NCBI RefSeq assembly: GCF_021028975.2
Contig: NC_059426.1
Span: 146,754,001-146,818,000, forward strand
Direction: 5' to 3'
Length of the DNA: 64,000 nucleotides
From: Sphaerodactylus townsendi
Lineage: Eukaryota
Made by a program: the position numbers and the translations under genes. This document shows positions 1-64,000 of the stretch, piece after piece (within the stretch, counting starts at the first letter, position 1; every line of letters starts with the position of its first letter). Under the pieces are notes generated by a model that saw only the letters and a program-made list of their open reading frames with translations, did no database searches and was not told the origin of the DNA.

Positions 1-1816
1 GACTCAAGAAAACCCACAGACCTCCCAATAATGACATTAGGAACACTAAATCAGTCCAATTATCCTTAAACATAGAGTTGAGAAAGCCCCATTTCAAATC
101 TCACCTCAATTATGGATTCACTAATGATACCAGGTAAGTGTCAACTGTTCACTTGTCTGCTATTTATAGCATAATACAGGCTTTCCTTGCAATGCTGGTT
201 TTAAGTACAACCATCTGTAGCACTGGTTATCTCAGTGGCACAGGAAAGTGTGGTGCTGCAGCAGGTCCCATATCACCAGCATGAACACTCAGAAGTTAGC
301 GTAAGATTATAGAATGGATCATACCAGATTCCCCACCTGACTTTGCAAGATTCCCCTCTCCATGACAGACATCATCCCATGTAAGCTTTGTCCACATGGG
401 TCTCACAGTCCCTGGAACAGCTTTTTCGATGCTCAAAAAAGCACTGATTCAACCCTGTATGCAACCCCATATCCAAACCCATATGCAAAAGTCTTTAAAA
501 CAACAAAAAGCACTGTTTTTATCTTTAGCCTGACTATGAACTCCAGTAAACTCATTTTTTTGAATTGAACTAATGCAGGCAATATGAAAGGCAGATCCAA
601 GTAAGCAAGTATGATCATGAAACATTTGCAGTTAGCTCTGAGTCAACTTAAAAATCACTGACTCTGAGATTTAGTCAATAATAAACTATTAGTCCTTAAA
701 GATGCATGTTCATATGCAGGTCGTACGTAATACCAAAGTGTGCATTAAGTTCTTGAATCCAGCAAACGGAAAACATTCTCACACAATTTCCAACAATTTG
801 AGAATTTAAGTAGATTTTAAATGCACTTGTCTCCTCTAAACTCTGAGTGATTGTATGCTTTTACCACATAAATTCCGCAATAATTTACAGTAGAAGACAA
901 ATTTTTAACCCAATAGTATGTTAATTTAAAGAGCTGAAGACTACTTTCACATATGCTCAAGCGTGTTATCTTCCTTTAAAAAAAACTGACCTCTAAAAGA
1001 GACCCATTCTTTCAAACAGTGTCAATCTAAATTAATCCTTATCAGTTTATGCCACACCATATAATCTGTCTAATCTGTGACTGCTTTTTTTCAATCACAT
1101 GTCTTAAAAGCAACAAAATATGAAATTAAACTTTTCATGTGCTCAGTGAGGGACCACAGTGAAGTCAGAGATGGCAATCCAAATAATAGATCTAGCATTT
1201 AAGTAAAATCTCAAATGACGAGGCAAGTATTTAGTCTCCCTGGTTTCCCAAGTATTAGGGTGGAGCAAATTTGCTGCCTGTCTTTTATGCATTTCATGCA
1301 CTCTTTAAAGAAAGGGTGAAAAGGGCCTTAATTTTCTTTTCTAAAGTGAACAATAGCACAGTTTGCCTCTGCAGCATAACTCTTGTACACTGCCAGATGC
1401 CTTTGGCTTCAAGCACAGTTGATTATGCAGCAGTAAGAAACTGGCTACTCATTTCATCATATTTAGGCTTTCAGACACCAGTATTCACAAAGTGGTAGTT
1501 AACTCCTCCTTTAATAGTTTAAGGCTTTCATGTAACAGAAATGGTTTTAAAAGGCAGCTGTCTTCCAAAAAAGCAAAAACATTATTTTTTTTAAAAAAAA
1601 GATATTTCAAGATGCCCCTTAAAATTTCCCACCTCAGGGATGAGATCCTCTTTTACGTATAACTGGCTGACACTTTACTTGATAGCCTGAGAAAATTGCA
1701 TTTGCAAGAAAGGCAGTCCCTGACCATAAGCTCATGTAGGACAGCTAAAGAGGGCCTGGCCTTCAGTTCCAGTCTTCACTTTCAGGAGCATAAGAAAGGC
1801 TCTTTTTTTGCCATAC

Positions 1817-1933
1817 CTCCTGCAGATGCACCGACATGTGTCCCAGCTGATCCTGGCGTCTTTCTACCATCTGCCTTTCTGCATGGATTTCTCGTTCCAT
1901 TGCCTGGAGCCTCCTCTCTACGCGGTCAGACAC
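1817..1933 (-). CDS. CEP128: CEP128 coding exon 7 (117 nt, VSDRVERRLQAMEREIHAERQMVERRQDQLGHMSVHLQE)
   Basis: Matches human VSDRVERRLQELEREMRTERELVERRQDQLGLMSLQLQE. Polypyrimidine tract plus ggaAG acceptor, donor GAG|GTATGG. The gene continues beyond position 1. Confidence 0.95.
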
Positions 1934-3669
1934 CTTCCAAAACAAGAAGAAAAAGGAAACTCCAGAGAACTGAAATTTGATTAAATGTCATGAAAGGATC
2001 AGAGTTGATGGGTGGGGGAGATCAGTTTCTTACAAAAAAAAGATATATTACGTAAAAATAAAATCTGGCACAGAATTTTCTGTTTGCAAAGATTCCAACA
2101 GAAGTCTCACAAAATGGGACAGATAGTTGTGAGGTTGGTGGGGCTGAGAGAGTTCTGAGAGAATTGTGACAGGCCCAAGGTGACTCAGCAGGCTTTAAGT
2201 GTAGGAGCGGGGAAACAAATCCAGTTCACCAGATTGGAGTCCTCTGTTCATTTGGAGGAGTGGGGAATCAAACCCAGTTCTCCAGTTTAGAGTCCACCTC
2301 TCTGACCACTGGGTCTCAAGTTATTACACTGTCAAGTATTTATGCCTATTCAGTGACAGAATGGATTTCACTTGAGGAAATGAAAGCTAAAAACAGATAC
2401 TTGTGCTCTGACGACATTTGAACTGTACACCATGCTTGGCAGGTCTGTTTTTGAAGACTGTTGAGAAGATTCTGTTGGTTCGAAATCCAGCAGCAAAACT
2501 GCCAGCAAGTAAAAGTTACAAGAATCATGTATCGTTTAAAAATCTGCAATGATTTCTAAGGCTAATTGAAAGCACTGGCAATTCCCTGAAATTTCATGGA
2601 CAGGGACCGGGATATTTGACAGGATTATGCCCTCACACTTACCAACCTTCCCCTAATTTTTAGAGGCCCTGCTCTATAAGGAAGCTTTAGGGACAAGGCC
2701 CTTTCTATCGTATCTAAAACTCTTTCGGTACATTTGGTGTACTGAGAGAAGATTTGTTTTTGTTATTTTCCTAGGCTTTCTAGAAGAAGAGCTTCCCTTT
2801 TTGTTGTTTTATTTCCTATGGCAGAATTAGTTCTGGGCACAAAATATTTTATATCGATAATTAAATGCCACATTTGAAGGTTTCACCTTTTCAAGTTTTA
2901 CCTGCTAAGGAACTTCACTGTATGCCTTTTAATTAAAAAAAAACTGATAATTTTTATCTGGGGACATTTTATTGCCTCATGGTTTTATAGAAAATTTGCA
3001 AGCCACTTCAAGAGTATTTCCTGGAGAGACAGAGTATAACCGTTTAAAACAAATAAGGTTCTAGAAAGAATGAACAGCCGCTAGTGAAGTCAGCCACTAG
3101 CAAGACAGTGTGCGATGATATGATTTTGTTGCTGCACCATCCAAATGCACAAACTGGTAACTGACACAAAAATCTCAACTTTCTTTTTAAGAAAGAGGTT
3201 AACTTCCTAACAATAAGTAGACTTGAACATATGTAGGCTAAAGTGAAGCATGCATTCTAGCATGAAATGGAGCTTCCTACCTTTTCAGCACACACACATG
3301 CCTTCGCTATTCAGCAGAAGAAACAGAAGCTAGGCAGATACAGACAGCTTAAACTCAGAGTGTCACAAACACACCTTTTCACAAAACAGATCTTACCACT
3401 ACTACTTCTTCCTGAAGCCCCAGTTTGTACAAGCACATGCTAGCACATGCAGGCAAATCTGTTCCTAGAGTCAGAAAGTACCCATTAGGTCAGTGTGGGA
3501 TGCAGGGCAAGAGATTTAGTGAGAAGAGGGAACTGGCAAGAGTCATCTCGTGTGAATGGAAGTACCCTTCTGCTGGTGCTAATGGAGTGGTAGATCCCTC
3601 TTCTACCTTCTTCAGAAGAACAAGGAGGCCATGTTTAAGCCCAAATGCTCCACCCAACATTTAAGCTCT

Positions 3670-3900
3670 ACTGGGGTGCTGTGTGGTTTCCGGGCTGTAT
3701 GGCTGTGTTCTAGCAGCATTCTCTCCTGACGTTTCGCCTGCATCTGTGGCTGGCATCTTCAGAGGAATTCAGATCCTCTGAAGATGCCAGCCACAGATGC
3801 AGGCGAAACGTCAGGAGAGAATGCTGCTAGAACACAGCCATACAGCCCGGAAACCACACAGCACCCCAGTGATTCCGGCCGTGAAAGCCTTCTACAATAC
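3670..3900. mobile_element. Penelope-like element terminal fragment in inverted arrangement, with hammerhead ribozyme cores
   Basis: Arms 3670-3766 and 3774-3870 are exact reverse complements. Core CTGAAGA...GAAAC-GTC at 3778-3812. Flanking duplication CATTTAAGCTCTACTG. Confidence 0.8.
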
Positions 3901-5862
3901 ATTTAAGCTCTACTGTTTAAGACCAAATGCTCCACCCAAAATTGTTCAAGACCTTTAAGTATTAGCTTATGTGAATATGGTCTTTCTTCCTTTTGGTAAA
4001 TTGATTTGAGGGTCTTTTTAACTGAAAAGAAACTAACAGATGGATAAAATAAACCCATTCTCAATATTCGGTGACACAGAAACCAGGTTTCTTTTGGCAC
4101 AGAATATCAAAAGCTCTGGTCATCACACTATTGGCCGAAGTCATCTAAGGAGATCTACACGTAGAAATTTTTGCACATACAGTTGTTGGCAGGTTCACCT
4201 GGGCATCTCCCTCCACCTTGCAAAAGTTCATCAAAACTTCACCAGAATGATGCAATGCCTCTTTTTTATAAGAATACGACAGGCCACCAGCCACCCACAA
4301 GTCTGACTGAACTGGGGCCATATAATTGTAAAAAAAAATCATTTTTTGTGAAACTACTTATATTCTCACACACAATTGCCAGGACTCTTTACCATCATTC
4401 ACACTTACACAAGAGATTCGGGTTGTTATAGTTTCTTGTTTCAAACAGCAAAATTAGAATTAATCAGGGAATGCTCTAATATGATCAGAAGAATTATTTG
4501 CTGTATTTTTCCTTTGCTTTATAAAGGCAAAAAATGCCTCACTCTCACTTTAAGAACTTGCAGACACTACCCTCTAGTGGTCAGCATAATTTAAACATGT
4601 TATGCAAATATTCTAAAAAGTATTTTTTTAATTGTGCATGTAAGGGTATACTCACACAAACACACACATATATATGCAGCTATTTTTTCTTTCTCTTTAC
4701 AATAGTACATTTTTGACAAGGCAATACTAATCACAGAATGCTAAAATTGGATCCAGAATATGTTCACACACTGTGTTCTACGATTTTATCACCTTCATCT
4801 AAGGTCTGGTAAAAAAATGATAAGTTGTTCCCATTTTGGTTAATAGCAGGACACCAGATAAATGCCATCTTCTAATCTGGAGAACCAGGTTTGATTCCCC
4901 ACTCCTCCACATGAGTGGTAGAGCTTTATCTGGTGAACCCGATTTGTTCCCGCACCCCTACATTCCCGCTGGGTGACCTTGGGCAAGTCACAGTTCTTCA
5001 GAAATCTCATAACCCCTCCTACCTCACCAGGTGTCTGTTGTGGGGAGAAGAAGGGAAAGGAGTTTGTAAGCCCCTTTGAGTCTCCTTACAGGAGAGGGGG
5101 GGGGGGGTTATAAATGTCAACTCTTCATTTTCTTCTACATTTCAGACATAAATACTTTGTAATAAATATATTCTGTCTAAAAATTCATTCAGTCTTGGAT
5201 ATAAAATGCACACAATTACTCAAAAGTTCACAGCACAGCGACATATCTTTTGCCTTTGGTCCAAGTAATGAACCCAACAAAATAGATTTCAGATTTTTCC
5301 AAGTCCCAAATGCAACAACTTCACAAATATACTCAATAACCGTATTCCCCAAAGTTATCATTGTGGGCATCCCAACTGCATGTGCTCATAATCTGCACCT
5401 ATATTTTCTGCAACTATCAGTACAATCCTAGGCAGAGTTACAAACTTTGAAATCACTGACTTCAGTGGATGTAGAAGGGTGCAATTATGCTTACAATTGC
5501 ACTAATTTATCTGTTCTAGTCAACCACTGAAGAGCAAGTTATCATTATCTAAGTAGCTGGAGCAAGCACAAAGCATCCATGGGAAATACACTATTATCTA
5601 TAGTTTTATCTATTCTATTCAGCCTTGGAAATGTAAGATACCATTAACAAATCATTCTTCCATTGAACCTCCTTCCACACAAAGAAAATTAATCCAGTGT
5701 CTGGAAAGCCAACTTCCATTCCTCTGGTTTTAATTCCAGAGTAAAAGTTCTTCACAATCATTATTTGATTGGACTATCAGACAATGTGTAAAGTAATAGG
5801 CCTTCCTAAGCATGATACACCCTGAAATCCTCCTTTAGAGGAAGCAGAAGAAAGATCAAGAG

Positions 5863-6645
5863 CAGGTGTATCAAACATGCAGCCCGGAAGCCAGATCTGG
5901 CCCCATGAGGGGGTTATCGGGCCCACAAGCCAGCTGAGGCGAACCCACTCTTTGATCCTGATCTGCCCTGGCGAGCCCAGTCCAGGCAGCCACCCCAACC
6001 CACCATGGGCTCGCAACTCCAGGCAGCTACCCCAACCTGCTGCAGGCTCACCAGTCCAGGCAGCCACCCCGCCCTGTTGCCAATCTGGCCTGATGAGCTT
6101 GCTGTGGGCTGACCAGTCCAAGCACCCACCCCTCTCTACTCGCAATCTGTCCTAGTGACCCACCACCCAGGGTCGGAGCGAGGGGGAACTACACCCTACG
6201 CCCCTGCCACGCCCCCCACCCCAGAATGCCACACCATGCCCTTGTCATGCCCCAGAACGCCCCCGCTCCTGCGCACGCCTGGTGCATTGCGCACCCCCCC
6301 TTTCCCCTTGACACTACACCACTGCCACCACCCCCATGCCAATCTAGGCTGGCAGTCCTGCTGCAGGCTCACCAGTTGAGGCAGCCACACACCTAGTGGT
6401 GATCTGGGATAGCAAGCCTGTGGTGGGCTCACCAGTCCAGGTAGCTACCAGCTCCCTACCAGTGCCAACTACTTCCTCCACAGCCAATTTGGGCTGGCAA
6501 GTCTGCTGCAGGTTTGCCAGCTAAGGCAGTCATCCCCTCCAACCCTGGTATGGGCTTGACAGCCAAGGCAGCCACCGGGCCCAGCCCGACCAAGTTACTT
6601 TTATGTCACATCTGGCCCTCGTAACAAATGTGCTTGACACCCCTG
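5863..6645. mobile_element. Non-autonomous hAT DNA transposon
   Basis: Terminal inverted repeats CAGGTGTATCAA / TTGACACCCCTG; 8-bp target duplication ATCAAGAG / ATCTAGAG; GC-rich internal degenerate repeats. Confidence 0.8.
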
Positions 6646-8545
6646 ATCTAGAGGAAACCACGGTTTTGAAATAGAAGCACAGGAGAAGAATATGGCCAAC
6701 ACAAATATTGGAAAAAGCCCACACAGTGTGCAGGGACAGAGCCCCTATAAAACAATAGTGTTAGTTCAGCATGCTATTCAGTTGGTGGTAGGAGCAATCT
6801 AAAGGGGGACTTCATCTCCCATGTGATTAAGAATTCTGATTAAAATTTCTTATTTTGTTTTAGAAGTTGAATTCACATTATTCAGGGACAAAGATGCATA
6901 TTTCAGTTATATACCTGCCCTTGACTTTTGCAGGCTGCTTCTTGCCACCCTCAGGTCCAAATCTACCTTGCAACAGATTCATCTTTCTAACCCACTTTCC
7001 ATCCCATTCATGATCTTTCCAAGTTTAACCGGGGGTAGGGGGAAGCAACACCAGTGGAACCTGGGCTTTCTTAGTAGCCTGCATGACAGCAAATAAATGG
7101 CTTATACAAGCATCCTATTAACATCCTATTCCATGGAGAAGACAAACTTAGGGTGATGGGGGAATAGGAGGGATGGAATCTGAGCTGGTGAGGCAGGATG
7201 GAGAGAGAGCGAGAGCAAACTGCAAGGTGGGAGAAACAGAAAATGCACTAGAACTGGCAAATGCCTAAGCAAACCATGATTCAATGACTGCCTGCAAACT
7301 GAATTCTGATTTCACAAACAAACTGCAGGAATGGCTTTATGCTACAACTGAACCAACCCACTAATTCAAAACTATAATGCTACCGCCCAAAAACTTTCTC
7401 CTTACCAAGATGCTTAGTGGTGATTTTTTTTAAAAAAAATCAGAACCAAATAAAACACTCAATAAAAGAGGTGTATGTGATAATATAAACCTTGAAACAA
7501 CTGGTGTTACTCTGTAAGTACCACTTATTTACTTCAAGTGGAATGTTCTCTGCAAGAATGACGCAAATTGTATTGTTGAGGAAGTCCCTACTTTTTCTTT
7601 TTTGGAAAAGAGAGTTAAAGGTCAGGGAACAGATGATTAATTTATGATTGGTTGTTGTGGGGTTTCCAGGCTGTGTGGTCGTGGTCTGGTGGTTTTTCGC
7701 TCCTAATGTTTCGCCCACATCTATGGCTGGCATCTTTAGAGGTATGTCATGGCGAGATGTGTTTCTCTCTGTAATCTATGATTACTGAAGGTTAATTTCC
7801 GATTTATGGGAATCAAATTACTTCTCAAATAACATTAGATGAAAGGCTTGCAAGCAATATTCTCGCAAAAAACAAATTATTACAAGTACTTAAAGGCCTG
7901 TATGCTAGAGTCAAGGGCAGTTAAAAGCCTAAGCAGCTGTAACAAAGCAACAGTGCTTGTGTAAACTGAAAACACGATCCATAGTGTGCAATCAATGGGG
8001 ATTTCATTCAGAGAATTAAAAACAGGAAAATCCCCAAATGCCCCCAAATGCGAACATAAGAATTGGGAGGAAAGATTATATTTTAAACACATTTACATAT
8101 AGCCATGGTCTATACATAAGAACAATGTTGTACTTCTCACATGTGCATGTGCTCAACTCTTGGATACAGATTTCTGGGTTATTCTGCTTGGACAAAGCAA
8201 TGTGGCAAAAGCTGTACTTTTTAATGATATTTGCCACCACACACGGAGAGGATTCTGAAAACTTCTTAAGGAATATACAAATGTTTTTAAGATCACCAGA
8301 AATTTTTTATTTCATTCAAATCATAGCTCCCAACAAGACAGTTTCAGAGGGTAGCAGCGTTGGTCTGGAGAATGTTAGATTTGAGCCAAATAGCACTTTA
8401 GAGACTGTACTGGACCACCCACGCCTCCTATATTTCTTCAGGCAGGAAAACCACTTAATCAGTTTTTTCCCGCATTTTTCCCTTCAGGGACTGAGGAGCT
8501 TCAGAATGATGGTAGCATAAGGTAGAAAGCACTTTCCCTCAGCCC

Positions 8546-10139
8546 TGTAGGCAAAGAATACCCATTGACCTTTATTTTCATTTCCAGGCACTCCCTTCAC
8601 TAAGGCACACTAAAATAAGTATACTGATGCAGAAGTAAACTTAAACAAGAACACAGATTTATTTAACAAAGAAGATGGAAAAGAGAAAAATAATAACTTG
8701 GAGATGGATGGATGAGGCAAATAAGGCAGGAGGAAAGAGAAATATATACATTAATTACACAAGAGCTTGGCACAGAGGTTTAGCGTTTTTGATTTCTTCA
8801 GCACAGTTTTAAAATTATTCGGGCCGTATCTGCAACGTGGCCGCTTACTTCACTGACGGACCTAGAGCGCCAAAAAAGGTGCCCCCAGGCCGCTACCGTT
8901 AGCTGACGAAGCGCCGCTAAGCTGCAACGCGCAGCAAGCTGGGCGACCTTGAGGCTCCTTCCCTCCCAGGGCGGCGTCAAGCCGCCTAAACAACAACCCT
9001 TTAAAGCGGTTGTTGTTGGGGAGGATTAATCTTCCCCTTGGGCGGGCTGATGCGAACTTCAGCGCCGCGGGGCGCTTCCTGCCCCATGCTTTACTGTGTC
9101 TCCCTAAATTAAGCCTGTAGAGGCGTCGCCAGCCCGCCCACACTGTCCTCCGACCTCCAGGGGGTGGAGGCGAAGCGTGGGCCTGCGACGCCCCGAACTC
9201 TTCGGCACTCCTGGCGGCTGCAACCTGAAAATGAAGTGAAAGCGGCTCCCGATGCAGAGCCGCCCTGCCTTCTGCCGGCCTCCCTGTTGCCTGCTCGCAC
9301 GCTTCCGTGCCGAGCGCGTTCCCGAATCCACGCCGGCCAGAAACTCTACGCCCGGCGATTGAGGCGCGAGGTGGCCCGTGGCAAGAAAAGCGAAGCCTCA
9401 GATCTATAGTTCAGCTTAGATGTTGGTTTCATAGTTGTTATGAAATTTGTACAGTTCCTTTCTCTTAGATGGTACTGGCTTATGGTTTCTACACACAGGG
9501 TCCTAATGTAGGCTCAGTACTTATACACAGTACTCTCACTCAGTCCTCCCATTAGAAAAACCCTCAAAATTAAAACAAACTCTCCACTGAGGTAAACTTA
9601 AAGTAAATCCCTATATCCCTGACCCACTGGTACACTGGAATTCTTTTCTATCTGGAAGATATTCCTGTCCTGGTTTATATGACCATTCCACTTGACCCTC
9701 CAGTAAACTTTTCCCCCAGTATACTTGGGCTGTGTATAATTGCTGTCTACCAACACTCAGGCTGATAACTCTTAGCTGCTCTGAGCCCTTCGGGGATAGG
9801 GCGGGGTATAAATACAACTGAAATTAAAAAAAAGAAAAAATAACAGTTCCTGTGACACAATTTGACAAAACTATTCCCTCAGAGATGTTTAGTTTCTACT
9901 CAGTCAAGACAGACAGTTCTTAACAGCAGGAACGTTAAAAACCCAAGGCCTCTCAGATTGTACTGAGAGAGAGTTAACATCCCCCCCCCGCCCGCATCAT
10001 TCAGTTACTTGACCAATCAGAATGCAGAAGGCCACAGCCAATCAGGTGGCTCCCCTGATCCTAGGCTTTCCATGCCACACTCAAAAGGCAAACAAAACCT
10101 TTGCTTAGAACTGTACTTTAAATTACATTTTTTCTTGCA
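8546..10139 (-). mobile_element. Solo LTR carrying an internal GC-rich cassette and a short L2-type 3' tail
   Basis: TG...CA termini with a 4-bp target duplication GCCC (8542-8545 and 10140-10143). Minus-strand AATAAA near 8571 and 8658; CCAAT boxes near 10013-10043. L2-like tail GAGCCCTTCGGGGATAGGGCGGGGTATAAAT plus A-rich run at about 9773-9843. Confidence 0.65.
8820..9400. other. CpG-undepleted, hairpin-dense cassette of unknown class (structured RNA or retroelement 5' region)
   Basis: Abrupt high-GC block within AT-rich DNA with at least 12 adjacent inverted repeats (listed in findings). Confidence 0.6.
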
Positions 10140-11841
10140 GCCCATCATAGAGACCAACAAGATTTTTGAGGTATAAGAGCTTCAGCAATTTGAAGTTCTT
10201 GGTATCCAGCAAAGGGAGCTTTGACTCCCAAAAGCTCATACTCCAAAAACCTTGTTGGTCTCTAAGGTGCAACTGGACTCAAATATAATAGCTCCCTGAA
10301 AGGTGTGCAAATTGGTTCCCAAACTTCTGAGTGCCATGACAGAAAGCTTAATGGATGCTGGGGGGAAAGGAAAAACATTAGAACAAGGTACCAAATGGCA
10401 ACATAACAGCCAGACCTCCACAATACTTCAACAAACTAATCAAACTGTTCCACAGATATGTGGAACTCGCATGCACCACATTTCAAAAAGGAGCAACATG
10501 CATGCATTTCATCACATAGTATATCAGGGTAAGCAGACACGTTGGTTGTACTCTTGTTGCAGAAGTTGTAATTAATTAAACTGATTGAAGACATGAATAT
10601 GCTCATATGGGAAGAGTCACTTCACAGAACACTAAGAAAATGAAAGAAAAAAGTTCCCTGGACACGGGAAAAGTCTAGTCTCTCACACAGAACAACCAAT
10701 GAGTATGTGACAAAATTGGATTGCCCTAAGTACATAAGAAGAGTCTGCTAAATTGGACCAGCATTCCATTTAGTCTAGCACACTGTTTCACACAGTAGCC
10801 AACCAAGGCCAAGGGCCCTGTTGTTACCTCCCAGCACTGGTATTCAGAGGTTTACTCCCACTATATATGGAGGAATCCTCAGTCACTATCTATAGCTAGT
10901 AGCGATTGATGAAACTCTCCTCCATTAATCTGTGCCTAACCCTTTTTTAAAGTCATCAATATTTGCAGCCAATCTCTGCTTTGACAGAAGCAATCATGAA
11001 AGGCCTATGTTGTTTACTTAGAGACAGCACTCCCATGTGTAGACTATATTAGCCCTTTCCTGACACGTACTAGTACATACTACCCTGATCTTTCATCTCT
11101 GTGGCTACCATGCTGCCTGAAAGTAGCTATACAGAGATTTGGCATTCACACACATGCATCTGTAAATACTATACAAAACATTGATTTTCAGCACTTGTTG
11201 GTCTGTGTACTGAAGATGAAAAGTCATAAGTTGCCCCTTTCAGACAACACGATCACCCTGTGGACTGGAAGTTGCTGGCCTCCTGGTACACATGAACTGC
11301 AAAGTCCGAAAATGGCAAATGTGGGAGCTATTCATTGCAGCCTCATCAGGATCACAAGCAATTATTGGTTGCCTCTTAGCTTGAAGAATTAATATTTGAA
11401 ATCACCTCAGTCAGGAGAACTAAAAGGTTAATTAAAGAACTAAGATTTCAAATATACTTAGTAAACTATGTTCTCTGTATGCTGTGTAGCTGTGCAGACA
11501 CGTTATTGGTGCCATACAGATTATGGCGGCAGCAGGCAGGGGAGCTCTGGCAGAGCTCTCTCAGGTGGCCCTGTGCTGCTCAGTGGTAGGGAACTTCTGC
11601 ACAGTTCCCTACCTCAGTTAGAGGGACTATTGTTGGTAAAGATTCATTCCAACACGGGTTTATCATTACACTTATGCAGTATGAAAGTTCTAGTATAGCT
11701 TACAAATATTAAAAGTCAAGAATCCACTGAAATTAATACTGAAACACAGTTGCTACTTTTTAAAAACAAAATTGGTATAAATCTACATTTTACATACACA
11801 AAAAAGACAAATAGGTGTCCATATAGAAAAGTAGAAGAAAA

Positions 11842-11930
11842 GAGCAAGATTCCAGTGGCACCTTAAAGACTAACAAAATTTCTGTCAAGATATGAGCTTT
11901 CGTGAGTCATAGCTCATTTCTTCAGATATA
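11842..11930 (-). mobile_element. Fragment of a second Penelope-like family with a minimal hammerhead motif
   Basis: Minus strand reads ATAT-CTGAAGA-A-ATGAG-CTATGA-CTCAC-GAAA-GC-TC-ATAT. Related degenerate copies near 10147-10285, 35370-35430 and 35965-36075. Confidence 0.6.
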
Positions 11931-14900
11931 ACTAGAATGTGAATTCATCTCTCCTTAAGCAGAGAGGAGTGAATTCAGACACATGGAAAGGAAAACAGAT
12001 CCTTAAATAATGATATAAACATACTATTGTGTGGCTATTCAGTATTATTTCTCAATCATCTATTGATTGAGTCAGCAGCTGTATATGAACTCAGTTTCCT
12101 CTTATAAATACATATCCTTCTAAGATACATACTAAGCAATTGAACATAATTTCTTGGACCTCTGAACAGGCCATGTTTCTTATTTAGTTCATTTTCCCTC
12201 TTCCAGCACCTTGCTTATGGGCACCACAACTGTACTGTTAAGAACAATTTCTTGCAATCAGATTTGTTTTAAAATTTAAAAGACATTTAATGTGCATATT
12301 CACAGATCAAGGCATAGTCATATTCATTGTCCCATTCACTGTTCTAATCGTCATTTTCCAGAATCAGATACAGATGGAAGAAATCACCATAGGGGTATCA
12401 CACATAACCAACCTTTCCCCCAAGCTAGCTTTATAACTATTCCATAATATTCTATGACACTGATTTGCCATCTTTTAACTTTCCCTCACGTTCAGACTGA
12501 AAATCAGGATCTCTAAAATAAACAGATATTTCCAAATCTCATGAAAGATTTCACACTCAATATTTTCATCCTAATTCATCAAATAAGCATTCCTTTTCTT
12601 ATAGGAAATGACAGCCTCTTATTCAAAGTTGTCAAGTTCTGATAAATATTTTATCTACTCTGTTGTACATTCAAGAAATTTAGTATTCGAAGATACTGGC
12701 AAAAAGAGACTTTTTTGTTAATCCAGTATAAGAATTTTTTTAACATTATGAACATATAAGCCTACCTATCACATTGCTTCTATTATTACAAGCATTACTG
12801 TGTGCCATCAAGTTGCAACCCATATGTCAACCCCTCTTGTGATTTTCAATGCAAGAGATGAATAGAGGTAGTTTACCACTGTCATCTCTGCAACCTTGGT
12901 CATCCTTGGTGGTGTGTCATCCAAGTAACAACCACAGTAAACCCTGCTTAGCTTTCAAACTCAGGCTACTCTGGGCTATTCAGCCTACTAGCTATCCCAT
13001 ATTTCACATACTAATCAAAAATATCCAGATGTTTATCTAATAGCCTCTAACAGCCATCACCTTTGGAAACTCAGTTCATTTTATCTTGTATTTATTTAAT
13101 ATTTCCAAGACTGTATTGATAGGAAATCACGATTGCAGATTTACCACAGGCTGTCTTTGCAGCTGCAGGGCACAGCACCGACCAGGAAATAAAGTTAGAG
13201 CAGCCGGGTCAGTATTCTCCCAGCTGCTTCTGTTCTACTTGCATGCTGCCCGGAGCTGGGCAAGCCTCACCCATAATATCTACTAGGTTTTGTGGGGTGG
13301 GCAGCCTCCAGGGGTAATGGAGAAACTGAAGCATGGTACAAAGCTGTTTGTGTCATGCCCAACCCCTCTTTTATTTAAGGCCCTGTATCCAGTCTTCTTT
13401 CAGCAGGCCTATTAAAGGAATCAGTTTCATTTATTTCTTTTTTCTCTCACCAGTGCTCCAAAGATCCCTCAATAAAGGCATTGAAACTTCCATTGAAACT
13501 GCCAGGATTTGGTTTTTGTTACAACAGATTAACATGTAAACTCCAGTAGAAGAGACTGAATGTTCAATCCAAAAGGGGGGTGGGTGGGTGGAGGAGAGCC
13601 GCATTGGAAGTGGAATGACTCCTACACCAGCATCATTGCCATCAGCACCATGCAAAGTGGCACAGAAGCAGGAGCAGAGGCCCTTACCTCAGCAGTGGGG
13701 TGCCCAAGGCTCCACCACACCCAAATCCAGAAGTTTGTCCCATGCCACCACATCTGCACTACTGGGGCCTGGGCTGGCTTGGATGGGGGCATTGCCAGAG
13801 GCAGAGCTCCCAGTGTAGTTTCAGTCATGGAATGTCCCTGTTTTTGCAGTGCAAACTTATGCCACCAAAAAGGGTGGCAAAAGCCAATCTCAAAAATGGG
13901 CTTCCCCGGGATAGAAAAGGATTTTCTCCTTCTCTGAGGGTGCCCGGGGTGCTGATTGTCTCTTTGGAGGTGGTGCCATGGCTCCACCTACCTGTTACTC
14001 TGCCACCACCATCCCTTGGGATTTGGCTGCCTGTAATAGATGGCATGAAGTGGTTAGGAATGCTGCTGGTTTGGCTGGTTTGAGCTCTTATGAGCGCCCT
14101 GCCACACTCTACAGAAAGGGGCAATTTGCCAGTATATGGACAGACAGGGTCTGACTTCAGACTCCCTAGGACTTCTGGGGACCTTCAATTTCACAGGTGA
14201 ATTAGATGTGGATTAATCACCCACCAATTCCGAACATACCTCGGATATGCAGGTATGTATGCTAACCTCTCAGCTTTCAGAAACTGCCCCCTGCTGCCCC
14301 CACTTCTTCACCCCCCTTTTTTTTCTCAGTTTCACTTTCCCTGCCACTTTCTTTCCTTTATCTATTTCTTCCTTTTCTCTGAAATATTTCTTTTGCTTTT
14401 GTAATTTCTTCTAAAAAATATAAAATTGTAAAAAAAGGAATGCCATTGCAATTTCTGAAGACAAACAGTGGTAATAAACTGTATATATTCATCATTAATA
14501 TTAATTTTAAATCCTGAAAGCCCAGCACACTAAATACAAATTGCTCTTCTGGCACACGTACATAGGACCTCCACAAACTTAATTAAGGATAATTGATCGT
14601 TGCAAATCAGCAAGTACAAACAAACAAACTGTATGCCACAAAATATCTTTGTTCTTTTATGGCAACTACAGATTAGATTTAATTACTACACTGAAAGTAC
14701 CCACTAGCATGCTAACATTATATGGCACTGCGTTATAATTGGTAGAAATAATGGAGACTTTGAGTTGGAACAAGTATGTTTTATCTCTGCATGTTCCTAG
14801 CTTTCTAAGCACGGTTGGAAATGAAACAATCTTCTAACCTCTAGCACAAGCTATTGTGTAAACCTGGAAGTAGGCAACATGCTGAATTTTGAAGTTTTAC

Positions 14901-15358
14901 ATTCTAGAGATACAGCTACCATTAAGGTGTTGTTCCAAGATCACTTCTCCAACTGTCTTGGGACCACACAGAACACAGAAAAAGAATTCTCCCAAATCAG
15001 TACTAACTCATCCTTTGCAGTCTCATTCTTGCCTCTCCTACCTACTCATCTGCAACATTATATGACTAGACAACTTCTTCTTAAGCAACCTCTCAGTCAA
15101 GCTTTAAGACTGTTGCATGGAGCTGACTCACAAAAGAGTTTTACAGTATAACTTCCCCATCTTAACTGTAACATTCCTTACTCCCATGTTTTCCTCTAAA
15201 ATTGTTCTGTGCTTCAAATCACGCTCCCAGGTTTGTTTGTTTTTAAGACTTCCATTAAAGATACTGGGATTCATTTGACTCAAATTAAAATCAAAGGGAG
15301 GAAAAGGAAATATTACAAATCAACTCTATTGGAAATGTTCAATAACCTCAATAACCAT

Positions 15359-16694
15359 CCCTGAAGATGGCCAATGTCACCCCAATCTTTAAGAAAGGAT
15401 CTGGGGGCGGGGCAGGAAATTACAGGTCAGTCAGTTTGACATCTGTTCTTGGTAAATTAGTAGAATCTATCATTAAATATAAAATTACAAAACATGTAGA
15501 AAAGCAAGACCTGCTGAGGAAGAGTCAGCTTGGCCTTTGCAGAGGCAAGTCCTGCCTTACAAACTTACTAGAGAGCGATGTAGGGAGTGGTGTCCCCCAA
15601 GGATCCGTTTTGGGACCAGTGCTCTTTAACCTATTCATAAATGACCTGGAAGTTGGGGGGCTAGCGTGGTGGCCAAGTTTGCGGATGATACCAAATTATG
15701 TAGGGTGGTGAGAACCACAAAGGACTGCGAAGAGCTCCAAGGGGATCTTTATAAATTAGGTGAGTTGGCTAAGAAATGGTAAATGCAATTCAATGCAGCA
15801 AAATGTAAAGTGATGCACATAGGGGCAAAAAATCCAAACTTCACATACATGCTATAGGGGTCAGTGCTATCAGTCACAGACCAGGAAAGGGATTTGGGCG
15901 TCTTAGTTTATAGTTCCATGGGAATGTCAACTCAATGCATGGCAGCTGTGAAAAAGGCAAACTCTATCCTGGGGATAATTAGGAAAGGAATTGATAATAA
16001 AACTGCAAAGATTGTCGTGCCCTTATACAAGGTGGCGCAACCGCACTTGGTGCAACCGCACTTGGAGTACTTTGTTCAGTTCTGGTCGCCACATCTCAAA
16101 AAGGATATCGAAGAGATAGAAAAAGTGCAGAGAAGGGCAACAAAGATGATTGAGGGACTGAAGCACCTTGCCTATGAGGAGAGGCTGCAGCGTTTGGGAC
16201 TCTTTAGTTTGGAGAGGAGACGTCTGAGGGGGGATATGATTGAAGTCTATAAAATTATGCATGGGGTAGAAAATGTCAACAGAGAATTTTTTCTTTCTTT
16301 CTCACAATACTAAAACCAGGGGACATACATTGAAAATGCTGAGGGGGAAGAATTAGGACTAATAAAAGGAAACATTTCCTTACGCAAGCCATGATTGGTG
16401 TTTGGAATATGCTGCCTCAGGAGGTGGTGATGGCCACTAACCTGGATAGCTTTAAAAAGGGAATGGACAGATTTATGGAGGAGAAGTCAATCTATGGCTA
16501 CCAATCTTGATCCTCCTTGAGCTGAGATTGCAAATGCCTTAGTAGTCCAGATGCTCGGGAGCAGCAGCAGCAGGCCATTGCTTTCACATCCTGCATGTGA
16601 GCTCCCAAAGGCATCTGGTGGGCCACTGCAAGTAGCAGAGTGCTGGGCTAGATGGACTCTGGTTTGATCCAGCAGACTTTTTCTTATGTTCTTA
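15359..16694 (+). mobile_element. CR1 LINE, 5'-truncated, with ORF2 reverse-transcriptase remnants
   Basis: Peptides ANVTPIFKKG, NYRSVSLTS, GVPQGSVLGPVLFNLFINDL, QPHLEYFVQFWSPHLKKD and RRLRGDMIEVYK; stops and frameshifts; an internal deletion near 15575; tail TTCTTATGTTCTT. Confidence 0.92.
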
Positions 16695-18349
16695 TTTTCC
16701 ACATTGATGGAAGGGAAGTGGTACTAATTATTTGAAGAAAGGATACATTAATGAAATTTCAGCGGATCTACTGTGTTTCATGGAAATTGATTTATGTAAA
16801 ATACTAGGACCTCAACTTTCTTCTCAGACCCAAGGAGGTTTACGTATGCAACATCACTGCAATAAAAATTCATACAACGAGCAACAATGGATCCCAGACA
16901 CACTTCCTATATACTTACTAGAATGATGTTTGTACCCTATACTATAAAACAAGTTCCTATGTTTCCATTACATTGAAATCATTGCCCTACTTAAAAAAAA
17001 AAACCAATATGGCTAAACTGGGATCTGGGGAGGGTTAGTTATGCATGAAAAAGAGACGGGGCACATTAACAGAGGACGGAGAGGTAACATGTAGGAACAA
17101 GAAATTAGAAGTGGTGAGAAACACAGGGAACAATACTGCATTCACTAAAGTATTCCGTTGATCAAACTGCAGTATAAGAGAAGTGGAAATCTTTTGTGTT
17201 TTAAAGCAACTGATGCAGCAGAGTTTTGTCATCCCAACAGGCTCAAAAATAACAGAAAGTTCTCAAAAAAGTTTTTTTTAAAGGGGATAACATTAATAGT
17301 ATGTTTTGCAGTGATGAAATAAGATTGTAAAATAATGTGTGAAAAATTGCTTTGAATGCTAAGAGCACTGCACAAATGTTAAGTATTATTTGGCCAGGTG
17401 TACGTAGGGAAATCTGGCAAATAAAAATGTTTATGATTTTCAAAAATCACCAATTTGTTGCATTACGGCAACTTTTAACGGCTTTCGTAATTGTTCTTAT
17501 TGTGTTTGTATGATGTTTTATTTTTATTGTAAGTTGCTTTGAGGATCACAAAGGAGACAGGGAGCTAACAAATGTTTTAGCTAGATAGATAAAATAAACA
17601 TGGTTGGTGTAGTAAGAAATGACTATATATTTAATTACAGGGGTCTGTGGTATAAGAATAATTCAATAGTTCAAATAGTTCAACAAATAAGTACTCTTCT
17701 CAATTTCATTTTTCCAAGTGAGCTTCAGCAAAAACAAAACAAAAAGTCTTCTCAGCCCCACCCACCCACCCCCCGCAAAAAAAAGCAGCTTTGCTGAGTT
17801 TTATTTGAAAAGCAACCCATGGAAGCCTCAGGGCTACACTGAACAACACAACAAAAGAATTCTAAGGCCCTCAGCAGATGTGAACAGATCACAGAACACT
17901 TGACACTATTGTGATGTCTTTGGATATTAAAAAGAATGAGGAAATCACTGTGTGTAAAGCAAGACTTTGACATTAAGGTCTCAGCAATGCCTTTGTTCCC
18001 TGTTAGCTTGGGAAATAATAGAAAGTTCATGTTCCACAAGTCAAAAGGAGATGTGCAAGTTTGTAAAAAGATTAAAGAGGAAGCAACAGTGCTTTTGGCT
18101 AGATCCTTACGAGACTGGGCACTTCTATTCCATTCACAGCAAAATCAAAAGCAGGACTCCCCTCTCCTAGCCACGCTAATGGCTCAACACATCAGACCCC
18201 TCATTTTATCTAACTAGAGCTTCTCCATGTCCAGGTCTTCATTCAGACAAGGCATGAGGAGAAAGAACATGACAGTAAACCAGAAAAGGCTGAGGAACCA
18301 ATAAAATCTGTTACTGAAACATATCACCAATAGAAATTATATGTTCCTC

Positions 18350-18600
18350 ACAAAAAGGAGGGATACCAAAATGGTAAAAGGTCTAGATTCCATGCTCTAT
18401 GAGGAGTGGTTTAGGGAGCCAGGTATGTTTAGTCTGAAGAAGAGAAGGTTAAGGGGTGACATGATCCCCATGTTTAAATATGTGAAGGAATGTTATGTTG
18501 AAGATGGAGGAAGCGTGTTTTCTGCTGTTCCAGAGACTGGGACAAGGAGTAATGTGTTCAAAGTGCAGGAAAAGAGTTTCCACCTAAACATCAGGAACAA
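18350..18600 (+). mobile_element. CR1 LINE fragment
   Basis: Peptide MVKGLDSMLYEEWFREPGMFSLKKRRLRGDM. Confidence 0.8.
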
Positions 18601-18614
18601 CAACCATTGATACT

Positions 18615-19380
18615 TGGGGTCCTTCTCCTCTGAGCAGAAGGAGGACATCTTGTGGGTGATTCCCATCATCCAACTGGAAATGGGAGTGGTGACGGCAACG
18701 ACCCACCAGCAGTGAGAGTGCTGGGAGCATTTTTCCTCTTCCTGTTGATGTGGAATTGCCCACTTCTCCTCAGTTAGGCACCTCCGAAAGTAATAACTTG
18801 TCTAAGTAAAATTAACAAAAACCATAACCATACTAACAATCATCAACTATAATTAAGGGAGCCAAAGGAGGCAAAATAGGAATATATGTCAATAGAGTTA
18901 CTAATATATGGGTTACCTGGCAGAGATTGATTAATGTGAGTAAAGGTGAAGGAAGAAAATAGGCAGAGGGATAGAAATTATGATGGAACATCTTGGGAGG
19001 GCAATATGTCTTCCTTCCACTCAGAGGAGAAGGACCCTATCACAAGTAAGTACCAATAGTCATCTTGTGATACTTCCAAGAGCAGTGTCTCTTATCTGGG
19101 TGGGTCATTGTCTAAAACGGCATGCTGTAAAAACTTTTGTCCAAAGGCTGTGACAGCCAAACTGTAGACCAATGTCTGATGAAAGTCAAAATGGATGACT
19201 GGATTGGGGCCCTGCAAATTTCTTATCTCGAAGCATGTTTGGATAGAACTGCATTGGCTGCTGCTCCTCACACCGAGTGAGCAGTAATCCACACAGGAGG
19301 TTGCATCTTCATGCAAGACTTGAGCCACCTGCTGATGGTGCTGCTAGAAACCAAGATGGAGCACCGAGCCTCTATCTTGT
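18615..19380 (-). mobile_element. DIRS-type tyrosine-recombinase retroelement remnant
   Basis: Minus frame ITAHSV*GAAANAVLSKHASR*EICRAPIQSSILTFIRH, then AFGQKFLQ, resembles the DIRS recombinase C-terminus (HSTR...ICRAATWSS..TF.RHY...FGRRVLQ). Inverted repeat GGGTCCTTCTCCTCTGAG (~18617) / CTCAGAGGAGAAGGACCC (~19020). Confidence 0.7.
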
Positions 19381-19716
19381 GCACCTGGTGGAGTTCACAG
19401 TATAATATAATAGCTTTCAAAGACTCTCTTTTAAAAAAAATATAGTTTGATTGTAACTTTCTACAAAGTTTTCTGAGAGTTGTCTATATTGGCTCATGAA
19501 GAACACAGACAGAAACTGAATAATCAGAACAACAATATTTTCACATAAACATTGACAACAGTCAAATAACTCAAGACTTCATGGCAAGTCTAAGGGTCCT
19601 TTCACACACTACAATTAGTGACATAGCTTGCAAAAAGTATGTTAAACTGCCAAGCAAAAGGACAGCTCACCCCACCCAATGAATTAAGAAATACTAGTTT
19701 TTGTTAATGCACTCAC

Positions 19717-19789
19717 CGATTCTTGTCTTTGGGGATCACCAAGTCTCCCAGTCAGCTCCTCCAACACCCTTTTTGTCTCTGTTTCAGTT
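19717..19789 (-). CDS. CEP128: CEP128 coding exon 6 (73 nt, TETETKRVLEELTGRLGDPQRQES)
   Basis: Matches human SDAETKRALEELTEKLNEAQKQEV. Acceptor ctccaAG, donor TCG|GTGAGT; phases 2/0 fit the neighbouring exons. Not represented in the ORF track. Confidence 0.92.
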
Positions 19790-20962
19790 CTTGGAGCAAG
19801 AACAGCTTTATTATGAAATCATACCAAATATTCACTATAATATTATTTCAGAACACAGTTTTTTCTGACAGAAGACATTCACATTACAGCATCATATCAG
19901 ATTAAAAAAATAAACAAGCACTGGTTTGGTCAACATTGCTAGCTCCTGGTTTTCATCTGCAGAACAAACAGTAATTAAAAACCAAGAAATATGGCTGTAT
20001 ATATATAGCTCCCTTATGAGGCACTCCAGAGCCCTATGAAGATGGCGCTTTTATGGGGAAAGAACATGCATGGTAGAAGGATGGGATCCGTTTGTATGCT
20101 GGATATCACAAAACCAGATCATGACTACATATGGCGGTATTGCATGTGCATAGGCCCACATTGAGATGTGATTTACGAATAGCATGAATTGGACTACACA
20201 TTCTAACATATACATGCATTGGCAATCATTCGAACACCATGTCCAATGGGCATGGAAGGCATGCTGGATGATCCCCCTCACTGAGCACTCATAGGCTCTC
20301 CCCATAATGGGTAATGTCTGCAGAAGATTATGAACCAGTCTTTAAACTGAGCTTTGCGCACCTTGCTGTGCAAAGGTAAAGATCTCATGCCAATACTGAC
20401 TGTAATAGCTCCCTTTCTTTGGTTTTTCCTGGCAGGCCCCTATTTGAACTTGTCCAACACAAAAACACCAGGAAAGGACAAGATGAGAATGGTCCCATAC
20501 GGCCATCGCTTATGGGTATTTCTCACAGAAGGGGGACCGTCTGCATAGGGTATATATAGGACATTCTTTCCATACAGTCCTGCTGAACCTATGTTCTAAT
20601 ATCAAAATGAAATCCTGCACTGCATTTCAAATGTGACAGCAAGCACAGTTTTTTCCTGAGATCATCCCTTTCGCTATGTCATCTCCCCTGGTTACTGACA
20701 ATCTGCTTCCCACCTGCTGTCATTAACTCAGCACTTAAACTAACTGAGGAGACAGGATTCATGGGGAAAATTTTATCCAGTTTGGGCTCCTCCCTCACCC
20801 ATCTGGATCAGAACCAGGGCCACCACCAGTTACTGGAATTTCCCAGTTTAACACTGGAAGAGACGGTCTCTGGTCTACCTCAGTGTCCATGGAACCATGA
20901 GAGGACTATCAAGCAATCCTATCTACCACAACCCCTCATGAGAAAATGTTCTCTGTTCATAC

Positions 20963-21054
20963 CGATTTCTTCGTGAAAGCTCTCTGCTGAGGTCTTCCTC
21001 CAAGCGAATCTGACCACTGCTAAGATCTCTGAGTGACTGGTGCAGAGAGTGTAA
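20963..21054 (-). CDS. CEP128: CEP128 coding exon 5 (92 nt, LHSLHQSLRDLSSGQIRLEEDLSRELSRRNR)
   Basis: Matches human LHGFHQSLRDLSSEQIRLGDDFNRELSRRSR. Acceptor ttacAG, donor CG|GTATGA. Confidence 0.95.
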
Positions 21055-22399
21055 CTGTAATGTGAACATATATAGGTTAAAAATTGGTGTTTTAAGCATG
21101 GCCATTTTCTTCAGCAACAGCTCACATGCAAATTGTTACACGCTACACGACTGTACAATGTTGCAAAGCTATGTAGACAAGAATAGCAAGACAGTGTGCA
21201 CCAGGTCTTCAGCTCCAGACTCCTTAATTAGATTTCAGAAATAATGGAAAACATGAAACCTGGTTTCTCTCCCCACCCACCACCTAATTTCATTTATAAC
21301 TGGACCCTCCCAGGCCAATCCTAAATGGATGCATTTCAGCACCTGTTCTGAAATACTTGCCTGCTTTTCTTATTTCTAAACTCTAAACTATCATATAACT
21401 TTTGCAACTCCACCTGTTTTTCTACTACTCTACCTTATCTTGAGAATGTCTTCTTGCGCCCCATAAGCATCTTAAGCTACTTCCACTTATTTCCATTAAC
21501 AAAATAATAAAAGATAAGCTAAGTCTGTACACTTTCTTTTTAACCTTTGGCCTTGTAAATATTATTACTGTGTTTACTCCTTTTTAATTTATGACATACC
21601 TGGGGGTGGGTGGGAGAACTAGTCTTGCATTTGGGTAAATATTTTATTAGATTGTAGACTTACACTCAAGGCAGAACAGTGTCAAATTTATTTTTGTACA
21701 ATGCTGAGGTATTTTAGGCTTTTCAGATGATTTTTTAAAAATGGCAGGATTTTAAACTACCACCAGCAGAGCACATGGATCTTTAGTGCCATCTACCCTT
21801 TTCATCACTCTTCTGTGCCTTTCAAAAAGCTACCCCCAACAAGAATAGCTGGGAATGTGCTCAACAGGTAAGCAAAACACCTAGAGGAATTTCCAGTTCT
21901 ACTGAAGTTCCCCCAACACATATGAGCTCTCTCACTAACCCCACATGAAGCTGCCTTACACTAAGGCAGATCACTGGACTGTCAAAGACAGCATCGTCCA
22001 CTCAGATTGACAGTGGCTCTCCAGGGTCTCAGAGACAGTTCTTTCACATCACCTGGTCCATCTAAGAAGAGATACTGGGGATAGAACCTAAGACCTTCTG
22101 CATGCAAAACAGACACTCTACCACTGAGTCATGGCCCTTTTAGGATAAGCTGGGTAGGGGGCAGAGAGGAAAAAGATCTGAAGAAAGAGAGGGAGTATTT
22201 TCCAACCCACCATTTACCATTCAAGAGGTTTTTTCTGAGTCAGGCAAGACTTGCTGCTTACTGCAGGCATAAATTTTTATCCCCTATTAAAGTTCTTTTG
22301 ATTTAATGCAAAAGAATTCAACTAAAAGCTTCAAGAAAATTTCTCACCTCTGGAATTTGCTCTACAGTAGTCAACATTGCCACCAAAGTTTAAACAATG

Positions 22400-22445
22400 A
22401 TTTTAAACAGTGGTTTTAAACAAGTGGTTTTAAACAGTGGTTTTA
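22400..22445. repeat. Short tandem repeat, unit about TTTTAAACAGTGG
   Basis: Three to four adjacent near-identical copies. Confidence 0.8.
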
Positions 22446-22947
22446 GGTAAACCTTAGTTGGGACTAAAATTAAAGAATCCTGGAACAGTCCGTTGACTAT
22501 TTACAGCATTATACAAAATACACAAAGGAATGAAGGCCTCTTAGAGGGCCAACGGAGTGCATGTACTCTCACTAAAAGATATCAGTCTAATTCTTCAAGA
22601 TCAAGATAAAAATAGAATCTCATGGTAAACTAGTGGAAAATTGCAAGCAGGATTTTAAACGCTATTGGTGTTTTCTTTTGTTTACCTTGAGCATATGTAC
22701 TAGAAGATTATACTTTTAAAACTAAATTAATTGTTCTTGACAATTCATACTCAAGCCAAACATACAGTGTCTTGACACAAATTCGCCTAGCTATATTTTC
22801 TTCCACCTAACAGTCTATATGAAGAAGTCCTCTTGAAGAGATGCACATCTCCAAAAGGCACCCAGACTTCACATGGAAATATCCCCCCAACAGGGAGACA
22901 GGGTGGAAGAGAAGACATACGAATGTATCACCGTAGAGAATTATTAC

Positions 22948-23054
22948 CTGGTCTACATGTGCGGCTTGGTCAACAAACCGGACTGCAGACCTTGACCTCT
23001 GACGTGGCATGCAGTAATCCCTGAGAGGAGAGGTAGGCTGGAATTGACGAGTTT
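22948..23054 (-). CDS. CEP128: CEP128 coding exon 4 (107 nt, ETRQFQPTSPLRDYCMPRQRSRSAVRFVDQAAHVDQ)
   Basis: Matches human ELHHFPPTSPLKDY...RSRTGVRFVQ. Acceptor ttttgtgaAG, donor CAG|GTAATA, phases 1/0. Confidence 0.93.
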
Positions 23055-24226
23055 CTTCACAAAATAAACACAAAAAGGTAAATCAGCATGACTTTTCCTT
23101 GAGCAATTTGTTTATGAACATTTTAAAGTGATACATATCAGCATGAATACCAATATAAATCTCTTAACCTTAAAAGGGCTGGGTTAGTTGCCACAGAAGT
23201 ATGGATGCCCCAAACAAAACCTAAATAGCACTTAAACAATAACTTTAATCAAAAGATGGGGAAACAATGAGTTCAGAGCTGGGAACTGGGAGAAAAAAAA
23301 TAGGAAAATATTCTCCAAATGTCTGCTTCAAGTTGAGCTAAAGACATGCACACACAAACAAAAGCGTACAAATAGTTAACAAATGAAACAAACACACCAG
23401 ATATCTCATTTGGCACCTTTGGTCATGTTACCTAACATATGCCCTCTATTCCAACACTACAAATCAGAAAACTGTTCAGTATATAATATGTAAATGTTGG
23501 CATTTTTTCCAATGGCTTCAAAATTTCTAGACATTTTACATCTGCCTACTTCCTTTGTATTGGCTAAGTGTCTGAGCACGAATTAAAGCTTGCTTCAGCT
23601 TCTGCCTCCCACCAGTAATACCACAAGGCTGTTTTAAGTATTATGGAGAAATATACTTAGGTAGATAGTGATTTGATTCCTACAAACATACTTCAGGCAA
23701 GTACCAAAACAAAGAAACACAAGGAAAGTAATTACAACAACGATGATTTAGCACAACAGGAGACCAAAGTATATAATGACAACATACAATAAACTAACAA
23801 ATAATGTCACAAATAGTTCCTTTTGCTTCTACCGTTGCCAGCTGACATACCAACTGTGGTAGTGTTACTACTGTCCAGTTCGTTTTTTATCCATCCTTCT
23901 ATCTAAGACGTATCCAGGGCAGATTACAATAAAATTATCTTTAAAAACCAATGCATGCTAACTACAACCAACAACAAATCCATTTACATTCCAATACTAA
24001 AAGAGGCTTAGAGACCGTAAAATGAAATAAAATACAATAAAAATTTCACGCAGGAAAATTACTTCAATGAATTTAAAACGGCATATCTGCTGAAGACAGT
24101 ACAGCCACTCCAATTTAACCACGAGGCTGCTGCAAGGTTAAAATGGGAAAAAATCCATGTACACTTCCCCAAGCTCCTTGAAGAAAGAGCAGGAGAGAAG
24201 ACCGAGAACGGTTCGCTGAAACGTAC

Positions 24227-24350
24227 CTGGAGCTCCACCATCCAAATCACTTGGATACAAGCTGGAAACAGATGCACTTCTTGCTCCAGAGTTTCTCAAT
24301 AATCGTTGATTCCTCAGTTGGCCTATAGACTGTTCCAGAGTTTCTTTAAG
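24227..24350 (-). CDS. CEP128: CEP128 coding exon 3 (124 nt, LKETLEQSIGQLRNQRLLRNSGARSASVSSLYPSDLDGGAP)
   Basis: Matches human LKESLEQSIDQLRSQRLLRNSGGRSISVTSL. Acceptor tgtAG, donor CAG|GTACGT, phases 0/1. Confidence 0.95.
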
Positions 24351-24643
24351 CTACATTAAAATGCAACAAAATGCATTATTCGGAGGCTAGAACAAAGTGA
24401 TGTATTCAAAGAACTATTATATAGTTCCATATATATATGTGCCATTTAACAGCCATGTGACACCTTTTGAATAGCATGGGGAACACTCATATCTGACTTT
24501 CAAAACTCCATGCAGTTGTCTAGATGGTATGATTTATTGATTAAAAACCTTAGCATCGTAATTTCTTCATCTTCTCTTCCTTGTACCGCATAGAATCAGG
24601 CCATTTAGTCCAACCCCCTGCTCAATGCAGGATCAGCCTAGAG

Positions 24644-24781
24644 CAGGAGTCTGCAACCTGCGGCTCTCCAGATGTTCATGGACTACAATTCCCACCAGCC
24701 CCTGCCAGAATGGCCAAGTGGCAGGGCTGATGGGAACTGTAGTCCATGAACACCTGGAAAGCCGCAGGTTGCAGACCCCTG
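24644..24781. mobile_element. Palindromic hAT MITE inside a CR1 3' fragment
   Basis: Nearly full-length inverted repeat; target duplication GCCTAGAG / GTCTAGAG. Confidence 0.85.
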
Positions 24782-25988
24782 GTCTAGAGTTGCTGCTTAA
24801 AGACTGCCAGAGAGGGGGAGTTCACCATCTCTCTAGGTAGCCGATTCTACTGTTGAACAACTCTGAATGTAAAAAATATTTTCCTAATATCCTGCTGGTG
24901 TTTTTCTGCCCATGATTTAAACCCATTATTGTGTGTCCTATCCTCTACTGCCAAGAAGAACAGCTCCCTGCCCTCCTCTAAGTGACAGAATGAAGCAAGA
25001 TGTAGACATTGAACCACTTAAAGGACACTTGTCCAGAACAACCAGGATTTTCTTTTAAGTGTTGGACCTACATTTTTTTAAAAAAATCTCAGAAATGCAT
25101 GTCTTTAGGACATAAGAACAGCCAACCTGAATCAGACCACAGCCCAAGAAGTCTAGTAGTCTATTCACACAATGGCCAACTGGGTGATTTGTCAAAAAAC
25201 TTATTTATAGTAATGTGTATGCACATGTGATTGCCTTAGACTGAGAATGTTCCTTTAGGCTTATAGCAGAACCTAACCCAGGAGCTTTTGGCACAGGAGT
25301 GAGAGGAGACACAAAAGAACCGTTTTCTTCCTTATTCTCAGACTATGATGAAGTTGGCACCAACATAGGAAGAGGGTCCTATTTATATGCCACATGAGTA
25401 CAGAATACTTGTGTCTTACCAACCAGCCATGGTACTGCTGTATGCTGAAGCCCCTCTCCTTAATTATTTCCACATTAGCAACTCCTGTGATTTTTTTTCC
25501 TACAAAAAATACACTGAAAGGTGTATCTTCCATAAGAAAAAAGTTTAAGAGAATACACTTCAATACATAAAAAGAAAGAAACGAGTAGTATTCCAAAGTC
25601 TGTGTTTGTTGGTCTCTCAACATAAAAAGACAAATAAGGGAATCTTGTCAGAGCAGAACAGGCAATTACTGTGAAGGCCAGTCAAACATCACTTTTCCCC
25701 ACCCAGCTTTAACCTAAGACACCATTCCAATCTTGGTATAAAACAGGACATTAAAACAGAAGCCTGACAAAGCATACATAGCACACTTTGCTCAGAACAG
25801 ATGTTAGCAAGAGGAAGTAAGGATGCAATCCAGCCCATGCAGTCTACAGCTTCCCCCCGTGTTTGAGCACCCAATGGAGAAAAGCTGACTAAAATGCCAA
25901 CCCTCTTCTGAAAAAAAACGTGGAAGTGGGCAGGAAACACACACAACTTTCTGCAGCTGCCCATTGTGAAACCACAGAATTTGCTCAC

Positions 25989-26086
25989 ATTTGTAATTGC
26001 TTCTGCCCGCAATTTCACTTTATTTGCGCCCTTTCATGGTACTGGCCCAGCATCTGGTCCACCTGCCTTAGGTTCCGGTTGGTATC
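25989..26086 (-). CDS. CEP128: CEP128 coding exon 2, disrupted as sequenced (98 nt instead of 87; TGA at 26017-26015)
   Basis: aaAG|GAT ACC AAC... reads DTNRNLRQVDQMLGQYHE (human DTSRNLRQVDQMLGRYRE), then RAQIK-stop. The homologous end RAEAITN (human QAGAIEH) lies in another frame before the donor AAT|GTGAGC. Confidence 0.85.
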
Positions 26087-26156
26087 CTTTAGGTAGATAT
26101 TGAGAGTAAACATCATTAAGATTGAAAACCAAGCACCAAATACCACCTAGCTTCTT

Positions 26157-26315
26157 AAGAACATAAGAACAAGCCTGCTGGATCAGACCAGAGTCCATCT
26201 AGTCCAGCACTCTGCTACTCACAGTGGCCCCCAGGTACCTTTGGGAGCTCACATGCAGGATGCGAAAGCAATGGCCTTCTGCTGCTGCTGCTCCTGAGCA
26301 CCTGGTCTGCTAAGT
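26157..26315 (-). mobile_element. CR1 3' end, same subfamily as 15359-16694
   Basis: Reverse complement of about 16535-16694 with an AAGAACATAAGAAC tail; lies about 70 bp upstream of the CEP128 exon-2 acceptor. Confidence 0.8.
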
Positions 26316-26392
26316 CATTTTTAGAAGCTCTTAGAATTCTTAGAAGTTCTGCCACTCCTAGGACTTTGCTCAATGCAAAATAAAACAACTTA

Positions 26393-26645
26393 CCCTGTTT
26401 CTCCTAAAATAAGACATCCCCTGAAAATAAGACGTAGTAGAGGTTTTGCTGAAGTGCTAAATATAAAGCATTCCCTGAAAGTAAGACGTAGCAATGTTTT
26501 TGTTTGGAAGTATACCCTTTGAACAGAACACCAGAGGATGCAGCTGTGGAGCGGAAAAATAAGGCATCCCCTGGAAATAAGACATAGCGCATCTTTGGGA
26601 GCAAAAATTAGTATAAGACACTGTCTTATTTTCGGGGAAACACGG
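26393..26645. mobile_element. Tc1/mariner (Tc2-like) MITE
   Basis: TA flanks; terminal inverted repeats CCCTGTTTCTCCTAAAATAAGACA / TGTCTTATTTTCGGGGAAACACGG; internal AAATAAG subrepeats. Confidence 0.75.
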
Positions 26646-27805
26646 TAGCATTCAGTTTTTGAATGCCCACCAATCTCTAGAACTAGAGATACTTTTAAAG
26701 ATTTGTATAATAGCTTTAAAGAATGGCATTATTATATGTGCTATTATCTTCAATTGCTTTCATAATAATAATTTACCTTTTTGGTAATAACACCTAATCA
26801 TCACAATAATATCTTGACTCCAAGCCCAAAATCTTTCCTAAGTCTCACAGCCAATTTCGAATACATTAGTGCAGATACAGAATTAGGGATTTGGCTCCAA
26901 ACAGGATCAGTCTTTTCTTTTTGCTCAGTTGCTCAATTTGGAGGGTCCTGAGCATGAATCATATGTTATCATCTGAATCGTATGTTATCATCCACAAACT
27001 TTATAAAAGTCACCATTTGCCTTGATTGCAAATTATTTAGGAATATTAAAATACTAGTCCCAAACAGAAACCTGTTCTTATGTTCTGACATTGATAAAAA
27101 TTGTTCATGTTATCCATAATTTGTGCTTGCTCTGTTTTTTATTAGTTACAGGGTCACAATGTGATACTCTTGCTTTTTGAAAAAGTCCAAATAGTACTAT
27201 GATCAACTATCTACAGACATTCCACTTTCCAACAACGAAATTCTTTCTTGATTGTGATTTCATTTCAAATGCATGGCAAAAGCACTGTGTTGAAAGAAAG
27301 GCAGGACTGCAGCTGAAATAAATAAAATTCACCCAGGATATGGTATGTTTATGACATCTGTCATTGCCTTACCTATCCTGCCTTTATCTGGCACATTTAC
27401 CCTGCTTTTGAGTACAGCAATTTGTTCTACAATTTTTGCATGTAAAAATAGAGAGAAATGCTTGCTTGTGACCAAGATTGCACTAACCATAACCCAAATC
27501 TTATGTCCTCTTTTTTACATAGATTTGCTGCTGTCCTTAATAGGACTTGTATTCATATAAGCTGCCTTCAGATTGCAGCCCAAATGGATTATTTTATATC
27601 AGATGCACTTTGCATTCAAACTGTCAGCAACAGGCACAGTACTTGCACTGTTTTGCCCTGAAATATACTTGATACCTTTGTAAGCCACAAGCAATTTTTC
27701 TCCTGGACATACAACAGCACAAGCAATTCTACTTCTTCACCAGATTGAACAGTAGCCCCTGCTTTGACTTGTGCACGATGCATGAAACGTGTCGCATGTA
27801 ATAAC

Positions 27806-27952
27806 CTGTAAAGTGCTTGCTAGTGTATGGATTTTCTCGGTTACATCTTCAGTGCCACGAATTCGGATTCTACTGCTGCACTGTGCTCTTACAGGACAGC
27901 GCCTCCCAACTCTACGATGGAAGGTGTCTGATTCACTGGACGAATCTGCCAT
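27806..27952 (-). CDS. CEP128: CEP128 first coding exon (147 nt, MADSSSESDTFHRRVG...TEKIHTLASTLQ)
   Basis: Matches the recalled human CEP128 N-terminus (MAESSSESDHF...VTEKVNTITSTLQ). Acceptor ttacctcttcAG puts the exon start at 27958; donor CAG|GTTATT at 27806/27805; phase 0. Confidence 0.95.
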
Positions 27953-30900
27953 TGGGATCTGAAGAGGTAAAAATTAATAATCCTTGAAGCATGAAATGTT
28001 ACACTTTATCAAATTCTAGAGTATCACCACACTGTAGCATCACACTAAGAAACAAAACCTGGGACAGGGATATGCTGATAGGTAGCCTCTGATTATCAAG
28101 CCAATTCCTGAGTTCTATGAAGCCAAGTAAACCAGGAATAGCTCAAGTCACTGATGAGAAGGAACAAAATCTAATGTTCAACAAATATACAACACAGGTT
28201 GTCTGTCTTCATGCACACAAAAACGCCCAACACTAAGACAACAGACATTTTCTTCGAACCTCAGAATACCCAGTCATACACACATTACATGCAGTAGTAA
28301 ATGAACAATAACTACAAAATACTTCCCACACACATAACTGAACAAGGCTTGAAAAAGACAAGAACATGAAGGATCAAGATGAATACACCAAATCACAGAG
28401 GTGGTGTTATGATCAAACAAGTTATAGTAGACTGAAAACTGTAAACGAAGGAACAAATGTTCTCTGATCCTATACAATCCATTGCCAGAAGGAATATTTA
28501 CACAGAAATGTTTGAATGAGCGGCCAAAAAACTCTATCCTCACAGCAACTGCAAGATTACTTACCTCCTCGCCTCCTTTGATGTTCTGCTGCTGCAAAAA
28601 TTAGACTTTAAAAAATCCTGCTCCACTATTCCGCTATTACTCCTCAACTACTTTGGAAATTATTCAAATATAAAACGGTGTTTGCTTTTAAAGAGCACCA
28701 CAATCCTAGGGCATTATTTCTTCAAAACGCGTTATTTTCATGTCATTTCCTTAACATCTAAGTGGGTGTGTTTTCAGGTCAGTTGCCTTATGGAGACAAG
28801 GTTAATCTAACTCTACTTTTGAGAGTTATCTCTTAGCCTTCCAAAATTCTTAACAGAGCCAATAACATCAAATCAAAATGGTACGACTCGACTGAGACAG
28901 CTGACTACAGTTCACATAGTACTTGTTTCTCCTGCTATTGAGTCAACATCCCATTCTTACTTCTCAGGGCACGCAGATGCTTCGGCTACTAACAACACCC
29001 TATGAGAGACAAGTGGAACAGAACTACAGAGGGGTGTTTGCTCCCATGCTGCATCAACTGCTGCTCACATTCAAGGACAGGGGCAAACCCATTCCTAGCT
29101 GTGCCCCTAATACCGTAATCCTAAAAAGAGTTACGCCCACTTTTTAAGCCCTTTGACTTCAGTAGATTTAGAAGGGTACAACACAGCATGGCTAAGAGTG
29201 GCAGACTCTAACCTGGAGAACTAGGTTCAATTCCCTACTCCTCCACCTGCTAGGTGATCTTGGGCCGGTCAGTTCTCTCAGAACTCTCAGCCAACACAGA
29301 AGCAAGCAATGGCAGACCCTCTCTGAACCTCTCTTGCCCTGAAAAGCCTGTAGGGTCACCATAAATTAGCTGTGACTTGATGGCAAACACATACATACAA
29401 AACCCAGTTTAGGATTGCACTATGAACTCCATTCACACCTTTAAGCACCAACACAGGTGTTACATTTTCCGCCAGCTTGTCTTTTTGCAGTATTGATTCA
29501 GAAAGCCACTGAACTGTTTTTCAGACAGTGGACAACTGCTGTTTCATCTCAAGTACTCTGGAGTTAGCCTGGCCCCGAAATATACTTGATACGTTTGTAA
29601 GCCACAAGTAATATTTCTCCCAGACATACTACAGCACAAGCAGTTCTATCTCTTCACCAGATGCATTTTGCATTCATCATCTGTATACATACAATCATCA
29701 CCTCCAGGCTGTTCTACATGCAGGGGAAGGGGAGGGAGGGCGGGGTGGCATGCAAGGGAGGGGAGGGAGGAGAAGGGGTCTGGCATCTGGACATGACCCC
29801 TAACAAAGCTAGAAATAAGTGTTTTGTTATGTCTTTGTACATTCCAAATGCTGCTCTAGATTTTGCAGATAGCTCCTAGTTAAGCCTAATAGCATTTGGT
29901 TGGGGTGTTTTCATTAACACAACAGTGGAAGCCACTGATCCACTGCTTGATACCATGTGGCAGAGGTGGCTGTGAAGCAATTATAATGAGAACCAGGCAA
30001 TAAATATATTGGAGTGTTACAGGTTCAATTTGATTTTTTTTGCTTAATTCTAAACTTAACCAACTGATTTGCCGTACTAGTCTACATGACACATAAAACA
30101 CCTCATAGTGTAAGAATATTAAGAAACACACACACACCCAAAGTATACTTCTTTGCTGGAACAGCAAACCTTGGAACTGGGCCATATCTTCAAGCTTCTA
30201 AAAACAACTATTTTTAGGAGCATCTCTGAAAATAAGAGAAGGCCTGAGTGTTACCAAGAAAAATGAAATAAAAGGGGGAGGATGTAGCTGGCTGAATAGA
30301 CTAATTCATTCCAAAATAAGAGTTTTCTAGTTATACAATCCTGAAGCAACAGAGTTTCTCTTTCATTTACCTAAACAAGTTGCAAACACAGTTACAGCCA
30401 CATTTTTGCAGAAACTAGAGAGGCATCTTAAGAAGGTTAGACATTTTCCCTTCACCATCTAGGTCAGAGTACATTAATCAAGTCTATTCGATGACTCCTC
30501 AGAAAGCTAATAACCAACACTGCTCTTCCAAAAAAGTCATTACTCAAATAGTAAATATCTGATGCAAGCAGAATCTTAAATATAACAAGAGAAATTGTTC
30601 ATAATGCAAAATACATTCCAAAGCATAAGACCTAAAAGCTTATTCCGGAGTGGGGGGGCGGGGGGAGAGGTGTGTGCAACATTTTATCATTTTATATGCC
30701 TCTAAGTATGTTGAATCAATTCTTTTCTCCCCTATAGAGAAAAGCCTTTTGTCAAAAACTGACATTTCCCGCCCCCCACCCCTTTACCTGTTCATGCCCC
30801 AACTAGATTCAAGACAAAAGGATCATCATTTGAACTTTCGATTTTTAAGGGATACCTTCCACACCACCTTCCCAGCAGAGGAACTCCTGTACATCTAGCA

Positions 30901-33729
30901 TGGAATCTCTAAACATTACAAAAGGACTCTGGGACATGCTTTAAGGCATTCACTCAGTTAACATGTGGCCCCATCTGTTCTGCCTCTTTATCAATCCAGG
31001 CATGCCAAAAATCTGGAACACATCCATGCACTTGTATATTGCAGGGGGAAAATCAGGTGAGCACTAACTTGCAAGGAAACTTTTCTGTCATTACCTCCAG
31101 TAAGCTTCTTCAAGGGTACAGTTTGGAAAAACACTGCTCTAAATAAACATAGGAAGAACGGTTTTGCAACAGTGAAAGGGGATGTGGGAAGCCACAATTT
31201 GAGCCTGCAAGGGACAGGAAAAGGAAGCTGAGTCAAACAGACATCTCGGTCAGGCATTTTTAACTGCACTGCATCAATCCTAAGAAATGCAACAGAATGT
31301 AGCTATTAGGAAATTAAGGGGCAGGGGAAAGAGAGAGTCTCAAAACATGGCAGCCCTATGATTTGATGCAGTGACAAATAAAACAAGGACAAATAAATCA
31401 GGAATACTACACCCAGTCACTTGCTCAATAGCACTCCATTTCAGCCACACCAGGGCATACTGTAACAACTTGCATCATGTCACAGGAGCAACAGCTATTC
31501 AAAGGCTACCTGATTGGAATGGTCAGTTGAGCCTCTCCATCGCCTCACTTGGCTACACAACAAAGGCCTGATTTAAATACAGCATTGGCAACGCAAAAGA
31601 ACTACATACTTTGAAACTCACATAATGTCTTATTTTCACTGTTGTGTGCACACACTTAATTAGCATGCCACAGGTCCATAGACCAGGCATACCGACAGGT
31701 GAGTTAAGCATGTGCTGCCACATGGCACAGGTAGCAACCCAAAGAAGGCCCTGTGCAAGTAACACAGTCCCATGAAATAGCTGTTTTGCCTTGCCTAAGT
31801 TGTATTCAAATCAGGCCTCCACTGTGACCTCTGGAGCAGTAAAAGATTTTGGAGTGCTGAAGAAAGCACAATATCCCTTGCTAACCACCTGGAGGCTGAA
31901 AAAATTGTGGCTTAGTTGTTAAACTGGTTGCAATTAAATCTTATCAACTGCCTCAGAATGTAAAGCAGCATTTCTCAAGTAAGGCTACCAAGAAGTATCT
32001 ATACAGCCACAGAAGGAGAAGGAAAAAGGCATGGTGAAACAATCTGGAAACCATAAATAGCCTTTCTCACAACCAGAAATGTCTAACACTAGACCTCTGC
32101 TACACCACTGCACTGGTCTAGCTTATTAATTCTTTTCTGATCACCATGCTTCACTAAATGTTAAAATATGGTACTTCTTTTTACATGTAGGTAACCAGCA
32201 GGGTCTGGTTCCAAAACAGGCAACATTACTTCATCTTTCTTCCTTAATTTTTTTTTTGGGGGGGGAGGGGGGCTTTCCTCTCAAAATAGAACAGCACTGT
32301 TTCAAACCCTAACACTCTAGACGTATTTGCACTGCAAGCTTATATAGCCTGGCACATGAAATGTCATGGCTAGCCCCAAAGAATTGGTGGTAGCGCAGAA
32401 TGGCATATAAATCTCCATTTGAAGAGGTTACACAGTTGATAAGTGGAAGGGGGCATCTGAACAATCAGACAGATGTATTGTCAAAGGCTTTCACGGCCGG
32501 ATTCAACTGGCTCTGGTGGGTTTTCTGGGCCACACAGCCCGGAAAACTCACCAGAACCAATCAGACAGATGGCTAGCATTAAAAAAAGAGTCTTGCAACA
32601 ATTCAGATCCGCACAAACTTATCAAAGCTGGAGCCCACTTCCATCAGTAACACTGCTGAGGCAATACTATTTCACTGGCAATCATTACTCTGTAATCACA
32701 ACTCAGTATTATCATAATAGGGGCCCTGCTAAATCAGACTAGCGGTCTACCTGGTCCAGTACCCTATTTCACATAGAGGCCAACAGCTGCCTGCTTCACA
32801 CCTGGAGAGCCAACACCTCCCCTGGCACTGCCACCTAGACGTTTACTGCTTCTGGGTTTGGAGGTTGCATTTAGTCCTCCAAACTATCAGGCATTTTCAT
32901 GCAGTTATGGTTTCAACTTTACTTTAAAAAGCCACCTTCACATGACATTATAAACCTGCCATCTCATTTAGATTTTTACGCATATGCTGCTCAACCACTA
33001 TACTGCCAAACACTTCTGGGTAGGAAATAAGTATTTTCATCTAAGCCCCGTTGCTTCAGCAGTCTCCTGGAAAGCCAGATCAAAGAAAACGTCATCTCAA
33101 GTGGTTGAATCTTGTTCCCGAAAACTAAGGAACAGTAAAGTTACAATCCTAAAGAAACTCATTTCCGACTAAACTTATTTTACTTGCGCTGCTGTCAACG
33201 GACCTTACTCCCCAGCAAGTACACACAGGATTGCAGCCTTCCCCAGACAGAAGTCCTATTAACATTAACAGTAAGTTACTGCTCGTTATAGGAGACGGGA
33301 AAGCAATTCTAAACAAAGTGTATGCAGAATCCTCCTCGGGTCTGTTCAGTGGGGCTTGGTCGCTGGACAGCGTTTTTAGGGTTATAGAGAAAGAGCCATA
33401 CATACTCTATAGGCAAAGGTGATATTTGCAATACCAGGAGTGGTGGAGAAAAGTATGCAACATCAGTAGTACTAACAATAAGATTCTCCTTTTTAAAAGT
33501 ATCCAACAACCGCCTGCAACACCAACTGGTTGCATCTAGATTCGAATCTAACTTTATCACCAACTTAATTGAACACACTAGTCCTTAATGCAACCATCCC
33601 CAACCCCGTGCCCTCAAACCACAAAGGGCACTCGCAATTCACACGATCACATTCTCCCCATGCAGGCCCAGCAATTCTACCGTGGCAACCACTATCCCTT
33701 CTCACCTCTTACACCCAAATCATGCTCCA

Positions 33730-34085
33730 CCAACGCCTCCAGCACCAACTGTCCGGCACCGAGCCAGCTCCCTAGTCACCCCGCCGCTATGGCAACTTGA
33801 ACTAGCCGCCCTGCCTCTGAGACAGAGCGGCCTCACCGGCGCCAGGAGCTCCTGACGCACAGCATCATGGGAGTCGTAGTTCGCAATGCCCAAAGCCACT
33901 TTTCCTCCAAAGGGAGCTGAGACTACAACTTCCAGGATGTATCGCGACAACAGCTCCGCGAACTGCCCGAAGCGCCGCACGCCCGCGCCCTAAGGAACAG
34001 TATTAAAGCAATACGGTAGTCCTGGAAGCTAGGCCGCGCCCACTTTTAAAAGGCGCGTCCTTGCAATAGCGCCACCTTGCGGGAA
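33730..34085 (-). promoter_or_regulatory. CEP128: CpG-island promoter and non-coding first exon of CEP128
   Basis: CpG-rich, non-repetitive island upstream of the ATG exon. Minus-strand donor CCG|GTGAGG at 33837/33836. Two ZNF143/THAP11-type motifs: ACTACGACTCCCATGATGC (minus, 33862-33880) and ACTACAACTTCCAGGATG (33922-33939). RFX-like GGCAAC half-sites at 33675-33689 and 33783-33796. Confidence 0.8.
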
Positions 34086-34175
34086 GAAAATGTCCAATAT
34101 CTCATCTGTGAAAAGCTATAGTGATTCTTTAGCTAAGAATCCGATGAATCAATATTTACTAACGATATGCTACAT

Positions 34176-35275
34176 CAGAGGTATCAAATTCAATTGCACA
34201 GGGGGCCAAAACTCAAAGCACACTTTAGGTTGGGGGCCGAACAGGATAACCATTTATTGCCAGGTATGCAAACCCCCTCTGCCTGGGTTTGAATGCCAGG
34301 TGCAACCGGCTCTTGTGAGCCGGCAGCACTGGGAAGGTTGCCGCCGACGCCCCCTCTCTGCCCAATGAAGCAAGCAGCTGCCTTCTCCATGGGGAAGAGA
34401 GGGTTTGCAAGCCCGGTATTGCCGGCTCATGAGGCGCAAGAGCAGCAGCAGCAGGCACACCACTGCTGCTGTCCCCTCTCTGCCCAATGGAGCAGGTGGC
34501 TCAGCTGCCTTCTCCATGGGGCAGAGAGGGTTTGCATGCCCGGTGTTCCTGGCTCGCGCGGTGCAATAGCAGCAGCAGGCAAGCAAGACCCCTCTCTGCC
34601 CAATGGAGCAGGAAGCTGCCTTCTCCGTGGGGCAGAGAGGGTTTGCAAGCATGGTGTCGCCAGCTTGCGCGGCGCGACAGCAGCAGCACCATGCAGGCTG
34701 CCACCGCCGTCCCCTCTGCTCAACAGAACAGCCGGCTGCCTTCCCCATGTGGCAGAGGGGGTTTGCATACCTGGTGCTGCCGTCCCCGATGCCCAACGGA
34801 GCAGGTGGAACAGCTGCCCTCTCTGTGGGGCAGAGGGTTTGCATGCCTGGCACCGCCGCCCCCTCTGCCCAATGGAGCAGGCAGCAGCAGCACCAGGCAG
34901 GCAAGTCCCCTCTCTGTCCAATGGAGCAGGCAGCTGCCTTCTCTGTGGGGCAGAGAGAGTTTGCAAGCCTGGTGTTGCCAGCTTGTGCGACGCGAGAGTG
35001 GCAGCACCAGGCAGGCCGCCGCCGCCATCCCCTCTGCCCAACAGAGCAGGCGGCTGCCTTCTCCATGGGGCAGAGGGGGTTTGCATGCCTGGTGCTGCCG
35101 GCAGCACCAGGTAGGCCACCACTGCTGTCCCCTCTGCCCAACAGAGCAGGCAGCTGCCTTCTCCATGGGCAGAGGGGGTTTGAATACCTGGCAATAAATG
35201 GTTATCCTGTTCGGCCCCCAACCTAAAGTGTGCTTTGAGTTTTGGCCCCCTGTGCAATTGAATTTGACACCCCTG
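34176..35275. mobile_element. hAT-type element with ~105-bp terminal inverted repeats and an internal GC-rich minisatellite
   Basis: 34176 to ~34283 is the near-exact reverse complement of ~35168-35275. The interior repeats variants of CCCCTCTGCCCAATGGAGCAGGCAGCTGCCTTCTCCATGGGGCAGAGAGGGTTTGCATGCCTGG. Confidence 0.85.
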
Positions 35276-36107
35276 AATTAAACTGTTCTTTGACTAAGAC
35301 TACTCTATGATTGCAAAATCTCCATGTGGGGGCTGGAGAACTCTCAGAATTACAACTGATCTCCAATTAGATTTGAGTTCAGAAGCACCTTAGAGACCAA
35401 AACGTTTTTCAGGGTATAAGCTATTGAGAGGAATAGGGATCCAAGTCTTTTCATCCCAGTCAGAAAGTGGGAAGAGTGTATTCCTATGGGGGGGATTGTC
35501 AGGAGGATTGTATCTATTCTAGTGATTGAGATGCATTCCTAACCCAAAGTAACTGCTACAAAAATATATGTAACTACCTCACTACAAGATATATGTAACC
35601 AGCCTGCTATATGTTATCCCTGCTATTTTGGGACATTCTTTCCTTGATCTTTGCTTTATGGCTTCTCATGCTTCGTAGATAACTAGGCTTTCCCCTGACA
35701 CTTTAGCCTCATGGGAAACGGGATTGTTTCCGTTGTCCTGTGCGGGTAGGGTGCCAGGTGGCCCTATCTCTATTGCCAACCTTGGGGTGCCTCTGCTCCA
35801 AACTATCTATTTCTCACATTTCTTGTGAAAAAGGGAGGAGGGAACAACAATGTAATAAAGAGGGTAGCAAAAGTCAGGTTTTCCAGAACTGTTTTTGCCA
35901 AGCTGGGTGTTTTCAATTCTGACCAATAAACACTGCTGGTCCATTTGTTGCTTCAAGGTTTGAGACCTGATGAAGGGAATTTTGACTGTCCAAAGCTTAT
36001 ACCCTGAAAAATCTTGTTGGTCTCTAAAGTATTACTGGACTCAAGTCTAACTGTTCTACTGCAGACAAATATGGCTATGCTCTGGACTCCAGATGACAGA
36101 GACAGAG

Positions 36108-36465
36108 TCAACCAACCTCCAGGTTGGGCCTGAAGATTTCCTGGAATAAAAACTGATCTCCAGACTATAGAGATCAGTTCCCCTGGAGAAAATGGTCACT
36201 GAGGAGGTTGGCGTCTATGTCACTGTAGTGTTTTGAGGTCCTTCTCCCACAAACCACCCTTCCCAGGCTCCACCCCCAAAATCTCTGGGAATTTCCAAAT
36301 CTGGAGCTGGCAACCTTAGATTTGTTCTCTTGAGAAAATGGCTGCTGTGGAGGGTGGACTTTATGATATTATAAGACAGCAAGTGCCCTCCCCTTACCAG
36401 ATCTCACCCTCCACAGGATTCATCTCCAAATCTCCTGGCATTTCCCAAATAGCAGTTGGCAACCC
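36108..36465 (+). repeat. Abundant short dispersed repeat with GGTTGCCA / TGGCAACC ends, here partly tandem
   Basis: Copies at about 40920-41116, 47478-47683, 52880-52962 and 35320-35370. Confidence 0.6.
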
Positions 36466-38230
36466 TTTGGAACTCAGAAGTAAATCTCACTGTGCTTGAC
36501 AATGGTTTTTGTAAGACTCTCTGTATAGTGCACACAAATTGCTGCGCACAGTGACAATTTGTGACTTTCTGACCAGGTGGCAATACAATTTTTAAAAAAT
36601 TCCCCACACCTGGATTTGGGCAGCACCTAAATAATGAAATTACACATTACACGTACACAATGAAATTACACACACAGCTTGAGTAATAGGAAAGGCTTCC
36701 ATGTGACAGATCTTAAAAATGACTTCGTAATAAAGCTGAGCTCCAGCACTCACATTTAGGTTGTGCCACTTGGCATACATTCCTGAACACAGCAATGAGC
36801 CTGTGGTATCACCAGACATGCAAGCCCTTGCTTGAATGTGTTGGAGTGTGTTTCGGTCAGTTCCTTAGACTCTCAAGGTAATGTTAGGCAAGCCCCTCTC
36901 TCTGACACACACCAACCTGCAATGTGGATATGATTATTTGTTATATTTATTTATTTTAAGGCTCATGAAATCTAGCCCAGAAATAGCAACCTCTATGGAT
37001 CTCTGTGGATGTTTTCTCTCTGCCTTCGCTTGTATTGGAGGTCCAAGGAACTGAACTTTATGCTATGGCGCTGAAAGACACGCTGGTCTACTGAGCTATT
37101 ATTAGAGGTAATAATCATAAATCATTTCCTCTAATTATTCTATTTTATACATTTTTTTTATTTTGCAACATTTACACCCCACCTTTCTGCCCTCCCAAGG
37201 GCGATCAAGGCCACTGACAAATTAAAACATACACAATAAAATCACATTTTGAAATCATTAACATCAACTGCACTCCAACCCCCCCCCCATATCATTATAA
37301 TCATTATAATCAAAACTAAAATACATACAAAGACAAAAAAACAGTAATTAAAATGGTGGTCAGAAAGGACCAATCACCAAGAAAATGTCAGACAAAGAAA
37401 CAAGTGTCACCTGCTGACAGAAGACAGCAACAGAAGAGATCAGATGAATCTCCCTGGGGAGAGAGTTCCAGAGCATTGGTGCTGCTACCAAGAAGGCCCT
37501 CTCCCAGGTTGCCACCCACCTGTGCTCAGAAGGCAAAGGCGCTTGAAGTAGGGGCCTGGAAACATCTGTAGTGGTCAGTCAGATTCATACAGGAATAGGT
37601 GGTCCTTCAGCTACACCAGTTCCAAACCATGTCAGGCTTTTAAGATCAGCACCAATGCCTTGAATTTCACCCTGAAACAGAGGGAAGCTAGTATAGGTGG
37701 GTCAAGACTGGAGTGATATGGACTCACTCCAGTCAACATCCATCCTGGCTGCAGTGTTAGGTATTAATTGAAGTCAGTTTCTGAACACTTCTCAAGAGTA
37801 GCCCCATGTACAGCATACCTCAGTGATCTAATCTCGATTCTAAACATTGTAATGCAACAACTTTTACAAAACAGTATACATTGCTATGGAGAAGGAACTT
37901 CTCAAAAGATCAAATAGGCTTGTTACAGACATATTTCTGTAGTTTTCCTTTATTAAGAAAATGAAATAGAAGTGGCAGGAGGAAATGAATTTGGATGCAT
38001 TTTGTTTTAGGCTTCCGAAAACTGCTTATGGCCCAATTCACAATCAAGGAGGGTGAAACGGCTTCTGGATGCCTCATGGTTTTTAGAATTATTTATATTT
38101 ATTTCATTAAATAATTATACCCTACTTTTACATTTAGTGAAGGCCTAACACAGATTATAGTATCAATCTCCCATCCTGCAATTTGTGCTCATAATAGCAA
38201 TCTTGTGAGGTAGTTTAGGAAGAGGGAGAG

Positions 38231-38525
38231 AGAAGAAGAAGAGTTTGGATTTATACCCCACCTTTCTCTCCTGTAAGGAGACTCGAGGTGGTTTATAAGC
38301 TCCTTTCTGTTCCTCTCCCCACAACAGACACCTTGTGAGGCAGGTGGGGCTGAGAGAGTTCTGAAGAACTGCGACTAGCTGAAGGTCAGCCAGCAGGAAT
38401 GTAGGAGTGCAGAAACACATCTGGATCACCAGATAAGCCTCTGTCACTCAGGTGGATGAGTGGGGAATCAAACCCTGTTCTCCAGATTAGAATCCACCTG
38501 CTCTTAACCACTACCCCACACTGGC
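38231..38525 (-). mobile_element. Squamate SINE with (GAA)n tail
   Basis: Recurs at about 2127-2310 (-), 4869-5137 (+) and 46054-46285 (-). B-box-like GGTTTGATTCCC and an L2-like 3' end. Confidence 0.75.
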
Positions 38526-38999
38526 TGAAGGTCACCCAGCAAACTTCTATGGCAAAGTGGGGATTTGAACCTGGGTCTCACAGATCTTCGTCCAAGATTC
38601 CAACCACTATACTGTGCTGGCTCTCTACATTCTGCTATGTGGCCGCAAGTGTTATATTATCCAGCCCCCTGCCATAAGTAAAGTTTCTAATAGACCCAAA
38701 ACAGCACCCAAAGGACAGTAATAACAGCTACATAAACTAATGCTGATGAAAATCTGCATCTACTGAAGGGGTTGAGAGGCATGTCTACATGGTTTGTATC
38801 ACACAGCTGCAGTTGATGTCATGCAAGTAGAAATGCGTGCTTCTTAATGCTTCTGAGAAACTTCACCAGAAATGTTCCCCTGTTTCCAAAAGAGTGTTGA
38901 GAATGCAATTTGGACCATGAATGATTTTCCATTAACAGATTTTATCCCAAAAGTGTGCTTTGGATTGCCAGCTTTAAAGTTCCATAGTATTTGAGTCAG

Positions 39000-39815
39000 A
39001 ATTCAAAATGACTTTCACAGATTACAGAGCTGGGCCAAAACTAACAGAATTAATTTCAATAGGTACTACACTAGAAATGTAAGGTACTACACTTAGGCAG
39101 AAGAAGATGGGTGACACCTGGCTTGACAATAATACATGTGAAAGGGATCTGGGAGTCTTAGTAGACCAAATCCAAAAAGAAGATCAGAACAGCAAACTCA
39201 CAAGAAAAAGAAAGGAAAAATGCATAACACTTTTGCATTTTTTGTATTGTCGAAGGCTTTTACGGCCGGAATCACTGGGGTGTTGTGTGGTTTCTGGGCT
39301 GTATGGCTGTGTTCTAGTAGCATTTTCTCCTGACATTTCGCCTGCATCTGCAGCTGACATCTTCAGAGGCTGGCATCTTTAGTATCATCCCAAGCGTTTC
39401 CCTTCTTTTTTGTGCCAGTTATGCAGATGTTGATCAGATAGATTATTCTTTTTATTGTGAGTCTTAGTAGACCACAAGCTGAGCATGAGTCAACAGTGTG
39501 ATGTGACAGCTAAGAATGCAAATGCAATTCTGGGCTGCATGAACAGGAGTATAGTAACTAGACCAAGGGAATAGTACCACTCTATTCTGCATTGGTCAGA
39601 CCTCATCAGGACTACTGTGTCCTGTTCTGGGCACCTCAGTTCAAGAAGGATATTGACCACCAAAATGGTAAAAGATTTGGATTCCATGCCCTATGAGGAG
39701 AGACTTAGGGAGCTGGGTATGTTTAGTTTGGAGAAAAGGAGGTTAAAGGCTGTTTTTAAACAGAGGCTGGATGGCCACCTGCGGGGAGTGCTTTGATTGT
39801 GTGTTCCAGCAGGGC
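39000..39815 (+). mobile_element. Degraded CR1 LINE interrupted by other insertions
   Basis: CR1 ORF2-type segments (CERDLGVLVD; AACAGTGTGATGTGACAGCTAAG; CTCAGTTCAAGAAGGATATTGAC). GAGTCTTAGTAGACCA is repeated on either side of an insert that contains a Penelope fragment. Confidence 0.75.
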
Positions 39816-39944
39816 GGGGGTTTGGATTGGATGACCCTTGTGGTGTCTACTCTTCTAAGAGGTCCACTGAACATGTGCAGAGCTCATTTGCTTCCCCTCA
39901 GGAACATAAACTACCACATATACTACTCTATCAAGAGCTTAGGA

Positions 39945-40079
39945 CATAGGCGTCAAACTCACGGCCCTCCAGATGTTATGGACTACAGTTCCCATTATCC
40001 CCTGCCAGCATCATGCTGGCAGGGGATTATGGGAATTTTAATCCATAACATCTGGAGGGCCGTGAGTTTGACACCTGTG
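39945..40079. mobile_element. Palindromic hAT MITE
   Basis: Nearly full-length inverted repeat; target duplication GCTTAGGA / GCTTAGGG. A related partial copy lies at 63918-64000. Confidence 0.85.
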
Positions 40080-40087
40080 GCTTAGGG

Positions 40088-40570
40088 CGAATGCCATTGC
40101 AGAAGAACTTCTGGACAGATTGCTCCCCCCTGTCCCTCGGAGGAGCTTCTGATTCGATAATTCCCGGTAGCCGCCACTAGATGTCGACCGAGAGCCAGCA
40201 CTGGAGGACGCTGAAGATGTGCTGGACTGGCTCGGAGCAGCGGACTTTTTGCAAATTCTCCCAGCGCCGCCTTGCAGGGAGCAAATGGGATGGTGGCGCC
40301 ACTTAGAGAAGGACCTTCACCCGCTTCTCAGCGCACAGTGCGGGAGAAGAGCAGGGCGAGCTCGCTGCGTCGGCACCGCCTGCTGCACAACTTTGACTCC
40401 CGGTGAGAAGCGGCGTTACTGCTGCGGGTGGGAAAGGGCGCTGTTGCAAGTTACCTTCTGTGACCCTATAATATTCCTCTCCTGTGGCAGGGCGTCTTTA
40501 ACAACAGCGGGGCAGGCAGGCGGAAAACGTCCCCATCGCTACAGCAGGTGAATTTTCCGCAGGGCACGTT
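40088..40570 (+). promoter_or_regulatory. CpG-rich island; candidate TSHR promoter and non-coding exon
   Basis: CpG-rich block with no repeat I recognise, about 2.6 kb upstream of the TSHR ATG. CTCF-like CCACTAGATGTCGA at 40174-40187. Plus-strand donors CCG|GTGAGA (40403) and CAG|GTGAAT (40548). Confidence 0.55.
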
Positions 40571-41990
40571 TTACTGCATCCCCAGGGAAGGATACATACA
40601 CCGGTTGACTTTCTGTCTGTCAAGTCGCTGTGAAAGCCTCCCAGAATCGCATCCCAAAACAAATGAACAGAGAAGGAGCCTGTTATGGAGACTATCCTGG
40701 GATGCTAGCTGGTGAGCGCGCCCAGGAAGGCTCTGTAGTTCTCTCTTTCCCCATTCGCAACAGCTTGCCAGATACGCTAGGATTAGAGGGAGCGACTGGC
40801 CCAAAGTTAGTCAGTCCGCTTCATGGCAGATGAGGATCTGAACCCGAGCCTTTCAGATAAAAATCATAGATAAATGGGGTAGTAAAGTCACCAGGGAGAT
40901 GGTGTGCAATGGAGAGAGGGTAGTGTTGCTGAGTTGGAAAATTCAAGGAGATTTGGGGATGGAGTCTAAGAAGGGTGAAGTTTGGGAAGGAGAAGAATCT
41001 CAGTGGGGTCCACCCTCCCCAGTGTCCATTTTCCCCAGGGAAATTATTTCTTTGTAGTCTGGAGAGCACTTGTAATTCCAGGAGATCTCCAGGCCCCACC
41101 TGGAGACTGGCAACCATGGGAAAGGGATAGTGGGGTCTGCCCTGAGGAGAGCATGCTTCTAGGATTTGCTGTTTAAGGAGTCAGGCTGATAATGAGGTAA
41201 ACAGTATTGGGATGATCCTTTCAGCATTTTGCTCCATTTAATATTTTTTATTATTTTCAATAGTTCTATTGTTAATACATGTACAACCTGGAAAGCCCAC
41301 AGCATCCACGTACTGTATATTTATAACATTTAAAGCATTTTTTTCTGATAACATCTATGGGCAGATTCCTGTAACTGAACAGGATACATAGTTTAGGTTC
41401 CTGGACTAAATCTGACCAGTCTGTTTTCCTTTCTTAATGTGCCTATAATTTGCTAAATTTCTTATTCATTCATAGCCCCCAGAGTTCATGCAATTCTGTA
41501 TTATTTATAAGTTGCCTTTTCCTGTTATTTGTAAGGCTTAGCATATAGTCAGTACAACCAAACACTGCTTAAAGTGGTACCTGTTGTAGAAATAAATATT
41601 AATGATAATGTAAAATCAGGCCCAGCTCATCCCCACCCCTTTTCATTTCACCAGACCACACAAGAGTTTCAGTTCTAGGTTTTCATTTTTAAGAGAAATG
41701 GTTTTGTGGGTATGGAGCAAGCATCAATAGTTTATGAGGCAGCCAGGAAATCAGACAGTCCAAGGCAGTTTCAGAGATGTGCTATTTACCGTCTAAGGGG
41801 ATTACCAGTAGTTTACAAGAAAATTTTGGATGGGAACGTGAGGGTGGGCACACTGTATACTGCTTACGGAAACACAATTGCCTATAGAGCTTTGCATCTC
41901 TGGGATGGAAGGTGGTTTATGGAGCCATTTGCTGCAGATGACAATGAAGGAAATGCTTGGGATGATACTAAAGTTACTTTGGAGTACACT

Positions 41991-42903
41991 CAGAGGTGGG
42001 ATCCAGCAGGTTCTCACCAGTTCCCGAGAGTGGGTTACTAATTATTTGTGTGTGCCGAGAGGGGGTTACTAATTGGGTCCGCTTTTCCATCTCCACGTGA
42101 CTAGCCCAAGGTCACCCAGGAATAAAAAGGGAGTGTTAATGACTGATTTTAGGTATTTATGGGGCAAAAGGATTACAAAGCATTTTGTACTAATGCTTAC
42201 TCAATTAAAAAAAAATCACAACCTGTGTATCCTGGCAGCAGCCTTGATATCTAGCTCTTGAATATGCCTATGCAGTTGGAATGGTCCATCGGATCCATGT
42301 TTTAATGAATTTGTGTCTTAATCTAAAGTGCAAATTATTTTGAGTATTGAATGTATTAGCCCTTCAGAATATAGTTAAAAAACAGTGGTGATGGTGAATC
42401 TTCACTAAACTGTAGTGACCACTCATGATTTCACAGTTGGCATAAAGTCCTGTTGTTTCCTATGTGGCTGGTTAGCGAAGGTAGAAAACGGGATAATTCT
42501 CCCTGTTGGGCTGTTTTAAAAACATGTTTTAGAAATATGGTAAAGTTCCTTGTTTAAGTAAAGTATACTTCTTTTGATTTCTAGAAACTGAATTAAGTAT
42601 TTGAAAGTATTAAGTATTTGACAGGCAGTCAATTAGAGGAGAAATAGTTGTTTCTGTTGGCACTAGACGATAGGACTTGCTATAATGAGTTTAAATTATG
42701 GACAGAAAGATACCAGCTGGAAATAAGGAACTTTTTTTTACAGTAAGAGTTTTTTACAGTAACAGAGAAATTATTAATGCCCTGCCCCCGGAATGCCTGG
42801 CCATGCCCCCGTCTTGCCCCGCCCAGCCCCATTGGCGCTACGCCACTGTTTGAATCCCACCACCATGGGAACCTGTTACTAAAATTTTTGGATCCCACCA
42901 CTG
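41991..42903. mobile_element. Non-autonomous hAT (Tip100-like) transposon
   Basis: Terminal inverted repeats CAGAGGTGGGATCCA / TGGATCCCACCACTG; perfect 8-bp target duplication AGTACACT (41983-41990 and 42904-42911). Confidence 0.9.
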
Positions 42904-43108
42904 AGTACACTGAAAGGATATGTGTGTGCCTGGGAATAATGTCTTTGCAATTTTACTTGTTATGCTTTTATGTTTCCCTTCAGCAAGAATCGTGAAGGTG
43001 TGTTTTCCTAAGAGACACGGGCTTTCCTGTACTTCTTGCTTAGAAGTTACCTCTGGTCTCTGTATGGGGAAGAATTGGAGAAGCAGCGGCATCTGTAGGC
43101 TCAAGAAG

Positions 43109-43278
43109 ATGCTGTTGCCAGAATTCCTTCAGCTGCTGCTGCTGCTCAAAATGGGGCTGATAAGTAGAGCCATGGATGTGTGTCCATCCCTTTGTGACTG
43201 CTCCGATTGGGACCGCTTCAAAATCACCTGCACAGAGATCCATTACATCCCCAACCTACCACAAGGCATACAGACTTT
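43109..43278 (+). CDS. TSHR: TSHR (thyrotropin receptor) first coding exon: signal peptide plus N-terminal cysteine box
   Basis: MLLPEFLQLLLLLKMGLISRAMDVCPSLCDCSDWDRFKITCTEIHYIPNLPQGIQTL. The C-x-C...ITC..I..IP.LP...QTL pattern fits TSHR; 170 coding nt as recalled for human exon 1; phase-2 donor TT|GTGAGT; divergent from CEP128. Confidence 0.95.
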
Positions 43279-43309
43279 GTGAGTACATGCATTTTTTTTT
43301 AAAGTATAC

Positions 43310-44025
43310 TGTTCTGCAAAATTAGGGCCATCAACTGTGGCTGATGGTAGGAAAAAAGTTATAAAAACATATAAAGACAATTAAAACCACAACTAAAATA
43401 CATTTGTAAAAGCACAAGTGTACAATAATGAAAACAGGTTGGGAAGGAGAGGTGGTTGAGGGAATATCAGAAGAAATAAAATAATTCTTCACCTGCTGGT
43501 AAAAGGCTATGATGGAAGGAGACAGATGAAAAAAGAGAGTTGCCTATGTTGGGGGCAACAACTAAGAAGGTTGTCTTTTGGTTTTCCAGCTGCCTAGTCT
43601 CAGAAGGTGGGGAGACCCAAAGCAGGGTCTTTGAGGATGACCTTAGTGGTTTATTAGGTTTGTACAGGGGAAGGCATTCTCAAAACATTAGTATTTATAG
43701 GTCAGCCCCGGCACTTTGAAATGTGCCCAAGTACAGATTGGGAACAAGTGAAATGGATCAGGATGGCAGTGTTATGTTCCTTACCACCCACAATCTGTAT
43801 TAAGTAAAGTTTCCAAACACTTTTCAAGGACAGCCCCATGTAGAGCACACTGCAGTAATCTAATCTCGATATAACTAGGGCATACTTCACAGTAACCAGA
43901 TCTTTTCTGATTAGAAAAGGCTGCATCTGGCTAACCAGTAGAAGGTGGTCAAAGGCACCTCTGATCTGCTTATTCAGCAGTAGCCCTAGTTCCAGGAACA
44001 ACCCAAACTATGGACATATTCCTTC
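43310..44025 (-). mobile_element. Old L2-type LINE fragment
   Basis: Peptide ALVISRLDYCSVLYMGLSLK (L2 ORF2). A related fragment lies at about 37150-37840. Confidence 0.7.
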
Positions 44026-44304
44026 AAAGGGAATGCAACCCCATCCAGAAGATGTGATGCTTTCCAGGGCCACCAAAAGCAGGGGGACTTGGGGGGAGAA
44101 AATTTGGGCGCCCCAAGTCAGCTGGAGGGCCCCTGAAGCCAACATCATTCTGCTGTCATGGAATGCATTGAAAAACAAAAAAAAAGCTGTAATGCACTTC
44201 TGCACTGCAGTCATTGGAGGCGCATGGACAGTGGAGCAGACACTCTGCTTTCTGCTTAGGATGCTTTTCTTCAAAGGTTACTACAAGCAGCTTGCACAAA
44301 CATC

Positions 44305-45427
44305 TTCACTCTTAACATATACTACATTAGTAAGTCTACTTTTTCAGCATTACTTTTTTGTGCTGAAAAAGCCCCCTCGACTTATAATGCTAAAGTGAGG
44401 GTCCCCACTTAATTCTTGTGTGGCATTCCCCCTCTCCTGTCTTCGCTCTCTCCTGCCTTCTTCTCTGCCTCCCCCCTTTCAGCTGCTTTCTCAGCCTCCT
44501 TCTCTGCTTCGCTCTCCTCTGCCTTTGTAACCTCAACTTGTGGGTTCTGTGGGGCAGTACTTGGAAGGAGTTGCAAAGAAGCAAATTTAAACAAAACAGT
44601 TTACTTCTCTTTACAAATAACATTAAACATCAACATTTAACATTACAATTCAAGGTCCTGTTCAGGTTGCATTTTAAGTCCTTCTAGTTACAGTCTACTG
44701 ATACTGCCAAGTCCAATTCTTCTTTGCCAGTGGGTTGGCTCCTGAAGACTCCAAGGGCTTGGTGAACAGGATGCAACATGATGAAGGTTTCCAGGAGAAC
44801 TCTCACCCATTACAACCACAAAAAGAAACCCTGAAACAATAAACTCCAACATTTACAACATAGCAAAAACAACTACCTTCCCAGTAGTTCCCAATAATAT
44901 TGCAATTACCTTAACAAGGTGTTAAGGGCTTATAGAAATCAAGGTCCGAGTCTGGTAGCCTTGTCTTCTCCAAAGAGCTCTGAGTTCTGCAGCATTCTGC
45001 TTCTTCTCAGACTCCACCCCTTTCTGGGTCAACCCATTCTGGGCCAACCCATTCTGGGCATGGGGGTTACACCTTCTTCTCTGACTTCCCCCTTTCAGCT
45101 GCTTTTTCTGCCTCTGCCTTCTTCTCGGCGGCGTCTGGCCCCCTAGTTCTTGGCGGGTGACAGCCAGTCAACCTGGGTGAGCTGGACAAGCAGCGGGATG
45201 GAGAAGTCGGTGGCAGAGACCTTGGGATTGGTGAGATGGGGGGTCAGTGGCAGAGACCCCCAAATAGCACCCAACCGTATCTATTTTTATTTTTGAAATT
45301 TACCAGCAGCTGCTGCATTTCCCACCCTAGACTTATACTCGAGTCAATAAGTTTTCCCAGTTTTTTGTGGTAAAATTAGGTGCCTCGACTTATATTCGGG
45401 TCGACTTATACACGAGTATATACAGTA
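44305..45427. mobile_element. Tc2-like DNA element with a nested LTR-like insert (~44388-45071)
   Basis: GACTTATA subterminal motifs at both ends, right end GAGTATATACAGTA. The inner segment is bounded by TG...GGGGTTACA; no target duplication seen. Confidence 0.5.
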
Positions 45428-46996
45428 GGTGTCCTACTGAAGTCATCAACCAAGCCAGTACTGGAGCAAGGCAAGACCAGCTAGCAGGACTAATGGTTGC
45501 TACAATCGTTGTCATGCTGCGCGGCCTCCAGTAGTCCGTTTCTCTCTTCCTTTCCTTCCAGTCCGCTCCATAATTTTGGCTGCTCCATCAGATTTTACAG
45601 TTAGTGAGTTGTAGAAAATATAACCACCTTTCCTCTTTTCTCAATTCCTCTTCCTCTTTTCCGCAGTTTCTCCATTTTGCTGTCTTCCTTTCATGACATA
45701 CCTTTGTACCTCTCTCCCTCCCCTTTATAATCTTCCCCCTTTCTCAGTCTTAGTCTCAGTTCTTCATCCGTATTCTGGTTGGCACTCTAGAAGTATCTAA
45801 TTGTACTATAGCAGCACTTGTACTATAGTATATTGTACTATAATATACTATATATTATAAACAGAAGTGGGGTTTCTTACTGTTTCCCCCTGCCCCACCT
45901 CTCTTTACATGCATGGTGAGGCAATGTTAATCTAATTTAGAAGTTACACATGTGGAACAGAAGCTGGAACTCCTCCTTCCTCCCCAGTTAGATTGAATTC
46001 TATTTTAAGCACTGTTCGGACAGTGGGTCGTTGTTGCAATGGTGGGACATCAAGAAGAAGAGGAATTTGGATTTTTACCCTGCTTTTTTTCTCCTGTCTC
46101 AAAACGGCTCACAAACTCCTTCCCTTCCTCTCCCTGCAACAGGCATTTTGTAAGGTAGGTGGGGCTGAGAGAGTTCTGAAGAACTGTGACTATCCCAAGG
46201 TCACCCAGATGGCTTCATGTAGAGGAGTGGGAAACAAACCCAGTTCACCAGAAAAGAGCCCACTGCTTTTAACCACTACATTATGGTGGTGTAGTATATC
46301 CCTCTGTAAATACAATTTTGGTACTATAAACATTAAGCTTCATGTTATATGACAAATGACACAGTTTAGAAAATGTCAGCAGAATCAATCCCAATAATCC
46401 AGAGGCATGGCTAGGGAAAATGGAGCCTGGGGTAAAACCCGAGTTTTGCGGGAGGGGGCAGGCATGGACAGCCACCCTCCCCCACCATGACCAAAGGCCA
46501 CCCTCCCCCACTATAACCAAAGAATTATTTTTTGCATCAAGTCATCTCAAAGCCACCATCACATTATAGAACATGTCCCAATTCACAAATCTGAACACAG
46601 CAATGGGCCATGCCACACATCAGAAATAAATTTGTTGACAAGTTTTTCAAAATGCTTTCAAAATGTTTAACAACTGTTGTAACACTTAAAAGTGTTTTAA
46701 GTGTCATATGACTTAAAATGCTTTCAAAATGTTTTATTACTGCTGTGAATAATGTTTTATTACCCTCCACTCATTCCCTTGCATTTCTCCCAACCATTGG
46801 CAGGAATAATAGCCAATTTGGATTAATATCAAACCTGCCCAAGTAAGGCATAGTACAAGCAAGCTTGAATTTCCATCTCTTCCTCTGAATACCTATTTCA
46901 CACTTGTATCTACAAGAACTCCAAGCACTGCAGATTCGTCTTCTAATTGCTAAGGGTGCAGCCCAAAGTAACCCCTGGATGACCCAAAGGTTCTTC

Positions 46997-46998
<2 letters not shown>

Positions 46999-47034
<36 letters not shown>
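46999..47034. repeat. (AG)n microsatellite
   Basis: Read directly from the sequence. Confidence 0.95.
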
Positions 47035-47038
<4 letters not shown>

Positions 47039-50000
47039 TGTATTCTTTTGAATTTATATGGTGAGTATTCATCAGCCTGGGTAGCCAAGGCCAGAAGCTG
47101 CTGTGGGCACAACTCAGAATTTACTTTCTTGACTTGTTCTTCAAAAATCTGTTTTGAGTGCTGAAACTGTGCAGAACTTCCACATTCAGAGGCAGTAAAC
47201 CTCTGAATACCAGTGCCAAGAGGCAACACCAGACTTTGGCCTCTATGCCTTTTTGTTGAACCTCAGGGAGTTTACTGTGGGAATTTACTCCAAACATTCC
47301 AACACATCACTCTCTACAATCCCAGATGCAGAGAAATTGTGAACAGTTATGTGTTTGTGTCCCCTGCTCTTTCTTCAAGCTCCTTTGTTTACAATTCAGA
47401 CATCACAAACAAGCAGTGTTGACATTAAAACATTGAAAATATAGCTATTATTAAAACATCCTGCATTGTGCAGAACTAGGGTTGCCTGCTCCAGACTAGG
47501 AAATACCTGGAGATTTTCAAGGTGAAACCCTATGAAGGGGGGTTCAGAGAGAGGACAGACTTCAGTGGTGCAATGCAGAATCTACCATATAAAGTTGCCA
47601 TTTGCTCCTGGTGAACTGATCTCTGTACCTGGGAATCATTTGTAATTCCAGGAGATCTTCAGCCACCACCTGGAGGTTGGAACAATATATGACTTACACT
47701 CCTTACACTCCTATTATGTATCTGAAATTCATTCCACTATCTATCGTGAAAAACCACATTATGCACTTACTTTGAGAGACACGGTATCAAGTATGCAACA
47801 CTTGCATCACATACATGTATCTGCATAAATTTTTAAACTATATGGCTTATGCATAATATTTAAAAACTTCTAATTAAAACTTTGCAGGTTCAATTGTTCA
47901 AGTTTCATGGCTGGATGCATTCTAGCATTTATGAGATTATTTTGTAAACTCGGCAGATTCTGAATCTGATGCCTGTATGCTGTTTGCATAATGTAGTTTT
48001 ATAGTGCTGAACCATTACCTAGAAAGGGATTATTTTGATATTCAATGCATTAAAGATCTCGTGCAAATGCAATTCACAGATATCATACTGTGCTTATGCT
48101 GGAAGATAACAGGTAAAATTCTTCTGATTAATCACAAAGCTCTGATTAGCCCCCTCGTGAGGAAAAACTGAGCCCCTCTCTACAAAACTGAAAGTAAAAG
48201 GTCATATTTTCTTTTCTTTTCAAACTTACCAGTGCAATTTTCAGAAGGACATGCATGATCTCTGCTGCACTCCCCGGTTGGCTTTGTCCCAGCCCTTTCA
48301 TCAGTTTACTCGCCCCACCCCCTTCATGAGGCAAAGCTGAAAGTAGGAGCCAATGAGAAGAAGGGTCATTTGCATGCAGGCTCTGAGGATGCTGGGGGAC
48401 AGTTTGGAGGAAAAAACCTTTTGGAGGGGCAGAAAGGGATGAGGGCAAATTACAAAATAGTAATTTGCAGATGCCCTGAGGATGCTGGGAAACTGGGTAA
48501 AATGAAATTGAGACTCACCATAACTTGGAAGGTTTGCTGATTGTGGAGACATAAATACCAAGCTGAGCAAGTTTTTCACATAGAGAGGGAGACAGAAGGA
48601 GCGAGAGAACATAGGCAGGCAGGCAGGCAGCCGGCAGGGGGTGCAATCAAGTGATTTTGCACTCCCACGGGACTCCCATGGTGGACGCCCAGGACATTTG
48701 TCCCCGGATGTCCCCGTGAGAGCTTCACAACTGGCTACAGAGCATGCCTGGAAGCAGAATGAGCAAACTCACCCTACCCACTACATCTCAAGCAAATACT
48801 ATTGGGGATTAAGAAAAGAGTGTTTGCCAGAAGCCCTAATAATCCAGCTACAGATCTTCAGTAATTCTTCTAAAATATTTCCAAGTAATGTTTATTCTTT
48901 ACTGACAAATAACACTAAACCAAACAGGCTTTTCACAATTACATTGTAAAGTATTAAACTGGGAGGCAAATGATGCCCGTCTGTATTCTCTTTGGGATTG
49001 CAAAAGGTGTATCATTCTGTGTTCACAACTGTCAGCTTCTGTCAGAGGGAACAATTCCAGACTGTTGGGCACTGGCTTTTTGTCCCAATCAAATGGGAAT
49101 GTACATGGAAGTTGCACCTGACCTTGGCGAGTAGCAGTTGCAAAATGTATGCCTGGTCTGACTTAGAAACTGCTTGGAGTATGTATCTGCTTGAACACAG
49201 TGTATGCTCAAGCATAGTAAAAAGCTATTTTTTCTGTTTCTTGGAAGACAGCCTTCAAATGAGGAAAATATAAGAATTAATGTAGCAACTGGCGTGTTGT
49301 GTGGTTTCTGGGCTGTATGGCCGTGTTCTAGTCGCATTTTCTCCCGACGTTTCGCCTGCATCTGTGCCTGGCATCTTCAGAGGATCTGAATGTGGCAGCT
49401 CTGTGAAGAAACGTACATAGTTGCCTTTGTGGTGTATTGACTACCCGAAGACAAGTTTCAAGGCGGCCCATCCTCACTTTCAAGGAAGTGAGAGGAAGGT
49501 CAGGGTATGGTCGCAGGTTGGTGTGAAGAGACAGCCAGGGTGCATTCATGCCCAGGACCTGATACAAAAAGAGATGTTGGCCTAAGGAAGGGGCATATAT
49601 CGGCTTACGACAGATTGACACTCCCTCTTTGGGAATACAAATTTCAGTATATTTTGAGGTAGTCAAATATCTCACAAAAGCAGGAGTCAGTGTGTTTCAC
49701 AACTCCCGGAGTACTTAACAAAGCTTCCTTGGCTAAATTAATGTTTTGTGTGAGAGAGAGGGGGTCCCCTTTTGTTTTAAACTCCGACATCCCTAATATA
49801 TGTACATTTCTTGGGGCAAATCAAACAAACAAAAGAACCTTTAGCTGCAAAATCAGCCAGTTTTCGTCTGAGGTGGCTTTATGCCTGAGGTGCTTTTTTA
49901 TTTACAGAAAGAAAAGTCATAAGTGGCTGGACTTTGGAAACATTCACTAATTTGTAAAGTTCAATGACCCTAAAAAAACAAAGTTATAGAGCTAATTCTT

Positions 50001-50837
50001 AGTGCATTCTGCCAAAAAAAAGCGCAACTAAAAGTAATTTCACTTTAGAAAATGGTAAAAGAAAGTGAGGTTTCCTTTACTGTTATTTATATCAATCTTA
50101 GAGATGATGATTAGTAAACATAAATATTTTAGGCTACTTTTATGATTTAAAGTACAGATTCTATTTTCCTGATGGAGATGTTGTTCGCCAGACCCAGAAG
50201 CAGAATAATGCTCTTCAATTATGTTGCTTAGCTTCTTTCTTTTTTTTGCCAAGGACTTGAAGTTATATTGTAGATGCTTTCTACAATGCTTGAAAAGATA
50301 ACCATTCAGATCCTATTTGTCTGTATTTGTTCCAACTCTGCAGCTTGTTAAGCCATTTTAAAAGCGACCGTAAAGCTTAAGTATGGAGCGGAATGCACTT
50401 TACCCACTGAATGCCCAAGCATTAATTAGTTTCTTCATCATTTTCAAAACTACAGCTTTTAATTAAGCGTCTCTCTCCCCGATGTACTTTTTGAATTATG
50501 CATCCTGAAAACAAAGACAGGTTACCTGTGTGCTCCATCTGACTCCCAATAATAACTGAGCTGAGGCATTTGCTACCAATGAGAGTCTCCAAATTGACTT
50601 TGAGAAGAGACCTGCACAGATTAAAATCTCACAGATTATATTAAATGTATCCAGATGGCCAGTGGCTCTACTCCTAAAGAACGAACAGTGAAATCCTCAT
50701 TTGGAATTTAATTGGGCCCCTCAGCGCAAGTGGTATTTCAGTGCCACTTACCAATAGCAGAACGGTATGTTCTATTTATCAAGTGGCACCCATTGTGCAG
50801 CCATGTATCTATACTTTTCTGTTCCGGGGTTCGATAA

Positions 50838-51960
50838 TGTTACCGCTGCTGCTCGGGTAACAATAAGTGATTTCAGCTCAGCAACTTAATGAGGTACAGG
50901 AAGCCGACGTTCTTCAAAGCAAAAGGATTTTATTTGCAGGTGGTGGTCACAGCTCTGTCAGGAGAATCACGCTCTTGCAACCCCATGCAAGAACTTTTAT
51001 TCCCAAACTTCAAAGGGGCAAAGGGGCAGGGAAAAGGGGAGGTGAGGGGGCAAGTCTCTCACCAACCACCAAAGAAAACAAACAACCTGAAAACAGGATA
51101 CAGTTACAACTTCTGAAAGAGATTATAAATCCCGCTGTCAAACGTCTTCCCGCGAGATCTCGCAATGGTGCTGAATGGAGAGCAGATAAGGTCCATTCAT
51201 AAAATCCAGGTGGGCTCACTACCGCACCCAGCTATCTCCTTTATCAGATGGCTGTTTCCTTCAGTAATATCCTGAGGCTCCCGCCTCACTTCGTTACAAC
51301 AAAGAAAAGTTCAAACTGTCCAATGGTGGTCCCTGCATGTCTTCCAATGGCTGGGGACCTCTGGGTGCTGGCAACAGATTCGATCTGCAAGTCCAAAGAG
51401 GGCCTTTGTCTTTGTTAAGGAGTCAGCTGGGTGTTGGTCTAAGCTGCATTCCAGAGCCAACTTTCTTGTCCCTTAATATCAAACCTTTCAGGCCACTGCT
51501 TTGGCCATCAGACACAAATTTCAAAAACAACATTTCTAAACTTAAACCTTAGGGAAACCTTAAAGGGATAAACATATATACTTATAGGCAAAACTTTCCT
51601 AAACCTAGCAATAACAGAACCTTTAAACTTAACTGGAGAACCTAGTCAAACTAAAATCCTAAACAACGGGCACATAATAAATTCAACTGAAGAGGGGCTT
51701 TTATTACATCCTAGTACAGCATAAACAAGAGGGAAACCATATATCATTGACACACTCCTACATATACGTTCTCTGTGAGCCTTATGGAGGCTCCTGAACC
51801 ACACAAGTCTCTGTGTCCGGTCATGGAGCCAGTGTAACCAGGCAACCTGACTCAGGAAAATATTTTGTTTATTTTCCTGGCGGTAACAATAATATGAGTG
51901 GCTTCCAAAGCAAAAGTTTACTGTTTTAAGATGAACTGGAACAGTTGATTGGCTTCTACC
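50838..51960 (-). mobile_element. LTR-like element, copy 1 (right boundary approximate)
   Basis: Diverged inverted homologue of 58380-59525; terminus TGTTACCGCTGCTGCTCGGGTAACA; minus-strand AATAAA. Confidence 0.65.
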
Positions 51961-52395
51961 AGAAACAATTATTTCATTTTGTGGAGAGGTTTTTTTAAAA
52001 AAGTATTAACAATCTCCAACACAGGAAGCTTATCCATGTTTGAAGCTCAGAATTTTGAAGACATATGTCATATTAGAAGAATTCATTTATTTGGACTGAA
52101 ACTGATAATTATTTTGGCAATGCCACAGTAAAGCTGCTAGGTAGACCATTATGGAGAAATAGAGATGAACTATAATAGAAACATCTACCTCAGCACCTAT
52201 AGGTAGATAAATATTATTTTAAATAATAGTGGCTTGGATCTTAAACTCTCCTTCAGCTTGTGCTCTGTGCACTTTTTTAACTAGCAGTCTCCTCAGGGAA
52301 GCACAATGCTGGAGACTTCGCTCACAGAAGACCAGCAGGATATATCCTGCCACTCTGCTAAACAAAATGTGAAGCCTAAAGAGCCTTCCTTCAAT

Positions 52396-52530
52396 GTATT
52401 GTCGAAGGCTTTCACGGCCGGAATCACTTGGGTGCTGTGTGGTTTCCGGGCTGTATGGCCGTGTTCTAGCAGCATTCTCTCCTGACGTTTCTCTCCTGAC
52501 GTTTCGCCTGCATCTGTGGCTGGCATCTTC
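52396..52530 (-). mobile_element. Penelope-like element terminal fragment
   Basis: Same family. 16-bp target duplication AGAGCCTTCCTTCAAT and an internal tandem duplication of CTCTCCTGACGTTT. Further copies near 7650-7745, 32475-32560, 39244-39380, 49288-49388 and 53923-54017. Confidence 0.75.
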
Positions 52531-53039
52531 AGAGCCTTCCTTCAATTTAAGTAACTCTTCCATTGGTGAAAGCCTCCATAGGCTAAACACCCTCTGTCTT
52601 TCAGTTACCTGGAAGGAATATAATATTGCAGCAGGCAACAGCTGACCCTGCTGAGCTTCTGTAGTCTAACATGACCAGGCTAGCCTGAGCCAATCCAACT
52701 ATTATTCACACTATTTATTTATTTGTTGGCTTTATAAAGTTTTTGCCAAAAGGAAGCTTCATTTCTCCTCAAGTGAGGATTTTTCATTACTGTGTTTGTT
52801 GCTTGTACCATCTGGAAAAGTTGGGAAAGCATTTGTAATCGAGGGTCACTACAGTACCATTTTTTCAAGTATTTCTTTTACATCACCTTCCCAAAACCCT
52901 GGCCTCCTCAGGCGCCACCCCTAAAATTCCCAGGAATTTCCCAACCAAAAGCTGGCAAACCTAATTATCCCCCACTTTTTTCAATGGGAATCAAAAGTGG
53001 AGTACATAATATAGGCAATATCTGCTCCTGTACAAGTAC

Positions 53040-53310
53040 TGGGTCATTACTGATCCATGGGGTAATGTTACATCATGGCGTTTACTAGGCAAACTGTGTT
53101 TTACAGGGAGGTTTGCCACTGTCTTCCCCAGTCATCTACACTTGATCCCCAGCAAGATGAGTACTCATTTTACCAACCTCAGAAGGATGGAAGGTTGAGT
53201 CATCCTTGAGCCAGCTGCTTGAAACTGGCCTCTGTCAGGATCAAACTCAGGCTGTACGCAGAGCTTTGACTGTGGTACTGCAACTTACCACTCTGTACCA
53301 CAGAGCTCCT
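53040..53310 (-). mobile_element. Sauria-type SINE
   Basis: GTACTCATTTTACCAACCTCAGAAGGATGGAAGGTTGAGTC matches the recalled Sauria SINE core. Confidence 0.7.
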
Positions 53311-55075
53311 AATATCCAGTAAGCAAGCAAATAAATTAAAAAAAACCCTGTCTAAGGAATGATATATAATGTAGGAAATGAATTCTAAAGATAGAAAACA
53401 ATGTAGTAAACTCAAAAGAAAACAATTCGATCAGCATAAGATGCTCAAAAACAGTTGGATAGGACCAGTATTACAAAGTAGAGATGTGAAGCCTAGGTAG
53501 AAAGAATGGGAGGGGGGGGGGGTATATTTTTTTCCCCAAGGCCAAAAGAAAAATCAGAAATGTGGTGTGTGGGGGGGGGGGGGACTGAACAGAAAAATTC
53601 TTATGAAATATCTTCTCTTTTGAATTAGGATTTGGAGTCTATTTCTAATTAATTCTGTTTTGATTAAAGAAAAATTCATAGGGAGGAGGGATAGGAAGAG
53701 GGGTTCTGCAGAATTTCAGAATTTTACTCTATAGGTGCCCAGAAGCAGATAGTGCCTTCCCAAACCTTCTTATCGTCCTACTAGGTCATCTCTGGTGTGT
53801 AACATAAAACAACTGCAAGAGTTGAAGTGGCAAGGGATGTATTGATTTCTCTTCAAAGTGAAAGAGACATGAGAGGAAATTGTCTTTTAAAAAAAAGATA
53901 AAAGATAGTAAGAGGAAACACTGGCTCTGAAGATGCCAGCCACCGATGCAGGTGAAACATCAGGAGAAAATGATACTAGAACATGGCCGTACTGCCCGGA
54001 AACCACACAACACCCCAGAAACACTGTCTGTTACGGTATCTTAAACAGCTAATTTTGGTTGAAAAATTCCCCTCCCCTTAACAACAGTAATATAGATCCA
54101 GCCAGGAATTGACAATACTCTCCCTAAGATGTGCTTGCTAGATCACACCACACACCACTCAACCGCTCCAGTTTAACATTTCCCACAAAAGTTAGACAGA
54201 TGTTTCTAGAAAGCTCACAAGTAGAGCGTGAAACCTGTAACCTTTCCCCACTGTGATTCCTCAGCATCTGGCATCCAACAGCCTTGACTTTTTCTCAACT
54301 GCAGTGTACTGCACTTCTATTTTCATTAAGTCCTCTCCCTGCCCTCCCCACATATACACACAACCTCAAAACCTCTTTCTTGATTAATCACTGCTGGTTC
54401 AGGCCCTTTCAGGGCATGGTCAGGACCAGTTTTGTTTTTTGTTGTTAATGATGTTTCTTACTACCCTGAATAATGTCATGCCTTGCCAGAATATATTGAA
54501 ATGCTCCCCCCACCTTTGTTTGTAATAGGGAATCTGCGTCTGTGCTGTCTGATAGACTTCAGTAACTAAGAAACTAGAACAAAATAAACCTCTTGTTATT
54601 TTACTTACGGTCAGGGCAAGTGCTTGGGAAATTAGCAGACTGTGAACACTACAGTGCACAACATTGTGTGGAATTTTCTTATTAGTTTATATACACACAC
54701 AAAACAAAAGGGAGGATATTTGGTACAAGCAGCTCTACCAAAGGGAGACCTGCTGTCTGTTTTTATTAATGGCTGGGTGTGTAACAACGGTCTGAAAAAC
54801 AGATATTCAAGAACCAATGTCTTCCCTTCTCACTTTATTTTTCAGCCAGAGAAATAATGCAGCTGTTGTTTCTGTGTGTATCAAGGGCTGCCTCTAATTG
54901 AGATGATAAACTAGGATCAGGGTTGTATCATTTCAGGCTGCAGATTGGGATTCACATGACTGAATGCTTCTCCATAAGTGTGGTCAGAGAGCTTCTAGCT
55001 TAACATTCTGATATTAGAAACTTCTGGGAGTGTGTTGAATGCCATCAAGTCACTTTCGATTCATGGCCACTCTAT

Positions 55076-55599
55076 GGCCTGTTCTGCACTGGCCAATGAA
55101 CACGGGTGTAGGACGGTAAAAAAACTGTTTTGGAAGAGAACTTCGCACAGATCCTGCCCCTAAAACAAGTCTGCCCGATGGGGAGTCTGCCCCATGTTAT
55201 TTTCCCCATACTGGTGTGTTTTTTTTTTGAGAATTCCAGAATTTCTAGGAAGTCTTTTAAAAAAAATCCCAGCTTGCAGCTGCTCAAGAGCGAGTGGCCG
55301 GGCTGGAAGCATTTTATTTGCCTCCATTTTCCTATTTTAAAATTTGCAGCTTACATCTGCGTAGCTACACAGGTGCAAATGGTCGAATAGTAAGAAATCA
55401 GCATGGCTGTGGAAGTTCATTTGTGCATGCCTGTGCACATCGGTGGAAGTAATTAAAAAAGACGTGTCTCTGTGCGAAGGCGCAACAGCAACTCGGATTG
55501 TTTCCATCCTGCACAGATACATGTGGATGCGAAAATAGGAAAAACTGGTTACTTTATTCCGACTGCAACCCGTTATACATTTGCTGTGTGGAAGGGGCC
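55076..55599. mobile_element. PIF/Harbinger-like MITE
   Basis: Termini GGCCTGTTCTGCAC / GTGTGGAAGGGGCC; it splits the RTE fragment. Confidence 0.5.
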
Positions 55600-55639
55600 T
55601 GTGAGTCAATGTCCTCCAAAATATTCTATCATTAACAGC

Positions 55640-55830
55640 CTTGCTAAGGTCTTGTACTGAGGGCTGTGGCTTCCTTTATAGAGTCAATCCATGCCATGTT
55701 GGATCATCCCCTTTTCCTGCGACCTTCTACCTTTCCTAGCATTATTGTCTTTTCCAGTGACTCTATACAGCAGCCTCAGTTTAATCATTTTGACTTCTAG
55801 GGACAGTTCAGGCTTGATTTGATCTAGAGT
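55640..55830 (-). mobile_element. RTE/BovB-type LINE 3' fragment
   Basis: Peptide LDQIKPELSLEVKMIKLRLLY...GRRSQEKG...MD resembles an RTE ORF C-terminus. Confidence 0.6.
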
Positions 55831-56559
55831 ATTTTTTTTTAAGGAGAGCATTAAGTTATGTAAACCCACACTGCAGTCTGAAGGGCTGCAGTCCAAACAC
55901 AAGTGAACAGTAGGCTGGAGCTGTTAGTGGTACAGGAGCCATGTTTAAAAATGCCTGTCAGTTTTTGGGGGGAAAAACCATGCGTAATTTGTTACCAGTT
56001 TCTAGTTACTAGCCAATTTGAATGCAGCAGGAAGCAGGGGAGATCTAATTATGACGGACTCCATAAGCCGTGGCCAGTTTTCCAAAGCCATCTGATATTT
56101 TGTTGATTCAGTTGCAAAGCAATAATACAATACTTTTGAAAAAAGGTATACAGCATGGCCAGTTATTTACCCTTTTACTTATCCCTCCACACATTTTAAG
56201 TCTGACCTTCCCACACTGAAGACTAATTTCATTTTGTGATGTTCAATACACAAAAACATGTTTGGTTTTTTATAACATGTTCAGTGAATAATAACATATG
56301 AAAAGCAAAAGCTGAAGCAAGTGAAATAAGCAAATTCCAACCTGATGGAAAAGAAACAAAAATCAAAATCATGGAGTTTTAGTCTTCTGTTCAGCTAACT
56401 GCAGCACCTTCCTCCAGTGCTAGAAAACTTTCTCTGATGCCTTCTTCAGAGGCTCTAGCTTTGGAGGAAGCCTCCTGGTTCCACAGGAAGGTGCCACTAC
56501 TCACTAATGGTAGTGGTAGGTAGTGGCAGGATTTGGTTCCACAAGGAATCTGTTCTGCT

Positions 56560-57360
56560 CCCCAAGCAAACTAAAAATCAGGTGCCTTGCACTTGGCCAG
56601 AACAGGGTGTAAGACCCACAGATAAATAAGTAACAGTTCTCATTCTTCTAATCCTCAGATCCACATTATCAAGTTTTTTTTGTTTTACATAAAAAGTCTA
56701 TTAGGGGTTTCCAGTGAATTTAGACACATTCCTTTCTCTAATCAAACAGGTAAGTTTACCCATCTCAGCCAATTCCAGTGTCTTTATAAACCATTCTTCT
56801 ATTTATTGTCGAAGGCTTTCACGGCCGGAATCACTGGGGTGCTGTGTGGTTTCCGGGCTGTATGGCCGTGTTCTAGCAGCATTCTCTCCTGACGTTTCGC
56901 CTGCATCTGTGGCTGCCACCAGATCCTCTGAAGATGCCAGCCACAGATGCAGGCGAAACGTCAGGAGAGAATGCTGCTAGAATACGGCCATACAGCCCGG
57001 AAACCACACAGCACTCCATTCTTCTATTGAAGGTATAAATGATTTTTTCCATTTTTGTGCATTTTGCATTCTTGCTGTCGAATCCATATCTTTTTTCGAA
57101 CTGTCACTCCATAAGACCCAAAAATCTTCTGGATTATTGAATGTATTTGTACCCAGTTTTTTAAAAGTTTTATTACAAATCCACCCCATAGATGATAGAA
57201 GGACCCTTGATGATGTTCACATTTTCAACACACATTCGGAACATTTTTAAACATTTTTGTCAATTTCTCTGATGACAAATACATCATTTTATAACAGTTC
57301 TCTTTGAGACTTGAACTTAATGTAAATTAAGGACTCTTCAACCACATTACCTCCCATTAC
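56560..57360 (-). mobile_element. L1 LINE ORF2 3' remnant, host of a Penelope insertion
   Basis: Peptide TARMQNAQKWKKSFIPSIEEW resembles squamate L1 ORF2 C-termini. Confidence 0.55.
56794..57016. mobile_element. Penelope-like element inverted terminal fragment inserted into an L1 remnant
   Basis: Same family as 3670-3900. Target duplication CCATTCTTCTATT on both sides. Intact plus-strand hammerhead core at 56924-56966. Confidence 0.8.
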
Positions 57361-57665
57361 TGTATTTGTATATTATGCCCAAAGTTAGTGGCCCATTTTA
57401 TCATACAGTCTTATACTCACCGAACTAAAAATTTGACTGACAGCTCACTGAAAAATATTAGTCGAAGGAGAAAGATGTGGATTCATTCTGGGTTTGGGAC
57501 TATACGTGTGATTTCATGATGCATCAATAAGTGATGAGAAAATTACAATGTCATTCCAAGCAGAAATCACTCTTCTAGATCCATTGAAATTAGGAGGACT
57601 TTGAACAGAGTCATTCTGATTTGGATTATCCCATTTGTATTCCTGCCCTTATTAGGTAATGAGCA

Positions 57666-57666
57666 G

Positions 57667-57705
<39 letters not shown>

Positions 57706-57723
57706 GTTGTTGTTGTTGTTGTT
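57666..57723. repeat. (GTT)n microsatellite
   Basis: Read directly from the sequence; one interruption. Confidence 0.95.
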
Positions 57724-58379
57724 ATCTGAATGGCCTTAATTTTTTTGTCAAAGGCAGGGCAATTCCCTCTTTACCACAGGAGGATAGTAGCAACACTCGT
57801 AGCAGCTTGAAAAGTTATGAACATGGTTCCCCCTTTTCTCTGAACAATGTCTCATTGTTTTGTGGATTTTTTTAAATGAAAAGAATAAGGGGTTCCCTTC
57901 ACCAGCACTGAAGTGTTAAATGTACATATAATGCAGGAGTATAGGCCCCAGGTATGCTCCCCTTTCAATGATATTCCTTTTATACACACAAATCAAAAGG
58001 GGCAAGGGGGAAGGTAAGGGGGCAGGTCAAGGGGGAAGTGAATACAGGTCATTGCACTGCTGATGCTCTCAATCAGAGCTAGTGGAAATAAAGCAGTGGG
58101 AAAGGATGCCCTTAAAAACAAAAGCTCCTTTATCTTATACAGAGTATTACACAACCTAGGCAGTAGATGGCAGCAGTTTCCTGAATCTGAGTGGTATTAA
58201 ACCAGCTGAATTAATTCTGCATCCAAAAATATTTCAGCTCTACTTATTTCAAGATATTTAAAGGTTTTACAAATTTAGACATTGTATGATTCAAATTTTG
58301 TCATGCAGTATACATTTGCCTGCAGTTTTGTCCGTTTCCTTACATATTGCCTATATTCTTCAGTGCAAAGATAAGAGCA

Positions 58380-59525
58380 CTTCTGAAGGAGTTGTATGCA
58401 CCTATTTCCAGTTTTATGGTCAAGAGACCACAGCAGAAAAAGGCCATGACACTAACTGTTACTGCCAGGAAAATAGGAAAATATTTTTCTGAGCCTTTCG
58501 CCGAACTACACTGGCTACGAATCAAGGCAAAGAGACCAGTGTTGTCCAAAAGTCTCCATAAGGCCTGGAAAGAACATATACATATATATATTAAAGTGCC
58601 AATGTTTTACATGGTTTTCCCTCTTGCTCTATCCCCTTTAAGGTTTAATGTAAGCCCCCCCCCCCCCCAGTGTTGGATTCATTATTATTTGCCCAATGTT
58701 TAGGGTTATACTTTAGCTAGGTTCCCCAATTAATTTAAGGTTTTGTTGCTGTTAATTTAGGATACTCTTGCTTATATGTATATGTATTTGTACTGTATTG
58801 GAAGTTCTTTAAGATTTCCTCTAATGTTTAGAAATGTTATTTTAGATATCTGTATCCGCTGGAGAAAGCAGCGGCTTGTAGCAGCTGATATTAAGGGTCA
58901 AGGAAGCTAGCCTTGGAATTCAGTTTGGGCCAACACCCGGTAGATCTCTTTAGTGGAAACAAAGACCCCTTTGGATTTACAAATTGAATCTGATAACGGC
59001 ACCCCAGATATCCCAGCCATTAAAGAATGTGCCAAGATCACCATTGGACCATTTGAACTTTCTTTTGTTGCGGGACTGAGGCGCGGGAGCTTCAGGTCAT
59101 AACTCAAGGAAGCAGCCCATCTGATAACCAGATTCCTGGGTGCGTTGAACAGGCTCACCCAGTTTTATGAATGGACACTCTCCACTCTCCATTTCAGCAC
59201 TATCGTAAAGTATCGCGGGAGGACGCCTGACAACGAGATCTCAGGACCCCACTCACAAAGTTGTAATTGTAACTGTTCTGTGATGTGTTGATGTTTCCGT
59301 ATTGTAGTACAGTAAGGGACCTGCCCCCTTACCTTCCCCCTTGCCCCTTTTGATTTGTGTGTATAAAAGTTCTTGCGCTTGGCTACGAAAGCACGATTCC
59401 CCTGCCTGAGCTTTACCACCACTTCTGAATAAAATACTTTGCTTTTGAAGAACACCGGCTTCCTGTGCTTCGCTACGTTGCCTGAGCTGAAATCACTTAA
59501 TGTTACCCGAGCAGCCGCGGTAACA
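58380..59525 (+). mobile_element. LTR-like element, copy 2 (left boundary approximate)
   Basis: TATAAAA at 59362, AATAAA at 59428, 3' end ...GGTAACA; homologous to 50838-51960. Confidence 0.65.
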
Positions 59526-59741
59526 TAACTACGTTAGAATATGTTCAAAAGCTAAGTTTGATTTTTGGTAAGGTGATGTTTTTGTCTCTACCAGATATCA
59601 AGAGTATTCAGTGTTGGCCTACAACACACTCCTTAGAAAGTTTACTTCTCTAGCAGGAAGTCTTGTAAAGTCCAATCAAATTTACTCCTTCCTGTATGTT
59701 TAGGATTCCAGCCATGCATCTTGCATGGTTACTTAGAAGTA

Positions 59742-60273
59742 TTTTATTTATTTATTTTTTATTTGTTTGAACTTTTATACCGCCCCATCCCCGAAGGGCT
59801 CTGGGCGGTGTACAACATAATATAAATAAGAAAAATTACTAAAATCTTTAAAACAGCGATAACAGTGACAATGATAATAATAATAATGGGAGGCATCCGG
59901 CCAACCCTACTTTTAAAAATTCTCCCCAGGAAGGAAAAAGGGGGGGGAAGGCTGCGAGACGTATTGAGTAGTGGCCTAGATGGAAGGCCAGTTGGAGGGG
60001 GGCACCATTCAGCGGCTGGTCCCTCCAAAGGCCCGGTGGAACAGCTCCGTTTTACAGGCCCTGCGGAACTCACCAAGGTCCCGCAGGGCCCGGACAGCCG
60101 GAGGCAGAGTGTTCCACCAGGCCGGGGCCAGAGCCGTAAAGGCCCTGGCCCGTGTGGAGGCCAGCCGCATCATTGAGGGGCCAGGGACCACTAATAAATT
60201 GGCCTCTACTGACCGTAGAGGCCGCGCAGGGACATATGGGGTGATGCGGTCCTGAAGATACGAGGGTCCCAGG
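59742..60273 (-). mobile_element. Young L2-type LINE 3' end
   Basis: Minus ORF ...RLASTRARAFTALAPAWWNTLPPAVRALRDLGEFRRACKTELFHRAF (L2 ORF2 C-terminus); 3' stem-loop CCGCCCAGAGCCCTTCGGGGATGGGGCGGTATAA; (TAAA)n tail; CpGs retained. Confidence 0.85.
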
Positions 60274-61782
60274 CCAGAGGTCTGTGAGGTTTACTTACCA
60301 ATGAGCACGCATAGGATTACGACCAGAGTCTCTTAATACTTCTCAGCCCACCTACTTCTCTCATTCGAACCTTTTTTATAGTCTTAGTTGCCAATTTTGG
60401 CAGAAAGGCAGAATATTAATTTAAATAAAATCACAGTCAAAGATTGTGGGTGGTTCAAATCAGTGTCAAATATCCCACCACTTTGGTCTGCCTGTCATTG
60501 AACTCCCAAGATCTCATTGGCTTAAAAAGTTCTGTTTCCCATCCATTCAGACAGACCTCTGTGGAAAATTTTCCTTATACAGCTCACAAGTTATGTAAAC
60601 CTTGGACTGCTGCTACCCTGATAATTTGCTGTTTTCATTTTAACTGCAGCTTTGTGGTAATAACCTTCAAATAGCCAACCTGGGTCAAAATCATCTTGTA
60701 CATTGTATGCACTTTTCTGGTGTGAAGAAAAGTTACCCTAGGATGTCTAAAAGGTACTGCTATGATAGGCTCAGGAGAACAGCAGAATGACCACCATAAG
60801 AAAGGTCTTTCTTGATCAAACCTATGGTCTATCTAGCCCAGCCTCCTATTTTCCATAGTGGCTAACAAGATGCTCTAAAAGGCTCACAGGAATGGGTACA
60901 AAGACCCTGCCCTCTAGCCACTAGCATTCAGAGGTATACTGTTTCTGGATGGGGAGGGTCTGTTCGGATAATAATAATTTGTGTGCCTACCTTTTGGGAA
61001 TTTTAAAAGCCCTCTGTCCTCATTGCCGTCACTTCATTTGATGGCTGTCAGTTCCACAGGTTAATACTATCAAGAAGTATTTTGTTTTGTCTGTTGTATA
61101 TCTGAATGCCCATCATTGCTGGGTACCCTCTCAGTTCTAGTATTGACAGGAGACGAATAAGCTTTTTTCCATTTCTTCCACATAGTACATAAATTTTATA
61201 ACTATCAAGTTCCGTCTTCAGTCTTTTATTTCTAAACTTAACAGTTCCAGATGCTTTAGCCTTTCCTCATAGGGTTAAATATTTTGCAGTTTAAGAAAAC
61301 AATTGCTGAAAGGAAGGACATGACAGAGGTCTTTACAAGTGTAGTCATCTACTATTGACTGTTTCCTCCAAGCCTCTAAAATTGTAAATGCATCTTTAGT
61401 TGAACTAATTGTTGTTATCTAAATAATTTGTTGAGATTTAACATTTCACTAAGGTCTGTAGAGGTCAGCTGGGAGGAAAGCACTGTTCTGATTTTTGCTT
61501 CATATGAGAATCCTTTGTTGGAAGGTTCTGTTGGACCAACTTCAGTGTGTTAAAAATAAAAATAAACTCTAGTAAAGATTTCTAATGCTCATGTATTTTG
61601 TCATGCAGCCTGTTTCCTTGATTCTGAAATAGTAACTTTGCCAAGGGGTTCACATATTGCAAACAAGGTTTCCAACAGGGAGTTAAACAGGATTTCCCAT
61701 GCAGAGTCAGAGGCTGGTCAGAAACGCCACAAGAAAAACATTCCGAAAATTGTTCGAAACCTGCAAGGGGTATTTAGGAGAC

Positions 61783-62157
61783 CTGGATGGCCCAAGGCTA
61801 GCCTGATCTTGTCAGATCTCAGAAACGAAGCAGTGTTGTCCCTGAATAGTACGTAGATGGGAGAATGTCAGAGTGATGCAGAGGAAGGCAGTAACAAAAC
61901 CCCTTTGTTTTTCTCTTGCCTTGAAAACCCTACTGGGTTGCCATAAGTCATCTCTTACTTGGTGGCACACAGAGGCGTAACTCCAAGAGGACTGGGGGTG
62001 CACAACGCACTGGGTGCGCACCCCTGTGGGGGGTGTGACGAGGTCATTCCGGGGGCATGGTGGGGGCATTCCAGGGCAGGGGCGGGATGGGGCAGAGGAT
62101 GCACCAGTGCGCCAGGCGCTTTCCCCCCTTGCTACACCTCTGGTGGCACTTTACACA
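61783..62157 (+). mobile_element. 5S-rRNA-derived SINE with an RTE-like tail
   Basis: GCCTGATCTTGTCAGATCTCAGAAACGAAGCAG...TAGTACGTAGATGGGAGA aligns to the 5S rRNA internal region and is followed by a non-5S tail. A related minus-strand copy lies at about 12800-12980. Confidence 0.65.
61970..62142. mobile_element. Short hAT MITE nested in a SINE tail
   Basis: Terminal inverted repeats CAGAGGCGTA / TACACCTCTG; target duplication GTGGCACA / GTGGCACT. Confidence 0.8.
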
Positions 62158-64000
62158 TTAGACACTATCAGATTGTGAATTCCAATAGATTTTCTTGGTG
62201 CAGTGATTCTTGCTTTAAAAGTGATGCTGGTCTGGTTAAAATGGTACTCCATGCTCTCATGGTGATTCATTTATACTGGGCTGCTACCCATGCAAAGCAG
62301 CTCTGTGTACTTTTTCAGCACATTAGCTCAACAACCACCCATGCTACAACCCTTTTGGCATGATAATGAAGCTTGTGCAGTTGCTTTGCATGGAAAGAGG
62401 TCCAGTTTAAACAAGACATGTCAAGCGTGGCTTTTGCTTTGTTTGTGGAAATCAGTCCTTTGAAGCAGGAATAGTCCACTTTCTTGGCCCAAGTGCTAAA
62501 ATGAAAAATAACTTCTACCTGTGAAGATGCTGGTATGCTGGCAACAAAAACTGGAAAGGGGGGGGGGGGGAAGACAAAGGTTATAGTTGGAGAATTACTT
62601 GGAGTAAGTCAACTCAGTGGTACTGCAAGCATCTCAAGGGACTCATTTGGGACTCATCTGGTGGCTCTGCAGGTCAGGGAGTCAAGGACAGGCATAAGTG
62701 ATATCTGTTGCCTTCTCCCACATCACTAACCCCAGAGGTGCTGCGAGTGCCTAAACTGCTTGGACACAGATCTGTCTCTGGGTATCAAGCAGAGGGGACT
62801 GGCGTCAGCATGCGAGCCAGGGGTAGTCTAACCCTGCTTTGAAGTGTGGAATCACAAAATATCGGCAGCGCAAACACCTAGAAATGTCCTTGAGGCAGGG
62901 TTAATTAATGGCTGGATTATCTAAGGAATAAACGGCGGTGAGCAGAGAGAGCATATTTTGAAATTACTCTGGAGAAAAACATAATATTTATCTTCTTGAA
63001 AGAGAGACATTCTGTAAACTCCACGGAGAGTTGTGAAACACAGATGTGCAGGGGGAGGGAAAAACCCCACACAAATAAATCACTTTGTCATTATTCATTT
63101 CTCCAGCTTCACATGCTAACCTGCTCTAATTGGACTAATCTGGTAATGATGTTTATGGAAGGAATGAAGCATTTCAAGTGGGTGGGAATATTTGCATGGA
63201 TTCTTCATGAATGAACATTTTGTTCCTAAATTGTTAGTATGGGGTGGGTGCATGGCTGGCTACCTGTTAGTTTTAAACCTTTCATGAAAAGACATGTAAG
63301 TAGTTTTTGTATACATGCAAGTGAAACTTTCTTATAGTCGGTCAATATGTAGGCTACACAATCCCAACTTTTTGAGAAATCATTGGGGAAGTATTTATTT
63401 GAATTTGTAGATAGATGGGTTCATATGTAACCTTTTTCTATACTGAAGATAACCCATGTGGATTCATTCCCAAACTGAATATCAAAAGGGAGGCTGAGAG
63501 TGCATTCAGGGAGCTGGCTGAGCTTTACACCAGTGTAAGGGTCAGTGACACCACTGATGGCCTCCAGCACAGCTCCACCATTCTGAGATGTCACGTCAGT
63601 ACAGCCCCACAGTGGCTTCCCATCACACAGCCAGAATTAGTTGGCTCCCTAAGCCCTTTCAGCCTGGGAACTCCCTCTATCAGAGGCAGAAAGTTACATC
63701 AACAAAATAATAGGATGTAGCCCATAGGTCCCCACTGTATGCAAAAATAAAGTGCCCCCTTCCCAGTACTGCAGCCACACGTGTGATGGCCAAAGTAGTT
63801 CATGACATTGACTACAGGAACAATCAATCATCTCTCTTTTCTGGGGCCAAGTCCCTTCCCCGGCCCTACAAAAACCCCAGTTAGGATGCCAAACAACTCC
63901 AAGTGCATGGCCTAGTACAGGGGGAAGGGAACCTGTGGCTCTCCAGATGTTCAGGAACTACAATTCCCATCAGCCCCTACCAGCATGGCCAATTGGCCAT

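Follow-up and report, generated by a model that had tools for sequence, protein, structure and literature searches.

A likely non-autonomous PIF/Harbinger element with a hairpin-packed interior in an LTR-like repeat of the gecko Sphaerodactylus townsendi

A GC-rich, hairpin-packed insertion in the genome of the gecko Sphaerodactylus townsendi is likely a young non-autonomous PIF/Harbinger MITE of NuwaII type that lies in an LTR-like repeat. It was found in a stretch of 64,000 nucleotides on contig NC_059426.1 (positions 146,754,001 to 146,818,000, forward strand), which we call the window and in which coordinates are given. We consider it highly likely that this cassette is a non-coding TIR repeat of ~545 bp, sitting at a TCA of an older LTR-like repeat and moved by a transposase and a Myb/SANT protein. 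Copies of the cassette are dispersed through the genome with defined ends and target duplications, other copies of the host repeat show the site unoccupied, and the genome also contains Harbinger elements whose termini are related. The copy in the window, non-autonomous and with a nested inverted-repeat interior, occupies 8822-9397 (unstranded), with ends defined by alignment.

The initial annotation described a CpG-rich run of abutting hairpins with no credible open reading frame and no match to a known RNA class, and these descriptions hold. The GC content of the cassette is 0.635 with 55 CpGs (observed/expected 0.94), compared with 0.42 and an observed/expected ratio of 0.26 for the whole window, in which it is the most CpG-rich 580-nt segment. 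The stop-free frames have 182, 98 and 97 amino acids and none of the three matches Pfam, while a search of Rfam over 7000-11000 gave 10 weak matches, all far below the gathering score. Both arms of all 13 stems that had been listed are present at their coordinates, although GGGGAGGA/TCTTCCCC, GCTGA/TCAGC and CCGAA/TTCGG belong to the reading of the window copy only and are not paired in this way in a clean copy of the family (L002). Folding against dinucleotide shuffles, which had been proposed as a check, gave RNA z-scores of -4.12 on the plus and -4.07 on the minus strand, values equalled by none of the 100 shuffles on either strand, and a z-score of -5.15 for the cassette folded as DNA. The fold is thus far from chance, and the view of the cassette as a recent mobile insertion stands, with its retained CpGs fitting the youth of a family whose copies are up to 98% identical; the other suggestions, that it is a structured RNA, a captured viral module or the 5' leader of a retroelement, found no support.

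The host is an LTR-like, putatively solo repeat at 8406-10149 (unstranded), ~1.1 kb long without its two insertions. Its first bases are TG and its last ...CATA, and an exact GAGAC duplication lies at 8401-8405 and 10150-10154. Most other host copies end ...CA, and their flanking duplications are mostly unrecognisable. A search of the genome with the host repeat returned 1425 first-look candidates, from which 14 copies were fetched. As the initial annotation had suggested looking for, these include LTR copies that lack the cassette; it is absent from all 14. The empty site in 13 of the 14 is a single TCA at the junction, preceded by C in seven, and the window junction reads TCG-(8822-9397)-TCA. 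Flank comparison accordingly gives a left target-site duplicate TCG at 8819-8821 (plus strand), with one mismatch to TCA, and a right duplicate TCA at 9398-9400 (plus strand). This mismatch (TCG versus TCA) in the window's own duplication counts against our explanation of the locus as a cut-and-paste insertion of a MITE into a TCA site of the older repeat. In all four runs of public contigs, 8803/8806 is joined to 9405, and these joints most likely come from other host copies. In the adjoining segment at 9405-9769, identity to nine other host copies is 81-86%.

The second insertion in the host repeat, at 9770-9838 (plus strand), is short, A-rich and unrelated to the first. It appears as a gap in the alignments of host copies, a contig joint (9769-9845) marks it, and depth there is very high; presumably it is similar to a SINE tail. 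A GC-box/TATA-like motif sits in it and lies outside the LTR proper, since other host copies do not have this insertion. The host repeat in turn interrupts another short repeat (~8330-8405 and 10150-10280), with contig joints from 8367/8372 to 10143-10152, and the nesting at the locus has three levels. Coding exons that resemble coiled-coil sequence lie on the minus strand at ~24.3, 21.0, 19.7 and 1.8-1.9 kb. The cassette lies between those at ~19.7 kb and those at 1.8-1.9 kb, so its site is intronic as had been proposed. We take these exons to be CEP128; searches of Pfam and Atlas for a name of the host gene gave no match. The window also holds two degenerate, GC-rich tandem arrays, at 34340-35170 and 5960-6575, with units of ~120 and ~37-60 nt.

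A genome search with the cassette produced 1685 first-look candidates, with 40 of them scored and 29 other loci fetched. These 29 dispersed loci match the window only inside 8820-9376, at a BLAST identity of 72-77%, and none of them shares its LTR flanks. A 25-nt core has at least 528 exact matches in the genome, and CTNA followed by the TIR of the wider clan has 2288; the reversed control gave 0 in both cases. In the alignment, the repeat unit begins GGCCGTATCTGCAC and ends GTGCAGAAACGGCC, with TIRs of ~14-18 bp that start with GG. Of 59 loci examined, 52 have a 14-nt TIR pair. At the left end of the window copy, the TIR (GGCCGTATCTGCA..., 8822-8842, plus strand) agrees with that of the family apart from small insertions, and its 18-mer occurs 126 times exactly in the genome (control 0). 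The right TIR (9370-9397, minus strand) aligns with that of other copies and is degraded by insertions in the window reading. Removing seven loci without a TIR pair, one with a poor right end and two duplicates from the 59 left 49 copies, among which an identical 3-bp target duplication is present in 44, a 2-bp duplication in four and a 4-bp duplication in none. In a second set of loci, picked by a pattern that fixes the left flank, 20 of 23 have the 3-bp duplication. Counted over both strands (88 in total), the site composition is C 67, T 56, A/T 80, A 56 and G 67. The middle base is A or T in 40 of the 44 identical duplications, which under strict definitions include 17 of the form TNA, 16 TWA and nine CTNAG. 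Copies in the family range from 433 to 574 nt, with clean copies at 545 nt and the window copy at 576 nt. Like other MITEs, they have TIRs, are short and non-coding, and occur in high copy number with homogeneous length. The TIRs, the 3-bp duplications, the lack of a tail and the unshared flanks together identify the family as a DNA-transposon MITE. They also speak against the cassette being a retroelement leader or a part of the LTR, as does its absence from the host loci. At one place (L014/L020, 745-2015), two MITE copies lie in the same orientation with starts ~750 bp apart.

The clean copy L002 folds far better than the window copy, with RNA z-scores of -33.0 (plus) and -33.1 (minus) and a DNA z-score of -31.5. 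Some 84% of it is paired. The TIRs close a structure of about ten hairpins, one of which has near-perfect arms of ~77 bp each and extends over positions 238-397. The counterpart in the window is the remnant of a long central hairpin at 9075-9245 (unstranded, bounds approximate), in which the outer right arm cannot be read. G-U pairs make up only four of 228 pairs on the plus strand and five of 229 on the minus strand of L002, compared with 14 and 23 on the two strands of the window copy. The left/right asymmetry of G-U pairs reported for the window is therefore not a property of the family, and the stems are simply inverted repeats that favour neither strand. That the functional strand had been left undetermined is explained by the same Watson-Crick stems, which fold equally on both strands. 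The core of the TIR recurs at seven places in L002 in both orientations. The hairpins would be nested inverted repeats at the DNA level, several of them with copies of this core, which may mark protein-binding sites. In Rfam, L002 has 44 matches, all below the gathering score and mostly to generic models of miRNA hairpins and sRNAs.

In a possible, although unlikely, alternative, the branched fold of the Harbinger MITE is itself under selection because the element pairs its ends or amplifies more readily as folded single-stranded or cruciform DNA. In an alignment of 16 rows including the window copy, with the structure taken from L002, 78 of the 228 pairs have changed on both sides, far above the 37.1 ± 4.4 in shuffled controls (0 of 500 as high) and the 33-43 in slid controls, and such pairs occur in 18 of the 22 helices. 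Both the derivation of the structure from L002 and the relatedness of the rows inflate these counts. In pairwise counts, copies of close subfamilies show the same tendency, with seven (L030) and eight (L023) Watson-Crick double changes compared with ~0.5-0.7 expected; the window copy has four compared with 2.0 expected, along with 50 single mismatches. Copies from four distant subfamilies, at 63-75% identity for the three of them measured, still fold with z-scores of -19 to -30 (12 shuffles each). So many helices kept across subfamilies are more than what cut-and-paste is known to need. However, Watson-Crick double changes also arise without selection, by gene conversion or by a template switch from one inverted arm to the other. 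In addition, the 550-nt ends of long Harbinger elements have no interior sequence in common with the MITE and no such fold (z-scores of -2.8 to +1.9, 12 shuffles each). The further proposition that a lizard clan of Harbinger MITEs keeps a ten-hairpin DNA fold by compensatory change, with the folded form as a working part of mobilisation or amplification, is in our estimate improbable. We prefer the reading that arm-to-arm copying explains the double changes without selection, a process that would also keep the inverted arms alike.

The divergence of the window copy from its relatives calls for a separate explanation. We judge it likely that the copy has been misread, its imperfect sequence being the product of long-read base-calling errors on self-complementary hairpin DNA. 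PMC7229812 describes miscalled and skipped bases in nanopore reads of inverted duplications. Against five references, the window copy has an identity of 71-75% and 52-58 indel events (52 against the clean copy), and only six of its 56 aligned CpGs have turned to TG or CA. The segment of the older host repeat differs from nine copies by just 1-8 indels per 365 nt. Within the family, identity runs in a gradient from 98% to 66%, and CpG loss does not correlate with it (rho -0.23, p 0.12, 49 comparisons). It is rather improbable that the window copy is correctly sequenced and truly diverged, as an older copy or a member of a separate subfamily. Several diagnostic letters are common to the window copy and two others (L009 and L013), and some contigs of run X1 lie on 8812-8939. 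Yet L009 and L013 are no nearer to it (74-75%, 56 indels) than L002 is, and the copy, although younger than its host, has ~9 indel events per 100 nt, compared with 0.3-2.2 in the host, and a CpG observed/expected ratio of 0.93. The same garbling recurs in many other copies, one of them running into poly-G. In that copy (L052, from 1568), the MITE becomes a long poly-G tract after 67 nt, which is likely assembly garbage.

In the public contigs, cover is absent at 9324-9387 in all four runs and at 8812-8939 in three of four, with 0 differences in the flank pieces; these gaps fit an assembly error but are not evidence for one, because a contig attests only what is present and the element may be polymorphic at this site. 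The summed depth of public contigs gives no copy number. As a test for miscalls at methylated CpGs, indels and transversions were counted by position: in garbled copies, 657 of 1222 (54%, compared with 45% expected) fall near a CpG, as do 107 of 183 in cleaner copies and 43 of 83 in the window copy alone, the last not significant (p 0.14). Among 50 loci, in a sample biased by the choice of loci, a TAAGC motif, considered as a possible recurrent miscall symmetric between strands, is present in the left arm only in 18, in the right only in four, in both in five and in neither in 23.

That the cassette acts as RNA, be it a mobile structured RNA similar to a retrozyme or SINE, a retroelement leader, an IRES or a viral module, is highly improbable: its predicted RNA fold is very stable and the long perfect hairpin could, if transcribed within the intron, serve as a small-RNA precursor, but the ends largely refute this account (TIRs, fixed 3-bp duplications and tailless full-length copies), the clean copy folds alike on either strand with hardly any G-U pairs, neither it nor the window copy matches Rfam at the gathering score, and the cassette is no part of the LTR.

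Assignment of the MITE to Harbinger leads to the question of which elements could move it. The genome has 152 matches to DDE_Tnp_4. TIRs of the GGGCGTTTTCGCAC type or GGCCTTTTTCGCAC bound four elements of 9.1-9.9 kb and a fifth, longer span, with exact 3-bp duplications in two of these five and in only three of six long elements overall. The long element L119 has open frames for DDE_Tnp_4 (E 1e-31) and Myb_DNA-bind_4 (E 1e-15). The TIRs of the long elements agree with the MITE TIR at 11-12 of 14 positions and at 13 of 14 for a related subfamily. A transposase-coding element with termini identical to those of the MITE was not found in 30 short loci and 32 wide regions (20, 8 and 4, the last being TIR loci without a near partner), and for this reason we can only infer that full-length Harbinger elements would mobilise the MITE in trans through their transposase and Myb/SANT proteins. 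The four TIR loci without a near partner, considered as candidate autonomous elements, turned out to be garbled or truncated MITEs with no tblastn match. Likewise, MITEs beside transposase genes in L100/L116 and L117 were considered as ends of such elements and proved to be complete short elements with both TIRs.

Several Harbinger-type sequences were seen along the way. Two elements of ~9.1-9.2 kb, one at L119 2647-9901 and L127 1-2994 and the other at L110 1-7166 and L126 6934-9901, are 97% alike; both have intact TIRs and 3-bp duplications, features by which they were probably active recently. On the minus strand of L100 (1400-2680), a DDE_Tnp_4 match falls in an open frame of 470 amino acids with no TIR pair within ~5 kb, a possible domesticated gene derived from Harbinger, and a related MITE lies ~700 bp downstream of this frame. 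A second family of long Harbinger-type elements has the TIR GGGTCACTATCCACT and an AAT duplication (L107 ~7215-7233, L108 ~6925-6943).

Taken as it stands, the locus is a routine case of transposon annotation, with a young Harbinger MITE, rich in GC, that lies within an intronic LTR-like repeat. Many copies of the family are probably misread in the assembly, which makes apparent divergence, G-U patterns and ages unreliable. Should the fold prove to be needed for movement, it would offer a testable handle on how MITEs come to outnumber their autonomous parents, and would point to a structure-dependent step outside the textbook cut-and-paste model. Hundreds of near-perfect 77-bp hairpins could also feed small RNAs or genome instability.

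Among known systems, we assign the MITE to the NuwaII type on account of its 3-bp duplication, C-TNA-G context and TIRs starting with GG, that is, by description of target and TIR and not by sequence similarity. In PMC4482050, the NuwaII group is given a C-TNA-G target, a 3-bp duplication and GG-starting TIRs of 13-46 bp (section 8), and its non-coding members include NuwaII-1..3_XTro (Harbinger-2N1A-C_XT; 402-440 bp, Xenopus) and NuwaII_PFor (588 bp, Poecilia; Table S7). Similar to this group in the PHIS superfamily, the gecko MITE has a C/G-flanked 3-bp duplication, 14-18-bp TIRs starting with GG and the same non-coding size class, and elements with DDE_Tnp_4 and Myb_DNA-bind_4 are present in its genome. 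In contrast to NuwaII, its target is looser, with strict CTNAG in just nine of 44, so that the fit is one of preference only. No lizard appears among the NuwaII entries in 30 of the 31 places of Table S7 (supplement 1 of PMC4482050) that were covered.

According to PMC8437027 and PMC2836001, Harbinger transposition needs two proteins, which also mobilise Tourist MITEs, and PMC5172404 gives a predicted fold for Tourist MITEs. Tourist-like MITEs such as mPing and mPIF share with the gecko MITE a short length, high copy number, TIR boundaries, TWA-type duplications and predicted secondary structure, and by analogy the gecko MITE may depend on two proteins in trans as they do. The short variants of Harbinger-Snek, as described in PMC8437027, resemble it as non-autonomous Harbinger derivatives of reptiles that keep termini and target duplications. 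The gecko family, likened to these reptile MITEs by description and not by sequence, may already be catalogued in Repbase or Dfam. Within the literature covered, which left out most subscription papers as well as Repbase and Dfam, we found neither a Harbinger MITE in a gecko nor a comparable multi-hairpin Harbinger MITE in a vertebrate. We also liken the gecko MITE to what we take to be a further reptile case, the crocodilian Chompy, presumably a non-autonomous Harbinger MITE with termini, target duplications and secondary structure. Plant Tourist-like MITEs are usually AT-rich; unlike them, the gecko MITE has a GC content of 72% and pairs 84% of its bases, forming about ten hairpins that include the near-perfect one of ~77 bp.
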